Source: Candidatus Iainarchaeum sp.
GTDB taxonomy: Archaea; Iainarchaeota; Iainarchaeia; Iainarchaeales; JAAZKV01
Direction of reading: 5' to 3'
Assembly: GCA_026397015.1 (NCBI GenBank)
Contig: JAPLVR010000002.1
Span: 1-50,917 of the forward strand
Length of the DNA: 50,917 nucleotides
The position numbers were made by a program, and so were the translations under genes. The notes beneath the pieces are model-generated. The model was given only the letters and a program-made list of their open reading frames with translations, made no database searches and was not told the origin of the DNA. Positions 1 to 50,917 of the stretch are shown in pieces; within the stretch, counting starts at the first letter, position 1, and each line of letters begins with the position of its first letter.

Positions 1-140
1 CACTCAGCAGACAAAAAACGCTTTGGCATAATACGCCAAAAAAAAGAAAACAGAATCATAACAACCATGTCAACCAGAATGACCCTACACAACTACATCA
101 CAACAATCCTACACCCAACCTAATTCTGTCCCAGAGTCCC
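1..140 (+). mobile_element. 3' end of an insertion sequence (C-terminus of a DDE transposase, truncated by the window edge)
   Basis: Frame 1 reads HSADKKRFGIIRQKKENRIITTMSTRMTLHNYITTILHPT* (stop 121-123). This resembles the S-x-D-K-x-x-F-G ... HN C-terminal region of archaeal DDE transposases. Composition is strongly A/C-skewed, unlike the flanks. Right end placed approximately, near CTGTCCCAGAGTC (126-138). Confidence 0.55.
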
Positions 141-190
141 CGAAAGCCAAATTCTTATATACTTGAAAAAACAATATTACAGCGTTTTCT

Positions 191-224
191 TTGCGCTGTC
201 AATGGTTCCTTGCGCTGTCAATGG
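191..224. repeat. Tandem 15-bp direct repeat TTGCGCTGTCAATGG
   Basis: Exact copies at 191-205 and 210-224. Confidence 0.85.
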
Positions 225-303
225 ATTTGCAGTTTGATGATGGTTTTGTTTGCTGGAGTGGTGCTGAAATGAAAATTGTTTGCAGGGGAAAAAGGGTGCT
301 GAA

Positions 304-1341
304 ATGAAAACTCTGGATGAAAAAGTCGAGGAGCTCGTAAAGGCAATCGACGCTTTGCACGAATCAATTGCGCATGAAAATTGGAAGGAAACGAACAGGC
401 AGGGCTTTGTTTTCGGGCTTGAAACCTATACAAAAAAATTAAAGGAGCTTTACTATGAATTTGCGGATATTGACAGGGAATTGAAGGGGCTGCTTGAAAA
501 AAATGTGCCCGATGTTTCGCAGTTTCTTTCCGAACTGCGGAGGGAAATAACAGTTTTCGATTCAAACTTGAAAATGGAGAAGAGCACCAAATTCAGGGAA
601 AACCTGATTAATGAAACCGAGCCGATGGAAGTTCCCGATCTTTATAGTTCGCTGCAGCACAAAATAATGACTCTTACGCTCAAAGCGCGCTATTCCGCCG
701 AAAGGATGAGGACATTTTTGCACATGCGCAAAACCCATTACTCAAAGAAGGGCGCCGCCGCAAAAAACCTGCTCGAGCTTCTTAACGAGAGGGAGGCCGA
801 GATTGCGGACCTTAAGCAGAAGCACCATGAATTAAAGAGAAAAAGTTTTCTCGGTTTCGTGCAGGAGAAAAACATTGCCGAAACTGAATCCGAGTTTGCA
901 AAAATGGACAAGGATTTGAATGCGGCGGTTCTTGAGGTGAATAATTCTTTGAAGATTCATTTTTCGCAGATGGCTTATGTCGAAGGAAGTTTTGCGCAGC
1001 TGAAAGAAAAAGTCGGGATGATTGAGGCAAAGTATGAAAACTTTTCAAAGAAGGCGCTTGAAGTTATTAAGGAATTGAAGAAGGAGAGGGATTATGCGAA
1101 AACGGTCGCCTTGGACGTTGAAAGCGAAACGCTCAAAATGAGGGGCGAATACACAAAGAGAATTATTTCAATGGAAGAGGACAAGCAGGCGCTGAAGGAA
1201 AAGGTGGCGGAAAAATATTCGAAGGAAATAAGCCGGTTGAAAAAAGATTTGGATGAAAGGGCGCAGACGATAAGGAAAATGAATTTGCTTATTGAAAAAC
1301 AGGAAGAAGAAATAAAGAATCTCAGAAAGGGTTCCAAGTAA
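304..1341 (+). CDS. Long coiled-coil protein, function unknown
   Basis: E/K-rich heptad pattern throughout, no ATPase motif; GGTG RBS before ATG 304. Confidence 0.75.
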   Translation: MKTLDEKVEELVKAIDALHESIAHENWKETNRQGFVFGLETYTKKLKELYYEFADIDRELKGLLEKNVPDVSQFLSELRREITVFDSNLKMEKSTKFRENLINETEPMEVPDLYSSLQHKIMTLTLKARYSAERMRTFLHMRKTHYSKKGAAAKNLLELLNEREAEIADLKQKHHELKRKSFLGFVQEKNIAETESEFAKMDKDLNAAVLEVNNSLKIHFSQMAYVEGSFAQLKEKVGMIEAKYENFSKKALEVIKELKKERDYAKTVALDVESETLKMRGEYTKRIISMEEDKQALKEKVAEKYSKEISRLKKDLDERAQTIRKMNLLIEKQEEEIKNLRKGSK

Positions 1342-1342
1342 T

Positions 1343-1759
1343 TTAAATCGAAAAATCCTTGTTTTCTGGCTCGAACCTTTCTTCGTTGAACAGGATTCCG
1401 ACTATTAAATCGGAGTATTGCTTTACCAGCGCTTCTTTCTGGTCGAGGTATTCCTCCTCGCCCAAATCGCCGTATTCATCGGTTGTAACAATCTTCAATA
1501 TTCTTGTTTTTGTCGCAATTTCCACATCGACCAACTTTTCTTTGATCATTTCCGCTTCTCCTTCATTTTCCGCAAAGCCGAATACAAAGATGAAGTCGCT
1601 TTCCTCCGCGCATTCCCTCGCCATCTCAGGCAGATCTTCCGCAAATGGAACGAAGCGCTTTTCGAGTTCCAAACCGGTTATTTTCTTTGAAAGGCTTTTT
1701 GCCAGTTCATCGAATATGTTCATCGGGCTTTCCTTGTTGCCTATAAGGGATATTTTCAT
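1343..1759 (-). CDS. Divergent archaeal riboflavin synthase (RibC) / lumazine-synthase-fold protein
   Basis: LEKRFVPFAEDLPEMARECAEESDFIFVFG and LVDVEIATKTRILKIVTTDE parallel the archaeal RibC segments R-x-TVPGIKDLP...EEEGCDIV.ALG and QLMTNKHIIEVFVHEDE. Confidence 0.5.
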   Translation of the reverse strand: MKISLIGNKESPMNIFDELAKSLSKKITGLELEKRFVPFAEDLPEMARECAEESDFIFVFGFAENEGEAEMIKEKLVDVEIATKTRILKIVTTDEYGDLGEEEYLDQKEALVKQYSDLIVGILFNEERFEPENKDFSI

Positions 1760-1795
1760 GATAAGATATTGAATGGATAGCTTTATAAAAAATAA

Positions 1796-3454
1796 ATGCC
1801 TAATAATAAAGAACGCAATTTGTACAAAATTTGGTTTAAGGTGTTTGTTTTGTTCGACCCGAAATACGACGAGCCCAATTATAATCCCGGCGGCGGCTAT
1901 TATGGCGATGACCAGCCGCAGGGCAATTCCATTTCCGTCGGCCCAGTAGTCAATTTGCTCAAGAAGTATAAAATGCTTATTATTGTCGGGGTAATAGGAA
2001 TTATTGCAATTGCATTGATAATGAACTGGCTCAACTCAAATCAGGATGTTACGATAACCGTCAGGGAGCTTGACACGGGGACAAAAATAATTTCCAACAT
2101 ATCGGTAAAGGACGAGTCAGGAACAAAAACAATAAAAACTTTTGCGGCACAGGATTCTGCGACAATAAATCTTCCTTATGGAAAATACCTTTTGACTGTT
2201 TCAAGCACGAGTACAGGGACATATAATACAATCACCAATGAGCCTCTTATTGTTCCAATTGATTCAACTGATTTGGTCAAAAAAACAAAGTCTATAATAC
2301 TGCACAGGGACAGGACGGCGGATGTTAAAATTTATATGGATGTTTTGGATTTGTATGGAACAAGGGACATTAACGGAACGGTTGAAATCACAAACACCGG
2401 CAAAAAGGACATTGTAAATACAAATTTAAAGGTTGTAAACGAGGACGCGAGTATAAATGAAGGCGATTTGGAAGTTAATTTTGCAGAGCAGGGAAACAAA
2501 TTTCCTCTAACTGTTTATCAGGGGTCAAGCCAGTCGGTGGCCTTTACCGTAAAGATGAATAAGGCGGTTTCGGCCGAAAAAAAGGTTAAATTAATGGTGA
2601 AGCTTGAGGGCATGGAAGCTTCCACCGAGAGCGGGAAAAACGGTGCGGAAAAGGAGCTCACTGCAAATCCTGCCTCAACATTAACTGTAACAACTTCGAA
2701 TGCGGTAAGCGCCAGGGCGCTTGAGAAAAAAACGATTGACGTTAAAATATCGAATACTGGCAAGTATGACGCGGACGAAATTTCAGTTGAATTGGTTGCC
2801 CAGCCCGGTTCAGAGGGCATGATAGACTGGTTTAGATTCATTTCTCCGGCAAGCGGAAAAAACACTCTTCAGATTGTCGATTCGCTGGCCAAGGGAAAAA
2901 ACACCGGCAAGGCGGTGCAGCTTTATTTCAATCCTCCTGTCGAGGCGGAGCAGGGCGACGAATTTTTTGGAACGATAATTGTGAGTTCCCCTTCGATTGC
3001 AAGTTCGATAGAAGTCGGCGTCAAGTACACTGTAAGTGAATCTGTTAAGAGGACAATTACGCTGAACGGAATAAGCAGCCCCGTTGAGGTAAAGTTTGAC
3101 AGCAAGGAAAATAAATATAATATTCTTGACAAGAAAGATATCACTTTGAAGAATACCGGCAATGTGGATGTGGAAAATGTTGTTTTCGCGCTCGATGCCG
3201 GGGGTCAGACAAACTTTTCGTGTGCGAATTGGGTTAAAATATTGGAAGCTGATCCGACAACCGGCGAACTTACGTTTAGCGAAATAGTGAAGGGCGGCTC
3301 TTCCATTCCCTTTACCATAAGAATAGAGATTGATTCGGAAGCAACTGAAAATGATCCGGGCGTATGCCATTTTTACTGGTCTGGAAACATAAAGGGCGAG
3401 TTATCAGAATTTGTCGGCGGCGACGCGGTAATAACTATAATTCCGAGAGATTAA
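1796..3454 (+). CDS. Membrane-anchored surface protein with several Ig/CARDB-like beta domains
   Basis: One TM helix (MLIIVGVIGIIAIALIM) and repeated I/L-x-N-T-G motifs (EITNTGK, KISNTGK, TLKNTGN). True start may be near 1850. Confidence 0.7.
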   Translation: MPNNKERNLYKIWFKVFVLFDPKYDEPNYNPGGGYYGDDQPQGNSISVGPVVNLLKKYKMLIIVGVIGIIAIALIMNWLNSNQDVTITVRELDTGTKIISNISVKDESGTKTIKTFAAQDSATINLPYGKYLLTVSSTSTGTYNTITNEPLIVPIDSTDLVKKTKSIILHRDRTADVKIYMDVLDLYGTRDINGTVEITNTGKKDIVNTNLKVVNEDASINEGDLEVNFAEQGNKFPLTVYQGSSQSVAFTVKMNKAVSAEKKVKLMVKLEGMEASTESGKNGAEKELTANPASTLTVTTSNAVSARALEKKTIDVKISNTGKYDADEISVELVAQPGSEGMIDWFRFISPASGKNTLQIVDSLAKGKNTGKAVQLYFNPPVEAEQGDEFFGTIIVSSPSIASSIEVGVKYTVSESVKRTITLNGISSPVEVKFDSKENKYNILDKKDITLKNTGNVDVENVVFALDAGGQTNFSCANWVKILEADPTTGELTFSEIVKGGSSIPFTIRIEIDSEATENDPGVCHFYWSGNIKGELSEFVGGDAVITIIPRD

Positions 3455-3509
3455 GGCAAATAAATAGGTTAACGGTATATCGAATTATTTTAAGCCCCTG
3501 AGGATTTTA

Positions 3510-4925
3510 TTAATTTGTTATACTTTTTAGCAATTTATCGAGTATAGTGTCTTTTTTATGTTCTTCACGAGTTAGAACTTCCAGATTTGACAACTCATTA
3601 TTTCTTTTGGCGAAGTCTTTGTGATGGACCTCATAAGAAATCCAAGGAAGTCGGTATATGTTTCTGTTTTTGTTGTAGATAAACTTTTTAGCATACCAGC
3701 GGTGAAAATATTCACCTGGTTGTCCTGGATGATTTAAGTTTTTTGCGAATGTTTCATATCCTTCTTCATTAATTATTACTTTGTAACCTTGTTTATTTAG
3801 CCGTGGCATATTATTTTCTATCTCCAGATTCAGTCGTTCTTTTTCGTTTTGTATTCTTTCCTTCTTTAATAATTTTGTGCTTTCAGATATCGAATTTTTA
3901 TCGTTTTCCATTTGAATTAGTCTTTTTCCCATTTTTTGAATCGCAGTCTCTTCTTTCTTTTTTAATTTAGCTTCTAAATCAGATTCTTTTGCCCCATATT
4001 CAGAATCTAACTTAGTTAATTGTTTTCTTTTTTGTTTTATGCTATTCTTAAGTTTTTCCAGCTCAGCATTAAATTGTCTTTCTTTATGTAAATTTTGAGT
4101 TATTTCTAAATCAATTATTCGCGCTTTTTCTTTAAGAATTTTTAGGTTAGTTTCTGCAAATTTGTTTTGTTGTTCAGCTTTTTGTTTTTTGTTGTCTAAG
4201 TAAAATTTGGCTAAAACTATTGAAATTGTTATAATTAAAATAACAATTATCCCGGTGAATGTCAAGACTCCTTCTCGTTCAGCTTTTTGTTTGGCAATCA
4301 AAGCAGCTTGATTGTCAAGAACATCTTGTTTAATTTTTTCTGATTCAGTTGAGCAAATTTCTTTAACACAAAACCCACTGCCGCATAGTGAATCAGAAGT
4401 GCATGTTGCTCCATCATTTAAGCAGTTTGTATCGCTTCCAGATGGGCATTTTTTACAGGTTGTATTTGATATTAATTCATATTTTTGGTAAGTAAAATTA
4501 TTGTCAACAAAACTAAAGGAGATATCCTCATATCCTTCAAATCTACAATAAGATGAGTCGTAGGATGTGTTAAGTCTATAGTAATCTCGGGGGTTGATAG
4601 AAAACGTTTGTTCCCTTTGATATTTTATGCCACTACCAGAACATATGCTAGACGGTGTCAGCCACCATTTATATTGCATTCTTACAGTTAAAAGAAAATC
4701 GGTTTCATTGTGTGTGTCAAAAGAATTATCTAAAAAATTATTAATATTGATCGCGCTTGATGTTGCAGGGGGGTATAAAGTAGTGATTAATTCATTAGTG
4801 TCTAATGAATAGACATTTTGAAAAGTTTGTTCAGATGGAACGCTTATGGCATACTGACAATCTAAGGAATAAACAAAAGATAAAAATAATAAAGTTGTTG
4901 CCGCCAGAAAGAGGGCTTTTTTCAT
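3510..4925 (-). CDS. Membrane-anchored HNH endonuclease (signal peptide, Cys-rich ectodomain, TM, coiled coil, C-terminal HNH)
   Basis: Signal MKKALFLAATTLLFLSFVYS; Cys cluster CLNDGATCTSDSLCGSGFCVKEIC; TM FTGIIVILIITISIVLA; coiled coil; HRW...YEVHHKDFAKRNNELSNLEVLTREEH (HNH_3 type). Confidence 0.8.
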   Translation of the reverse strand: MKKALFLAATTLLFLSFVYSLDCQYAISVPSEQTFQNVYSLDTNELITTLYPPATSSAININNFLDNSFDTHNETDFLLTVRMQYKWWLTPSSICSGSGIKYQREQTFSINPRDYYRLNTSYDSSYCRFEGYEDISFSFVDNNFTYQKYELISNTTCKKCPSGSDTNCLNDGATCTSDSLCGSGFCVKEICSTESEKIKQDVLDNQAALIAKQKAEREGVLTFTGIIVILIITISIVLAKFYLDNKKQKAEQQNKFAETNLKILKEKARIIDLEITQNLHKERQFNAELEKLKNSIKQKRKQLTKLDSEYGAKESDLEAKLKKKEETAIQKMGKRLIQMENDKNSISESTKLLKKERIQNEKERLNLEIENNMPRLNKQGYKVIINEEGYETFAKNLNHPGQPGEYFHRWYAKKFIYNKNRNIYRLPWISYEVHHKDFAKRNNELSNLEVLTREEHKKDTILDKLLKSITN

Positions 4926-5061
4926 AATACCATCAAGTTAATTTCTGCTTTTAATTGTTGTCATTTTACTTATTTTTTGATATTACTCGTTTAACAAACT
5001 GTTTCCAGAATTTGAGGGCATTGCTTCCTCAAGTATTTTGGGAATATAACAACTTACTAAA

Positions 5062-5227
5062 AGCCCCTGGAGGGAATCGAACCCTCGACATACTGCTAGT
5101 TCTCGCTTTTTTTAATTTTATCCCGAATTAATGAAAGTTTTTTTTCTTTGGGATAACGTAACACTTTCTTTTTCTAAAAGAAAGGGTCCGTTACGAAGCA
5201 GTTGCTCTACCGCTGAGCCACAGGGGC
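5062..5227 (-). tRNA. tRNA-Thr(CGT) with 94-nt intron at 37/38 (intron 5098-5191)
   Basis: 5' exon GCCCCTGTGGCTCAGCGGTAGAGCAACTGCTTCGTA (5227-5192); 3' exon AGCAGTATGTCGAGGGTTCGATTCCCTCCAGGGGCT (5097-5062); acceptor, D, anticodon and T stems all pair. Confidence 0.85.
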
Positions 5228-5317
5228 ATCTCATAAGTTACTTATTGGGATGATTTTTATTACTTTTCCCGCTTCCTTTTTATTTACAAAAGAGTATATA
5301 GGGCAGGTAGTGGTTTG

Positions 5318-6832
5318 ATGAAGAATGGGGCGCGTGAGGGTTTCCAGTTCGAGTTGGCGACTTACCTCGCGGACCAGGACTTCGTTTACGGTCCGGAGCC
5401 CGAGCTCTACACCCCGATAGCGGGTTTTTATTCTTACGGTTTGCTCGGAAAGGCCTTGAAGAACAAAGTAGAAGATAAGGTAAGAAAAGTTTTTGTGGAG
5501 CACGGTTTTTTCGAAGTAGAGTTTCCTCTTATAAGCCCTGAAATTATTTGGAAGGCTTCCGGCCATTTGGACGGTTTTAATGATTCCGTTATTTCCTGTT
5601 CAAAATGCAAATCATCTTTTCGCGCCGATAAATTGATTGAGGAGGAAACTGGAAAGGAAATTGCGGGCGCAAAAGACGAGGATTTGCTCGCCGCAATAAA
5701 AAGGAATGAAATCAAGTGCCCGAATTGCAAAGGAAGGCTGGAGTGGGAAATCACCAGGCACAGCCTGATGATGAAAACAATTATCGGCAGGGACATAGTT
5801 GTGTACAACAGGCCTGAGACCGCTACTACTACTTATCTTCCGTTCAAGCGCTACGTGCAATTCTTCAGGGGAAAACTTCCTTTCACGGTTTTTCAGATTG
5901 GAAAGGCTTTTAGGAATGAAATAAGCCCGAGGCAGCACCTGCTGAGGATGAGGGAATTTACCCAAGCAGAGGCGCAGATTTTTATCAGCAAGGATCAGAA
6001 GCAAAACTTTCCTCCTTTCAAAGAGGTCGAGAATGATTTGCTGCCTCTCTGGTCCGAGCAGCTTCAAAAATCGGACAAGGCTCCTGAATCGGTTTCGCTA
6101 AAGAATGCCTTGAAAAATAATTATTTGAAGAATCAGGCGTATGCGTGGGCCCTTCTCCTGGCATACAAAGTTTTTTTGGAGATGGGAATTCCAAAAGAAA
6201 AAATGAGGTTCAGGCAGCATCACAGCAATGAACGCGCTTTTTATGCGGATGACGCATGGGATTTGGAAATTGAATTGAATTCTTTCGGGTGGACGGAGTG
6301 TTGCGGCGTTCATGACAGAACAACCTATGACCTTTCCCAGCACGCGAAGTTTTCGAAACAAAAGCTTGTTGTCAGAACTGAAGACGGAAAAGAAATCGTT
6401 CCGGATGTGATTGAAATCGCTTTCGGTGTCGACAGGCCTTTTTATGCGCTTCTCGACCTCGCGTTTTTCAAAAGAAAGGATGATGATAAGAGAACTGTTC
6501 TTTCGTTGCCGCCCAGCATGGCGCCTGTAGATGTTGGTGTTTTTCCGCTGATTAAGAAAGACGGTCTGCCCGAGAAGGCGAAAGAGGTTTTGCAGGCATT
6601 AAAGGGCAGCGGCATAAGGACTTATTATGATGATTCCGGAAGTATCGGGAAGCGCTATTCGCGCCTCGACGCGGGTGGAATCCCTTTCTGCGTTACAATC
6701 GATCACGATACGTTGAAGGACAACGCAGTTACGATAAGGGAGCGCGATTCTTTGAAGCAGACAAGAGTGAAAATAAAGGATTTGCGCGGCACGCTTGAAA
6801 AATTTTTGGAAAAGGGGTTTTCGGAAAAATAA
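5318..6832 (+). CDS. glyS: Glycine--tRNA ligase (archaeal/eukaryotic alpha2 type)
   Basis: WKASGH, RPETA, FRNEISPRQ.LLRMREFTQAEAQ, GSIGKRYSR.D motifs. Confidence 0.96.
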   Translation: MKNGAREGFQFELATYLADQDFVYGPEPELYTPIAGFYSYGLLGKALKNKVEDKVRKVFVEHGFFEVEFPLISPEIIWKASGHLDGFNDSVISCSKCKSSFRADKLIEEETGKEIAGAKDEDLLAAIKRNEIKCPNCKGRLEWEITRHSLMMKTIIGRDIVVYNRPETATTTYLPFKRYVQFFRGKLPFTVFQIGKAFRNEISPRQHLLRMREFTQAEAQIFISKDQKQNFPPFKEVENDLLPLWSEQLQKSDKAPESVSLKNALKNNYLKNQAYAWALLLAYKVFLEMGIPKEKMRFRQHHSNERAFYADDAWDLEIELNSFGWTECCGVHDRTTYDLSQHAKFSKQKLVVRTEDGKEIVPDVIEIAFGVDRPFYALLDLAFFKRKDDDKRTVLSLPPSMAPVDVGVFPLIKKDGLPEKAKEVLQALKGSGIRTYYDDSGSIGKRYSRLDAGGIPFCVTIDHDTLKDNAVTIRERDSLKQTRVKIKDLRGTLEKFLEKGFSEK

Positions 6833-6853
6833 AAAAATTAATTTAGTTATTTT

Positions 6854-7492
6854 TTGGTGGTTGAAATGGAAAAAAGGGAAATTTTGAGGAAAAAATTGCT
6901 GCACCGCGCGCAGAAAAAGATTGAAGAGAAGTTCGCGCAGAAGGAGATTCACATAATCAAAGCGGTCAACCTGCTGGAGGACCTCGACTCGGCGTACAAT
7001 TTGCTCAATGAGGCGCTTTCGGATTGGAAAAGCAAGAATCCGGCTGAAAAATCCTTGGCGCAGGTCTCCGAACTTGAGAAGAGCGCTAATGCCTTAAAAG
7101 AAGAGAGGAAAAATTTGCAAATATTTATTGACGAGGCGATGAAAGAGGAGCTTCCGAATTTCGGCGCAATCGCCGGCGCAATAATCGGTGCGAAGATGCT
7201 TTCAGAAGCGGGCTCAAAAAAGGAACTTGCGTTTATGCCCTCTTCCACAATCCAGTTGTTGGGTGCGAGAAAAGCCCTGTTCAACCATTTGAAGGGAAAA
7301 GGGAAGTGCCCGAAGCACGGCTTCCTATTCAGCCATCCGCTCGTGCAGAAGCTTCCGAAGGAAAAGAGGGGAAAGGCCGCGCGCATAATTGCGGGAAAAC
7401 TTTCAATTGCGGCAAGAAAAGATTATTTTACTGGAAAGGAAGATTCAAAGGAGTCGTTAAAAGAAATCGCGGAAAAGCTTGCCCGAATATGA
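6854..7492 (+). CDS. nop5: Nop5 (Nop56/58) box C/D RNP protein, short form
   Basis: NOP domain LAFMPSSTIQLLGARKALF...PKHGFLFSHP...RGKAARIIAGKLSIAARKD; adjacent to fibrillarin. Confidence 0.9.
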   Translation: MVVEMEKREILRKKLLHRAQKKIEEKFAQKEIHIIKAVNLLEDLDSAYNLLNEALSDWKSKNPAEKSLAQVSELEKSANALKEERKNLQIFIDEAMKEELPNFGAIAGAIIGAKMLSEAGSKKELAFMPSSTIQLLGARKALFNHLKGKGKCPKHGFLFSHPLVQKLPKEKRGKAARIIAGKLSIAARKDYFTGKEDSKESLKEIAEKLARI

Positions 7493-7519
7493 AGAGTGCT
7501 CGGCGGAATTTTAATTTTT

Positions 7520-8197
7520 ATGAAAAAAGTTATTGAAAGCATGAAGAAATTATTCGAAGGAATTTATTCGGACGGCAAGGGCATTTACACCCAGAGCATC
7601 GTTCCGGGAAACAGGGTTTATGGCGAAAAAATCGTTTCGGAAAAGGGCGCCGAATACAGGGAGTGGAATCCTTTCCATTCAAAGTATTGTGCCGCGATAA
7701 AAAACGGGCTGGAAAAAAGCATTTTTTTTGAGGGCGCAAAAGTCCTTTACCTCGGCTCCGCCGAAGGGACAAGCGTCAGCCATGTTTCGGATATTGTCGG
7801 CGACCGCGGATTTGTTTTCGGGGTTGATATTTCCGAAACAGCGATGCAGAAACTCATAGACCTTTCTGAAATAAGGCATAATATTTTTCCAATAATAGGC
7901 GATGCGGAACAACCCGATGAGTACGCACCTTTTATCGAGGAGAAAGTCGACATTCTCTTTCAAGATGTTTCCCAGCGCAACCAGGCGGAAATTTTTGTAA
8001 AAAATGCCCGCTTCCTGAAAAAGGGGGGCTTTGGCGCCCTTACCCTTAAAACAAAAAGCATTTCGCAGTCAAAAAAAATGAAGGACATTCTTTCCGAGGA
8101 AAAGAAAAAACTGGCGGAAAGTTTTGAAGTGACTCAGGTGGTTTCGCTCGAGCCTTTCGAGGCAAGCCATTACCTGATTTTGGTGAAAAAGAAATGA
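7520..8197 (+). CDS. flpA: Fibrillarin-like rRNA/tRNA 2'-O-methyltransferase
   Basis: VYGEK, YREWNP, KVLYLGSAEGTSVSHVSDIV, DVSQRNQ; start at 7520 or 7541. Confidence 0.95.
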   Translation: MKKVIESMKKLFEGIYSDGKGIYTQSIVPGNRVYGEKIVSEKGAEYREWNPFHSKYCAAIKNGLEKSIFFEGAKVLYLGSAEGTSVSHVSDIVGDRGFVFGVDISETAMQKLIDLSEIRHNIFPIIGDAEQPDEYAPFIEEKVDILFQDVSQRNQAEIFVKNARFLKKGGFGALTLKTKSISQSKKMKDILSEEKKKLAESFEVTQVVSLEPFEASHYLILVKKK

Positions 8198-8216
8198 GTT
8201 GCGCGGTGAAAAAGAA

Positions 8217-8798
8217 ATGAAGAAAGAATTGCAGAGAAAATTTTTTCACATAGTTTTCGGGCTGTTTTTCATTTTCCTGATACTTGCTTTTGGAACAGAG
8301 ATGAGCCTGTATATTATAACGGCGCTTTTCCTTTTCGGACTGCTGATCGCAATTGCGCTGCGCCTCGGCCACAGGTTTCACCTTTTTGAGAAAATTATTT
8401 CGATGGTTGAAAGGGAGCACGAAAAGCACCTTCCGGGCAAGGGCGCGCTTCTTTTTTTTGCAGCCGCGATAATTCTTCTTTATTTTTTTCGGAATGAACC
8501 GAGAATAGTTATTGCGGCGCTGAGCGTGGAAGTATTTGCGGACACCGCTGCCGCGCTGGGAGGGCAAAAGTTCGGCAGGATAAGGCTGCTGAAAGACAGA
8601 AAGAAAACGGTCGAGGGCAGCATAATTTGTTTTGTAGTTACTTTTATCTGCATTGCTTTCTTTTTTCCGCCGACCGCCTCAAACGCTTTGATGATTCTCT
8701 TGGCTTCGTTTCTCACAACCGCTTCCGAATATTTGCCGCTGGACGATAATATTACCATCCCGTTGGTTGCCGCGGCTTCGATTAAGCTTCTTTTGTAG
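8217..8798 (+). CDS. Diacylglycerol/polyprenol (dolichol/phytol) kinase family membrane protein
   Basis: RKFFH, DTAAALGGQKFG, KKTVEGS, DDNITIPL motifs; multiple TM helices. Confidence 0.88.
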   Translation: MKKELQRKFFHIVFGLFFIFLILAFGTEMSLYIITALFLFGLLIAIALRLGHRFHLFEKIISMVEREHEKHLPGKGALLFFAAAIILLYFFRNEPRIVIAALSVEVFADTAAALGGQKFGRIRLLKDRKKTVEGSIICFVVTFICIAFFFPPTASNALMILLASFLTTASEYLPLDDNITIPLVAAASIKLLL

Positions 8799-8870
8799 AT
8801 TTTTTTTGATTTTCAGTTTTTGGGGTAGCTTTAAATAGGTGCGTGCCGGATAATTTCTGTAACTGGTTTT

Positions 8871-9563
8871 ATGTCTAACATCACTAATTACGAAAAATCT
8901 TCCTTCAAGCAGATGCTGGAGGAAATGAAAGAGTTCGTTCCAATCGCCGAAAGGATGGCGGAGCATATTCACGAGAAAGGGTTTAGCTGTGTTGTTGTCG
9001 GCGGGCGCTCTGGCCAAATCGCGGCTTATATGGTTAAGCAGGCATGGCAGAGGAAATACGGCAGGAAGCCGATGCCGAAGTTTGTTGCAGTTGGCCGCAT
9101 TTGGAACGAAACAAAAAACTTTTCCGCCGAACAGGTTGCAAAAGAAATTAGAAAAAATTTTTCTGTCGGAAAAATGCCGAAGGACAATGCTTTCATACTT
9201 TGCGATTATGCGGGCACCGGGAATTCTGTTGTGCGAATGAAGAATGTGATGAGGCTTCTTGGATTCGGCAAGATTGGCGCGGGTGCGTTCGTTTCCGGCA
9301 AAAGTTTTCCTGCAGAAAAGGGAAAGGAGTTTGGTTTTATTGGGAAAAGCGGTGGGAGCGTTCCGGCTTTTAACGGAAGGAGAAAGCAGTATATCTCAAA
9401 TATTTTGAAACACCGTGAAGTTAGGGGAGAGATTAAGAAGCTCAAAGCATCCGGAAGAAAAATTTCGGGCGAGGAATCCGCCAGTTTCAAAGGTTTTGAA
9501 GCTGTCGGGAAGAAGGCATTCAGGCATCTCAGGGGGATGCATAAACGCATGAGGCTTCCTTAA
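8871..9563 (+). CDS. Basic phosphoribosyltransferase-fold-like protein
   Basis: VVVGGRSGQIAAY and a degenerate PRPP loop FILCDYAGTGNSV; K/R-rich C-terminus. Confidence 0.5.
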   Translation: MSNITNYEKSSFKQMLEEMKEFVPIAERMAEHIHEKGFSCVVVGGRSGQIAAYMVKQAWQRKYGRKPMPKFVAVGRIWNETKNFSAEQVAKEIRKNFSVGKMPKDNAFILCDYAGTGNSVVRMKNVMRLLGFGKIGAGAFVSGKSFPAEKGKEFGFIGKSGGSVPAFNGRRKQYISNILKHREVRGEIKKLKASGRKISGEESASFKGFEAVGKKAFRHLRGMHKRMRLP

Positions 9564-9664
9564 CACCCAGGGGTTATCATTAAAAACTTCTTCTTCAAAC
9601 AATTTTCTGGCGCGATTCGAAGCATTTGCGCCGGTAGGCCTATAGTACAGTGGATTTTTGTGAT

Positions 9665-9738
9665 GGATCCGTAGCCCAGTGGATTAGGGCGTCTGCCTCC
9701 TAAGCAGAAGGTCGGGGGTTCGATTCCCCCCGGGTCCG
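9665..9738 (+). tRNA. tRNA-Arg(CCT)
   Basis: GGATCCG/CGGGTCC acceptor stem; TCTGC-CTCCTAA-GCAGA anticodon arm; TTCGATT T-loop. Confidence 0.95.
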
Positions 9739-9976
9739 TTTTTGGTCTAATATATTTGCAAGTTTAATGCTTCTGTGCCGGTGGCTAAAAATTGTTTACT
9801 GATTTTCGTCAGGCCTATTATTTTTTTGATGTTATTTTCCGATTATTTTTTCCCGCAATTTTTATTCCTTTGTTTTTTGCATGCGAAAAACACAAAAAGT
9901 AGGTGTCGAAAATAATTATAAGTGTCGGGGACAATCAACGAAACCCTTTTAATTGGTTGGAACAAAATATCAGTAA

Positions 9977-10678
9977 ATGGATAAGTTGGCGATAACGATT
10001 GCCGGCGAGATGGCACTTTCAGAAGATCCGGGCGGCTCAATGAAAAAATGGCGTGAAATATTTGCCATCCATCAAACCGAACTCGCCGAGCATCTCAAAA
10101 TTTCTTCTTCAACTATTTCCGATTACGAGGGCGGAAGGAGGAAAAATCCGGGAATAGTTGTCGTAGCGAGGCTGGTGAAGGCTCTTATTAACATTGATAA
10201 TGCGAAAGGCGGAAGGGTTGTAAAGCAGCTGGAAAAGGATTTCAAAGAAGAGAACAAGGCTTTTGAATCGCACGAGTTTGCCTCAGGAATTCGGGCGCAG
10301 GATTTCATAAAAAAGATTAATGCGAAAGTAATTTGCCTTCCTTATGACCTTAAGGAAGAGAGGATTTTCGGTTACACCATAATTGATTCGTTGAAAGTAA
10401 TCCTGGAAGTGCCTGTTCATGAATACATGCAGATTTACGGCAAAACCCCTAATCGTGCACTCATATTCAGGCATGTTGAAAACGGGAGAAGCCCTTTGAT
10501 CGCGGTAAAAATCGGCCGCTTTTCAACCGACATGAAGCCGAGCCTGATTGTTTTGCAGGGCGACTTTTCAAAACGCGAGGTCGACCCGCTCGCAATAAAA
10601 ATTGCGGAAAGCGAGAAAATTCCGCTTGCAATAACAAACGCAACCGTTGAAGAAATAAACAAGGCCCTTGGCGAATAA
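9977..10678 (+). CDS. Archaeal XRE-family HTH transcriptional regulator (COG1709-like)
   Basis: IAGEMALSEDPG.SMKKWREIF.I.QTELA.HLKISSSTISDYEGGRRKNPG; GRSPLIAVK. Confidence 0.88.
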   Translation: MDKLAITIAGEMALSEDPGGSMKKWREIFAIHQTELAEHLKISSSTISDYEGGRRKNPGIVVVARLVKALINIDNAKGGRVVKQLEKDFKEENKAFESHEFASGIRAQDFIKKINAKVICLPYDLKEERIFGYTIIDSLKVILEVPVHEYMQIYGKTPNRALIFRHVENGRSPLIAVKIGRFSTDMKPSLIVLQGDFSKREVDPLAIKIAESEKIPLAITNATVEEINKALGE

Positions 10679-10681
10679 ATT

Positions 10682-11401
10682 TTACAACTTTTTTACGCAG
10701 AAAGTGAACCTGTACTTGTCGCTTCCGTCCTTGTTCTGCCCGATTAGCTTGTTTGAAACAGTGGGCCGCGTATCATAAAGTTTTGCAAGCTTTCTCGAAA
10801 CTTTTACCGCGCTCTTTTTCGAGCCGATCCACAAATCGAATCCGTTTCTCACTTTTATTGTTTTTACTATTGCGCTCAACGGGTCTTTGGAGTTTTCTTC
10901 CTTAATAAGTTCTTCGGTCTCGTGTAGCATGGTTTCCGCGTCTTTTTTCGAATTTGTCCGCAACTGTATTATTGCTTCCCTGTAATCAGAGGCGAGGCGC
11001 ATGCACGGGTCGCAGATGTTTCCCTGGAGCTCGATAATGTATCCTTTTTCTTGTTCAATCACCTGTGAATCGATTATTCCGATTACCTTGACTTTTACCG
11101 AAAAATCTTCTTTTCCATTCTGCCTTCCGATTTTTTCGGCTTCCACAAAGATTTTTGCGCCCTGTAAATCCGGAATTAATTTTATTCTGGATTCGATTTC
11201 GTTGGCTACCGCCTTTTCAGAGCGCGCAATCCATTTTCCCTGCAGCAGGACTTTCGAGCACCTCCCGCAGTGCAGAATTTTGTCGGAAACATTTTTGACG
11301 CTGAATATGCTGTTCGACTTTAGGAAGCAGTCCGCGCATTTCCCTTTCACCAGCCACTCGGTTTCTTTTCCGCAATTCGGGCAGAATTTTTCGAAACTCA
11401 T
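10682..11401 (-). CDS. nmd3: NMD3 family ribosome maturation protein
   Basis: Four CxxC pairs (CPNCG, CADC, CGRC, CDPC) followed by EAIIQLR and GFDLWIGS. Confidence 0.9.
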   Translation of the reverse strand: MSFEKFCPNCGKETEWLVKGKCADCFLKSNSIFSVKNVSDKILHCGRCSKVLLQGKWIARSEKAVANEIESRIKLIPDLQGAKIFVEAEKIGRQNGKEDFSVKVKVIGIIDSQVIEQEKGYIIELQGNICDPCMRLASDYREAIIQLRTNSKKDAETMLHETEELIKEENSKDPLSAIVKTIKVRNGFDLWIGSKKSAVKVSRKLAKLYDTRPTVSNKLIGQNKDGSDKYRFTFCVKKL

Positions 11402-11459
11402 GACACAATCAAATAGGAAAAAGAATAAAAAAGAGCTATCGGGCTAAAATGTCCGCGGT

Positions 11460-12734
11460 TTATTCGAATTCGACTTCTTTTCCGGTTTCAAGTATTGTTG
11501 CATTTATTCCCGTTTCGTCTTTTATTTTTTTTGCAAACAACGGCATGACATCCTTGTCGCCGTGAACCAAAAATATTTCCCGCGGCGACCACTTTTTTAT
11601 TGCTTGAATCATTTCAGCCTGTCCGGGGTGCGCGGAAAAATCGTACTTTTCATATTTGCAATTTACCTTTGTCAGCTTTCTGTCCTTTCCGAGTGGCAGC
11701 CTGCCGGTTTCAAGCAAAACATTTCCCGGGGTTCCCTTCACCTGAAACCCTGTGAGAAAAATTTTGCTGTTGGGCTGGTTTGCAATCTTTCCCGCGTAAA
11801 ACATTACCGGGCCGCCCTGCATCATTCCGGAAGTAGTTACGATTACACTCGGTTCCTTCATGGCTTTTTCCCTTGTTCCTTTTCCTGTTATCCAAACAAC
11901 TTCGCTCAGCGCCTTTCTCAATCCTTTTGAATCCCTTATCAGATCGGCATGCTTGTTGTAAATCTGCGCCGCCTTTTTGCTCATTCCGTCCAGATAAATC
12001 GGCACGCTTATATTGTACTTGCTCAAAACATCGATTACTTCCTGGCTTCTTCCGACCGCAAAAGCTGGCACAACGGCATAGCCGCCCCTGTCAACAGTTT
12101 CTTCGACGGATTCGCAGAACCTTTTCTCCTCTTTCTTTCTGTCCGGATGCTCCCTGTTTCCATAGGTTGACTCAATCATTAAGTAATCAACTTTTCCGAC
12201 TTTCAAATCCGCTCCAGAATGCAACCTCGTAACAGCGACTTTGAAGTCCCCCGTGTAAAGGAAGTGGTTGTCATTATGGCTAAGTTTTGTGAGCGCGGAA
12301 CCGAGTATGTGCCCCGCATCAAAGAATTCAAGCGAGACATCGTGGGCAATCTGCGTCTTTTTTTTGTAAGGCAGAACAAAATTATATCTGTGCGTTTTTT
12401 TAATTTCCGTTTCTGAATATTTTGGAATCATGTGTTCCAGTTCGGCTATTTTTACCGAATCGCGCCAGAGAAGGTCAGATAGTTCAACGGTCGGTTGCGT
12501 CATGAAGCTCGGGCACTCGCTCGTTGCGTAGTAGTAAGGAATCAGGCCGGAGTGGTCGAGGTGTGCATGCGACAAAATTATCGATTTTATGTTTCTTTTT
12601 ATTTCCTGCGGGTATCCAATTTCGTCGGTGCCCAATTTTATGCCATAATCAAGAAGGAACCTCTCTCCGAAAGCCAATACGAACGCGCTTCTTCCGACCT
12701 CGCGGCAGCCCCCGATTCCCGTTAATTGGTACAT
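11460..12734 (-). CDS. MBL-fold beta-CASP ribonuclease (aCPSF-like, no KH domains)
   Basis: GGCREVGRS, SHAHLDHSG, AGHILGS, YTGDF, ESTYG, FSAH, LVHGD. Confidence 0.92.
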   Translation of the reverse strand: MYQLTGIGGCREVGRSAFVLAFGERFLLDYGIKLGTDEIGYPQEIKRNIKSIILSHAHLDHSGLIPYYYATSECPSFMTQPTVELSDLLWRDSVKIAELEHMIPKYSETEIKKTHRYNFVLPYKKKTQIAHDVSLEFFDAGHILGSALTKLSHNDNHFLYTGDFKVAVTRLHSGADLKVGKVDYLMIESTYGNREHPDRKKEEKRFCESVEETVDRGGYAVVPAFAVGRSQEVIDVLSKYNISVPIYLDGMSKKAAQIYNKHADLIRDSKGLRKALSEVVWITGKGTREKAMKEPSVIVTTSGMMQGGPVMFYAGKIANQPNSKIFLTGFQVKGTPGNVLLETGRLPLGKDRKLTKVNCKYEKYDFSAHPGQAEMIQAIKKWSPREIFLVHGDKDVMPLFAKKIKDETGINATILETGKEVEFE

Positions 12735-12820
12735 TTTTTTCACCAGTAAATTTTTTTGATTTGTTAAATGCAACGAGGCAATAACTGTTTTATATTAACT
12801 GAAATGCTGATTTATTTATA

Positions 12821-13408
12821 TTACTTGCTTTTCGAGAAAAACACGAACACAATCAGCGAAAACAATATGGTCGAAACGAAAGAAATGGCGGCTGTTTCTA
12901 AAAAGTATTTTGTGTCAAAGTAGGGGTGCAACCCGGCGGCATAATCTAATGTGTCATTCAGCAAAAACCACGCGGCGCAAATAACAAGGTGCTTAATTTC
13001 AAATTTTACTTTTTTGAATAATACGATTGTTTCCGCCATCAGGAGAAGATGTCCTGCAAAAAAAATCTCGTAGCCGAAAGTCAAGCCGCTTATGAGGAAA
13101 ACCGCAACCGTCCAAAATCCGTATTTCAAATTTCCAACAATTGAAATCATCAATAGAAAAGGAAAAATAATTTGGAAGCGCCCGCTTCGGGTTTGTTTTA
13201 CAAAAACTCCTAACAAAATTATTGTTCCGAAAATTATTGAGTAGAGGGGGCAGTCCGCGACGAACAGCCATAGCAACGGGTCGATTTGCGAGAGTTGCGG
13301 CAAATAATATTGTATTGAATAAACCCCTGCGGCGAAATTGATTAGCGCAAGAGTGACAAGAAATTTTTTGTTTTCAAATATTCTTTTCGCCGTGAGTGCC
13401 ATGCTCAT
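12821..13408 (-). CDS. DUF1405 family membrane protein
   Basis: WLFVADCPLY, KYGFWT, WFLLNDTLDY..GLHP; hydrophobic throughout. Confidence 0.75.
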   Translation of the reverse strand: MSMALTAKRIFENKKFLVTLALINFAAGVYSIQYYLPQLSQIDPLLWLFVADCPLYSIIFGTIILLGVFVKQTRSGRFQIIFPFLLMISIVGNLKYGFWTVAVFLISGLTFGYEIFFAGHLLLMAETIVLFKKVKFEIKHLVICAAWFLLNDTLDYAAGLHPYFDTKYFLETAAISFVSTILFSLIVFVFFSKSK

Positions 13409-13467
13409 TTCACTTAAAAAAACAATAAAGATAAAAGGAAGAAAAAAAGAAAAAGAAGCTGCTTTAA

Positions 13468-14622
13468 TTAGCAGCTTCCCGATGCTGTTCCAGCACTTGT
13501 ACTTAAACTTGTGTTACAGTCTGCAGGCGCATTTGTGAATGCCGAGCATATTGCGCTTTTGAAAGCATCTGCAGCTCTGTCGCCAGAATATTGCGTTCCG
13601 TTTATGAGCGCAGTCGGACTTCCGCTTACTGAATATTGGCTGTTTAGGGCAACCTGTTCCGCGAGCAGCACATCCTGTTCGCTGCTTGCGCATGTCTTTA
13701 TTTGCGCAACGTCTATTCCCGCAGCAGTGGCGTATCCTTCCCATTTATCCGCAATGTTTGCCGCCGAAACCGCGCTGTTGCCGTAATCCGCCATTAATTT
13801 CGTCATGTATGCCCAGAACTTGTCCGGCGCATATTTCTGTATGCACATCTGTCTTACATCTTCTTTTACTTCATTTATTCCGTGCATTGAACAGTATTTT
13901 TCGCTTGAGTCGGTGCAGTAGTCTTCCCACTTTGTGCCGCCCTGCTTAGCGTAGTTCGAGTATATTACGTAACCCATTTTGAAGTTCATTTTTTCGTTTA
14001 GCAGTTCTATCGCACTTTGGAATGCCGTTGCCGCCTGTATTCCGTACGGGCAGAACGCCATTATGAACAGCTTCACTTCGGGCACTTCGCTCTTTGTGTA
14101 AGCAGTGCTTGGTGTTTCAGGAGTTGTTGGCGTTTCTTGGGTTGGCAATGGCGTGTTCAAATCGAATGCCTGTCCCAGTATGAGCTTTTTTTCGGTTGCA
14201 TAAACTGTTCCTTCGCTGACTTTGTTTCCGTCCTGTAAAATGTCGAATGTCATTTCATAAATTCCGTTTCCCAGGTCCGTTACTTTTGAGGCAACGGCTG
14301 TTACTCCATTTTCCTGCAAAAGATTTTTGTTAATGTAATCCTGTACATCTAGTTTCAAAGTTTCAACGTTAACTGTGGGGCCTGTTCCTCCCTGATTTTG
14401 AGACGCCTGCGCGCCGAGGCTTCCGAACCAATAGCCCGCTATCGTTCCAACGCATATCCCAACAAGAAGAATAATTATTATTTCCGCCATTAATCCTTCG
14501 AATTTTGCAAACAGTCTGACTTCTTTTCCAACCTCCTTAACATCTTTATCTACTTTTTTGACTTCCGCCTTAATATCCTTCATCCCATCGGAAGACCCTT
14601 TCACCCTATGTTTTTTGCTCAT
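13468..14622 (-). CDS. Membrane-anchored DsbA/thioredoxin-fold protein (CPYG)
   Basis: TM helix; KLFIMAFCPYG; SMHG..EV.ED.RQ.CIQ; VSGSPTALING with cis-Pro. Confidence 0.8.
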   Translation of the reverse strand: MSKKHRVKGSSDGMKDIKAEVKKVDKDVKEVGKEVRLFAKFEGLMAEIIIILLVGICVGTIAGYWFGSLGAQASQNQGGTGPTVNVETLKLDVQDYINKNLLQENGVTAVASKVTDLGNGIYEMTFDILQDGNKVSEGTVYATEKKLILGQAFDLNTPLPTQETPTTPETPSTAYTKSEVPEVKLFIMAFCPYGIQAATAFQSAIELLNEKMNFKMGYVIYSNYAKQGGTKWEDYCTDSSEKYCSMHGINEVKEDVRQMCIQKYAPDKFWAYMTKLMADYGNSAVSAANIADKWEGYATAAGIDVAQIKTCASSEQDVLLAEQVALNSQYSVSGSPTALINGTQYSGDRAADAFKSAICSAFTNAPADCNTSLSTSAGTASGSC

Positions 14623-14675
14623 AATAACGCCTCCAAAAACAAATTTTGTAATTATTTTATTCTTATGATAGCTTT

Positions 14676-15152
14676 TTATTTGCTACAATCAGCTGAATTG
14701 CAGCAGTTTGAGTCGCATAATTCCGGCGCGCTCTCCGTGCAGCTTGCCCCGCCAGTGCATGTAGAGCTTCCGCAGCTGCCGGCTTGCCCCGATATTGCAT
14801 TATATACGCAGACCTGGTCGCTGTTCGGTCCGTTGCAGTTTCCGTAGTTCGTCCAGTTGTATAGTCCAGTGTAGGCGCTGTAACCGGTGTAAATGATTGA
14901 GACAATCATTATTGCGGTAAGAATCCACGACAATCCTTCGAAGTGCTTGAAAACAAACGAGCCCACCGGCTTGTTCACACCCGTTATTTTTGCCGAAATT
15001 TTCATCCTCATTTTTTTGTCAAATGAGGTGTTGCACTTTCTAAGCGTCGCCTTCCTGAAAACACAGTCTGCCGCTTCCCAGAAAAATGCGCGGTATTTTG
15101 CCGAGAATATAGCGAGTATCCCGAAGACAAATAAGGCTACGAAGCAAATCAA
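14676..15152 (-). CDS. Membrane protein with Cys-rich C-terminal tail
   Basis: Two hydrophobic segments; tail GNCNG...C...CGSSTC...C...CDSNCC. Confidence 0.7.
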   Translation of the reverse strand: MICFVALFVFGILAIFSAKYRAFFWEAADCVFRKATLRKCNTSFDKKMRMKISAKITGVNKPVGSFVFKHFEGLSWILTAIMIVSIIYTGYSAYTGLYNWTNYGNCNGPNSDQVCVYNAISGQAGSCGSSTCTGGASCTESAPELCDSNCCNSADCSK

Positions 15153-15368
15153 ACGTCATCACTTTGATATGAAATGGGGATAGCAAATATTTAAAAGCAA
15201 AACTAATTCGTTAGGGGAAAAGCGGCTCAATTTTGGCCCAAACGGCGTTAAGTTTTTGCAGGGCGCCGTTTGCAAATTTTGTAAAAGTTTTTGGTGAAGT
15301 GCTGACCAACAGAAAAGCATTAACCAAAAAACAACTATTTAAATACTATTTTTCCCTAATCTTCCATC

Positions 15369-16883
15369 ATGGCAAAAAAGGCAGCATCAAAGGCGCTAGC
15401 GGACGTGAAGAAAAAGTTTTACATCACCACCGCGATTGATTATCCGAGCGGGAAACCCCATTTAGGTCACGCATACGAAAAGGTGTGTGCGGATTGCATT
15501 GCGCGTTGGCACCGCCTTCTTGGGGAGGAAGTTTTTTTCCTTACCGGAACGGACGAGCACGGAAGCAAGGTAAGCAGGTGCGCGAAGGCGTCAGGAAAAG
15601 CGCCGCAGAAATATGTCGATGAAATGGTTGTCTACTTCAGGGAACTTTGCGCAAAGCTGAATATTTCATATGACAGGTTCATCCGGACAACGGATTCCGA
15701 CCACGTGAAAATTTCGCAGGAAATTTTCAAAAAAATTTATGAAAAAGGGGAAATTTATTTGGGGGAATACAGCGGATGGTACTGCGACGAATGCGAAACA
15801 TTTTTCACTGAAAAGGATTTGGTGGACGGAAATTGCCCGACGCACGGAAAAAAGGCGAAGTGGGTGAGCGAAGAGAGTTATTTTTTTAAAATGAGCAATT
15901 ATTCAAAAAGAGTCCTTGATGCGCTTGAAAAAAATGAAAAAATTGTTTTGCCGGAGGGAAAGAGAAAGGAAATAATTAACAGGGTGAAAGAAGGGCTCAA
16001 TGATTTGAGTGTAAGTAGGGCGAATGTTCCGTGGGGGATTCCTGTTCCGATGAATGCAAATCATACTCAATATGTCTGGATGGATGCTTTGCTCAATTAC
16101 ATTTCGGGCGTGGGTTATCCCGGGAAGGATTTCGAAAAATTCTGGCCCGCAAACATTCATTTGATTGGAAAGGACATTTTGTGGCATCACACCGCGATTT
16201 GGTATTCCATTTTGATGGCTGCGGAAATTGAAATTCCGAAAACCGTTTTTGTCCACGGTTTCATAAATACTGAAAGCGGGGAAAAGATGAGCAAGAGCGG
16301 CGGAACAGTTATCGATCCTGTGGCACTTTCAGAAAAATACCCCGCCGACGCGCTCAGATATTTCCTGCTCCGCGAAATTCCTTTCGGGCAGGACGGAAAT
16401 TTCAGTGAGGACTCAATGAGAATCAGGTTGAACAATGAATTGGCAAACGGTCTTGGAAACCTGTTGAATAGAACTGTAACGATGATTGAAAAGTACAATG
16501 CTGGCGAGGTTCCGAATGCAAAAACGAATATTGAATTGCGGAAGAAGCTTGATATTGACGGAATTAAAAAGCACATGGAAAACCTTGAACTCCATCATGC
16601 GCTTGGAAAAATATTTTCATTCGTTCACGCGTGTAACCAGTTTACAAATGAAAAGGAACCGTGGAAACTTGATGGAAAAGAAAGGGACGAAGTGCTTTAT
16701 TCGCTTGCAGACAGCCTGCGCATGGCATCAATTCTTTTGCAGCCTTTTATTCCCGAAACATCCGAAAAAATTTCCTCCCAGCTGGGATTAAAATTAGGCC
16801 TCTTGGCCGATTGCAGTTTTAATAAGCTGAAAGCCGGAACAAAGGTTAAAAAGGCAGAAGTGCTTTTCAGAAAGCTTGAATAA
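15369..16883 (+). CDS. metG: Methionine--tRNA ligase
   Basis: PHLGH, GTDEHG, YVWMDAL, IGKDI, KMSKS. Confidence 0.96.
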   Translation: MAKKAASKALADVKKKFYITTAIDYPSGKPHLGHAYEKVCADCIARWHRLLGEEVFFLTGTDEHGSKVSRCAKASGKAPQKYVDEMVVYFRELCAKLNISYDRFIRTTDSDHVKISQEIFKKIYEKGEIYLGEYSGWYCDECETFFTEKDLVDGNCPTHGKKAKWVSEESYFFKMSNYSKRVLDALEKNEKIVLPEGKRKEIINRVKEGLNDLSVSRANVPWGIPVPMNANHTQYVWMDALLNYISGVGYPGKDFEKFWPANIHLIGKDILWHHTAIWYSILMAAEIEIPKTVFVHGFINTESGEKMSKSGGTVIDPVALSEKYPADALRYFLLREIPFGQDGNFSEDSMRIRLNNELANGLGNLLNRTVTMIEKYNAGEVPNAKTNIELRKKLDIDGIKKHMENLELHHALGKIFSFVHACNQFTNEKEPWKLDGKERDEVLYSLADSLRMASILLQPFIPETSEKISSQLGLKLGLLADCSFNKLKAGTKVKKAEVLFRKLE

Positions 16884-17095
16884 GAATAATTTTTTCCCGC
16901 CTTTCATCCGAATTTGTTACAATCCTAATAGTGTACTATTTTCCTGTTGTACCATAAGTCCTTTATAAAGCAGGAACAGCAGTTACTTCAGAATGATTTT
17001 TGAAAGGCATTTGCTTCACCTCTTATAATGCCTTTCTTTTTATTTGTTTTGCCTAATACTATCTATCATTGGTTTCATTCTGAAATTGTTTTTAT

Positions 17096-17479
17096 TTGCA
17101 AAAAGGAAAGGTGGTTTTTTTGAGAAAGTTGGTGTTTTTGGTTTCGATGCTTGCGCTTTTGAACGGCGTTTTTGCAGAGCCGTGGGACCTTTTGAAACCG
17201 GGAATTGATGCGGCGCAGTCATTAAGGCTTCCGATAGGGTTGCTTGTTCTTTTGATTTCGCTTGTGCTGTTTGCCGTAGCGGTAATGGCGTACAGGAAAA
17301 ACAGGACTGAAAAACTCAAACTGGTTTGCCTGGCTTTCGGGCTGTTTTCTGTTAAGCTGCTCGCAAATGTCGTTGACCTGGTTGCTTCTCCCGGATACTT
17401 TATGGGTCCGCCAGTGCAGAACATTTTTGATCTCGCAATCCTTGCAACGCTCTTTGTGGCGCTATTCAGAAGGAAGTAA
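17096..17479 (+). CDS. Small multi-pass membrane protein
   Basis: Three to four hydrophobic segments, AYRKNR.EKL.LV..AF; start may be near 17120. Confidence 0.65.
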   Translation: MQKGKVVFLRKLVFLVSMLALLNGVFAEPWDLLKPGIDAAQSLRLPIGLLVLLISLVLFAVAVMAYRKNRTEKLKLVCLAFGLFSVKLLANVVDLVASPGYFMGPPVQNIFDLAILATLFVALFRRK

Positions 17480-17526
17480 TGTGCTGATGCCCGCTATTTT
17501 GTTTGGCGGGTTGTGGCGGTGAAAAA

Positions 17527-18072
17527 ATGCGTGAACCGATAGACAATCTCGAAGAAGCGATTGCTCTGAGTTCGAGGGATAAAATTTATTCGACCATAGC
17601 GAAAAACCCGGGCTTGCATTTCAGGGAGCTCCAAAGAAGAGCGGGGATAGCCACGGGCGCTTTGCAGTACCACATCGATTGCCTTAAAAAGAAGCATATT
17701 ATCAGGGAGGAAAAAGAGGGGAAATTTTCTAGGTTTTATTCGCTGCGTGGCGGGGAAGTTAATACAGTTTTGATGAACCTCCTGCGGCAGGCTTCTGTCA
17801 GAAGGATTGTTTTGTTTTTGATGAAAAGGAGGCGCGCGGCTCTTCCTCAAATCGCAAAAGAGGTTCAGCTCAGCGTTTCCACTACAAGCTTTCATCTTCA
17901 AAAGCTTTTGCACTCGCAGGTTGTGCTGCAAAAAAATTACGGGAAAAAAACTTATTTTTTTTTGGCTGACAAGGACGCAATTCTCCAAATTTTGTTGACC
18001 TATAGAAAGAGCTTTCTTGACGAGATGGTTGACAGTTTTGCCGACCTGTGGGAAGAAGAGCTGGTCAGATAA
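17527..18072 (+). CDS. Double winged-HTH (ArsR-like) transcriptional regulator
   Basis: NPGLHFRELQR..GIATGALQYH and a second HTH IAKEVQLSVSTTSFHLQKL. Confidence 0.88.
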   Translation: MREPIDNLEEAIALSSRDKIYSTIAKNPGLHFRELQRRAGIATGALQYHIDCLKKKHIIREEKEGKFSRFYSLRGGEVNTVLMNLLRQASVRRIVLFLMKRRRAALPQIAKEVQLSVSTTSFHLQKLLHSQVVLQKNYGKKTYFFLADKDAILQILLTYRKSFLDEMVDSFADLWEEELVR

Positions 18073-18116
18073 TTATTTTATTTTTTAATTATTTTATTTT
18101 TAGGGTGGCAATTTGG

Positions 18117-18629
18117 ATGAAAGCCGTGCTTGTGATTTCCCAGCAAAAATTCCGCGACGAAGAATTGTTTGAAACAAAAGAAGCGCTTGAAGGCGCGGGA
18201 ATAAAATGCGTGATTGCTTCAAAGGAAAAAGGCTCCCACAGGGGGATGCTCGGCGCAACTCTAAATTCCGAAATTTCAGTTAAAGAAATTGGTTTGGATT
18301 TTGATGCGCTTGTTTTCATAGGCGGCGTGGGTGCTTTGCAATATTACGATGATAAGGAAGCCCATCAGGCCGCAAAAAGATTTTTTGAAGCTGGAAAAAT
18401 TGCGGCAGCCATCTGTATCGCGCCAGTTGTTCTTGCGAATGCAGGAATTTTGAAAGGAAAAAATGCGACCGTTTTTCCATCCGAACAGGGCGCATTAATT
18501 TCAAAAGGTGCGAATTATACAGGTGCGGGCGTCGAAATTGATGGAAAAATAATTACCGCTTCCGGCCCCTCATTCAGCGCTGAATTCGGAAGGGAAATTG
18601 CGAAGGCGATGAAACGGTCAAACCAATGA
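18117..18629 (+). CDS. DJ-1/PfpI family protein
   Basis: FRDEEL, FDALVFIGGVG, AAICIAPVVLANAG, IITASGP. Confidence 0.92.
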   Translation: MKAVLVISQQKFRDEELFETKEALEGAGIKCVIASKEKGSHRGMLGATLNSEISVKEIGLDFDALVFIGGVGALQYYDDKEAHQAAKRFFEAGKIAAAICIAPVVLANAGILKGKNATVFPSEQGALISKGANYTGAGVEIDGKIITASGPSFSAEFGREIAKAMKRSNQ

Positions 18630-18776
18630 TTGAAATATTTTGCTGCCGATATTTTTGATTGCCTTCTGGGGGAATCCCCCATAAGCAAACGCGGTTGTTT
18701 ACTTGCTTTGGCTGTCGCTGTTTTAGTTTTTGCTGCGATGCGAAGATTTTAAATCAAGTTTCTGCCTTATCCTGTC

Positions 18777-19346
18777 ATGAAGCTGACCCTTATTGTTTTC
18801 AGGCACGGCGAAACTTCTTTCAACAAGGATAAGATTTTTTGCGGTTGGATTAACGCGCCGCTTAATGAAACCGGAATAGCGCAGGCGAAGGCGCTTGGAA
18901 AAAAGTTAAAGGATGAAAAAATAGATTGCGGTTTTTGTTCTGATCAGGTAAGGGGCATGCAGACCCTCGCGGCTGTTTTGGAATACCATCAGAAGGCAAA
19001 AGTCATAATCGATCATAGGATTCGTGAAAGGAATTACGGGATTTTTACTGGGCACAGCAAAATTATTTTCAAGCAGATTTTTCCGCGTTACTACGAAGAG
19101 GTTCATCGCGGATATCACACGGCCATACCAGGCGGAGAAAATTTTTTTCAGGTCGGCAAAAGGGTTTTTCCTTTCATGAATGATTTGGTGAAATTCATGC
19201 GTGAAAATAAGTGCAATGTCGCCATCAGCGCTCACGGAAATTCGATGCGCCTCATCCAGGAGTATTTGGAGAACCTTTCGCATGAAGAAACTTCAAAATT
19301 GGAAAACAGTCCCGCGGCTTACAAGAAGTATTGCCTTAATTTTTAG
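18777..19346 (+). CDS. Histidine phosphatase / dPGM-type phosphoglycerate mutase
   Basis: RHGET, FCGW, ERNYG, AHGNSMR. Confidence 0.88.
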   Translation: MKLTLIVFRHGETSFNKDKIFCGWINAPLNETGIAQAKALGKKLKDEKIDCGFCSDQVRGMQTLAAVLEYHQKAKVIIDHRIRERNYGIFTGHSKIIFKQIFPRYYEEVHRGYHTAIPGGENFFQVGKRVFPFMNDLVKFMRENKCNVAISAHGNSMRLIQEYLENLSHEETSKLENSPAAYKKYCLNF

Positions 19347-20395
19347 CTCGCTTGCTTTTTTTCTTCAGTCTTTTTATCTGCCTGCCCAACAGCGGGGCTT
19401 CCGGCATTGTCCTTTATTTTGAATATTCCTAAGATTAATAGTATTGCTCCGAGAATGAGCGAAACCGCGGACAAAATCATTGCGTTTCCCATAACTGAGC
19501 CGATTATTTCAGTTGCGACTCCGCTCATTACCGCGCCGATTTCGCCAGGCGCGTTGAGACCTCCGAGTATAATGCTATTCAAGGCAATTCCTAATCCAAT
19601 GCCGAGCAGCAACCCGATTAATCCGGCAAGCGCGAAGTAAGCTCCGATCCATTTCACCATGGCTTTTGTCGATTTGCAGATTACTTTGGTAATTAACGCA
19701 ACAATCCCGAGTATTGTTAAGAGAATTATTCCAATTATCATTACTATTATTGATGCAAGTTGAACCGTTTCTCTTACGCTATTCAATGCGGTTTTTGCTC
19801 CGCCGCCCATTGTCTGGTCCAAATCTATTTCCGAAGGAATTGAACCCATTACACCCTGCTGTGATAACAGCATATCCGAAATTTGTGAGGCGGTCATTCC
19901 CGGCGGAATGCATGTCGGCGTCCCCTCTTCGAGAACCCCTCCAATATTGTTCATGTCGCACGGCGGCAGGTCCTTTACCGATTTTTCGATGAGTTTTTTT
20001 ATTAGGTTTTTTCCAAAGTCCTTTCCGAGCGAAATTTTAAGATTTAATTCGTTGGTTTGCCCGTTTATGTAACTGAATGCGTTTCCTACAACCTGTTTAA
20101 TTTGTTCCTTTAAAAGTTCAGGGGTCAAAACTTCCCCTAACGCGCCTCCAATGTCAAAAGGGATTTCTCCAGCGCCGCTCTGTCCCTGCATAGGATATAA
20201 AGAGGTTATTATCGCAGGCATGCTTTCGTAGACGTGGTTTTTTTCAAGCGCGTTTAAGTATGTGTTAGGATCAAGAAGCACAATTCTCGCGCTCAGCCCG
20301 AAAACAAAAATCTGGAATCCCGCCACAAAGACAAGCATCAGCACCAAAAGGAAAATTATTTTTAAAATTTTCAGCACTGTTTTTCCCGCGCCCAT
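19343..20395 (-). CDS. Membrane protein with extracytoplasmic domain
   Basis: N-terminal TM, LPPC...CIPPG disulfide pair, three C-terminal TM helices. Confidence 0.7.
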   Translation of the reverse strand: MGAGKTVLKILKIIFLLVLMLVFVAGFQIFVFGLSARIVLLDPNTYLNALEKNHVYESMPAIITSLYPMQGQSGAGEIPFDIGGALGEVLTPELLKEQIKQVVGNAFSYINGQTNELNLKISLGKDFGKNLIKKLIEKSVKDLPPCDMNNIGGVLEEGTPTCIPPGMTASQISDMLLSQQGVMGSIPSEIDLDQTMGGGAKTALNSVRETVQLASIIVMIIGIILLTILGIVALITKVICKSTKAMVKWIGAYFALAGLIGLLLGIGLGIALNSIILGGLNAPGEIGAVMSGVATEIIGSVMGNAMILSAVSLILGAILLILGIFKIKDNAGSPAVGQADKKTEEKKQAS

Positions 20396-20454
20396 AAAAT
20401 CACCTTGTTTATTTGCTGTTTTCTTGGCAATTCATGCGATGCAAAATATTTAAA

Positions 20455-21450
20455 TTATTTCGAGAGCTTAAATGCGGCTGCGACTAATATGGGAAATATT
20501 ATGCTTGCTTCGCCCCAGACTTTGACCGAATTCTCAGTGGGAGCCGCCTTTCCCCAGCTCTTTGCCTCTTCTGGGTTCGCGCCCGCGTTGCTCCCTTCCC
20601 CCTCATAGCCGGTGTTGATGTAGACAGTGTAATCTACCCCTTCCTTTAGAAGGAATGCATTCATTATGTGGTGTTTCGGCACGGAGCCGCCGATTATTAT
20701 TGCCCCGCTCTTTTTCACCTCGAAAGCCCTGTCATAAATAATTTCGACTTCTTTCGTCAAATCAATTTTGAAATCTGGGTGTTCCTTCTTGAACAGGTAG
20801 ATGTGGTCCCCTATCGCGCCGTCGGCAAGCGGAACGCAAAGCAGCGGGATATTGTTTTTGTACGCCCAGTAGACATATGATTCCCTGTAATTTCTCTTTC
20901 CCTCAATTTCTTTCCCAAGCTCCCTTATGAATTCCACGCTGTCTGCGATTTCGCCGGTTTTCTTTTGCTCCCGGTAAAGCCTTTCAATTACGGGTCTGGT
21001 GAATTTTTCGAACCAAATGTACCGTTCGTTAGGAACAAAAATATTTCCCGTCCTGTTGACACCTTTTTGTCTCAAAAATTTTCCGTCGGCTTCGAAGTTT
21101 CCGTGCAAAAAGGGCGCATGGGTTTTCATTATGTCTTCTTCAATTCCGCCCGTGGTCGTGACCAAAAAATGGACAAGTTTGTTCCTCGCTAAATAGGTTA
21201 CAGTTTCTCTCAATCCGCAGCTTATTACGTTTGATGTAAAGCCGAAAAAGATTTCAGCCCTTTCTTCCCGCATTTTTTTGATGAGCCCAATCGCTTTCCC
21301 TATATTGGTTGCCTGGAAGCCGGTGTCTTTGTACGCCTCAAAGAATTTTTTTGCATTAAATTTTTTGTCGAAGTTGTACCCCTTTATTGCGCCGTGGCCT
21401 ATCTCTTTTGACTTTTTGAACAATGCTTTTCTTGGATTTGGTTTTTTCAT
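20455..21450 (-). CDS. dys: Deoxyhypusine synthase
   Basis: TGFQAT, TSNVISCGLRE, TTTGGIEED, GGSVPKHH, EAKSWGK. Confidence 0.95.
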   Translation of the reverse strand: MKKPNPRKALFKKSKEIGHGAIKGYNFDKKFNAKKFFEAYKDTGFQATNIGKAIGLIKKMREERAEIFFGFTSNVISCGLRETVTYLARNKLVHFLVTTTGGIEEDIMKTHAPFLHGNFEADGKFLRQKGVNRTGNIFVPNERYIWFEKFTRPVIERLYREQKKTGEIADSVEFIRELGKEIEGKRNYRESYVYWAYKNNIPLLCVPLADGAIGDHIYLFKKEHPDFKIDLTKEVEIIYDRAFEVKKSGAIIIGGSVPKHHIMNAFLLKEGVDYTVYINTGYEGEGSNAGANPEEAKSWGKAAPTENSVKVWGEASIIFPILVAAAFKLSK

Positions 21451-21484
21451 AATTTTCACTTTTACAAATTTTTTTCGCCAGGTG

Positions 21485-21608
21485 TTTTTTCGCCACTAAG
21501 CAAAAGCCCGTGCTTTTGCGAAGCGTGACAAAACTTTTGTTTTGCCACGGCCTTTTTCGTAAAAAGGCTCAATTGTTTTTTTCGCCAGCCTTTTTCGTAA
21601 AAAGGCTG
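21485..21608. repeat. Multi-hairpin intergenic repeat, copy A (REP/MITE-like)
   Basis: GCAAAAGC..GCTTTTGC, CGTGACAAAAC..GTTTTGCCACG and GCCTTTTTCGTAAAAAGGC (twice); aligns with 39125-39201. Confidence 0.8.
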
Positions 21609-21609
21609 A

Positions 21610-21681
21610 TGGGAAGGGGGAGAGTCGAACTCCCGACCGCACGATTATCAGTCGTGTGCTCCACCACTGAGCTACCCTCCC
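21610..21681 (-). tRNA. tRNA-Ile(GAT)
   Basis: GGGAGGGTAGCTCAGTGGTGGAGCACACGACTGATAATCGTGCGGTCGGGAGTTCGACTCTCCCCCTTCCCA. Confidence 0.95.
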
Positions 21682-21787
21682 AAAACTATCATTTTTATTT
21701 ACGTCGAATGCTTTGACTGCGTCAAAACGTAGAAAATAGAGGATAACAGTTTTTTTAAATTATCCAGCTACAATTATTTAGACTTTC

Positions 21788-21860
21788 AGCCCCTTCGTCT
21801 AGTGGCCAAGGATGCAGGCCTTTGAAGCCTGAGACCCCAGTTCAAATCTGGGAGGGGCTA
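21788..21860 (+). tRNA. tRNA-Gln(TTG)
   Basis: A1-U72 pair (archaeal GatDE identity element); CAGGC-CTTTGAA-GCCTG anticodon arm. Confidence 0.95.
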
Positions 21861-21888
21861 ATTGGGTATTTTTAAAGAGGTGTTTTGA

Positions 21889-22221
21889 ATGACTTTGGAT
21901 ATTGAGAGAGAAATCGTTCGCAGGAAAGCGGCCGAGCAGAAGCTGGCGAAGGTGAAGGAGCGGTTTGAGATGGCGAGAAAGATAAGAGAGGAGTTTGAGG
22001 CTGAATTTGAAAACAGATTGATAACTTTGCTTACCACTGCGTTGGGTGTTGTTGCCGCGCTTTTTTGGCAAACCGCCATAATGGATACCATAAAGACGCT
22101 CATCCCCATCGGGGGCGCGTGGTATTACGAGCTTTTGATTGCATTTATTGTGACAATTTTGGCGGCTCTCTCAATCCTCGCAATTTCAAGGCTTCCAAAA
22201 AAGCGTCTTGAAAAGCAGTAA
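21889..22221 (+). CDS. DUF5654-like small membrane protein
   Basis: LITLLTTALGVVAALFW..AI pattern, two TM helices. Confidence 0.7.
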   Translation: MTLDIEREIVRRKAAEQKLAKVKERFEMARKIREEFEAEFENRLITLLTTALGVVAALFWQTAIMDTIKTLIPIGGAWYYELLIAFIVTILAALSILAISRLPKKRLEKQ

Positions 22222-22246
22222 ATTTTTTTAGAAAGGTTGTGGAAAA

Positions 22247-23320
22247 ATGATGCGGAAAATCGAGAAAATTTTTGTGTGGTTCTTGGTTTTCATACCCATC
22301 AGTTACTACTTCGGTTTTTTCACAACAGATTCAATGCTGACTTTTATAACATCAATCCTTGCAATAATCGCGCTTGCAAGAGTGATAGGTTACGCAACAA
22401 ATCAGATTGTTTTGCAGACCAATCCGATGGTCGGCGGGCTTGCAAACGCGACCTTTGGAAACATGATTGAACTTATAATTGCAATTCTTGCTTTAAGGGT
22501 CGGGCTCACAGGGCTTGTGCAGGCATCGATTGTCGGAAGCATAATCGGAAACATTTTGCTGCTTATAGGTTTGAGTGTCCTTTTCGGCGGGCTCCGTTAC
22601 AAGGAGCAAAAATTCAATAAGACTTCAATCGGAATTTCCTCGACAATGCTGATAATTGCGGTTGCAGGCCTCACTATTCCGACCGCATATTCAATTGCAA
22701 CAGGTTTGGGGAGTTCTTCGGCCCAAGTGCAAATGGTTAGCAATGCCGTTGCTCTTGTTCTTGCCATTACCTATGTTGCCGGGCTTGTGTTTGCGTTTTT
22801 CACCCACAAGCATTTGTTCGATTCCAGCGATGAAATAAAATCTGCGCGGGAGGCGCCGAGCATGAGCATTCAAAAAGCTGTTTTGATTTTGCTTGCCGCG
22901 GTAGTTCTTGTTTCAATTGATTCTGAATTTCTTGTCACCGAATTCCAGCAGGTTTCCTCCACAATAGGGCTGACCCAGACATTTGTAGGTGTTGTTGTTA
23001 TTGCAATTATTACAAATATTGCCGAAAAGGTTAATGCAATTCATTTTGCGATGCGCGACAAGCTTGATATTGCGCTTGAAATCGGGCTGAGCAGCGCAAT
23101 ACAAATCGCGCTTATTGTTGTTCCGCTACTTGTTGTCATAAGCCAGCTTTTTAACTTCGGGTTTTCGCTTGTGTTTCCTGTTTTTGAGATAATAGGGGTG
23201 ATATTTGCCGTCATGATTGTGAATTATCTCTCAGCTGACGGAAAATGCAACTGGCTCGAAGGAGTTCAGCTGCTCTCGGTTTATTTCATTTTAATTGTTG
23301 CATTCTATTTTATTGCTTAG
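22247..23320 (+). CDS. cax: Ca2+/H+ antiporter (CAX family)
   Basis: GGLANATFGNMIELII, GSIIGNILL, NIAE, SSAIQIAL, NWLEGVQLL. Confidence 0.92.
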   Translation: MMRKIEKIFVWFLVFIPISYYFGFFTTDSMLTFITSILAIIALARVIGYATNQIVLQTNPMVGGLANATFGNMIELIIAILALRVGLTGLVQASIVGSIIGNILLLIGLSVLFGGLRYKEQKFNKTSIGISSTMLIIAVAGLTIPTAYSIATGLGSSSAQVQMVSNAVALVLAITYVAGLVFAFFTHKHLFDSSDEIKSAREAPSMSIQKAVLILLAAVVLVSIDSEFLVTEFQQVSSTIGLTQTFVGVVVIAIITNIAEKVNAIHFAMRDKLDIALEIGLSSAIQIALIVVPLLVVISQLFNFGFSLVFPVFEIIGVIFAVMIVNYLSADGKCNWLEGVQLLSVYFILIVAFYFIA

Positions 23321-23326
23321 ATTTCA

Positions 23327-24037
23327 TCAGCCGAGATAAAACTCTCTTTTGCCATCGGGAAACTTCTCAATCGCATACCTGAGCATTGTCCGCGGCATTT
23401 TTTTGTAATACTTTTTAAGGAATTTTTCCTCCGCCGCCAAATCCCTTTTCCCGACTTCCCTTAGCATCCATCCGGCCGCTTTGTGAATAAGGTCGTGTTT
23501 GTCCTTCAGGAGGATTTCCGAAATTTTCAGCGCATCCGAGAATTCGTTGTTTCTTATGAATGTATATGTGGCAAGGATCGCGATTCTTCTTTCCCACAAA
23601 TTTTTTGATTTTGCGAGTTTGTAAAGAATTTTTCTGTCCTTGCCCAGCAAATAATTGCCAGGGATGTTCGGCGCCGACAAGTCCACCAAATCCCAGTTAT
23701 TTATTTTTTTCGTGTGTTTTAAATAAAAATCAAAAATTTTCTTTTTTCCAAATTCATCGGCTTCTTTTTTCGCCTTTTCATAATTTCCAACCAGGATGAA
23801 TAACCCAACCATTCTGTGTTCATGGACGCCGCTGTCCAACAATTTGTGTATTTCTTTCAGCCTCAGATTGGGAAACTTTTTTGCAACTTCCCTCTGCCTC
23901 GGAACCTTTATTCCGAGGAAAATGCCCCCTTCGCCGTATTCCCCCTTTCCCGTTTTGAAAAAACGTTGAAGGATTTTTGCCTGCTTGGCATTTGAAAGCT
24001 TTTGCAGTTCTTTTTTTACTTCGTCAGCAGTTATCAT
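23327..24037 (-). CDS. DNA alkylation repair protein (AlkD-like)
   Basis: FFKTGKGEYGEG, NNWDLVD, WERR, HKAAGWMLRE, PRTMLRYAIE. Confidence 0.92.
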   Translation of the reverse strand: MITADEVKKELQKLSNAKQAKILQRFFKTGKGEYGEGGIFLGIKVPRQREVAKKFPNLRLKEIHKLLDSGVHEHRMVGLFILVGNYEKAKKEADEFGKKKIFDFYLKHTKKINNWDLVDLSAPNIPGNYLLGKDRKILYKLAKSKNLWERRIAILATYTFIRNNEFSDALKISEILLKDKHDLIHKAAGWMLREVGKRDLAAEEKFLKKYYKKMPRTMLRYAIEKFPDGKREFYLG

Positions 24038-24054
24038 CAAAATCCACTTGGGTT

Positions 24055-24486
24055 TCACATTCTGAAAAAAAGCTTTATGCACGGCTTGAAATCCAGCACC
24101 GTTTCAAGTTCCAACGATTCTTTTGGCGTAACCCATTTGAAGCCCAGGTGTTCCTCGTTTCTGATTTTTATTTCAGGCTTTTTTGGAAGTTTTGCATTGA
24201 ACATATGGTATATGAAGTCATGCGTCGGATACCTCACAAATATTTTTTTGAAATAGGAAACTTTTTCCTGTTCAAGTTCAATTCCGGTTTCCTCGAAAAC
24301 TTCCCTCAGGATTGCTTCCTCTTTTTTCTCGCCCGCATCGATTTTTCCCGCGGGAAGCCCCCACTTCCCGCCTTCCGGCTTGTGGATTTGCCTCTGCAGC
24401 ATCAAAAATTCATTTTCTGCTTCAATTATGCAGCTCACGATTTCAACTTTCGATTTGAAGTTTTCCGGCTCTTTTTCATAAATCAT
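24055..24486 (-). CDS. NUDIX hydrolase
   Basis: Nudix box PAGKIDAGEKKEEAILREVFEETG. Confidence 0.9.
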   Translation of the reverse strand: MIYEKEPENFKSKVEIVSCIIEAENEFLMLQRQIHKPEGGKWGLPAGKIDAGEKKEEAILREVFEETGIELEQEKVSYFKKIFVRYPTHDFIYHMFNAKLPKKPEIKIRNEEHLGFKWVTPKESLELETVLDFKPCIKLFFRM

Positions 24487-24502
24487 TTTTTTCCTCCACG
24501 AG

Positions 24503-25531
24503 TCATATTTCAATAATTTCGTATTCTTTCTTTCCGAGGCCGATTTTTTCCGCGTAATCAAATATGTGCCCGCCAAACAAAAACTTTCTGCCTTCTTTTT
24601 TGGCCAGGAGGTCTAGGCACGCCCCGTCCAATGCAACCGGGTCCTTTGAGGCGAGCACGCCCAAATCTGAATAAACGGGCTTCATTTTGTGCTTTATGCA
24701 GTCACAGTTGTCCGTTACGTTGAAGATAAAATTAATGTATGCCGCTTCCTTTCCCCTTTGGGCGGCGTAGGCATATTCCGCCATTTTTTCCATGAATTTG
24801 CTTGGCGTTATGGAAAGCCAATTTACCCCCATTGCCCTGTTCGGACAGACCGCGATGCAAGCGGCACAGCCGGTGCATTTTTTGTAGTCGATTCTTGGGA
24901 CCAACCCGATTATGATTGCGTCTGTCGGGCAGCTTTTGGTGCAGGTTTTGCATTTTTTGCATTTTAATGGGTTGAGGGTCGGCTTGGAGTTTGCGTGCAT
25001 TTCAAGCTTTCCTGTCCTTGCCGCGCAGCCCATCCCGAGCTGTTTTAGCGCGCCGCCGAAGCCGGTTTCCATATGTCCTTTGAAGTGCGCAAGCACGACC
25101 ATTTGTTTCGTGTCAGCAATAACTTTTCCGATTTTGCATTTCTTGAAATGATTTTTGTTTATTTCAACTTCTTCAAACGCTTCGCCCATTTTTCCGTCGG
25201 CAATCTTTATCGGCAGGTAGCCGAATCCGTGTTTTTTTGCGAGGGCAATGTGGCTTTCTTCCGTTGTCCTTTCGCTTTTGTACAAAACGTTTGTGTCTGT
25301 GAAAAAAGGTCTTGCCCCGCTTTTTTTAAGATGCTCCGCAATTCCTCCAAAATTTTCCGCGCCAATGAAAGTTATGTTTCCCTCCTCCCCGAAATGTACT
25401 TTTATTGGAACCTTGCCCCTGAATTTTATTCCGCTTTCCTCTTCAACTTTTTCAAGCAGTTCCGCCGCCGCTGCGCTGATTTCACTTGTCTTTGAATAGG
25501 AATCAATTTTTTTGAGGTAAACTTTTTCCAT
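24503..25531 (-). CDS. DUF362 domain Fe-S protein
   Basis: KVHFGE.GN, HFKGH...GFGGALKQLGMG, two CxxCxxCxxxCP, DPVALD. Confidence 0.9.
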   Translation of the reverse strand: MEKVYLKKIDSYSKTSEISAAAAELLEKVEEESGIKFRGKVPIKVHFGEEGNITFIGAENFGGIAEHLKKSGARPFFTDTNVLYKSERTTEESHIALAKKHGFGYLPIKIADGKMGEAFEEVEINKNHFKKCKIGKVIADTKQMVVLAHFKGHMETGFGGALKQLGMGCAARTGKLEMHANSKPTLNPLKCKKCKTCTKSCPTDAIIIGLVPRIDYKKCTGCAACIAVCPNRAMGVNWLSITPSKFMEKMAEYAYAAQRGKEAAYINFIFNVTDNCDCIKHKMKPVYSDLGVLASKDPVALDGACLDLLAKKEGRKFLFGGHIFDYAEKIGLGKKEYEIIEI

Positions 25532-25589
25532 GCAATAGCTTCCTACGCTTGCTTTTTTATTATTATTGAAGCTGTTTTATTTTGTAATT

Positions 25590-26030
25590 ATGGAAAAAAG
25601 GCGGCTTGTCGGCATAATCGTTTTCGACGGGGAGAAATTTCTTCTCCTTCACCGTGTTTTGAACTGGAGGGGGTGGGAGTACCCGAAGGGCGGTTTAAAC
25701 GGGGATGAAACTTGCGAGGGTGCAATCGGAAGGGAGTTGTTTGAGGAAACGGGGCTGAAAAAGTTTGAAATAATTTCAAAGGTGAATGAATTCAGTTTTT
25801 TTGACAGCAGCAGAAGAGCGGATTCAATCATTACCAATTATTTGGTCCGCGTTTCAAGCAATTCAAAAGTTTCCTTCCGGCATCAGGCACTTGAGAACGG
25901 CGAATTGGAAATAGAGCACGATTCCTTCAAATGGTTCTTTCCCAAGAAAGCGGTGCAGGCGCTTACTCACAAGGACAAGAAGGAAACCCTTAGAGAGACC
26001 ATAAAGATACTCGGGCTGGAAGGAGCCTGA
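25590..26030 (+). CDS. NUDIX hydrolase (Ap4A hydrolase-like)
   Basis: WEYPKGG..GDE......RELFEETG; EHDSFKW. Confidence 0.88.
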   Translation: MEKRRLVGIIVFDGEKFLLLHRVLNWRGWEYPKGGLNGDETCEGAIGRELFEETGLKKFEIISKVNEFSFFDSSRRADSIITNYLVRVSSNSKVSFRHQALENGELEIEHDSFKWFFPKKAVQALTHKDKKETLRETIKILGLEGA

Positions 26031-26048
26031 TTTTTTGCAGGTGATTTG

Positions 26049-26252
26049 ATGAGTTTTGACATGTTTGGGAAAAAAGAGGAAATCAAAGAAAATATTTCTG
26101 AAGAAAAAAACGAGGCTTCTGTGCCGCAGGGAAAGTATTCCGAGCCATGCGCTTTATGCGGAAAGGGTCCGAGCGACAAGAAGTGGGCCGGAAATTATTG
26201 GCACAAAAAGTGTTTGCGCCGCGCGAAAAAAGGCGCGATGAAAATGGTTTGA
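26049..26252 (+). CDS. Small zinc-finger protein
   Basis: CALC...WHKKC motif; GGTGA RBS upstream. Confidence 0.65.
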   Translation: MSFDMFGKKEEIKENISEEKNEASVPQGKYSEPCALCGKGPSDKKWAGNYWHKKCLRRAKKGAMKMV

Positions 26253-26312
26253 AATAGTTTTTCAAAGGTAAATTTGCGTAGTTTTTTTGATTTGTGAGGT
26301 CTTTGGCACAAA

Positions 26313-27206
26313 TCATAATCTTTTTAGAACGCGTTGCATTTTTTTGTTAACGGCCTTGTCTATAGTGGCTGCTTTTTGGCGGGTAATGCCGTATCTTTTC
26401 GCGATTTCGGTTACTGTGGACGGATTTCCGTTGAAGCCCTTTTTTGCAATCCAGATTTCTTTGTCGCGATCTTTTATATTCAGTTTTTTAAGTCCCTTGA
26501 GAACTTCGCTTATTAAATCCCTTCTTTCCAGTTCTTTACGCAAATTTTTTCTATCGGCGAGCGTGTCTCCAAACGCCAATGTGTCATACCCTTTCAGGGG
26601 AGCGTCAATTGAAACAATTGAAATTTTTGATTCGAGTCCTCTTTTGACCTGTTTAATGTTCAAACCGGCAGATTTTGCGATTTCCTCCACAGTCGGATTT
26701 TTTCCAAGTGCAATTAAAGCATTTTCTGTCCTTTTTATTTTATTTTGCAGATTTTGCATGCATACAGGGATTCGTATTGTTTTTTCTTTGTTCTGATATT
26801 CTCGCAGTATTTGCCTTTCAATTGTTTTAGCCGCATAGGTTGAGAATTTCGCCCCGGTCTTTTTTGCTTTCGCCGGATCAAACTTTTTTACCGCAAGTTT
26901 TAGTGCACCCTCACCGATTGAAGTAAGATAAGGGAGGTCCAAATTTTTTGTCGCGTGTGTCTGTTCAAATCGGCTTGCAATTGAAACCACTAAGCGCAGG
27001 TGGGAATTGCATATCTCCTGCATAGCGTTTTTGTCGCCTTTTTTCGCCCTTTCAACAAGCATTGCGACTTTTTTCTGCTGGATGAATTTTGTCTGGTGGA
27101 CTCTGCGGAGGTATGCTGCCGGGGCACCCGTAGCGGCCCGGCGTTTTTCCAATTCTGGGGGTATTGGTTTGGGCTTCTTTCCGGGCAGGTTTAGGCTTCT
27201 TTTCAT
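26313..27206 (-). CDS. Sigma-70 family (RpoD/RpoS-like) RNA polymerase sigma-factor homolog, divergent
   Basis: GDKNAMQEICNSHLRLVVSIA (r2.1), AVKKFDP..GAKFSTYA (r2.2-2.3), TIRIPV (r2.4/3.0), PTVEEIA and VSIDAP (r3), TVTEIAKRYGITRQ (r4.2 HTH). Confidence 0.9.
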   Translation of the reverse strand: MKRSLNLPGKKPKPIPPELEKRRAATGAPAAYLRRVHQTKFIQQKKVAMLVERAKKGDKNAMQEICNSHLRLVVSIASRFEQTHATKNLDLPYLTSIGEGALKLAVKKFDPAKAKKTGAKFSTYAAKTIERQILREYQNKEKTIRIPVCMQNLQNKIKRTENALIALGKNPTVEEIAKSAGLNIKQVKRGLESKISIVSIDAPLKGYDTLAFGDTLADRKNLRKELERRDLISEVLKGLKKLNIKDRDKEIWIAKKGFNGNPSTVTEIAKRYGITRQKAATIDKAVNKKMQRVLKRL

Positions 27207-29083
27207 TGCCGGTTTCCCCCTATTTCTTTTTTTAACAGTTCGCTGAGCATTTTTCCGTCCGTTCCCCGCAGTGCGGGGTCTTTCATCAAATCCCCCATTA
27301 ATGGTTTTATCGCATCCATGCCTCTCGCTTTCACAAGCGCCGCGTTTTTTTCAACAACTTCCCTTATTTTTGCCCCGATTTCCTTTTCATCAATTTTTTT
27401 CTGGCCCGAAATTATTTCCTGCGCGCTTTTTCCCCTGCTTAGCTCAATTATTGCCTGCCTCAAATGGCTCTTTCCTATTTTTTCTTTCGCCTCCGCAACA
27501 AGGAGTTCTTTTATTTCTTTCAAATTTATTTCGTCAGTGTTAATCCCCTCTCTTTTCAGTTCAACAAGAAGTTCAAGCAGGAGCGCCGCGCTTGTTTTCG
27601 GATTCGCGCCGCTTTCAACCGCCTCTTCAAAGAACCGTGCATAGTTGCTCAGCTTCATCTTTTCGGCAAGCTGTTCGCTTAAACCCGATTTAATGTAATG
27701 TTTTTTCCTCTGCTCCGCGCTTTTCGGCAGCTTTTTTCTGATTTCCTTCAGCAACTTTTCGGAAATTTCCTCTTCGTGCAAATCCGTTTCAGGGTACATT
27801 CTCGCTTCTCCTGCAAGCGGCCTTTGGTATTCGGATGAGCCGTCTTCAAGCGCTCCGCGGGTTTCTTCCGGCACCCTCTCGAACGCTATAAGAATTCTTT
27901 TTTTGATTTCTTCGAATGCCCTTTCCGCTTTTTCTTTTTCCGCGGCTATTATTATGAATGAGTCATTTTTGTTGCATTCGAGTTCGTTGAGCACTGTTTC
28001 GACTTCGCTTTCCGAGATTCCGTATGCGGGCAATTCATCCCTGTGCAGCAGCCCGGAAACTCCAGCCGCTTTTGCACAGTTGCTGAGCTCCGTTCCAAAC
28101 CTTTTCGCGCCGACTTTTGTCCCCAAAATTCCCTTCATTTCTTTTAGCCTCATTCCAAACCATTTTTTTCCCCTCACGAATTTGGCCTCGGTGTTTGCGA
28201 ATGCATCGGAAATTTCTTTCGGCGCGCCGAAGATGTTTTGCGTATCCGGTTGTTTTGTTTTTTGTGATGCAAAGCTTTGGCAGAGTTTTTTCTTTAATTC
28301 GAGCAGGTCCAGCTGCCTTTCCACTTCCTTTTCAACAACCGTTCCGAGCAGTTCCAGTTCCTGGCACCCTTTTATTTCGCATCTCGCCCCATTGGCGATG
28401 GAAATATTTACATCCTGCCTTATAGTGCCTTTTCCCCTTTTCGTCCTTCCCGTAAGCCTCATTATTTCCCCGATTTTTCCCGCAACCTCGGCCGTTTCCT
28501 CCGGGCTTTTTATGTCCGGCGCAGTGGTAAATTCAACCAGCGGTATCCCGAGTCTGTCGAGATTATAGTGCACCATGCCGTGCTCTTTTTTTATGGGCCG
28601 TGCGGCGTCCTCTTCCAGCACAATCTGTTCGACACCTATTTTTTTCCCGTTCACTTCAAGCGAGCCGCCGAGCGAAACCAGCATCGTCCTTTGAAAAGCG
28701 GAAGTGTTGCTCCCGTCAATAACCGTTTTTCTCATCACGATTGCTTTGCTCACTGGGCTGCTTTCGCACAGCAGCGCAATCTCAAGCGCCGTTTCCAAGG
28801 CCGTTTTATTGAGGGGCTGCGGCGGCTCCTCATCGATTTCAATCAGTGAAATGTTTTCGGTATTTCCGGAATAGTGGAAGGTCTCCCCGCGCCTGAACGC
28901 ATCGATGGCCGCGCGGTCGAATTCCCCCAATTCTGAGGCAACCGGCCTCAGCTTTCTCTCAACGGTAAAGTTCAATTCGTCGCTCAGAACGCTTTTGTTC
29001 CTGATGAAAAGCTTTCCGGTGTCGAGCTGTTGATGCACTTCCAAGCCGCATTTGAAGCCGAGTTTTTGGCAATCGGTTTGCAT
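27203..29083 (-). CDS. gatE: Glu-tRNA(Gln) amidotransferase subunit E
   Basis: GLEVHQQL, RKTVIDGSNTSAFQRT, LEEDAAR, LDRLGIPL, GTIRQDVNISI, RMYPETD. Confidence 0.96.
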   Translation of the reverse strand: MQTDCQKLGFKCGLEVHQQLDTGKLFIRNKSVLSDELNFTVERKLRPVASELGEFDRAAIDAFRRGETFHYSGNTENISLIEIDEEPPQPLNKTALETALEIALLCESSPVSKAIVMRKTVIDGSNTSAFQRTMLVSLGGSLEVNGKKIGVEQIVLEEDAARPIKKEHGMVHYNLDRLGIPLVEFTTAPDIKSPEETAEVAGKIGEIMRLTGRTKRGKGTIRQDVNISIANGARCEIKGCQELELLGTVVEKEVERQLDLLELKKKLCQSFASQKTKQPDTQNIFGAPKEISDAFANTEAKFVRGKKWFGMRLKEMKGILGTKVGAKRFGTELSNCAKAAGVSGLLHRDELPAYGISESEVETVLNELECNKNDSFIIIAAEKEKAERAFEEIKKRILIAFERVPEETRGALEDGSSEYQRPLAGEARMYPETDLHEEEISEKLLKEIRKKLPKSAEQRKKHYIKSGLSEQLAEKMKLSNYARFFEEAVESGANPKTSAALLLELLVELKREGINTDEINLKEIKELLVAEAKEKIGKSHLRQAIIELSRGKSAQEIISGQKKIDEKEIGAKIREVVEKNAALVKARGMDAIKPLMGDLMKDPALRGTDGKMLSELLKKEIGGNRQ

Positions 29084-29171
29084 TAAGAAATTAGGGCAGA
29101 AAGGAATTAAAATAAGTGCAGTGGCGCCCGCACTGGCGGGTTATTTATTCCTTTCCAGGGAAAGTCCTTTC

Positions 29172-30455
29172 ATGGTTGTGGAAGTTGGAGTCGGATTGAT
29201 TGGCTTTGGAACAATCGGTTCCGGCGTTGCGGAAATAATTTCAAAAAACGCCGGCTTGATTGAGAAACGCACGGGCGTTCGCATAGTTCTCAGGGCAGTT
29301 TGCGATAGGTCCGCGGAAAAAATAAAGCTGCCTGGAATCGACAAAAAAATTTTTACAGCCGATTACAAAAAGGTTATTGCGAATAAGGAAGTGGATGTTG
29401 TTGTTGAGCTGATTGGCGGCTACGAGCCCGCGCGCACCATTATTCTGGAAGCGATTGCGGCAAAGAAGCACATTGTTACGGCGAACAAGGCGGTGCTCGC
29501 AAAATTCGGCTACGAGATTTTTGAGAGGGCGCAGAAAAACAATGTCAATGTTTTGTTTGAGGCGGCTGTCGGCGGGTGCATTCCGGTAATAAAAACTATT
29601 GAAGAGAGCTATTCTTCCGACAGCATCCGGGCAATTTACGGAATCCTTAACGGCACGACAAATTATATTCTTACCAAAATGGGCGAAGGGATGGATTACA
29701 GGGAAGCGTTGAAGGGGGCGCAGGAATTTGGTTTCGCGGAGGCGGACCCTTCTTTTGACGTTGAGGGGAAAGATGCCGCGCAAAAGATTTCCATTCTGGC
29801 GTCGCTTGCTTTCGATGCAAGGATTGAGGGCGAGCCCCTCACTCGCGGAATAACAGACATAACAAAAAAAGATATAGAATATGCGAGGGAACTCGGCTAT
29901 GCCATCAAGCTTTTGGCGGTAGCAAAAAGGGAGGGCGGCCTTATCGACCTGAGGGTTCACCCTGCAATGATTCCAATCAGTCACATCCTTGCGGATGTGG
30001 GCAACGAGGATAATGCGGTTCTTTTGGTCGGCAAGAACGCCGGCCAGATTTTTCTTTCGGGCAAGGGCGCCGGCCGGCTTCCGACCGCGACTGTTGTTGT
30101 CACCGATATTGTCGAGATGGGTTCGCGAGGAAGGATAACGCAAAGGAATTTTGAGAAGGCGAAAATGAAGCCGCTGTCGCAGATGAGGTCGCGTTATTTT
30201 GTCAGATTTGGTGTTGTTGACAAACCGGGCGTGCTGGCTATGATAACGAAGATTCTTGGTGATGCCGCAATTTCTATTGCGGCTTTTTCCCAAAAGGAGG
30301 TGAATAGGGAAGTTGTTCCGATTGTTCTTCTCACCCATGAAGCTTTTGAAGAGCAAATGATGAAAGCGGTTTCCCTGTGCAACAAGCTTGATGTTGTGAG
30401 GGAAGAAGCTGTTGTAATTAGGATAGAAGACCTCGCCCAACCGCTGTTGGATTAG
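29172..30455 (+). CDS. hom: Homoserine dehydrogenase with C-terminal ACT domain
   Basis: GFGTIG, VTANK, FEAAVGGCIP, GILNGTTNYIL, EADPSFDVEG.DAAQK; ACT domain DKPGVLA. Confidence 0.94.
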   Translation: MVVEVGVGLIGFGTIGSGVAEIISKNAGLIEKRTGVRIVLRAVCDRSAEKIKLPGIDKKIFTADYKKVIANKEVDVVVELIGGYEPARTIILEAIAAKKHIVTANKAVLAKFGYEIFERAQKNNVNVLFEAAVGGCIPVIKTIEESYSSDSIRAIYGILNGTTNYILTKMGEGMDYREALKGAQEFGFAEADPSFDVEGKDAAQKISILASLAFDARIEGEPLTRGITDITKKDIEYARELGYAIKLLAVAKREGGLIDLRVHPAMIPISHILADVGNEDNAVLLVGKNAGQIFLSGKGAGRLPTATVVVTDIVEMGSRGRITQRNFEKAKMKPLSQMRSRYFVRFGVVDKPGVLAMITKILGDAAISIAAFSQKEVNREVVPIVLLTHEAFEEQMMKAVSLCNKLDVVREEAVVIRIEDLAQPLLD

Positions 30456-30500
30456 CGCTCTCTGATTTTAAAAAGTTAGTAAATATTTGGCGGCAAATTA

Positions 30501-30866
30501 TTAGCAGTAATACCCGTAGTAGCCGCATGCCGACCCGCGCGTGTATGAGAAGCCGTAGCCGTCGTTGTAAAACGATATTGTGCTGTAATTTGAGTAAGAC
30601 GGGTAGGAATAATAGCTGTTATAATAAGACGGCGTGTAGTAGGTAGTCGCAGGGTAGTAATAGTTGTAGCCGTAAACCCCGTAATAAGGGTAGTAGTGGT
30701 TGTATGTGTAAGCTTGGGCAGGGGTCGAATAATAGACACTCGGTTTGTAATTGTTAGTGTAATAGTACTGATTGTAGCCGCTAAATCCTGAATAAGCAAA
30801 CGCTCCGCTAACCATCAGTACAAGCATAAGAATTACTGAATAACCCACACGCTTCGTATTACTCAT
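30501..30866 (-). CDS. Secreted tyrosine-rich low-complexity protein
   Basis: Signal peptide ending AFA; 35 Tyr in about 97 mature residues (hand count). Confidence 0.75.
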   Translation of the reverse strand: MSNTKRVGYSVILMLVLMVSGAFAYSGFSGYNQYYYTNNYKPSVYYSTPAQAYTYNHYYPYYGVYGYNYYYPATTYYTPSYYNSYYSYPSYSNYSTISFYNDGYGFSYTRGSACGYYGYYC

Positions 30867-30978
30867 AACATATTACCTGCACCACAAATATATAAACCTT
30901 TTGTTAACCGTAAAAAGTTAACTAATCCTCTTCTTCCCTATTAAAATCGCTTATTTTGCTATTTTTTAGCTTGTTTTT

Positions 30979-32301
30979 CTACATTTCCGGTTTGTAGGTG
31001 TCTGTCCGGCTGAAATCGGTTATTTCGCCCCTCAAATTAATGTTTAGCTTTTGCTCCACTTCTTTTTTGCCGTAATTTCCCAAGAGCCATGAAAGCTTTA
31101 TGAAAGCCGTTTCCGGCAGCATATCTTCGCAGTAAATTACCCCTGTAGAAGCCACCTTTCTCAGGTTTGTGTAAACGCTTGGGTGCACCCTTCCGTTTAT
31201 GCATTGCGAGGTCATCCCCACAACACACCCTGATTCAACCAGCTTTGCAATTTCTTTTACAAATTCATCATTCTTTCCGATTGGCGTGTGGCCCAATCCG
31301 GTGCCCTCAAGTATGAGCCCCCTATATTTTTCCTTCATGTAAAATTCAATTATTTTTTTTGATATTCCGGGGTACATTTTCACTATTCCCACTTTTTCCT
31401 CGAACTTATCTTTCAACAAAAATTTTTCTTTTTGTGTTACATAACTCTTTTTGTCTTTCAGCCACTTTATTTCTTTTGTCCGGTAATTCACAAGCGCAAT
31501 CGGCGTGTCGTTTATCGCTTTGAAAGCGTCCCTGCGCGATGTGTGCATCTTCCTCGTTTTTGCCGCGGGTAAAATTGCGCAGTCGTTGTCGCTTGTGGAA
31601 TTGTGCATGCACACTGCGACTCCTTTGAAATCGCTTTTCGCAATAAATGCCGCCGCGCAAATCAGGTTCATTCCCGCGTCGCTGCTTCCCCTGTCGCTGC
31701 TCCTTTGCGCGCCCACAATCAAAACCGGAACCGGGCAATTTTCAAGCATGAAAGCAAGTGCCGCCGCGCTATACCCAAGCGTGTCTGTTCCGTGACCAAT
31801 AATAATTCCTCTGGCTCCTTTTTTTATTTCTCCTTCGACAGCTTTTGCGATTTTTTGGTAATCTTTAATTGTCATGTCCTCCGACATCATGTTGCTGACA
31901 AAAACCGATTCGATGTTTGCAATGTCAAACAATTCCGGAAACATCGTCACCAAATCTTCGACATTGAAAGAGGCATATACTCCGCCCGTCGCATAATTTA
32001 CGCGCGAGGCGATCGTTCCTCCGGTGTGGAGGATTGAGATGCGCGACAGCCCCTCCTTTTTTGGAACACTGACTGTTTTCGGCTTTCCAACGCTTTTGCT
32101 CTCGCCCAGCTTTTCAAGGCTCTTTATTTTTGAAGGGTCGAAGCCGGCGTTGTAACCGGAGGCCATCTTTATCATCAGTTCCTTGCTCCGCGAAGGAATT
32201 ACCGTTCCTTCCACAATTTTTCCCTCAAAATTAAACCTTACAAGCGAGCCTTCTTTCTTGTCATTTTTCAGGTTTTTATTTTTGGGGCCTTTCGGTTTCA
32301 T
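30979..32301 (-). CDS. gatD: Glu-tRNA(Gln) amidotransferase subunit D
   Basis: SGYNAG N-domain, TGGTIAS, HGTDT, QRSSDR, KMHTSRRDAF. Confidence 0.96.
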   Translation of the reverse strand: MKPKGPKNKNLKNDKKEGSLVRFNFEGKIVEGTVIPSRSKELMIKMASGYNAGFDPSKIKSLEKLGESKSVGKPKTVSVPKKEGLSRISILHTGGTIASRVNYATGGVYASFNVEDLVTMFPELFDIANIESVFVSNMMSEDMTIKDYQKIAKAVEGEIKKGARGIIIGHGTDTLGYSAAALAFMLENCPVPVLIVGAQRSSDRGSSDAGMNLICAAAFIAKSDFKGVAVCMHNSTSDNDCAILPAAKTRKMHTSRRDAFKAINDTPIALVNYRTKEIKWLKDKKSYVTQKEKFLLKDKFEEKVGIVKMYPGISKKIIEFYMKEKYRGLILEGTGLGHTPIGKNDEFVKEIAKLVESGCVVGMTSQCINGRVHPSVYTNLRKVASTGVIYCEDMLPETAFIKLSWLLGNYGKKEVEQKLNINLRGEITDFSRTDTYKPEM

Positions 32302-32405
32302 GGACAATATTATTGGATGAGCAATGTTTTTATAGCAATTCGTAGAAAATGGCGCGCAACTCCACGTCGGGCAGGTTTAAATACTAGTTTTGCTTTTTTG
32401 TTACC

Positions 32406-33341
32406 ATGGTGCTGCTTTCAATAAAAAATGTCTCGAAAATTTACGGCCAAAAGAAAGTGCTTGACAATATTTCTTTTGATATTTTGGAGGGCGAAATTTT
32501 CGGCTTGCTCGGAAGCAACGGCGCCGGAAAGAGCACGCTGATGAGCATAATACTCGGGTTGAATGAGCCTGACAGCGGCGAGATTTCTGTTTTCGGCAGC
32601 GCCAAAATCCATGATTCAATAAAAAAAATTTCTTTGGTGCCGCAGGACCCGGCTTTTTATGCGGATTTTTCGGTTGAAAAAAATATGCATTTTTTCGGCA
32701 GTATAAACGGCCTCGGCGGCGCAGTTCTCGAAGACAGAATAAATTTTTTGTTGAAGTGGTTGGAGCTGGAAGAATTCAGGGAAACAACGGCGGATTTTTT
32801 GAGCGGAGGCTATCAGCGCCTGCTAAATATTGCCCTTTCTCTCATTCACGACCCTTTGCTTATTTTTATGGACGAGCCTACCGCCGGTCTCGACCCGAAA
32901 ATGAGGCAGATGTTCTGGAGTAAAATAAGGGAGCTGAAAAAAAGCGGCAAAACAGTAATCATAACGACTCATTACATGGATGAGGCAGAGGCTCTTTGTA
33001 CGCGTATTGCACTTCTGAAAAAGGGCGCCCTGTTGAGTATCGGTACGCCGGAAGAACTGATAAGGCAATACGGCGGAATAAAAGTTGTGATTTTTAAGAT
33101 GGAAAAAAATGTTTCGCAGGCGGACATTGAGAGCATAAAGAAAGCGTTGAAACAGGAAAGCGTTATTGAGCGCGGCAATCTTTTGATAATTCCGCTGCAG
33201 CAGGCGCACAGCGTTGAAAAAATTGCCGCCATAACCCAGTGGCTCATTGACAAAGGTTACAATATCCTTTCAGCCATGACAAAAGAGCCCGATTTGGAGG
33301 ATGTTTTCCTAAATATTACCGGGGAGAAAATGGTTGTATAA
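32406..33341 (+). CDS. ABC-2 type transporter ATP-binding protein
   Basis: GSNGAGKST, LSGGYQR, MDEPTAGLDP, TTHYM. Confidence 0.95.
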   Translation: MVLLSIKNVSKIYGQKKVLDNISFDILEGEIFGLLGSNGAGKSTLMSIILGLNEPDSGEISVFGSAKIHDSIKKISLVPQDPAFYADFSVEKNMHFFGSINGLGGAVLEDRINFLLKWLELEEFRETTADFLSGGYQRLLNIALSLIHDPLLIFMDEPTAGLDPKMRQMFWSKIRELKKSGKTVIITTHYMDEAEALCTRIALLKKGALLSIGTPEELIRQYGGIKVVIFKMEKNVSQADIESIKKALKQESVIERGNLLIIPLQQAHSVEKIAAITQWLIDKGYNILSAMTKEPDLEDVFLNITGEKMVV

Positions 33342-33375
33342 AATCTGAAGCCGATTTTAAGCTGTGTGATGAAAA

Positions 33376-35277
33376 ATGAGACTGATAGATATTATTTGGA
33401 AGGAAATTTCCCTGATAAAGAGCCAGAAGATTGCGCTTCTGCTGATTTTCATTTATCCGTTCATCGCAATTGGCCTGCTCGGCTCTTCATTTGCGGGCAT
33501 AACTGCGCCCGACCACATAAGTGTCGGGATAGTGAACGAACTTTCCTTCGATTCCAATATGCTTGGAAAAATAGGGGTGATCAAAGAGCTTTCAATTTTG
33601 AATTTCGACGATGTGAATTCGATGGTTTCCGCGGTGAAGCGGAAAGAAATAATGGTCGGGATGAAGCTTTCTTCCGAATCGCCGTATTCAAAAATGAGGA
33701 TTGATCTTTACTACGACAATTCAAATCTTCTGGCATCACAATTTTTTCTTCAAATAGCGCAGGCGATGATAAGAAATATTACAGTAAGCGCCGCGCAGGA
33801 GAAAATGTCCAGCATCTGGGAAACAATTTCAAGTCTTGGGGCGAGCATAAATTCGGAAGTCGCGAATGTCAGGGAATTTCAGAAAAAGTTAGATTCGTCC
33901 GGAGAGGCGCTTCAAAAGCTCGAAGATGACCTGGCGGCGATAGATTTTACGGAGATTGAGGGCGTCCTCAACCAGCAAAAGGGCGCAATTTCAGGCATGC
34001 AGTCCGACAGCGCCCAGTTCAAAAAGGATTTTGCGGAATTTAAGGCGTCTTTTATTACAATGAAATCGGACATTCTTGCATTGAAACCCACACTTACTTC
34101 ATACAAAAGCTCCATTGAATCAACGGCTTCCCAGCTTTCCGCTTCCATAAGTTCGATTGATTCGATTATTGCAAGTCTTGAATCGGTTAAGGCGTCCAGC
34201 CCGGTCGTTATTGGCGCCGCGATTTCCGAGCTCCAAAAAAATCGGGCGCAGCTTGTAAGCTACAGGAACAGTCTGACACAGGCCATCGCCTCAATTTCCC
34301 AGGTAGAATCGAATTTTGCAAAAATAGAAGATTCAATAAAAAAGGCGGACGCATTGTTTGCGAAAGTTGACGCGACAATGGGCGGGCTTGATTCGCAGAT
34401 GTCCTCCTCTTCGACAGCAATTTCGACCGTGAGCGCAAAGCTCCAGCTTTTCAAGGATTCCATTGATGAGGTAAAAAATCTGATAACCGAGGCGAAAAAA
34501 TCAAAAGCGGAAATAAGCGCAAAGCTTGCCGAATCCGAACAATTGCTTTCATCTTTTTCAATTAAGCTTTCGGACTTTAAAAAAATAGACCCTTCAACTC
34601 TTGTGCAGCCCGCGGTTTTTTTCGAGAACAGGGTTTATGACGTTGACCCGTTCGGAATTCTTGCTTCCAATGTGCTGGTAATCGTTCTGATAATGACATG
34701 CATGCTTCTCACTTCAATACTCATAATTCTTGAAAGGACCCAAAACGTTTCGCTTAGAATGCGGCTGAGCCCGACAAGCAAGGCTTATTTGCTCGCCGGT
34801 AAAATAGTCGGTCAGCTTATTATTGCGATGATTGAGGCGGGAATAATTTTCGGGGTGGCGTTTGCAAAAATTCCGCTTCCGTTCCCGATTTTCGGGATTT
34901 CATTCCTTGGTTTCGGCTTGCACTCAATTGTTTCTCTTCCGGAACTCTTTGCCGCGGTCGTATTAATTTCTCTCGCCTTCATTTCTTTCGGGATGCTGAT
35001 TGCTTTTTTTGCAAAAAGCCAGTCTACCGCAATTCTCGCTTCCCTCCTAATTATTGTTCCGATGCTTTTCCTTAGCGGGGCAATACTTCCAATAGAATTC
35101 ATGAAGCCTTTCATGCAGCTTGTGAGCCGCGCAATGCCGCTTACCGCCGCAAATAATCTTCTCATATCCTTGGTTGTAAAAGGCGCGCCGATAATGGATT
35201 CTGCAGTTGAAATTGCGATTCTTGCCGGATTAATACTTTTGGTCTTCTGCCTGGTCGCGGTAAAAAAAGAATATTGA
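33376..35277 (+). CDS. ABC-2 permease with long extracytoplasmic coiled coil (YhgE/Pip-like)
   Basis: N-terminal TM, about 280-residue Ser-rich helical insert, C-terminal ABC-2 membrane domain (LER, GKI, FLSGAILP). Confidence 0.85.
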   Translation: MRLIDIIWKEISLIKSQKIALLLIFIYPFIAIGLLGSSFAGITAPDHISVGIVNELSFDSNMLGKIGVIKELSILNFDDVNSMVSAVKRKEIMVGMKLSSESPYSKMRIDLYYDNSNLLASQFFLQIAQAMIRNITVSAAQEKMSSIWETISSLGASINSEVANVREFQKKLDSSGEALQKLEDDLAAIDFTEIEGVLNQQKGAISGMQSDSAQFKKDFAEFKASFITMKSDILALKPTLTSYKSSIESTASQLSASISSIDSIIASLESVKASSPVVIGAAISELQKNRAQLVSYRNSLTQAIASISQVESNFAKIEDSIKKADALFAKVDATMGGLDSQMSSSSTAISTVSAKLQLFKDSIDEVKNLITEAKKSKAEISAKLAESEQLLSSFSIKLSDFKKIDPSTLVQPAVFFENRVYDVDPFGILASNVLVIVLIMTCMLLTSILIILERTQNVSLRMRLSPTSKAYLLAGKIVGQLIIAMIEAGIIFGVAFAKIPLPFPIFGISFLGFGLHSIVSLPELFAAVVLISLAFISFGMLIAFFAKSQSTAILASLLIIVPMLFLSGAILPIEFMKPFMQLVSRAMPLTAANNLLISLVVKGAPIMDSAVEIAILAGLILLVFCLVAVKKEY

Positions 35278-35329
35278 CTGCAAAGCACGCAGTTTTGCGA
35301 CCGACGGCGCGGCATTTGAAAGCAGCGTT

Positions 35330-36286
35330 TTAGCAGGCGCCTTCATACGAGTCTTTTATGCAGTAAGTTTGTTCGCTGCTGAAGGGCTCAAAATTTTTTC
35401 CCTGCATTGCTGTTTCCCATGCGGAAGCGCACTCGTACGCCTGGGAACAGCCGGTGCAGTAATGCATTTCCTGAAATTTTTGAGGTTCCGTTCCGACCAT
35501 TGCAAAAGTTTGTGATGGTTTGTCCGCATCTGTTTTACAGTCTTGTCCGGCGTCAATATCAAAAATCAAAAAGTTTTCGTCATACCCTGCGTTTTCCCCC
35601 TCAAACTTGAAAGCCGCCTTGTATGTGCCTGACATTTTGAAATTTATTTCCCATTGGAAATTGTAGTCATTATTAGGCGGAATTAATTTTACTTCCTGCG
35701 AATCAAAATTTCTGTCGAGTTCAGCCCACTGACTCTCGCTTCCCTTATACAGTCTTAAACTGTTGACTCCGAACGCGAGAAGCTTGTTGCTCCTGTTTGA
35801 AGCCGTCACCTTTATTTTCACGTTGCCGCTTTTGTTTTCCAGCAGCCCAACCTTTTTTATTTCAGCCTGTGCAGGAAGTTCCCCAAAATAAATTCTGCAA
35901 ACTGGCAGCGTTTCGTTCATTATGCACCTCACATTTGCCTCGATGCTTTGGATTTTTTTAAATTCTATTCTTTCATAATCCCAGTAAATTTTTCCGTTGC
36001 AGCGTTCCTTCATCGGACAGCATTTGTCCGGCGAGTTGCATTCGACCGCGACAGAAATTTTTCCGCGCTCGAATTCGGTTTTGCTTATTGTGTTTTCATT
36101 CATTATTGTTCTGCTTCCTATGCGCACCGTCTTGCCGAGGTACATCGGCGTTTGGGCTAGTTCCAGTGCCCCGCTTATTTCTTTTGACAAATTCGGTTGC
36201 GGAAAATAAACCCGGTAGATTCCGAAGAAGACCAGCAGCAGTGCGAGCGCAGCAATCGCGTAAACAACTATGTCAAACGGTTTCAT
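35330..36286 (-). CDS. Membrane-anchored extracellular protein, Cys-rich
   Basis: N-terminal TM helix, beta-rich CARDB-like middle, Cys clusters. Confidence 0.7.
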   Translation of the reverse strand: MKPFDIVVYAIAALALLLVFFGIYRVYFPQPNLSKEISGALELAQTPMYLGKTVRIGSRTIMNENTISKTEFERGKISVAVECNSPDKCCPMKERCNGKIYWDYERIEFKKIQSIEANVRCIMNETLPVCRIYFGELPAQAEIKKVGLLENKSGNVKIKVTASNRSNKLLAFGVNSLRLYKGSESQWAELDRNFDSQEVKLIPPNNDYNFQWEINFKMSGTYKAAFKFEGENAGYDENFLIFDIDAGQDCKTDADKPSQTFAMVGTEPQKFQEMHYCTGCSQAYECASAWETAMQGKNFEPFSSEQTYCIKDSYEGAC

Positions 36287-36516
36287 CTTTTAGGCCACCT
36301 TTTCTCCGGTTCAATTGCTTTTACCTGCTGGTTTAGAACCCACTTTAATATTCCCGCGACCGCAAAAACGAATGCGAAAACGGCAATATAGCTGATCCAG
36401 TCATCCTGGTAAAAGAAAGAGTCCATGAATTCGCCCGCCCACAGTTTGAAGTTGAAAATCGCCCACGAAACGAAAAGTATTCCGGCGATAAGAAAAACCC
36501 ATTTCAGTTTGCCCAT
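36283..36516 (-). CDS. Small two-TM membrane protein
   Basis: Two hydrophobic segments; ATGA overlap with the downstream gene. Confidence 0.7.
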   Translation of the reverse strand: MGKLKWVFLIAGILFVSWAIFNFKLWAGEFMDSFFYQDDWISYIAVFAFVFAVAGILKWVLNQQVKAIEPEKRWPKR

Positions 36517-36579
36517 AACAGAACAACAGTGAAGTAATACTTAAATTTTATTGTTTGTTTGTTTTCAGAATTCGCCTTC

Positions 36580-38433
36580 CTATTTTTGGCCGGGGCTTTC
36601 AAGCGAGACCCTTTTTTGGTTCGAAAACATTTTTCCAATTTCTTTGTCGGTTGTCGCATCCTCCGCCTTTTTGTCCGGCCTAATCGAAATCATTCTTGGA
36701 AATCTTAACGCAAATCCTTTTCCGCCTTTTTTGCAGCAGCTGTGCATCGGGCTCCTTGTTATCTCATCCGCCCTTACTTCGATAACATATTCCGGCTCGA
36801 CCCAGTGATCTGGTTCGATTTCTGAAACAACGCGCGCCGGCTTTTTCTTTGAAGAAATCTTTGAAAGCATTTCTTCAAGCTGTTTCAGCATTTCTTCGCT
36901 CATCCCTGTTCCGATTTTTGCCGCACTTTCAAATAAATCCTTTTCCCGGTTGTACGCTGCAACAAGCAGGGCACCCAAACCGAATTCTGTTCTTTTTCCC
37001 CTTCCGGCATCGTAACCTATTATGGTCAAATCCACGGTGTCTTGAAGAAGCCCTTTGTACGACCTTTTCAATTTTATCCACGCGAATTTTCTCGCGCCCG
37101 CAATGTACGGCGCATTCAGGTCCTTTGCGATTATTCCCTCCAGCCCCTGCGAAATTTTTTCTTCGAAGAAATCCTCGAGATCTTTGGCGTTGCCGACTAT
37201 TTTCATTTCGCTGAGCTTTATCACGTTTCCTTCGCCCAAAATTTTTCCAAGCTCCTCCCTTCTCTTGTGAAACGGTTCGTTCATGAAATTTTTTTCATTA
37301 ACGCACATCACATCGAACAAAAACAAATTCAGCGGATATTCTTTAGCCTTCTTCTCAACTTCATATTTTCTTTTTCTTTGAATCGTTACCTGAAACGGGT
37401 AATATTCCTGCGTTTCTTCGTTGAAAGCCAGTGCTTCTCCTTCAACAAAGCAGCTTTTCGGTTTCAGCTGCTTTCGCACGGCTTCAATTATTTCCGGAAA
37501 CATTTCTGTTATATCCTCGCTCTGTCTTGAAAAAATTTTCACTTCGTTTCCGTCCTTCGAAATCTGAAGGCGAAATCCATCGTATTTGGCTTCTACGGCG
37601 CATTTTCCAAGTTTTTTAATTATTTCTTCGGCGCTTGGCAGCCTTTCCGCAGCCGTCGGCCTTATCGGCGTTCCCGGCCTTATTTTTACTTTTTCAATTC
37701 CTTTAATTCCTTCTTTTTTCAGAATTTCCGCTATCTCGCCCAAATCAGAATAAACATTATACGCTGCTTCTATTTTTTCTCGCAACAAAACTTTTGCTTT
37801 TTGTCTGATTTCTTCTTTTCGTTTTTCTGGATTTTTTTCTTTCAACCTTTTTTCCACTTCCATCACAAATTTTTTTCTTTTCAATTCTTCTTCCGTAAAG
37901 ATTATTGCAAACGCATCCATTATTGTCGGGTCCCCAACTCCAAGTCTTATACTGCCCAGCGGAATCCTTGCAATGTATCTCGCCTCCCTCGGGCTTGACG
38001 AGTTGAACAGTTCTGCGAGCAGTTTTTTCTTAAGCTCCTGGCTTCCCGTTCCTTCCGTTTGCGACATTTTTTTCAGGTTTGAAAAAACTTTTTCAAGTGT
38101 CAAATTCTGTTTGGCGAGCGCGGATTGCTGCCTTTTTTCAACCATTTTTTCCGCGGCCATTCCCATGTCCCCTATTTTGTTGAATAGCGCGTCAACTTCT
38201 TTTCTTGTAAATCCGGTTGCTTTCGCTATTGCTTCCGCAACAAGTTTTTCCCCGAATCCTATTTCCTTTCCCTCAAAGTTGGGCGCGATTTTTCCCTGCA
38301 AAAGGTAAACAATTTTTTTTGCCTCTTCTTTGGGCGTTTTTTTAAGCAGTTCCGCAAGGTAATCCGCCATTACAAGCCTTGATGATGCTCCTTCTATTTT
38401 GTCGAAGCACTCTGCCATTTCCGAGAAAAGCAT
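36580..38433 (-). CDS. lig: ATP-dependent DNA ligase
   Basis: EAKYDGFRLQ, EGEAL, FDVM, EGIIAK, WIKLK, ALRFPR. Confidence 0.96.
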   Translation of the reverse strand: MLFSEMAECFDKIEGASSRLVMADYLAELLKKTPKEEAKKIVYLLQGKIAPNFEGKEIGFGEKLVAEAIAKATGFTRKEVDALFNKIGDMGMAAEKMVEKRQQSALAKQNLTLEKVFSNLKKMSQTEGTGSQELKKKLLAELFNSSSPREARYIARIPLGSIRLGVGDPTIMDAFAIIFTEEELKRKKFVMEVEKRLKEKNPEKRKEEIRQKAKVLLREKIEAAYNVYSDLGEIAEILKKEGIKGIEKVKIRPGTPIRPTAAERLPSAEEIIKKLGKCAVEAKYDGFRLQISKDGNEVKIFSRQSEDITEMFPEIIEAVRKQLKPKSCFVEGEALAFNEETQEYYPFQVTIQRKRKYEVEKKAKEYPLNLFLFDVMCVNEKNFMNEPFHKRREELGKILGEGNVIKLSEMKIVGNAKDLEDFFEEKISQGLEGIIAKDLNAPYIAGARKFAWIKLKRSYKGLLQDTVDLTIIGYDAGRGKRTEFGLGALLVAAYNREKDLFESAAKIGTGMSEEMLKQLEEMLSKISSKKKPARVVSEIEPDHWVEPEYVIEVRADEITRSPMHSCCKKGGKGFALRFPRMISIRPDKKAEDATTDKEIGKMFSNQKRVSLESPGQK

Positions 38434-38521
38434 TTTTATCACTCGCGAAAATTCGCGTTTAAATTGCATTGAATATTGTCCCCAAAAACATTTTTATACT
38501 CCTCCAGCGCTAATCTGTGGC

Positions 38522-38968
38522 ATGGCGGCAGGCTTTGAGTTTCTCGCGGATTTTGACATTTTTTCCGGCGGCCTTGTGAGCGCGGCAATATTTTTCGCGT
38601 ACTTTTGGGCTCTTACCTACATGTATGCAAGGGGAAGGCATGGCAAGGCGGATGAATTTTCGCTCACAATTCTGTTGCCGCCGCTTCTTATCGCTTTTTT
38701 CATGGCGGTTTTGAATTTCAACTCGCTCTTAACAGGAATCGCCGTTCTCATAACTTATTTCCTTTCTTTTAGGCATTACACAAAGGTTGAATATTCGGAT
38801 TGGGCGAAGCATATTCTTGTTGTGCTGATAATTTTTATGGTTCTTGCGGTGTTGGATGACATGTTGCGCGTAATATTGTTCGTCTTTTTGCTCGGCTACA
38901 TTTCTATTTCTGCGGAGCACAGGATGCACGAGAAGCGCAAAAAGGAAAAGAAGGAAGAGAAAGATTAG
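38522..38968 (+). CDS. Membrane protein, unknown function
   Basis: Four to five hydrophobic segments, charged C-terminal tail. Confidence 0.7.
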   Translation: MAAGFEFLADFDIFSGGLVSAAIFFAYFWALTYMYARGRHGKADEFSLTILLPPLLIAFFMAVLNFNSLLTGIAVLITYFLSFRHYTKVEYSDWAKHILVVLIIFMVLAVLDDMLRVILFVFLLGYISISAEHRMHEKRKKEKKEEKD

Positions 38969-39018
38969 TTCTTCCCTGAATTCTTTTTAAAACTATCCAC
39001 TCACAATTTTTCTGAAGG

Positions 39019-39201
39019 TTTTGCGAAGCATGCTCTACCGAGCAAAGCGAGGTAGTGTTTTTTGCCAGCGTTTTTGGAAGGCGTTTGCGAAGCATGATTC
39101 ATCGAGCATCAGCGAAGATGAATCTTTTTGCCACAAAGCAAAAGCATAGCTTTTGCGTGCATGACAAAACTGTTGTTTTGCCATGGCCTTTATAAAAGGC
39201 T
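39019..39201. repeat. Multi-hairpin repeat cluster, copy B: three TTTGCG(AA/T)GCATG-hairpin-TTTTGCCA units
   Basis: Units at about 39019-39067, 39084-39133 and 39151-39183; 39125-39201 aligns with 21485-21569. Confidence 0.8.
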
Positions 39202-39274
39202 GGGGCATTAGTCTAGCCTGGTAGGACCGGTGCTTTGGGAGCATCTAACGTGGGTTCAAATCCTGCATGCCCCA
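39202..39274 (+). tRNA. tRNA-Pro(TGG)
   Basis: GGGGCAT/ATGCCCC acceptor stem; GGTGC-TTTGGGA-GCATC anticodon arm; TTCAAAT T-loop. Confidence 0.92.
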
Positions 39275-39474
39275 TTCTTTTTTTAATTTTTTTATTTTTG
39301 TGAATTTTTTTCATTTGGTTTTCCCCTAACCAAAAACAACTCTTTTTAAAACAAATTTCCCAGCATATTTGCAGTTGTTTTTTGTTTCGGAAAAGCATTT
39401 TGTTTTTTCGGATTGAAGAAAACAATTTATCAAAAAAATAATTGCCAGAAAAAATTTGAAAGGAGGTTAGTTTT

Positions 39475-40290
39475 ATGAGTGAAACAAGAAATTATCTGTT
39501 TGCGGCTGCTCTTGGTGTCGTTGCTGTTCTGCTTGTTGCAGTGGTTTTCAGTATCGCGGTGCCCGAAGAAAAAGGGAATTCTGCCGTTGGAAAAGTCCAG
39601 TTTGCTGCAGCGGATAGCGCGTCATCTTCGGCGGATTGCGAACAGGAACAGAGAACGCTTTCCGTTTCCTCGACAGTTGAGAAAATGGTGAGCCCTGACG
39701 AAGTTGACATTACGCTGAGCGTTGAGACGCTCGCAACTCTCGCTTCAAAGAGCCAGAGCGACAACGCGGCAATTTCAACCAAGGTAAGGGATGCTTTGAA
39801 GGCGCTTGGAATCGCCGACAAAGACATTAAAACAGTTTCATATTCGGTTCGGGACGAATACGAGTGGAACGATATTTCAAAGAAATCCGAATTCAAGGGT
39901 TATAGGACAACGAATTCCATTCAGATAACTTTGAAGGACCTTACAATGGCGGGAAAAGCCATTGATGCGGCTGTTCAAGCCGGTGCCAACAAAGTGAGCC
40001 AGGTCGTTTTCGCGCTTTCAACCGCGAAACAGGCGGAAATAAAGCTCTTGGCTTTGAAGGAAGCGGCTGCAGAGGCGAAACTCAAAGCAGTCACAATGGC
40101 TGAAGGGCTTGGAGTTAGCGTTGGGCAGCTGATGTCCGCAAACGAGAATACGTATTATTACACACCTAATTACAGTAATGTAATGTACAATGCCAAGGTT
40201 GCAGGCGACAGCGCGATGGCTGAAACTCCGATAAGCGCGGGCGACGTGAGCGTAACAGCTTCCGTTTCGGCGGTTTTCGAGATTCAGTAA
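39475..40290 (+). CDS. SIMPL (DUF541) domain protein
   Basis: N-terminal TM, VSPDEVDITLSVET, GYRTTNSI, IDAAVQAGAN, VTASVSAVF. Confidence 0.9.
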   Translation: MSETRNYLFAAALGVVAVLLVAVVFSIAVPEEKGNSAVGKVQFAAADSASSSADCEQEQRTLSVSSTVEKMVSPDEVDITLSVETLATLASKSQSDNAAISTKVRDALKALGIADKDIKTVSYSVRDEYEWNDISKKSEFKGYRTTNSIQITLKDLTMAGKAIDAAVQAGANKVSQVVFALSTAKQAEIKLLALKEAAAEAKLKAVTMAEGLGVSVGQLMSANENTYYYTPNYSNVMYNAKVAGDSAMAETPISAGDVSVTASVSAVFEIQ

Positions 40291-40377
40291 ATAAGAGATT
40301 TTTTTTGAGGGGAGGGGAATTTTTCCCCTCACCCTTCTTTTTAAAAACAAAATCTTGCTTATTTAATTCGGTTTTTG

Positions 40378-41130
40378 ATGAATCCGAAAAAATACAATTT
40401 GATCGTGGTAAAGGTCGGCACCAATACTTTGATGGGCGGCTCCGGCTTGAAAAAAGAATTTTTCACCGAACTCGTTTCGGAAGCGGCGGAGCTGGCCAAT
40501 GCCGGAAAGAAAATTGTGATAGTTTCGAGCGGCGCAATCGGTCTTGGAAAGAGAAAACTGAAAATTGCGCCGAAAAATATTGCGGAACAGCAGGGCCTTG
40601 CCGCAATCGGACAGGTTGAATTGATGAATGAATATGTTAAGCGTTTTGAAACGGTTGGAATTGAGGCGGCGCAAATTCTGGTTTCACAGCACGACCTTCT
40701 CAATGAAACCTGCCTCAGTAATTTGAAAAATACGTTGGACTTTTTGTTTAAGCACAAAGTTGTTCCTGTTGTGAATGAGAATGATGTTGTTGCAATTGAA
40801 GAGCTTAGAAACGATGGAATGTTCAGCGACAATGATGCGCTTGCAGCCCTTCTTGCAAAGCAAATCGGCGCGGACCTGCTGGTGATCCTGACTTCGAAGA
40901 GCGGTTTGGTCGGAAGGGACGGAAAAATAATGCCTGAATTAAAAAATTTTGAGTCGGTTTGTGATATTGGCAAAAGCTCGATGGACGGCCGCGGAGGGAT
41001 AAATTCAAAGCTTTCCGCCATCAGAACGGCCGTTTCTTCCGGATGCGATGTTTTCGTTTCCGGTCCAGATTCTTTCAATGGTTTTTCTTCTGGAAAGGCG
41101 AAGGGAACTTTTGTTTCCGCCGAAAGTTAA
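40378..41130 (+). CDS. proB: Glutamate 5-kinase (no PUA domain)
   Basis: VVKVGT, VSSGAI, AAIGQ, PVVNEND, FSDNDALAA, GRGGINSKL. Confidence 0.92.
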   Translation: MNPKKYNLIVVKVGTNTLMGGSGLKKEFFTELVSEAAELANAGKKIVIVSSGAIGLGKRKLKIAPKNIAEQQGLAAIGQVELMNEYVKRFETVGIEAAQILVSQHDLLNETCLSNLKNTLDFLFKHKVVPVVNENDVVAIEELRNDGMFSDNDALAALLAKQIGADLLVILTSKSGLVGRDGKIMPELKNFESVCDIGKSSMDGRGGINSKLSAIRTAVSSGCDVFVSGPDSFNGFSSGKAKGTFVSAES

Positions 41131-41141
41131 AAGCCTTTGCT

Positions 41142-41155
41142 GAAACCTTTAAATA
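41142..41155 (+). promoter_or_regulatory. Putative archaeal BRE-TATA promoter for proS
   Basis: GAAACC followed by TTTAAATA, about 50 nt before the ATG. Confidence 0.5.
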
Positions 41156-41205
41156 AACTTTAACTCTCATATTTGCACCGTATTTGATTCTATATTGGTG
41201 GCCCG

Positions 41206-42651
41206 ATGGAACAGCAAAAGTTTGACAAGGAAAAGGATTCGAGCGAGTGGTTCACTTGGATAATTCAGGAAGCCAAGCTTGCGGACATCCGCTACGGCGT
41301 GAAAGGGTTCCTTGTTTTCCAGCCGTGGTCGGTTGAACCAATGGAATTAATGTATAAATATTTGGAAGCAGATCTGGAAAGGCGCGGGCACAAGAAATAT
41401 TGGTATCCGACGCTTATTCCTGAAAAAAATTTTTATTTGGAGAAGGAGCATGTGGAAGGCTTCTCCCCTGAAGTTTTTTGGGTTGAAAAGGGCGGTGAAA
41501 CAAAGCTTGAAGAGCGCCTCGCGCTCAGGCCGACTTCCGAAACAGCCTTCTATTCAATGTTTTCTTTGTGGCTCCGCTCTTACAAGGACCTTCCGTTTAA
41601 AACCTATCAGCGCGCAAACGTTTTTAGGTATGAAACAAAATCAACGCGCCCTTTCCTGAGAAGCAGGGAATTTTATTGGATTGAAACGCACAACGCTTTT
41701 GCAACCGAAGAAGAGGCTTTCAAAAATGTTCTTGAAGATATGGAAACAACGAAGCGCGTCGTTTTCGGCGTTTTCGGAATTCCAACAATTGTTTTCAAGC
41801 GGCCGGACTGGGATAAATTTGCAGGCGCGGTCAACACTTTCGGCGCCGACGCAATCACCCCCGACGGAAAGGTTGTTCAGCAGCCGAGCACGCACATGTT
41901 GGGGCAAAATTTTTCAAAGCCTTTTAATGTGAAATTCGTTGACAGGGATGAGAAAGAGAAATATTGTTATCTCACATGTTACGGCCCGTGCATTTCAAGA
42001 ATTTTCGCTTCGGTTGTGCTGACTCACGGAGACAATAAGGGTTTGCGTTTTCCGTTTGAAATCGCGCCGAAACAAATTGTAATTATTCCCATAATGGCTG
42101 AAAAAGAGCCGAAGGTTTTGAAGAAAGCGCAGGAATTAAAGGAAAAAATTGAAGAGGCCGGATTTAGAGTTGAATTGGACGCGGGCGACAACAAGCGCCC
42201 CGGAGAAAAATTTTATTTTTGGGAAATGAAGGGCGTTCCGTTGAGAATTGAAGTCGGCCCGCGAGATTTGAAAGAAAAAAAAGTAATGATTTACAGGCGC
42301 GACACCGGCGAAAAGAAAGCGGTTGCGGAGAAACAGCTGCTGAAAGAGATTGCAAATGAGGGAAGGTTCCTAAGCGAGAATTTAAAAAAGATTGCGAAGG
42401 CGCAGCTTGACAAATCAATCGTTGATGCGAAAAATATTGAAGATGTAAAGAAAATTGTTGGCAGAGGAATTGCAAGATGCGGTTTTTGCTCGGTTGAAAG
42501 CGGGGGCGCAAAATGCGCGGAAATTGTGGAGAAAGAAACAGGCGGCAGGATAAGGGGAACACGCATTGACGTTAAGGAAAAAGCAAACGGCAAATGTGTC
42601 ATTTGCGGAAAGCCCGCGCAGGAAGTTGTTTACATAGCGAAGGAATATTAA
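41206..42651 (+). CDS. proS: Proline--tRNA ligase (archaeal/eukaryotic type)
   Basis: LRPTSET, RPFLRSREF, THMLGQNFS, WEMKGVPLRIEVGPRD, C-terminal zinc site. Confidence 0.96.
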   Translation: MEQQKFDKEKDSSEWFTWIIQEAKLADIRYGVKGFLVFQPWSVEPMELMYKYLEADLERRGHKKYWYPTLIPEKNFYLEKEHVEGFSPEVFWVEKGGETKLEERLALRPTSETAFYSMFSLWLRSYKDLPFKTYQRANVFRYETKSTRPFLRSREFYWIETHNAFATEEEAFKNVLEDMETTKRVVFGVFGIPTIVFKRPDWDKFAGAVNTFGADAITPDGKVVQQPSTHMLGQNFSKPFNVKFVDRDEKEKYCYLTCYGPCISRIFASVVLTHGDNKGLRFPFEIAPKQIVIIPIMAEKEPKVLKKAQELKEKIEEAGFRVELDAGDNKRPGEKFYFWEMKGVPLRIEVGPRDLKEKKVMIYRRDTGEKKAVAEKQLLKEIANEGRFLSENLKKIAKAQLDKSIVDAKNIEDVKKIVGRGIARCGFCSVESGGAKCAEIVEKETGGRIRGTRIDVKEKANGKCVICGKPAQEVVYIAKEY

Positions 42652-42727
42652 TTTCTGATTCTAGCAGAAAAATCTTGACAATTTCGCCGGCGAAACAAAT
42701 AAATACTTGGCAAAAGAAGGAGTTGTT

Positions 42728-43903
42728 ATGCCAAGACCAAATTTAAAACGAAGGCTCAGCCTTGCCCGACTAAGGGGTTCAAAGGGGCTTGGGCAGATTT
42801 TTACGCCGACAAGACAGGCGGCAAAGATGACACTTGTCAAAGGGCTTGCGTTGAAGCCAAAATCCAGATTGACTATAATTATGGGTGACAGAAATAAAAA
42901 ATTCGGGGTTGAACTGAAAAAGGAAGCCACAAGAATGGGGGCAAGTGTAGACCTCATCATTGCAGAAAATGGCGGAAAAAATTGGGCGCAAGTAAAATCT
43001 TTTTTAACAGATTCCATTCGAAAAACGGACGCACTAATTTATGGGCTTGATTCAGGGTTTATTGTGAATGATAGGCTAGGGATTGATTTGCGCAGTGCCG
43101 GTGAGGCGCCAATGAAGGAAGCGAGGGAAGCGTATAAGCGAAGAAAGGATGACGTCGCTGTTCTGACAATAGGCGGGATAGGCAGCAAGTTTGTTCGCAG
43201 GCTTGCGAGGCATGATTTTGCAAAGGCGCGCAGATTGATATCTAAAATATATTCCAAAGTTAACGGGGCAAAAAAAATCACAATAACTTCCCCAAGCGGG
43301 ACAAATTTGGTTGTTGAAATGGGAAATCACAAATGGATTAAGGGGGATGGAATAATAAGAAAAAAAAGCGCGAGCAGAAACATTCCTTTTGGCGAGGTTT
43401 TTGCGACGCCCGCAAGTGTGAATGGAAAACTTGTGATTGATATCAGTATGAACCCCGACTACTTTCCGGAACAGGCAAAGAGAAAAATTTTCGGGATAAA
43501 AATAAACTCAATCAATCCCGTGTTTCTCAAAAAGACTCCCGTCTCGGTTGAGATACGAGAAGGAAAGGTTGTGCCAGGGAGTATTGAATGCAAAAATCCT
43601 GAAATTAAAAAGGAACTTGAAAAGCACTTATTTTCTGAATCCAAATCTCCAAACGTGAACAATCTGGTTGGGGAAATTGGGATAGGTGCAAACCCGGACA
43701 TACGCGCCCCTGTCGGCGAGTTCATTTTTGACGAAAAAATAATAGGAACGATTCACGTTGCATTCGGGCAAGGCTTTTCTGCAAGCGGAGGAAACTGGCA
43801 GAGCAGCGTTCACATTGATTCCCTTGTCAGCAAGCCAACCATTCATGTTGACGGAAAAATGATAATGGGCAATGGAAAGTTCGCGCGAGGCATAATATCC
43901 TAA
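42728..43903 (+). CDS. M29-like aminopeptidase with basic N-terminal leader
   Basis: GTNL, NIPFGEVFATP, GEIGIGANP, DEKIIGTIHVAFG, SSVHID. Confidence 0.85.
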   Translation: MPRPNLKRRLSLARLRGSKGLGQIFTPTRQAAKMTLVKGLALKPKSRLTIIMGDRNKKFGVELKKEATRMGASVDLIIAENGGKNWAQVKSFLTDSIRKTDALIYGLDSGFIVNDRLGIDLRSAGEAPMKEAREAYKRRKDDVAVLTIGGIGSKFVRRLARHDFAKARRLISKIYSKVNGAKKITITSPSGTNLVVEMGNHKWIKGDGIIRKKSASRNIPFGEVFATPASVNGKLVIDISMNPDYFPEQAKRKIFGIKINSINPVFLKKTPVSVEIREGKVVPGSIECKNPEIKKELEKHLFSESKSPNVNNLVGEIGIGANPDIRAPVGEFIFDEKIIGTIHVAFGQGFSASGGNWQSSVHIDSLVSKPTIHVDGKMIMGNGKFARGIIS

Positions 43904-43909
43904 TTTGTT

Positions 43910-44341
43910 TTATATTTTAACCGACCAGACCTCAACTTTGCTTCCGTCGATTTCCCTGTCGTGCATTTTTTCGAATGTGAAACCTGTTTTTTGGTAAAGT
44001 TTTTTCGCGCCTTCGTTCGTTTTCTTCACAAGCAGGAAAACTTTGCGGAAGTGTTTTTTGTTGCATTCATGCAGCGCCCTTTTCACAAGTTTTGTCGCAA
44101 CTTTTTGCCCGCGCCACGCATCTTCAACATAAATTCCGTTAAGCCTCGCCTCTTCGCCCAGCAGTTCAAACTCTGCGAATCCCATGAATATGTTTTCCTG
44201 GTATGCGGCGAAAATAAGAAAATTTTTGTCTTTTATTTTTTCAGAAATTCTTTCCTGCGGAATTTTTGTGTAAGGGAATTGCCGCCTTATTATGTCGTCG
44301 ATTATTGCGACGTCCTCATCGGCCGCATTTTTTATTTCCAA
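43910..44341 (-). CDS. GNAT family N-acetyltransferase
   Basis: IYVEDAWRGQKVATKL; NEGAKKLYQKTGF. Confidence 0.9.
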   Translation of the reverse strand: MEIKNAADEDVAIIDDIIRRQFPYTKIPQERISEKIKDKNFLIFAAYQENIFMGFAEFELLGEEARLNGIYVEDAWRGQKVATKLVKRALHECNKKHFRKVFLLVKKTNEGAKKLYQKTGFTFEKMHDREIDGSKVEVWSVKI

Positions 44342-44427
44342 AGGTCATCACTATCTGCCGTTTTCTGATTTTTTATTTTTTTAAATTTGTTTTTTATTTG
44401 TTTTTTATTCGTTTCAATTTTGTTTTT

Positions 44428-45096
44428 TTATTTTTTGATGTACTCAATTATTTCCCTTTCGCTTACGGCACATCCCGCGTATTTTGTGGCGTAGAGAGCC
44501 GCCTCAAGTTCCAATTTTCCGTGTTCGAGTTCCCCGTCAAATAATCCCTGCTCATATGCCAATGCGATTATATCCACGCTTCTGAACATTTTTATTCCGT
44601 CAAACATTTTTCTGAACGCCTCAAGGTTGCTGTAATTAACGCTTATTTTCCTGTTCTGCCTTCTCTCAAGCACCTGTTTCAGCCTTGAAGGGTTTTCTAT
44701 GAGCGACCTTGTTGTTCTTTCATCAACGAATACGGCTTTTGCTCCGTGCAGCCTCGCTATTGCGAGCGCTTCCGATTCCCCGTATTGCAGTATTGTTATG
44801 GATTCGCTTTTGCTGTTGAAAATATTATTTGCGAGTTTTATTATTTTGTTGGTTTCATTTTCAAGTTCGGCCGTCATCGGCATTACTTTTATTATTCCCT
44901 CGTTCATGGTTTTTTTTATTCTCGCCGCGTTCAGTTCGAAGCGCCTGTTTTCAAGCGGTTTCCACACACTTTCGTCCGCAACCTTTTTTGAAATCAGCAA
45001 TTCTATTTTGTTTGCCTTGATGAATTCCCTGAAAACATTCATGAGGCAGGTGCTTGAAAGGGTTATCATCGTTCCTGTATCTATCACCGCTTTCAT
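44428..45096 (-). CDS. PIN-domain protein
   Basis: AVIDTG, ADES, LQYGESEALAIA, FVDERTTR acidic PIN motifs. Confidence 0.8.
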   Translation of the reverse strand: MKAVIDTGTMITLSSTCLMNVFREFIKANKIELLISKKVADESVWKPLENRRFELNAARIKKTMNEGIIKVMPMTAELENETNKIIKLANNIFNSKSESITILQYGESEALAIARLHGAKAVFVDERTTRSLIENPSRLKQVLERRQNRKISVNYSNLEAFRKMFDGIKMFRSVDIIALAYEQGLFDGELEHGKLELEAALYATKYAGCAVSEREIIEYIKK

Positions 45097-45656
45097 TTCA
45101 ATCCGCCCTCCGTCATTTCCCGCAATTCTTTTACCCTTTCCTCAATTGTTTTCACTTCCGATTCCTCGTCATGCATCGTCGTGAATCCTATGTAACTTTG
45201 AAGCTCTTTTTTGTTCGCGCCCGTAAGTTCCGCCGCCTGTGAAATGCTTAAACCGTAGCTGTATGCAAGTGACGCCTGCTTGACTTTTGCTTTTTCGTAA
45301 ATTCCCTGCACGAAACGCCCCATCTCCATGTCGACTTCTTCTATGTGCTGTATTGTTTCTTTGAGGCGTTGCATGAATGCATTGTCATCGCCGCTTTCAA
45401 TGGCTTCCATCGCCTCCGAGAGGTGCTGGACTATTTCGTTTTTTATTCTCGGCCAATTTTGGTGGTTTATTATGTGGTCCTTTGTTTCTATTTTGTGGAG
45501 CGCGTAGGATATTACGCCCAATTCGGCTTTTCCCAAGTTGTTTTCTATCGACGCTTCTTTTATGAGCCTGTTGCTAAGCCCCCTCATTTCCTGCGTGTTC
45601 CTTTCCTTGAATAGGCGCAGCGTTTCGCCCAAATCGTACGAAAGACTTTTTATCAT
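45093..45656 (-). CDS. Conserved archaeal protein with C-terminal HTH, coupled to the PIN gene
   Basis: GLSISQAAELTG HTH; ATGA overlap with the PIN gene. Confidence 0.7.
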   Translation of the reverse strand: MIKSLSYDLGETLRLFKERNTQEMRGLSNRLIKEASIENNLGKAELGVISYALHKIETKDHIINHQNWPRIKNEIVQHLSEAMEAIESGDDNAFMQRLKETIQHIEEVDMEMGRFVQGIYEKAKVKQASLAYSYGLSISQAAELTGANKKELQSYIGFTTMHDEESEVKTIEERVKELREMTEGGLK

Positions 45657-45735
45657 GCAAGAAGTAATGCTTTATTTGTATTTAATTCTTCGCCTGCTTT
45701 TCCGAAAGGGCACGATGTGCTAAAAAAATGCGTTC

Positions 45736-46380
45736 TTAAATGAGCGAAACTATTACGACGGCGAGTTCGGAAATTCCATTCGAAATGAGCTGTATTGCGA
45801 GCGCTGAAATGAGCAGCCCCATTATTCTGGTGATTACTTTTACGCCTGTAACCCCGAGGCGCTTGTATACGCGTTGCGACTCAACGAGGACAAGATAGCT
45901 TATGGCGAATACTGCGAGTATTCCGAGCACAAATGCGGCAACGCCCACAATCGATTCCGCGCCGTTAAAGAGTATTATTCCCGCTGTTATTGATCCCGGG
46001 CCCGTAAGAAAGGGTATTGCCAAAGGCGTTATCGCTATTTCTTTTGCCTGCATCGCGCTCAAGTGTTCGTGCCTGCTGTGTTTGGTTCTGCTGTCGAAGC
46101 CGAGAAGCATTTCCATCGCGATTATGAAAAGCAGTATTCCGCCCGCTATTTTGAGCGAATAAATTTTTATTCCAAGGTAGTTCAAAATGTGCAGCCCGAT
46201 AAAGCTCATTACGAACAGGGTTCCGGCCGCGACTATTATGCTCATGAATATTATGTTTTTTTTCTGCTTTTCGCTGAATTTTGAAATGAGCGGCAGGTAC
46301 AGCACGGTCGCGCCCACACAATCAACTATCACAAAAATCGAAACGAATGTCTGTACGAAGTATTCAAGGAATTCCACCAT
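45736..46380 (-). CDS. marC: MarC family membrane protein
   Basis: LKIAGGILLF, AITPLAIPFLTGPGSI, TRIMGL. Confidence 0.92.
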   Translation of the reverse strand: MVEFLEYFVQTFVSIFVIVDCVGATVLYLPLISKFSEKQKKNIIFMSIIVAAGTLFVMSFIGLHILNYLGIKIYSLKIAGGILLFIIAMEMLLGFDSRTKHSRHEHLSAMQAKEIAITPLAIPFLTGPGSITAGIILFNGAESIVGVAAFVLGILAVFAISYLVLVESQRVYKRLGVTGVKVITRIMGLLISALAIQLISNGISELAVVIVSLI

Positions 46381-46475
46381 TCAGCTCATCCAACCAATAA
46401 CCGATTTCAAGTATTTAATACTTAGGGTTTTTAAATCATTTAAAGCAATATCTATTCAGTTGGTGTGTGATTGCC

Positions 46476-46874
46476 ATGAAGATACTTGCGCCGCTGCTTT
46501 CAGGGGGGGAAGACGCGCCGGAATATATCAACGCGATAACTGCCGGAGCCGACCAAATAATTCTGTTGTCAGTCATCGACAAGGAATTTATGCGGAAAAC
46601 AAGCGCCGCCATGAGCGAAGTAATGCATTATCACGCCCTTATGGAGCGCGTAAAAAAAGCGGTCGGTGCGAAAAGAAAGAAGTGTGAGGAGGCAACCGAG
46701 TGGGGCGCCACAATCCAGAAAATCACTTCGCTCGCGCTTTTGAAGCAGGTCGACAAAATTGTTTTTGTTAAACAGCGCAACCAGTTTTTCGAAAATATTC
46801 TGGATGAATTAAGGGAGAAGAAAATAAAATTTGAGTTGGTCGAAGTTAAAGAGAAAACCGAAGAGCAAAAATGA
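46476..46874 (+). CDS. Universal stress protein-like
   Basis: MKILAPL, ILLSVID, EWG...KI...A...QVDKIV. Confidence 0.65.
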   Translation: MKILAPLLSGGEDAPEYINAITAGADQIILLSVIDKEFMRKTSAAMSEVMHYHALMERVKKAVGAKRKKCEEATEWGATIQKITSLALLKQVDKIVFVKQRNQFFENILDELREKKIKFELVEVKEKTEEQK

Positions 46875-46963
46875 TGAATGGTGGCGGAAATTTTGAAGGG
46901 GAAAAATAAAATTTTTATAGTATTAAAAATGAAATAAATATGGGATTTTTTGGCGTGATTGGT

Positions 46964-47497
46964 ATGGGGAAGAAAAATATTTTTTTCGGATGCACTCTTG
47001 CAGAAAATAAAGTTATTGTTGATGATGCCACGCTGAAAGGCGCGCTTGTCGAAAAGGGATTCGGCGAAAGCAGGGGAAAGCTTCTTTTGCTCGATTTGGT
47101 TGAATCTTTGTTTTTGGTTTCAAAAGAAAAGATTTCCGTGTGCGATTTGAAGGGAAAAAAAGTTTCTGAAAAAAATCTGCTCGCCCTTGGCCTCAGGAAC
47201 GACAAAAAGTTTTATTCGAAATTTGTCGTTTATTCGGATGTGCGCGAGCGCGGCTACTGCATCAAAACGGGCCTCAAGTTCGGCTTCGACTTCAGGGTTT
47301 ATCCGAAGGGCGAGAAGGTCGGCTCAGCCCACACGCAGTATGTAATCAATGTCGTTCCGGAATCGGAAAGGCTCTCAATGCACCAGCTCAGCAGGATGAC
47401 CCGTCTTGCAGGAAATATTCACACAAAAGTTTTGCAGGCGGTTGTCGATTCGGAAGACGCGGTAAATTACTATTTGCTTGACAGGGTTGTTCTGTAA
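46964..47497 (+). CDS. endA: tRNA-intron endonuclease
   Basis: LDLVESLFL, VYSDVRERGY.IKTGLKFGFDFRVY, AHT, AVVD....NYY. Confidence 0.9.
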   Translation: MGKKNIFFGCTLAENKVIVDDATLKGALVEKGFGESRGKLLLLDLVESLFLVSKEKISVCDLKGKKVSEKNLLALGLRNDKKFYSKFVVYSDVRERGYCIKTGLKFGFDFRVYPKGEKVGSAHTQYVINVVPESERLSMHQLSRMTRLAGNIHTKVLQAVVDSEDAVNYYLLDRVVL

Positions 47498-47646
47498 ATA
47501 GGTTGCTAAAAAATTTGTCCGCTTTTGAATTAGAAAATAATTTCTTGCTTGAATTAGATTCCAATTAGAAACAGGTTTTTGTTGGGAATAAAGTGGGGAA
47601 AGCGTTCCCTTGCGGAACACTTTCTCACTCAAAAAAGAATTTGTTT

Positions 47647-47823
47647 TTAGAAGTCGACGCCCCTTACCGTCTTTCTTCCGTTGGCTTTTGCCCTTGCTGC
47701 CGCGTCCTTTATCATTTTCGCAACCTTGTCGCTCAATGAGTCCATTACGTCTCCGGCAGTGTTGCAGCCTTCTTTCTTTATCGCTTCCTTTACTTTTGAC
47801 CCTACTACTAATACTTCAGCCAT
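47647..47823 (-). CDS. Short histone-fold protein (face-to-face / Bd0055-like class)
   Basis: MAEVLVVGSKVKEAIK...AAARAKANGRKTVRGVDF, 58 aa, RKTxxxxD motif; GGAGGT RBS. Confidence 0.88.
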   Translation of the reverse strand: MAEVLVVGSKVKEAIKKEGCNTAGDVMDSLSDKVAKMIKDAAARAKANGRKTVRGVDF

Positions 47824-48006
47824 GTTCAAAACCTCCACTAAATGCCGTTTGAAGCATTTGCGATTAATTTTGAAATCGCAAGGGTATATAAATGAAATGG
47901 TTCAAAAACTGGGTTTTGAGCGGTTTTAGAGCTCTTTTTAAAATTTTGTTTTTTTGGGAATTTTTGTTTTGCCCCTCTTTTTTAATACTTTTTTTCCATA
48001 ATTGTT

Positions 48007-48062
48007 TGCCTGTGATGACTGCATATCGCTGAACCGTGATGAGTGATGGGCGAACTGAGGCA
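48007..48062 (+). ncRNA. Box C/D methylation guide sRNA
   Basis: TGCC; C box GTGATGA (48012-18); guide CTGCATATCG; D' CTGA (48029-32); C' GTGATGA (48036-42); guide GTGATGGGCGAA; D CTGA (48055-58); GGCA closing the terminal stem. Confidence 0.9.
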
Positions 48063-48142
48063 CAAAAAATAACTTTCGGGCGCAAAAGAGAACTTTAAAT
48101 ACTTTCAAACCATTATTCTTGCAAATCATTTGAATTGGTATT

Positions 48143-49258
48143 ATGGCTGAAGATGATTCACAAAAAAAGTCCGATGCGGAAAAACTCCTTGAAGAAAAAA
48201 TGGCGTTGCTTAGGGGCGCGGGCATCGATATAAGGACTTCAAGAATGGAAGCTTCCAAGGGGGGACTTGATAATTCAATTGATTCGCTAAAAAAACCCAA
48301 AAATGCGGCGCTTTCCGAATCGAATGCTGCGAGGGGAAATTCTTTAAAGGGAAAATTTGACGACAAAATGGAGATGTTTAAGAGCATAAAAGCGAGCGGA
48401 AATTTTGACAAAGTTGTTAAGGTTGAATCGGCGCCGAAGTATTCATTTGAAGAGCCGAAAAGCGCCAACTCTTTTTCTGTTCGCCCGATAAAACTCGATG
48501 ATTTGAATGATAGTTCATTTGCAAATGAAATCGAGTCGGAAGGCAAAAAGATAGTTGGGGAAGTTCCAAGGGTGAAAACAGGAATAACAGGATTTGACGA
48601 ACTCATTGAAGGCGGCTTTGAAAAGGATTCAACAGTTGTTGTTGTGGGCTCGGCAGGAACAGGAAAAACTTTGTTCGGGCTTCAGTTTATTTATGAGGGA
48701 ATTGTGAAATACAACGAGCCGGGATTGTTTATTTCATTTAGCGAAGACCGCGAATCTCTATTTTCTCACGCTCTCCAGTTCGGCTGGGATTTTGAAAAGC
48801 TTGAAAATGAAGGAAAGTTCAAGCTTCTTGTTTTCAAGCCCCACCAGATGACAAAGATTTTGGAGGAAGGCGGAGCGGGGGTGCGAGATGCATTGGTTGA
48901 GATGGGCGCTAAGCGCGTTGTTGTTGATTCGATTACAGTTTACGGGCTCCTTTTCAAGGACGAGTACGAGAAGAGGGATAAAACACTCGATTTTTTTAAT
49001 TCGCTGAGAAAGTGGGAAGTTACTTCCATCGTTATTTCGGAGGAGGCCCCTGAAGCGGTCGAGAATGAAGAGGGGGGAATAGGTTTTATCGCGGATGCGA
49101 TAATTTCGCTTTATTACAAGCATGACGAGGAAAAGGGGATAAGGGTTCATGCGCTTGAGGTCCTGAAAATGCGCGGGACGCGGCACACCAACAAGATATG
49201 CGCGATAAATTTTGAGGGCGGCGGCATAAGGGTTTACCCCGACGTTGAAATATTTTGA
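48143..49258 (+). CDS. KaiC/RAD55-family ATPase with N-terminal low-complexity extension
   Basis: KTGITGFDELIEGG, GSAGTGKT, RVVVDSIT, LEVLKMRGT.H. Confidence 0.92.
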   Translation: MAEDDSQKKSDAEKLLEEKMALLRGAGIDIRTSRMEASKGGLDNSIDSLKKPKNAALSESNAARGNSLKGKFDDKMEMFKSIKASGNFDKVVKVESAPKYSFEEPKSANSFSVRPIKLDDLNDSSFANEIESEGKKIVGEVPRVKTGITGFDELIEGGFEKDSTVVVVGSAGTGKTLFGLQFIYEGIVKYNEPGLFISFSEDRESLFSHALQFGWDFEKLENEGKFKLLVFKPHQMTKILEEGGAGVRDALVEMGAKRVVVDSITVYGLLFKDEYEKRDKTLDFFNSLRKWEVTSIVISEEAPEAVENEEGGIGFIADAIISLYYKHDEEKGIRVHALEVLKMRGTRHTNKICAINFEGGGIRVYPDVEIF

Positions 49259-49297
49259 ATTCGCGAACGCACGCTTCTTCTGGAAGGCTTTTCAGCG

Positions 49298-49960
49298 TTA
49301 TTCCATTTTCTCCACTTCTATTGTCGCAACTTCGGAAAAGTCGTAAAATTTGCTGCACAACTGCTTTATGATTTCTATTTCGCCTTCAACTCCCGACCCC
49401 TTGACTGATAAAAGTATTCCGGTGTTGCCGTCGAAACTGAGCTTGTTGTTAAGATAATAAATGAATTTGTCCAGCACCTTCCTTTCAACGTACGCCGAGA
49501 GTGCGCTTATCGATTCGAATAAAACAAGTTTCCTTTCCGCGCCGCCCTCTCCAGCTTTCGGCAGTATGTTTTCCAGAATTATCCTTAAACTTGTCAGGTC
49601 GGAAGGATTCTCGATAAAAAATGTTTTGAAGCCGTCCACAGTTGTTTTTCCTTTTTTTCCCGAGCACATGTCGATGAACACAAGCTTGTCCTTTGCGATG
49701 CCTGAAAATTCTTCCGCGTGCGAAAACTGTTCAATTGGAATGCTCAGTGAAATCAGCACGCTGCTTCTTCCCATGTTTTTTGAATAATAATGGATTATAT
49801 TTTTGACCGAATCTTTCAGTTGTTTCTTGTTTAGCACCGCCAGGGAAATTTTTCCCTCCGCCTCGACGAGCATCGGCTTCAGAAAAGAGAGGTTTTGCAT
49901 CCAAAGAACAACGATATTTGTTAATAAAAACCTTTTTTCGGCGCGAAAATCCGTTTTCAT
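49298..49960 (-). CDS. Inactive KaiC/RecA-fold (DUF835/FlaH-like) protein
   Basis: LVFIDM, ENPSDLTSL, VLFESISAL; no Walker A; true start probably near 49900 or 49873. Confidence 0.65.
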   Translation of the reverse strand: MKTDFRAEKRFLLTNIVVLWMQNLSFLKPMLVEAEGKISLAVLNKKQLKDSVKNIIHYYSKNMGRSSVLISLSIPIEQFSHAEEFSGIAKDKLVFIDMCSGKKGKTTVDGFKTFFIENPSDLTSLRIILENILPKAGEGGAERKLVLFESISALSAYVERKVLDKFIYYLNNKLSFDGNTGILLSVKGSGVEGEIEIIKQLCSKFYDFSEVATIEVEKME

Positions 49961-50017
49961 AATAATTAATCGATTTTTAATTACTTTCAGTTATTGTTTT
50001 ACAATAAGGTGGTTGAG

Positions 50018-50917
50018 TTGGAGGGAGAAACGCGCGCGCAGGCGGTTATCGAGCTTTCAATGATTCTGTCCGCGGCGGCGGTCGCGCTAATAATTATTTA
50101 TGGAATTTATGCCAGCCAGATAGGGTCTGCTACATCCTACCGCGACCTTTACACCGCAAAATCAACAGTGCAAAGAATTGTAGGCGCTGCAAACAGCGTT
50201 TATGCTTCCGGCATTGGTTCGGAAACAAAGGTCCTCGTAGAAATCCCTATGTCGGCTGACTTGAATGCGAGCCAGATAACGGGCAAAACGATTTTGCTCA
50301 AGATTGGGGGCGGTGGCGGTGTGATTGCAACCTCGGACGTAAATATCAGCGGCGCGTGGAAGTCAGATTCATATTCTTACTATGCATACCTCTATTATGA
50401 CGGAAATGTTGTCCAGATGACTTACCGCGACTTTGAAATAAGCAATTCTTCAATATATATTTTTTCGCTGAGGAATAAAACACCTTCAACCACTTTTAAT
50501 ATCAGGAACGGTTCTAATTCCACAGTATCATTTTGGTTGACGAAAAATTTTTCATACTCGGAAGTTTCGCTGGAAATGGATCCAAGCGATTATTCTTTTA
50601 ATCTCGCGCCCGGCGAAATAAGAACAGTTACTTTAAATTTCGATGTTGGCGGAACCGCTTTTGGAAATTATTCCGGTGCAATTGATGTTACTGGGCAGAT
50701 TGGCGATTCCAATCTTTCTAAGACAGTTTTTGTTTCAGTTGAAGTTTTTTCTGGCATAATCTACTACTTGGATACTAATTGGCAGACTTCTTGGGGTTTG
50801 TTTGATTTGAATTTGTCGGCGTATTTTAGGAGGTGTGTGCCTTCGGTTGAGCTTTGTTATGATGGTGTGGATAATGATTGTGATGGTTTGACTGATTGTG
50901 TTGATACGGTAGATTGT
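50018..50917 (+). CDS. Class III signal-peptide (archaeal pilin-like) adhesin, truncated by the window end
   Basis: Not in the ORF track because it has no stop. TTG after an AGGTGG RBS gives MEGETRA/QAVIELSMILSAAAVALIIIY; then IVGAANSVYASGIGSETKVLVEIP, an Ig-like segment, and ELCYDGVDNDCDGLTDC (MopE-like metal-binding motif). Confidence 0.85.
   Translation, partial: MEGETRAQAVIELSMILSAAAVALIIIYGIYASQIGSATSYRDLYTAKSTVQRIVGAANSVYASGIGSETKVLVEIPMSADLNASQITGKTILLKIGGGGGVIATSDVNISGAWKSDSYSYYAYLYYDGNVVQMTYRDFEISNSSIYIFSLRNKTPSTTFNIRNGSNSTVSFWLTKNFSYSEVSLEMDPSDYSFNLAPGEIRTVTLNFDVGGTAFGNYSGAIDVTGQIGDSNLSKTVFVSVEVFSGIIYYLDTNWQTSWGLFDLNLSAYFRRCVPSVELCYDGVDNDCDGLTDCVDTVDC

Follow-up and report, generated by a model that had tools for sequence, protein, structure and literature searches.

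A putative membrane-tethered HNH_3 nuclease encoded in a tRNA-associated islet of a Candidatus Iainarchaeum genome

The gene at positions 3510-4925 codes for a predicted type-I membrane protein of 471 residues, in which a disulfide-rich ectodomain is joined through one transmembrane (TM) helix and a long helical linker to a C-terminal HNH_3 nuclease domain. It was analysed within a window of 50,917 nt (the whole stretch of DNA under study) and appears to have been acquired horizontally as a single-gene islet at the 3' end of a tRNA-Thr gene. The best reading is, in our view, that of a membrane-held nuclease which cuts incoming foreign DNA; we put this forward tentatively, at somewhat less than an even chance. 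The layout agrees with the initial annotation, which had described a signal peptide, an ectodomain, one TM helix, a helical linker and, at the C-terminus, an HNH_3 domain. The gene and its parts are as follows.

3510-4925, minus strand: whole gene, 471 aa, predicted type-I membrane protein whose HNH_3 nuclease lies in the cytoplasm
4948-4955, minus strand: TATA-like box ATTAAAAG, about 30 nt upstream of the ATG
4866-4925, minus strand: signal peptide, residues 1-20
4461-4865, minus strand: N-terminal ectodomain, residues 21-155, all-beta Ig-like sandwich in the AF2 model
4350-4460, minus strand: disulfide-rich knot, residues 156-192, with C157, C160, C168, C175, C181, C186 and C191
4191-4265, minus strand: single TM helix, residues ~221-245
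3810-4190, minus strand: cytoplasmic helical (coiled-coil-like) linker, residues 246-372, from the AF2 model
3513-3809, minus strand: HNH_3 nuclease domain, residues 373-471, with H408, H434-H435, N442-N443, N447 and H456

The gene is a single open reading frame (0 internal stops) and gives the only HNH_3 match in the genome of 898,628 bases (Pfam profile scan; 29.5 bits). One contig from a sequencing run spans the whole stretch with 0 differences; this run is a possible source of the assembly and hence does not count as independent support. Three short contigs from a second study are identical to the stretch. Two short contigs from RNA libraries overlap the gene, which does not in itself demonstrate transcription. 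The box ATTAAAAG, read from the sequence, is probably the promoter of a leaderless or short-leader mRNA.

An exhaustive search returned 326 relatives. The layout was compared in 55 hand-picked representatives, the members referred to below, and all of them share it, so that the fusion of ectodomain, TM helix and HNH domain first read from one gene is common to its homologs. Judged by sequence, this is not a one-off fusion but a sizeable, undescribed family with this layout.

The N-terminal hydrophobic segment begins at residue 3 and ends at about residues 20-23 (Kyte-Doolittle); residues 2-19 form a helix in the AF2 model. It is followed by S|LDCQY, and the motif A/S-L-x-C-Q-Y is conserved after the signal peptide (C23, Q24 and Y25 in at least 90% of the 55 members). 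The ectodomain covers 195 residues (21-215), close to the originally proposed 190 or so, and carries its disulfide-rich module at the end, as had been described. It holds all 10 cysteines of the protein, seven of them within residues 157-191, along with four N-x-S/T sequons and a net charge of -9. Its AF2 model (alignment A3) has nine strands, a mean pLDDT of 86.6 and a pTM of 0.72. Residues 21-205 had no match in Pfam, NCBIfam or PDB sequences, and the ectodomain had no Foldseek match in the PDB at E<=1e-3. A wide comparison with VIA-align returned generic sandwiches only (best Z 6.8, within the beta-sandwich background). When the full-length model was compared with the PDB by Foldseek, it likewise retrieved beta-sandwich entries only, the small HNH domain being missed. 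The matches are to a generic Ig-like fold only, and the model points to an Ig-like sandwich of no known family.

The sandwich is, together with the linker, the least conserved part of the protein (mean pairwise identity of 20% in the family alignment). The knot, with the motif CxxC..C.NDG..C....CGSG.C, reaches 46%; C157, C181 and C191 are invariant in the 55 members, and C160, C168, D171 and G182 occur in at least 90% of them. Relatives have ectodomains of up to ~450 aa. The "CQY" sandwich and the cysteine knot would be an undescribed extracellular domain, modelled confidently by AlphaFold and assigned to no Pfam family.

The single TM helix has a Kyte-Doolittle maximum of 2.89 and is flanked by four K/R in the 15 residues after it, compared to two before. 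The coiled coil of about 130 residues proposed earlier corresponds to a linker of ~127 residues between TM helix and nuclease, for which AF2 predicts continuous helices (223-310, which includes the TM helix, and 316-371; pLDDT ~85-93) with a break at 311-315. These helices may fold back into a hairpin, which would bring the nuclease close to the membrane, or run on as one extended rod. The linker has 32 K+R, 23 D+E and no cysteine. Residues 246-471 as a whole have neither cysteines nor sequons and a net charge of +15. Across the 55 members, 1033 cysteines occur in 14,300 ectodomain residues versus 18 in 10,412 cytoplasmic residues (~40-fold enrichment outside), and the positive-inside rule (more K+R after the TM helix than before) is obeyed by 47. 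Both observations indicate that the nuclease faces the cytoplasm. The topology, which is based on hydrophobicity, charge and cysteine distribution, thus agrees with the earlier prediction in the 471-aa protein as well as in the family. A homodimer model of two copies of residues 220-471 (alignment A2), run without controls, scored 0.00 against a mark of 0.42, which is uninformative either way.

The C-terminal domain matches Pfam HNH_3 (PF13392) at residues 426-457 with 27.4 bits, above the cut-off of 24.8 (E 2.6e-6); PHROG HNH families also match (best E 9e-8). H408, H435, N447, L448 and H456 are invariant in the 55 members, and mean identity in the HNH domain is 42%, compared to 20-21% for sandwich and linker. 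We take H435, N447 and H456 to be the general base His, the structural Asn and the metal-binding His/Asn, respectively. The beta-beta-alpha-metal fold is seen in the AF2 model (strands 431-435 and 448-452, helix 453-470; pLDDT 94-98). In a viral library, Foldseek found phage HNH endonucleases over 87-88 columns (rmsd 2.9-3.2 A, prob 1.00), one of them superposed over 87 columns with rmsd 2.9 A and 28% identity (E 1.3e-2); E values reach just ~1e-2, as the search used the complete 471-aa model. The family profile matches the homing endonuclease I-HmuI (1U3E) with E 3e-4 across the HR..., (D/H)HKDGNK.NN and NL motifs, the region of H435, N447 and H456 aligning with DHKDGNKDNN...NL. Single-sequence PDB searches with tail and ectodomain separately gave nothing significant. 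With a score above the Pfam cut-off and catalytic residues present and invariant, the domain appears as intact as the initial annotation had it, and it is probably an active DNA-cutting nuclease.

The ectodomain is also found with other tails. In the phylum, 10 of 215 genomes contain ORFs that bear it. Four of these 10 genomes have the HNH tail, and in the other six the ectodomain is nuclease-free, with K-rich or coiled-coil tails. Very basic, K-rich tails were found in four genomes (G119, G120, G121 and G124). Only a coiled coil follows the ectodomain in genome G163, in one G031 copy and in P0148, while the other G031 copy has almost no tail. J-domain-like tails occur as well. The P0012 tail is Cys4 HNH-like (weak Pfam match, E 1.8e-3); that of P0010 resembles PD-(D/E)xK by motif (..RPDFYL...IEYWG) and has no match in Pfam, NCBIfam or PDB. 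This census is biased towards HNH because the query of the main search included the HNH domain, and it stays so after a search with an ectodomain-only profile (A4), which found one protein in the 715-2040 aa range and five in the near range but used a word index that is too insensitive. Among short (<250 aa) relatives of the HNH domain, 37 of 78 have a hydrophobic anchor, mostly with the HNH domain at the N-terminus and TM helices at the C-terminal end; in this HNH clade, tethering to the membrane thus appears repeatedly, with other anchors. The protein is full length in one of 37 metagenome contig loci (L063). In viral contigs, all 22 matching loci correspond to the HNH core alone (residues ~398-466); the ectodomain was not found in them, and there is no sign of a virus-borne receptor form.

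The occurrence of the same ectodomain without a nuclease suggests that it has a role of its own and that the nuclease is one add-on among several. The ectodomain might accordingly be the core of the protein, a surface adhesin or structural component, with a tail that only ties it to DNA or to the nucleoid, or that is a selfish HNH domain of recent capture and no cellular role. The K-rich, coiled-coil-only and nearly absent tails are in favour of this, as is the frequency of HNH_3 in mobile homing endonucleases. However, His/Asn/His are invariant in 55 members diverged to 42% identity, which argues for selection on catalysis rather than mere DNA binding or decay. Moreover, no homing-type DNA-recognition module follows the HNH core, after which most members have just 15-36 residues; in the 471-aa protein, the Pfam scan revealed no further domain there. 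We consider this explanation quite unlikely.

Exchangeable tails on a constant N-terminus (HNH_3, the Cys4 HNH-like tail of P0012 and the possible PD-(D/E)xK of P0010) would also fit an exported nuclease resembling polymorphic toxins, with a constant N-terminal part for delivery and swappable C-terminal toxins directed at competitors. This is highly improbable, since every one of the 55 aligned members has a stop-transfer TM helix ahead of its tail, the tail has the basic, Cys-poor composition of cytoplasmic segments, and the J-domain-like and K-rich tails are not toxins. Neither an adjacent immunity gene nor a C-terminal export route was found at the locus or across the family loci examined. 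The downstream neighbour is a conserved surface-protein gene in convergent orientation, which argues against an immunity-type gene, and the window and the loci L010, L011 and L012 have no neighbour in common that could be a conserved partner or immunity gene.

Another explanation is a true receptor-nuclease for abortive infection or suicide. Its ectodomain would bind a ligand or a virus, which would lead to oligomerisation via TM helix and coiled coil, and the HNH domains thereby switched on would cut the cell's own or any DNA. A similar logic is known from IRE1, which combines a lumenal sensor, a TM helix and a cytosolic nuclease. The single-pass layout, with a long helical linker in nearly all members (median 111 aa, range 22-200), is consistent with such a receptor, and so are the variable outer sandwich above a conserved nuclease and the patchy accessory distribution. 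Yet in member P0006 the TM-to-HNH spacing is only ~22 residues, so that at least one member can do without the linker, and the Pfam scan revealed no HAMP, PAS or other known signalling module. Given the short spacing in P0006 and the nuclease-free ectodomains, a receptor with DNA cleavage as its output is a hypothetical assignment, and we regard the suicide form of it as unlikely. A broader proposal would be a new archaeal class of single-pass receptors with swappable DNA-acting tails and a hypervariable Ig-like bait or decoy. On binding, the receptors would cluster and the nuclease would be triggered at the very place where foreign DNA comes in. The tails would be HNH_3, Cys4 HNH-like, possibly PD-(D/E)xK, or basic, and viruses or foreign cells would bind the bait. 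If true, this would be a "booby-trapped receptor", a prokaryotic counterpart of the IRE1-type receptor-nucleases, but we give it a low probability.

The genomic setting of the gene is defined by the following features.

3505-5060, no strand: low-GC islet of ~1.57 kb, which holds only the HNH gene
5062-5227, minus strand: tRNA-Thr(CGU) with a 94-nt intron at 37/38 (Rfam RF00005, 54.8 bits)
5061-5075, plus strand: proximal repeat copy AAGCCCCTGGAGGGA, the 3' acceptor/T-arm end of the tRNA-Thr, from the three-way alignment
3492-3504, plus strand: distal copy of the tRNA 3' end AAGCCCCTGAGGA (repeat family D2), an att-like remnant

The HNH gene starts 137 nt 3' of the tRNA-Thr gene, the intron of which is non-coding; ARAGORN detects this tRNA only with its intron search, the default run missing it. 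In 200-nt windows, GC is 25-35% within the islet versus 40-50% on either side, and the gene has a GC of 31.1% (GC3 24.4%) compared to 42.4% for the genome. Copies of 13-15 nt of the tRNA 3' end border the islet, the distal one, AAGCCCCTGAGGA, being located at the far islet end, 38 nt after the stop codon of the neighbouring surface-protein gene. The tRNA-Thr region is 86% identical over 205 nt in a genome of the same genus (G001), and the islet is missing from the syntenic slot of that genome. In the three-way alignment, the intact tRNA 3' end of G001 sits at the position of the distal repeat, beside the same gene. In a second member (G040), the gene follows another intron-bearing tRNA at a distance of 57 nt on its 3' side. 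These data indicate horizontal acquisition of the gene as a single-gene islet at the tRNA-Thr 3' end, a clean case of tRNA-targeted single-gene acquisition in a genome of 0.9 Mb. A defence island was considered and rejected, the neighbours being GlyRS, Nop5-like, fibrillarin-like and other housekeeping genes. PADLOC gave no defence-family match, only weak "homing endonuclease" matches (E 3e-3 to 8e-3). The variable slot also contains surface proteins in relatives, such as a Laminin_G_3 protein in G001.

The content of this slot would also suit a protein by which an episymbiotic DPANN archaeon interacts with its host, binding to its cell surface and degrading host DNA that comes in at the site of contact, for nucleotide salvage. 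Absence of nucleotide synthesis is known from DPANN archaea. The small genome, the related loci in Woesearchaeota and Nanoarchaeota MAGs and a cysteine-rich Ig-like ectodomain typical of adhesins are in line with such scavenging. A nutritional role should, however, be widespread, whereas the HNH-tailed form is confined to the four genomes of the phylum mentioned above and does not occur in the same-genus genome; the gene has also been recently acquired. We therefore think scavenging improbable.

For the initial annotation, three options were a defence device sensing contact or viruses, a suicide device, and a membrane-tethered nuclease for incoming DNA. The last of these suits an accessory, horizontally acquired single-gene locus best. 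Under the favoured reading of position-based cutting, the signal peptide would be cleaved, and the disulfide-bonded Ig-like sandwich and cysteine knot would lie outside the cell, while TM helix and long helical linker would hold the HNH_3 domain at the inner face of the membrane. The tether would keep the nuclease off most of the chromosome, and the nuclease would cut such DNA as crosses the membrane, be it viral or otherwise mobile. The variable ectodomain may place the nuclease at DNA entry sites or join such sites. The protein would then be a one-gene device for defence or exclusion that acts by position. What we infer here is nuclease activity, DNA as its target, the ectodomain's role and regulation, if any.

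DPANN cells are tiny, and a tether of up to ~19 nm (calculated for 127 residues in one helix) may not clear the nucleoid. We know of no virus and no DNA entry mechanism for these archaea. The housekeeping neighbours, the nuclease-free ectodomains and the PADLOC result are further counter-points to a defence function. According to one report, DPANN archaea are poor in CRISPR-Cas and restriction-modification and depend on compact single-gene systems instead (PMC12988326). A defence nuclease that is anchored in the membrane and located in the cytoplasm has, as a principle, an experimental precedent in the E. coli system SNIPE. If position-based cutting is true, discrimination of self from non-self by the location of DNA would extend from this one system to archaea, here based on a nuclease unrelated to that of SNIPE and on a large extracellular domain. 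From the ectodomain one could then learn what is recognised outside the cell, and the swapped ectodomains and tails of the family would form a natural series for studying this.

Among known systems, Zorya has a membrane complex (ZorAB) with a long cytoplasmic coiled-coil tail and, in type II, the HNH protein ZorE. The concept is alike, namely a sensor embedded in the membrane, a long coiled coil reaching into the cytoplasm, and a nuclease that attacks invading DNA locally. Zorya is, however, a multi-gene system with a MotAB-like proton channel, whereas the 471-aa protein is one polypeptide with one TM helix. MotAB-like ZorA/ZorB proteins were not found, and there are no candidates among the neighbours; a PADLOC match to ZorB over TM helix and coil (E 0.11) is at chance level. 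The EndA/NucA-type competence nucleases are membrane-anchored and face outward. They resemble our case as anchored beta-beta-alpha-metal nucleases acting on DNA in transit, but here the nuclease is predicted to be inside by all indicators.

The catalytic domain is like that of the phage HNH homing endonucleases of the I-HmuI type. I-HmuI has C-terminal DNA-recognition modules, whereas none follows the HNH core of the 471-aa protein, which ends ~36 residues past H435. The third metal ligand is H456 here, where I-HmuI aligns a non-His residue. In addition, the domain is membrane-tethered in our protein, unlike the I-HmuI type, and is not located inside an intron or intein.

The initial annotation had stated that no characterised system has this architecture. 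This holds for the layout as a whole, for which we found none in the literature searched, but not for the principle, for which SNIPE (PD-lambda-1) is a precedent. As described in its report, SNIPE spans the membrane once and carries its nuclease on the cytoplasmic side; it cuts phage DNA as this is being injected, becomes toxic once its TM helix is removed, and has homologues in which the nuclease shows the strongest conservation and the N-terminal region the weakest (PMC13190303). Both systems are specified by a single gene with one TM helix, a cytoplasmic nuclease (in our case predicted from sequence) and an accessory distribution, and in both the nuclease is best conserved while the extracytoplasmic or N-terminal part is most variable in sequence and length (PMC13190303). 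SNIPE itself is described there as having a short periplasmic N-terminus, a DUF4041 domain binding DNA and the tape-measure protein, and a nuclease of the GIY-YIG type (PMC13190303). The 471-aa protein differs in its predicted cleaved signal peptide, disulfide-rich ectodomain, helical linker and HNH_3 domain, and it is archaeal rather than bacterial. DUF4041 and GIY-YIG were absent from its Pfam scan at E<=1, which gave only HNH_3 and chance-level coil matches. The protein is thus, as far as the sequence comparison goes, not a member of SNIPE and has no sequence relationship to it, but is like SNIPE in principle.

The gene at positions 3510-4925 (minus strand) is a single open reading frame coding for 471 aa, and the initial annotation of this feature holds at these positions. 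The encoded protein is organized as follows:

Residues 1-20: hydrophobic signal sequence, followed by a conserved 'LDCQY' start
Ectodomain segment, 195 aa: all 10 cysteines of the protein (C23, C95, C127, C157, C160, C168, C175, C181, C186, C191), four N-x-S/T sequons, net charge -9
Residues ~221-245: single, strongly hydrophobic transmembrane (TM) helix
C-terminal segment, 226 aa: no cysteine, no sequon, net charge +15
Residues 426-457: Pfam HNH_3, 27.4 bits (cut-off 24.8)

HNH-endonuclease families from PHROG match the protein with E-values down to 9e-8, while scans returned no meaningful match in NCBIfam and only weak 'homing endonuclease' rows in PADLOC. It is the sole HNH_3 match in its genome (898,628 bases, 6 contigs, 85% complete), of which the window represents the entire contig C2. 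The neighbours of the gene are archaeal housekeeping genes.

Four relatives with the parts in identical order were retrieved by a word-index search. An exhaustive search of 1.84 billion representatives yielded 326 proteins at E<=1e-3 (31 at E<=1e-10); the best 150 of these, together with P0002 from the word-index search, make up a set of 151 proteins, 73 of them with at least 250 aa. HNH_3 was detected by Pfam at E<=1e-3 in 62 of the 72 long relatives (at least 250 aa, query excluded, among the matches listed). For the alignment, 55 of the 73 proteins were chosen, which have an N-terminal hydrophobic or ectodomain part, an internal TM helix, and an HNH tail. The 18 others are fragments (three proteins: P0005, P0007, P0044) or have other tails or layouts (P0010, P0012, P0015, P0034, P0052, P0058, P0064, P0067, P0078, P0090, P0097, P0123, P0137, P0139, P0148).

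Eight residues are invariant in all 55 members (C157, C181, C191, H408, H435, N447, L448, H456). Pairwise identity averages 20% in the N-terminal sandwich, 46% in the disulfide knot, 21% in the linker (median 111 aa, range 22-200), and 42% in the HNH domain. Cysteines account for 1033 of 14,300 residues outside but for only 18 of 10,412 inside, and K+R is higher after than before the TM helix in 47 members (equal in 3, lower in 5). Such a cysteine split and charge bias are the marks expected of an extracellular N-terminal and a cytoplasmic C-terminal part, and agree with the cytoplasmic nuclease that had been predicted initially. The fusion, also proposed at that stage, is backed by the 326 relatives and by the common layout of the 55 aligned members, so that the architecture is that of a family rather than an accidental fusion. 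As judged from sequence, the protein is surface-exposed and single-pass, with an intact and selected HNH nuclease domain at its predicted cytoplasmic end; that it is an exported toxin is the least likely of the readings considered.

The ectodomain (residues 21-205) was modelled confidently by AlphaFold2 (60-row alignment, mean pLDDT 86.6, pTM 0.72) as a beta sandwich of nine strands with a small disulfide knot after it. Because Foldseek found no match in the PDB at E<=1e-3 and an independent search ranked various unrelated Ig-like sandwiches about equally (top Z 6.8, rated background), the modelled ectodomain would be of a common fold type without an identifiable family. In the full-length model (55-row alignment, mean pLDDT 87.2), the TM helix runs on into the cytoplasm (223-310) and, after a break (311-315), a second helix follows (316-371). 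The nuclease is modelled with strands 431-435 and 448-452 and helix 453-470 (pLDDT 94-98), which corresponds to a predicted beta-beta-alpha-metal arrangement. The family profile matches the HNH homing endonuclease I-HmuI (1U3E; E 3e-4) with the motifs 'HR', '(D/H)HKDGNK.NN', and 'NL' in register. Phage HNH endonucleases from a viral structure library superpose on the full-length model over 87-88 columns (rmsd 2.9-3.2 A, prob 1.00; E ~1e-2 with the whole-length query).

The gene occupies a low-GC islet of 1.57 kb at a tRNA gene. The relevant features are:

3492-3504: 13-nt copy of the tRNA 3' end (AAGCCCCTGAGGA), exactly where the same-genus genome G001 has its tRNA end
From 5061: intact tRNA sequence (AAGCCCCTGGAGGGA...), 1.57 kb from the copy, on the far side of the query gene
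5062-5227, minus strand: tRNA-Thr(CGU) just upstream of the query gene, with a 94-nt intron at 37/38 (Rfam 54.8 bits)
G001 contig C2 (locus L007), 5375-6673, plus strand: secreted, Cys-rich protein of 432 aa; Laminin_G_3 (E 8e-21) and metal-binding motif of the MopE type

The tRNA gene was missed by ARAGORN with default settings and detected when the intron search was switched on; the intron is kept in the G001 orthologue. The query gene has a GC content of 31.1% (GC3 24.4%), compared to 42.4% for the genome and to 42.6% and 45.8% for the flanking genes (GC3 46% and 53%), and GC falls abruptly at both islet ends. The query gene is absent from G001 (88% complete), where the flanking genes are kept and the tRNA 3' end directly adjoins the surface-protein gene. 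Since its position is in register with that of G001, the 13-nt copy is read as an att-like duplication; an exact 9-nt repeat is, by our estimate, the chance expectation in 1.9 kb. No integrase is encoded within the 1.57-kb islet. We conclude that the query gene is an accessory, mobile, single-gene islet which was horizontally acquired.

The G001 Laminin_G_3 protein lies on the opposite side of the tRNA, between the genes for GlyRS and the surface protein, and both sides of tRNA-Thr are hot spots for surface-protein genes. In another genome (G003), the variable slot holds two unrelated small membrane proteins. The surface protein (window 1796-3454, plus strand, 552 aa) is membrane-anchored with a cytoplasmic N-terminus, one TM helix, a large extracellular part, and a weak CARDB match (E 9e-3). 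It is kept in relatives but diverges fast: between the window and G001, identity is 44%, compared to 91% for GlyRS and 86% over 205 nt for the tRNA. A family member in G040 (26% identical) is located 57 nt 3' of another tRNA gene (158 nt, with an intron). The HNH-tailed copy in G152 (L029, contig C9, 775-1980) has 33.0% GC against 44.8% in its flanks, which points to more than one horizontal acquisition in the family.

The query protein has matches in 3 of 61 genomes (its own and 60 relatives). With the family profile (E<=1e-8), 30 of 215 phylum genomes are positive, the majority through small free HNH genes. Ectodomain ORFs occur in 10 of the 215 (G000, G031 with two copies, G040, G082, G119, G120, G121, G124, G152, G163), and four of these have the HNH tail (G000, which is the query's own genome, G040, G082, G152). 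Related loci stem from MAGs labelled Woesearchaeota and Nanoarchaeota, and from one labelled Methanosarcinales. The latter (L012; 137-kb contig, locus ~30% GC) codes for a full-length 630-aa member; either its bin is mislabelled or the family extends beyond DPANN.

The same ectodomain is found with other tails: a Cys4 HNH-like tail in P0012 (weak Pfam AI2M-like_HNH, E 1.8e-3), a putative PD-(D/E)xK-like tail in P0010, and, after the TM helix, a J-domain-like segment in P0034 and P0137 (NCBIfam DjlA E 1.8e-7, Pfam DnaJ E 1.8e-4, both below cut-off). The latter has 'HRD' in place of HPD. Further tails in the representative genomes of the phylum are K-rich and very basic, coiled coil only, or nearly missing. 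The share of HNH tails among ectodomain proteins is inflated because the search query contained the HNH domain, an ectodomain-only census being too insensitive. Conversely, P0090, P0097, P0139, and P0095 have the same HNH subtype ahead of TM helices and another C-terminal part, and 37 of 78 relatives below 250 aa (among the matches listed) have a hydrophobic segment, so that tethering to the membrane recurs in this HNH clade. In these short proteins (P0027, P0046, P0056, P0068, P0074, P0088, and others), the usual order is an N-terminal HNH domain and then C-terminal TM helices, which suggests a clade of tail-anchored HNH proteins. At the C-terminus of P0027 and P0068 there is a motif with cysteine, 'DIH.LDG..DG.PCE', which may be Excalibur-like. 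By sequence comparison, the parts prove exchangeable on both sides of the membrane.

No neighbour is common to the window and the related loci L010, L011, and L012. The close relatives L012 (4031-5944) and L063 (5999-7637) share a neighbour pair in differing gene order: a membrane-anchored wHTH-type protein (signal peptide/TM; in L012 with a cytoplasmic winged helix of the MarR/DUF7343 type) and a surface protein with 56% identity between L012 and L063. A search with these genes found neither in the query's own genome. The HNH gene and its downstream neighbour are convergent, and thus there is no immunity-type partner.

A 21,405-base contig spans 3300-5400 without differences, but it does not count as independent support, its run being a possible source of the DNA. 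Three contigs of 151-294 bases from a run of a second study lie within 3327-4059 and are identical. In two RNA-library runs from a third study, the matching contigs cover 3880-4123 (243 bases, one 1-base gap) and 4058-4208 (151 bases, identical); they are no proof of transcription.

The protein may, by analogy, act as an entry-site nuclease against incoming foreign DNA, a reading which we hold tentatively, at somewhat below even chances. Nuclease-free ectodomain forms, which are at least as common (6 of 10 representative genomes), argue against it, as do zero defence-library matches and a location outside any defence island; sequestration by tethering is also less convincing in cells this tiny. 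The remaining probability is shared by an adhesin with an incidental DNA-binding tail, a ligand-triggered suicide receptor, and scavenging of DNA upon host contact.

We found no description of this architecture in the full-text literature open to searching; by term search, the words HNH and transmembrane are absent from a 2026 survey of archaeal immunity. For the E. coli system SNIPE (PD-lambda-1), a membrane anchor is reported to sequester the cytoplasmic nuclease, which cuts phage DNA during injection, while the extracytoplasmic, N-terminal part diversifies (PMC13190303). The query protein has a different nuclease and is devoid of DUF4041, and thus is not a member of SNIPE. As a principle, entry-site cleavage as described for SNIPE is the best-fitting one among those known.

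Follow-up and report, generated by a model that had tools for sequence, protein, structure and literature searches.

A sigma-70-like gene with replaced promoter-contact residues downstream of gatE in a DPANN-type archaeal genome

Results

A sigma-70-like ORF directly downstream of gatE

The window analysed here is a stretch of 50,917 nucleotides on contig JAPLVR010000002.1 of Candidatus Iainarchaeum sp., a DPANN-type archaeon with a genome of 0.9 Mb at 85% completeness. On its reverse strand lies an open reading frame, called here the sigma ORF, whose start codon shares four letters with the stop codon of gatE, and which is convergent with a small ORF rich in cysteine on its other side (Table 1). 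Archaeal genes are found along the window, namely those of Nop56, fibrillarin, NMD3, GatD/E, deoxyhypusine synthase and ATP-dependent DNA ligase, together with an intron-bearing tRNA.

Table 1. Features of the sigma ORF and of the slot in which it lies (window positions; residues are those of the sigma ORF)
Feature	Position	Strand	Evidence or remark
Sigma-70-like gene, 297 aa (regions 1.2-4.2)	26313..27206, including stop codon	-	ORF, Pfam, NCBIfam, solved chains, AF2, Foldseek
ATGA start/stop overlap of the sigma gene and gatE	27203..27206	-	Sigma ATG 27206-27204 over gatE TGA
gatE (archaeal Glu-tRNA(Gln) amidotransferase subunit E), upstream slot flank	27203..29083	-	NF003107, 677.8 bits, cut-off 456
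Conserved Cys-rich 68-aa ORF, convergent, downstream slot flank	26046..26252	+	tblastn
60-bp spacer between the convergent 68-aa ORF and the sigma gene	26253..26312	.	Repeat search
Basic K/R/P-rich N-terminal leader, residues 1-25	27132..27206	-	8 K/R, 2 D/E, 5 P
Region 1.2-like helices, about residues 28-60	27027..27125	-	SigA/RpoS r1.2 alignment; model helices H28-37, H44-55
Sigma domain 2 (r2.1-r2.4), residues 61-141	26784..27026	-	r2.1 core LRLVVSIA kept; r2.2 is YLTSIGE
Codons K127-T128 (AAA ACA) replacing the family Trp-Trp pair	26823..26828	-	Column counts, 268 relatives
Sigma domain 3 and r3.2 linker, residues 142-223	26538..26783	-	KTIRIPV kept, then Cys149 for His
Sigma domain 4 (r4.1-r4.2), residues 230-296	26319..26519	-	Derived 'EIW..KGF' in r4.1
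r4.2 recognition helix TRQKAATID (family TRERxRQIE)	26358..26384	-	Residue-by-residue comparison and column counts

The sigma ORF is a real sigma-70 homologue. The original prediction had described a full-length member of this family whose start overlaps the gatE stop, and both points are borne out: the ORF is collinear from region 1.2 to region 4.2 with the N-terminus that had been described, and the search with sigma-domain profiles, proposed at the time as a check, gave matches in Pfam as well as in the RpoS and RpoD models. In Pfam, Sigma70_r3 scores 45 bits against a gathering score of 25.3 (residues 155-223), while Sigma70_r2 stays slightly below its gathering score (22.6 versus 24 bits) and Sigma70_r4 is under its own (16.6 versus 24.1 bits); regions 2 and 4 are aligned, the latter collinearly, in the full-length models and the solved chains. 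The RpoS/RpoD models of NCBIfam match collinearly over the full length (E from 4e-36 to 1e-30), RpoS being the best of them, and the scores lie far under the equivalog cut-offs (TIGR02394, 125 against 378.7; TIGR02393, 104.3 against 354; NF006666, 104.7 against 572). The top profile score in any library, 138.6 bits, comes from the phage sigma family phrog_351. Solved sigmaA and sigmaS chains align at E 1.7e-25 (residues 28-294 and 31-291), the AF2 model has a mean pLDDT of 89.8, and its best Foldseek matches are sigmaS and sigmaA (probability 1.00, TM 0.54-0.56 over 268-289 columns). When neutral drift of the gene to 36% identity was simulated, none of 300 ORFs was still open, so the match is not due to chance.

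The N-terminus is indeed rich in Lys, Arg and Pro, as the original prediction had it, yet it is not an extra segment: it is short, other sigmas are longer there, and region 1.1 is absent, with about 27 basic residues before region 1.2 in the alignment to solved chains. In the AF2 model residues 1-10 are disordered (pLDDT <50), and the block means over residues 1-30 are 38, 67 and 76. The whole protein has a pI of 10.33; the sigma parts of 266 relatives have a median pI of 8.04 and reach 10.23 at most. Host ORFs have a median pI of 8.87, and 25% of those of at least 250 aa reach a pI of at least 9.5; the high basic charge of the sigma ORF partly reflects this basic proteome.

Among 1.84 billion representative proteins none exceeds 38% identity to the sigma ORF. 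Two of the ten clusters looked up for the nearest hits carry a taxon, Solirubrobacterales and Limisphaera, respectively. In a quick tree with SH-aLRT support the query falls in no starred clade, and a bacterial donor is not assignable from it.

Selective replacement of conserved residues

The aromatic Trp pair of region 2.3 serves -10 melting in group 1/2 sigma-70 factors; R-E-R-x-R-Q of region 4.2 reads the -35 element, and D-L-I-Q-E-G-N of region 2.2 docks sigma on the core enzyme. All three motifs had been noted as changed in the original prediction, and the changes hold residue by residue and in column counts over the 268 nearest relatives of the sigma ORF. The columns of the Trp pair hold Trp in 237 and 261 of the 268 relatives, where the sigma ORF has K127 and T128, and the column of Cys149 holds His in 236. 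In region 4.2 the motif columns are conserved in 256-264 relatives each, and the sigma ORF reads R-Q-K-A-A-T; E, R, R and Q (264, 262, 259 and 258 of 268) give way to Q, K, A and T, with R276 alone kept. Region 2.2 is YLTSIGE as compared with (F/L)LDLIQE or DLIQEGN in relatives; its register differs by two residues between HMMER (YLTSIGE) and MAFFT (TSIGEGA), and D, Q and N are replaced either way. Loss of promoter contacts is equally expected from relaxed selection on unused surfaces, and is no proof of a new specificity.

At a threshold of at least 85% invariance, 52 columns of the 268 relatives were compared, of which 36 are identical in the sigma ORF, 8 are conservatively replaced and 8 are radically changed (N to H69, W to K127, W to T128, Q to R131, H to C149, E to Q277, R to A280 and Q to T281). 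Seven of these eight changes fall on what we take to be promoter-contact residues (Trp dyad and -10 melting, -12, extended -10, -35), following the E. coli sigma70 holoenzyme-promoter structures. The core segments LRLVVSIA, KFSTYA and TIRIPV are retained. Given that the sequences are about 36% identical overall, finding 36 identical columns out of 52 has a binomial P of 1e-6. The motif changes are real, and promoter-reading residues have been lost selectively, with the fold retained.

Genomic context and the host machinery

Archaeal transcription is, to our knowledge, held to be sigma-free. The host encodes both TFB and TBP, and a single largest RNAP subunit, the one Rpb1_2 match of the genome, which is an 871-aa Rpo1N of the archaeal split type with Rpb1 domains 1-5; this is the archaeal machinery that the original prediction had presupposed. 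A bacterial RNAP core was not found in the genome at its completeness of 85%.

The flanks of the sigma gene are conserved, and what lies between them is not. In the same-genus genome gatE is 84% identical, and the Cys-rich ORF, which has no match in Pfam, PADLOC or PHROGs, shows 57-74% identity in all four relatives examined by tblastn. In these four relatives the flanks are syntenic and the slot between them is empty or holds different cargo. The sigma gene is not ancestral, and its insertion into this variable slot is species-specific. In the same-genus genome the slot is occupied by an unrelated gene, which was considered as a diverged sigma and rejected (hhalign probability 0.15%; no Pfam, PADLOC or PHROG match). 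The repeat search found no terminal repeats of mobile-element type around the sigma gene, merely short repeats of chance size. The native archaeal context claimed at the outset stands as far as the contig is concerned, and is overstated for a gene inserted in this way. The composition of the gene (GC 0.424, GC3 0.413, CAI 0.722) is within the range of the genome, whose CAI values have their median at 0.747 and their 25th percentile at 0.726.

The join between gatE and the sigma gene is sound. It is bridged by one contig of 29,225 bases in each of two runs that were assembled independently, and these contigs, of depths 18.9 and 21.4, have no difference over 25900-27700, though both runs may belong to the source study; the break at the junction that was to be looked for according to the original prediction does not appear in them. 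A run of another study (X3) has short contigs that match either flank at 100% identity and is uninformative on the gene body, which it leaves uncovered. In a metatranscriptome run (X5) one identical contig of 151 nt covers 27064-27214, besides part of gatE; DNA carry-over is possible there, and we regard the contig as a weak sign of a transcript of the sigma gene.

Distribution of sigma-like genes in the class

The gene is an accessory one of patchy occurrence. Of 38 genomes of the family, 2 were found to carry its lineage, and 28 of 215 genomes of the class have a sigma-like match of any kind. The sole lineage mate (in genome G031) lies on a contig of 7.9 kb with an M23 peptidase and without an archaeal marker, on which PHROGs found no viral hallmark. 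Seven other sigma-like ORFs of the class were counted as archaeal, three of them on contigs >50 kb and four by their bin alone, and all seven lack both the Trp pair and the RERxRQ of region 4.2. Two further ORFs, whose contigs do not exceed 3.2 kb, have the canonical motifs in full and resemble bacterial contamination. Against the profile the sigma ORF scores 271 bits, as compared with 38-122 bits for the other copies counted as archaeal. A single origin of the eight sigma-like ORFs counted as archaeal is not rejected (p-AU 0.84), and the tree constrained to it lies 25 log-likelihood units above the quick free tree; long-branch pull applies to this test, and the group was defined after the first tree had been seen.

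Discussion

Relation to known systems

The closest architecture is that of the bacterial group 1/2 sigmas (E. coli RpoS, B. subtilis and S. aureus SigA; PDB 5ipl_F, 6omf_F, 7ckq_F and 8x6f_E), with which the sigma ORF has in common the collinear order of regions 1.2, 2, 3 and 4, an all-helical three-domain fold and the conserved core segments, at 28-31% identity over about 260-290 residues. Unlike them it has no region 1.1, its Trp pair, -12 Gln and extended -10 His are replaced together with three of the four -35 residues and the docking motif of region 2.2, its pI is 10.3, and its host has no bacterial RNAP. Compared with the RpoS/RpoD equivalogs, it scores one third or less of the cut-offs. 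A sigma domain also aligns in MzaA of the MZA anti-phage system (84 bits in NCBIfam, 50.2 bits in PADLOC); identity with MzaA was rejected, as the match is confined to the sigma part (profile positions 427-655 of 683) and the cut-off is 800 bits, and no MZA partner genes were found near the sigma gene.

Sigma-70 genes in DPANN archaea are already published, without a known function. According to PMC8204110 (Castelle et al. 2021), they are prevalent in Woesearchaeota, no anti-sigma was found and the mechanism is unclear, in agreement with the mention of such homologues in the original prediction. Like that family (fam00359), which has no known control or function, the sigma ORF is a sigma-70 homologue whose small archaeal genome also encodes TBP and TFB, and its contig shows archaeal neighbours of the kind by which mis-binning was excluded there. 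Compared with the other copies of its class, the sigma ORF is much nearer to bacterial primary sigmas, and it stands alone at an identity of at most 38%. DPANN viruses, a prophage among them, have also been reported to carry divergent rpoS-like genes (PMC12647753); the sigma ORF likewise is a divergent RpoS-like sigma in DPANN, in its case with no viral context or viral relative found. Archaeal TFB and eukaryotic TFIIB are multi-HTH initiation factors with roles analogous to those of sigma, and an argument for their homology with it has been made (PMC4581349), while a sequence relation to the sigma ORF is not detectable and the host has its own TFB.

The favoured explanation and its alternatives

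The explanation that we favour, with a confidence somewhat short of even, is that an acquired sigma was retained to act on its own as a DNA-binding regulator of basic charge; the original prediction had offered a repurposed regulator of this type, and we infer the same. A sigma-70-family gene of primary or RpoS-like architecture, without the acidic region 1.1, would have been acquired horizontally and is now an accessory gene in the variable slot directly downstream of gatE. Selection would have retained the sigma fold, with the residues for -10 and -35 reading, melting and beta-prime docking replaced; since these residues are changed and the host has no bacterial core, a canonical sigma function is impossible. 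The strongly basic multi-helix-turn-helix protein (pI 10.3) would bind DNA alone, through the domain-4 HTH with its helix TRQKAATID, domain 3 and the helices of domain 2, probably with a new sequence preference, and the disordered K/R/P-rich tail may aid this binding. Its occupancy of DNA might modulate transcription by TBP, TFB and RNAP, for example as a repressor or a nucleoid-type factor, without melting. The ATGA overlap and the host-like composition speak of integration in the host, where the gene probably shares a transcript with gatE and is coupled to it in translation. Its rarity and the variable slot are also compatible with a transient passenger.

An unlikely alternative makes the gene cargo of, or a relic left by, a virus or mobile element of these archaea, with a role in the life cycle of that element such as take-over or exclusion. 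The rpoS-like genes of DPANN viruses and their prophage member provide a precedent, the phage family phrog_351 has the top score among all profiles, the nearest ESM-Atlas clusters include short sigma clusters labelled Uroviricota (a lead only), the slot beside gatE holds different cargo per genome, and the small contig of the lineage mate bears an M23 peptidase but lacks archaeal markers. These points are countered at the locus itself, where neither an integrase, a capsid gene or another viral gene nor terminal repeats were found beside the sigma gene, and PHROGs gave nothing on the other window ORFs tested except HNH-endonuclease matches at 3510-4925, some 21 kb off. Moreover, IMG/VR yielded no relative of the sigma ORF, the identity to phage records does not exceed 31% and stays below that of the bacterial hits, and the composition of the gene is like that of the host.

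That the gene is a functionless remnant of transfer, heading for loss and open merely by chance, we consider unlikely. Its patchy and rare distribution, its position in a variable slot, the loss of canonical functional residues and the absence of a partner core enzyme would all fit such a remnant. However, the ORF is intact, 44 of the 52 invariant columns hold the family residue or a conservative substitute, the fold is predicted with confidence by AF2, and drift to the same divergence left none of the 300 simulated frames open; a streamlined genome of 0.9 Mb and a gene overlap of 4 bp leave small room for junk.

It is rather unlikely that the sigma ORF works on the archaeal RNAP, serving it as an alternative initiation factor or competing with TFE/Spt4-5 or TFB. 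Domain 2 would then dock on the clamp coiled-coil of Rpo1N, which is homologous to the beta-prime clamp helices, and the corresponding host segment is strongly conserved in the alignment. The argued homology and analogous roles of sigma and TFB/TFIIB agree with such a partnership; re-targeting to a different clamp would need changed residues in region 2.2, as the sigma ORF has them, and a D-L-I-Q-like region 2.2 is kept in several other archaeal sigma-like ORFs. Against this, there is no positive evidence for the partnership, region 2.2 of the sigma ORF is less conserved than that of any other archaeal copy, TBP and TFB are still present in the host, and the rarity of the lineage argues against a basal role. 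A predicted complex of Rpo1N residues 1-340 with sigma residues 26-145 scored 0.00 in both runs, made without controls, and speaks neither for nor against binding. In its furthest form, which we hold to be quite improbable, the sigma ORF would be the best-preserved member of an archaeal sigma branch that has shed bacterial promoter reading and directly engages the archaeal machinery, for example at the Rpo1N clamp, where it would assist or oppose initiation as an accessory factor; a bacterial-type sigma would then operate with a TBP/TFB-dependent polymerase.

The exported decoy for the RNAP of a bacterial partner or prey, also put forward in the original prediction, is highly improbable: apart from the fold being of bacterial ancestry nothing favours it, whereas no signal peptide or membrane segment is seen (the Kyte-Doolittle maximum is 0.78 with a window of 19 residues and, within the first 50 residues, 0.88 with a window of 10), the core-docking residues of region 2.2 are replaced, and no secretion genes are adjacent to the sigma gene. 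A bacterial contaminant or a chimeric join, for which the two contamination-like matches of the class might be quoted, is practically negligible in view of the identical bridging contigs of two runs, the position of the gene in mid-contig with archaeal genes either side, the flanks syntenic with four relatives and the host-like composition.

The sigma ORF is the cleanest test object found for archaeal sigma-like genes, as it is intact, confidently folded and located on a verified archaeal chromosome, and it has stayed near enough to solved sigmas for each functional residue to be mapped. It leads to the testable statement that archaeal sigma-like proteins no longer recognise bacterial promoters; with promoter reading lost and no bacterial core in the host, they would be stand-alone DNA binders or partners of the archaeal RNAP, and either outcome would show the re-use of a basal factor of one domain of life in another. 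In the lineage itself, W252 and K256 are common to the sigma ORF and the ORF of its mate, and they occur in none and in one of the 268 relatives, respectively.

A divergent sigma-70 homologue in an archaeal genome

The gene predicted to encode a full-length sigma-70 factor was recovered as an open reading frame (ORF) of 297 residues with the expected N-terminus, and no start codon lies farther upstream in its open frame. The search for sigma domains bore out the homology: among the Pfam models, Sigma70_r3 scores 45 bits, above threshold, Sigma70_r2 falls just under (22.6 vs 24) and Sigma70_r4 under (16.6 vs 24.1), and the full-length NCBIfam models are collinear with the protein (RpoS, E 4e-36 over residues 28-296; RpoD_Cterm, E 7e-30), at scores of at most a third of their cut-offs. 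Solved chains of sigmaA and sigmaS align to residues 28-294 with E from 1.7e-25 to 1e-23. The protein is predicted to be all-helical by AlphaFold2 from a 102-row alignment (mean pLDDT 89.8, <50 at residues 1-10 only), and the best Foldseek matches of this model in the PDB are sigmaS and sigmaA in holoenzymes (probability 1.00, TM 0.54-0.56, 268-289 columns). Region 1.1 is absent, since only ~27 basic residues precede region 1.2. We conclude that the protein is of sigma-70 descent.

The best non-self match among 5.8 billion proteins reaches 122 bits at 34% identity. When 1.84 billion representatives were searched exhaustively with HMMER, 38,225 matches had E <= 0.001; only two non-self matches lay below 1e-30 (best 131 bits, 36% identity), and the top identity among the matches listed was 38%. 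The named matches are bacterial (Patescibacteria, Peribacteraceae, Thermoleophilia, Solirubrobacterales, Gaiellaceae and a Limisphaera relative); no starred clade of a quick tree contains the query, and no donor can be named. Several of the nearest HMMER matches (P0123, P0125, P0151, P0156, P0219 and P0227) are proteins of 800-996 aa, in which the sigma part lies at about residues 170-470 and 340-550 further residues extend it C-terminally.

Conserved motifs compared with the nearest relatives

The original prediction held that core-binding and melting residues are changed, which was substantiated by aligning the query with its 268 nearest relatives (149 + 119 from two database searches). The Trp pair, W in 237/268 and 261/268 relatives, is replaced by K127 and T128; after this pair, the R/K of 258/268 relatives is E and the Q of 260/268 is R, and the His following TIRIPV (236/268) is C. 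In region 4.2, the E, R, R and Q found in 264, 262, 259 and 258 of the relatives are Q, K, A and T, and R276 is retained (256/268). Region 2.2 reads YLTSIGE, against (F/L)LDLIQE or DLIQEGN in the relatives; HMMER and MAFFT set its register two residues apart, and in both registers other residues stand for the conserved D, Q and N.

At the 52 columns with at least 85% agreement among relatives, the protein is identical in 36, conservatively changed in 8 and radically changed in 8 (N->H69, W->K127, W->T128, Q->R131, H->C149, E->Q277, R->A280 and Q->T281). Seven of these eight fall on what we take, from the sigma70 literature, to be melting, -12, extended -10 and -35 contact residues. The relatives retain a median of 50 columns. 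The lowest counts, 33 and 34, belong to two matches without part of the aligned region (the record of one marks it as partial), and next come five to seven relatives at 37-40. Retention of 36/52 columns at ~36% overall identity has a binomial P of 1e-6, and when the gene's own DNA was made to drift neutrally to 36% identity in simulations, 0/300 frames stayed open (mean 11.6 stops). Therefore most of the divergence arose under selection for the fold, which is kept under selection. As judged from the alignment, the motif changes are selective.

Sigma-like genes in other archaea

According to passages of PMC8204110, sigma-70 genes (fam00359) occur in DPANN archaea and are prevalent in Woesearchaeota, with mis-binning excluded, anti-sigma not found and the mechanism unclear, which agrees with the original statement on DPANN homologues without known function. 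Among the papers that our literature search listed, none studies a sigma homologue of archaea by experiment. Such homologues in DPANN are already published and unexplained; what is new here is the pattern at the level of residues, that it holds generally across the archaeal copies we examined, and the evidence that the present gene is a recent, integrated accessory gene.

The full-length sigma model TIGR02393 has matches in 28/215 genomes of the class, that of the window included, none above cut-off, and three of them sit on single-contig genomes or contigs >50 kb. Both copies on contigs no longer than 3.2 kb, L003 (G211:C75) and L004 (G079:C74), are fully canonical and therefore probably bacterial contamination of archaeal bins; the other copies were counted as archaeal. 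On the primary-sigma profile our protein scores 271 bits and the other copies so counted 38-122 bits. The full-length ones, of which three lie on contigs >50 kb and the other four, including that of G031, are assigned by bin, are also without the Trp pair and the RERxRQ of region 4.2 (7/7). In five archaeal sigma-like ORFs of 365-468 aa (L006, L007, L008, L011 and L014, in G147, G146, G124, G054 and G051) the Trp pair and the -35 residues are gone, but, unlike ours, they retain a region 2.2 resembling D-L-I-Q, the motif that serves core docking in bacteria, so that they could still dock on a clamp coiled-coil.

In the quick tree our protein pairs, on a very long branch, with an ORF of G031 (SH-aLRT 94). 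That ORF is assigned to a genome of the same family by binning alone, because its contig has only 7,914 bases and no archaeal marker. Next comes P0149 (support 81), which, like ours, has K in place of the first Trp and T-R-Q...G-T in region 4.2. Two states rare among the relatives, W252 (0/268) and K256 (1/268), both occur in G031 and support the pairing. A profile of these three sequences finds the lineage in 2/38 genomes of the family. Constraining the eight copies counted as archaeal to one clade, which was named after the first tree had been inspected, gave a tree 25.4 log-likelihood units above the free quick tree (p-AU 0.837); on these sequences a single clade, to which long-branch pull applies, is not rejected.

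Genomic context

The window is archaeal, carrying genes of archaeal or eukaryote type (Nop56, fibrillarin, NMD3, a beta-CASP nuclease, deoxyhypusine synthase, an ATP-dependent DNA ligase and a tRNA with a probable intron), and is one entire contig of a six-contig genome of 898,628 bases rated 85% complete. The upstream neighbour is GatE as predicted (NF003107, 677.8 bits vs a cut-off of 456), with its stop overlapped by the ATG of the sigma gene, and GatD lies farther upstream. The composition of the sigma gene is ordinary for the genome (GC 0.424, GC3 0.413), with a CAI of 0.722 vs a median of 0.747 and a 25th percentile of 0.726.

The sigma gene is an accessory insertion. Its product finds a match in 1/60 relatives, the same-genus genome being without one, and the flanks are syntenic in four relatives, the difference being the content of the slot between gatE and the conserved orf68. 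This slot is ~155 bp without a gene in G003, holds a small unrelated ORF in G005 and another in G006, and in the same-genus G001, with gatE 84% identical, holds an ORF on the opposite strand. The slot downstream of gatE is thus variable. The G001 ORF was rejected as sigma-like (hhalign probability 0.15%) and has no match in Pfam, PADLOC or PHROG; by eye, its N-terminal part resembles a winged helix.

Coordinates of the sigma gene and of other features in the window and related contigs
Feature	Position	Strand	Length	Remarks
Sigma gene	26313-27206	-	297 aa	
Start/stop overlap	27203-27206			ATGA
orf68	26046-26252	+	68 aa	Cys-rich (C-x2-C ... C); 57-74% identity in 4/4 relatives examined, always convergent with gatE; no family match
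Slot ORF, G001:C2 (L038)	8150-9058	-	302 aa	
tRNA gene	5062-5227	-		~96-nt insertion after anticodon stem, probably an intron
HNH ORF	3510-4925	-	471 aa	C-terminal HNH endonuclease domain
ORF	280-1341			No family match
ORF	1796-3454			No family match
Tyr-rich ORF	30501-30866	-	121 aa	Between hom and gatD
TBP-repeat match, contig C1 of the same genome (L046)	42450-42641	+		In a 109-aa open frame

Possible roles of the gene

The protein fails all the tests of a working bacterial sigma that we applied, namely the melting pair, the -35 residues, the region 2.2 motif and a partner core enzyme. Our preferred reading, to which we give somewhat less than even odds, is a sigma-derived regulator, basic and binding DNA on its own. 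Its pI of 10.33 compares with a median of 8.04 and a maximum of 10.23 for the sigma parts of 266 relatives, and with a median of 8.87 for the 406 ORFs of the genome that have 250 aa or more. An identical 151-nt metatranscriptome contig over 27064-27214 in one run, which has another contig over gatE, is a weak hint that the gene is expressed, and DNA carry-over may also explain it; it is not counted as bridging the gatE junction because only 11 letters lie on the gatE side.

That the gene is cargo of a mobile element or virus is unlikely; passages of PMC12647753 describe two divergent rpoS-like genes in DPANN viruses, one of them in a prophage, and no element-like repeats flank the sigma gene. 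A remnant on its way to loss, to be weighed between the lost contact residues and the selected fold, seems slightly less probable still.

A factor engaging the archaeal RNA polymerase is improbable. Sigma, TFB and TFIIB are argued to be homologues in PMC4581349; the genome encodes TFB and TBP and a single RNA polymerase largest subunit of archaeal split type (871 aa, Rpb1 domains 1-5), and no second, bacterial-type polymerase was found in its 898,628 bases (85% complete). The exported decoy, also put forward originally, is very hard to credit, as the protein has no hydrophobic segment (maximum Kyte-Doolittle 0.78 over 19 residues; within the first 50 residues, 0.88 over 10) and gives no hint of export. 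An artefact can practically be dismissed: at the junction that was to be checked, each of two runs contains a 29,225-base contig that covers 25900-27700 without difference (depths 18.9 and 21.4), these runs being of one study that may be the source, and short contigs from a run of another study are 100% identical to both flanks. The gene is a real feature.

Other features of the window and genome

The tRNA gene, which was missed by ARAGORN, has an Rfam match of 54.8 bits and adjoins the HNH ORF; the ORFs 280-1341 and 1796-3454 lie upstream. In the ORF between hom and gatD, a hydrophobic stretch at the N-terminus is followed by a sequence extremely rich in Tyr. This ORF matches no Pfam model and shows weak conservation in 3/4 relatives (38-65% over parts). 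In addition, a third, weak TBP-repeat match (23.1 bits vs a cut-off of 22.9) is separate from the regular two-repeat TBP on contig C5.
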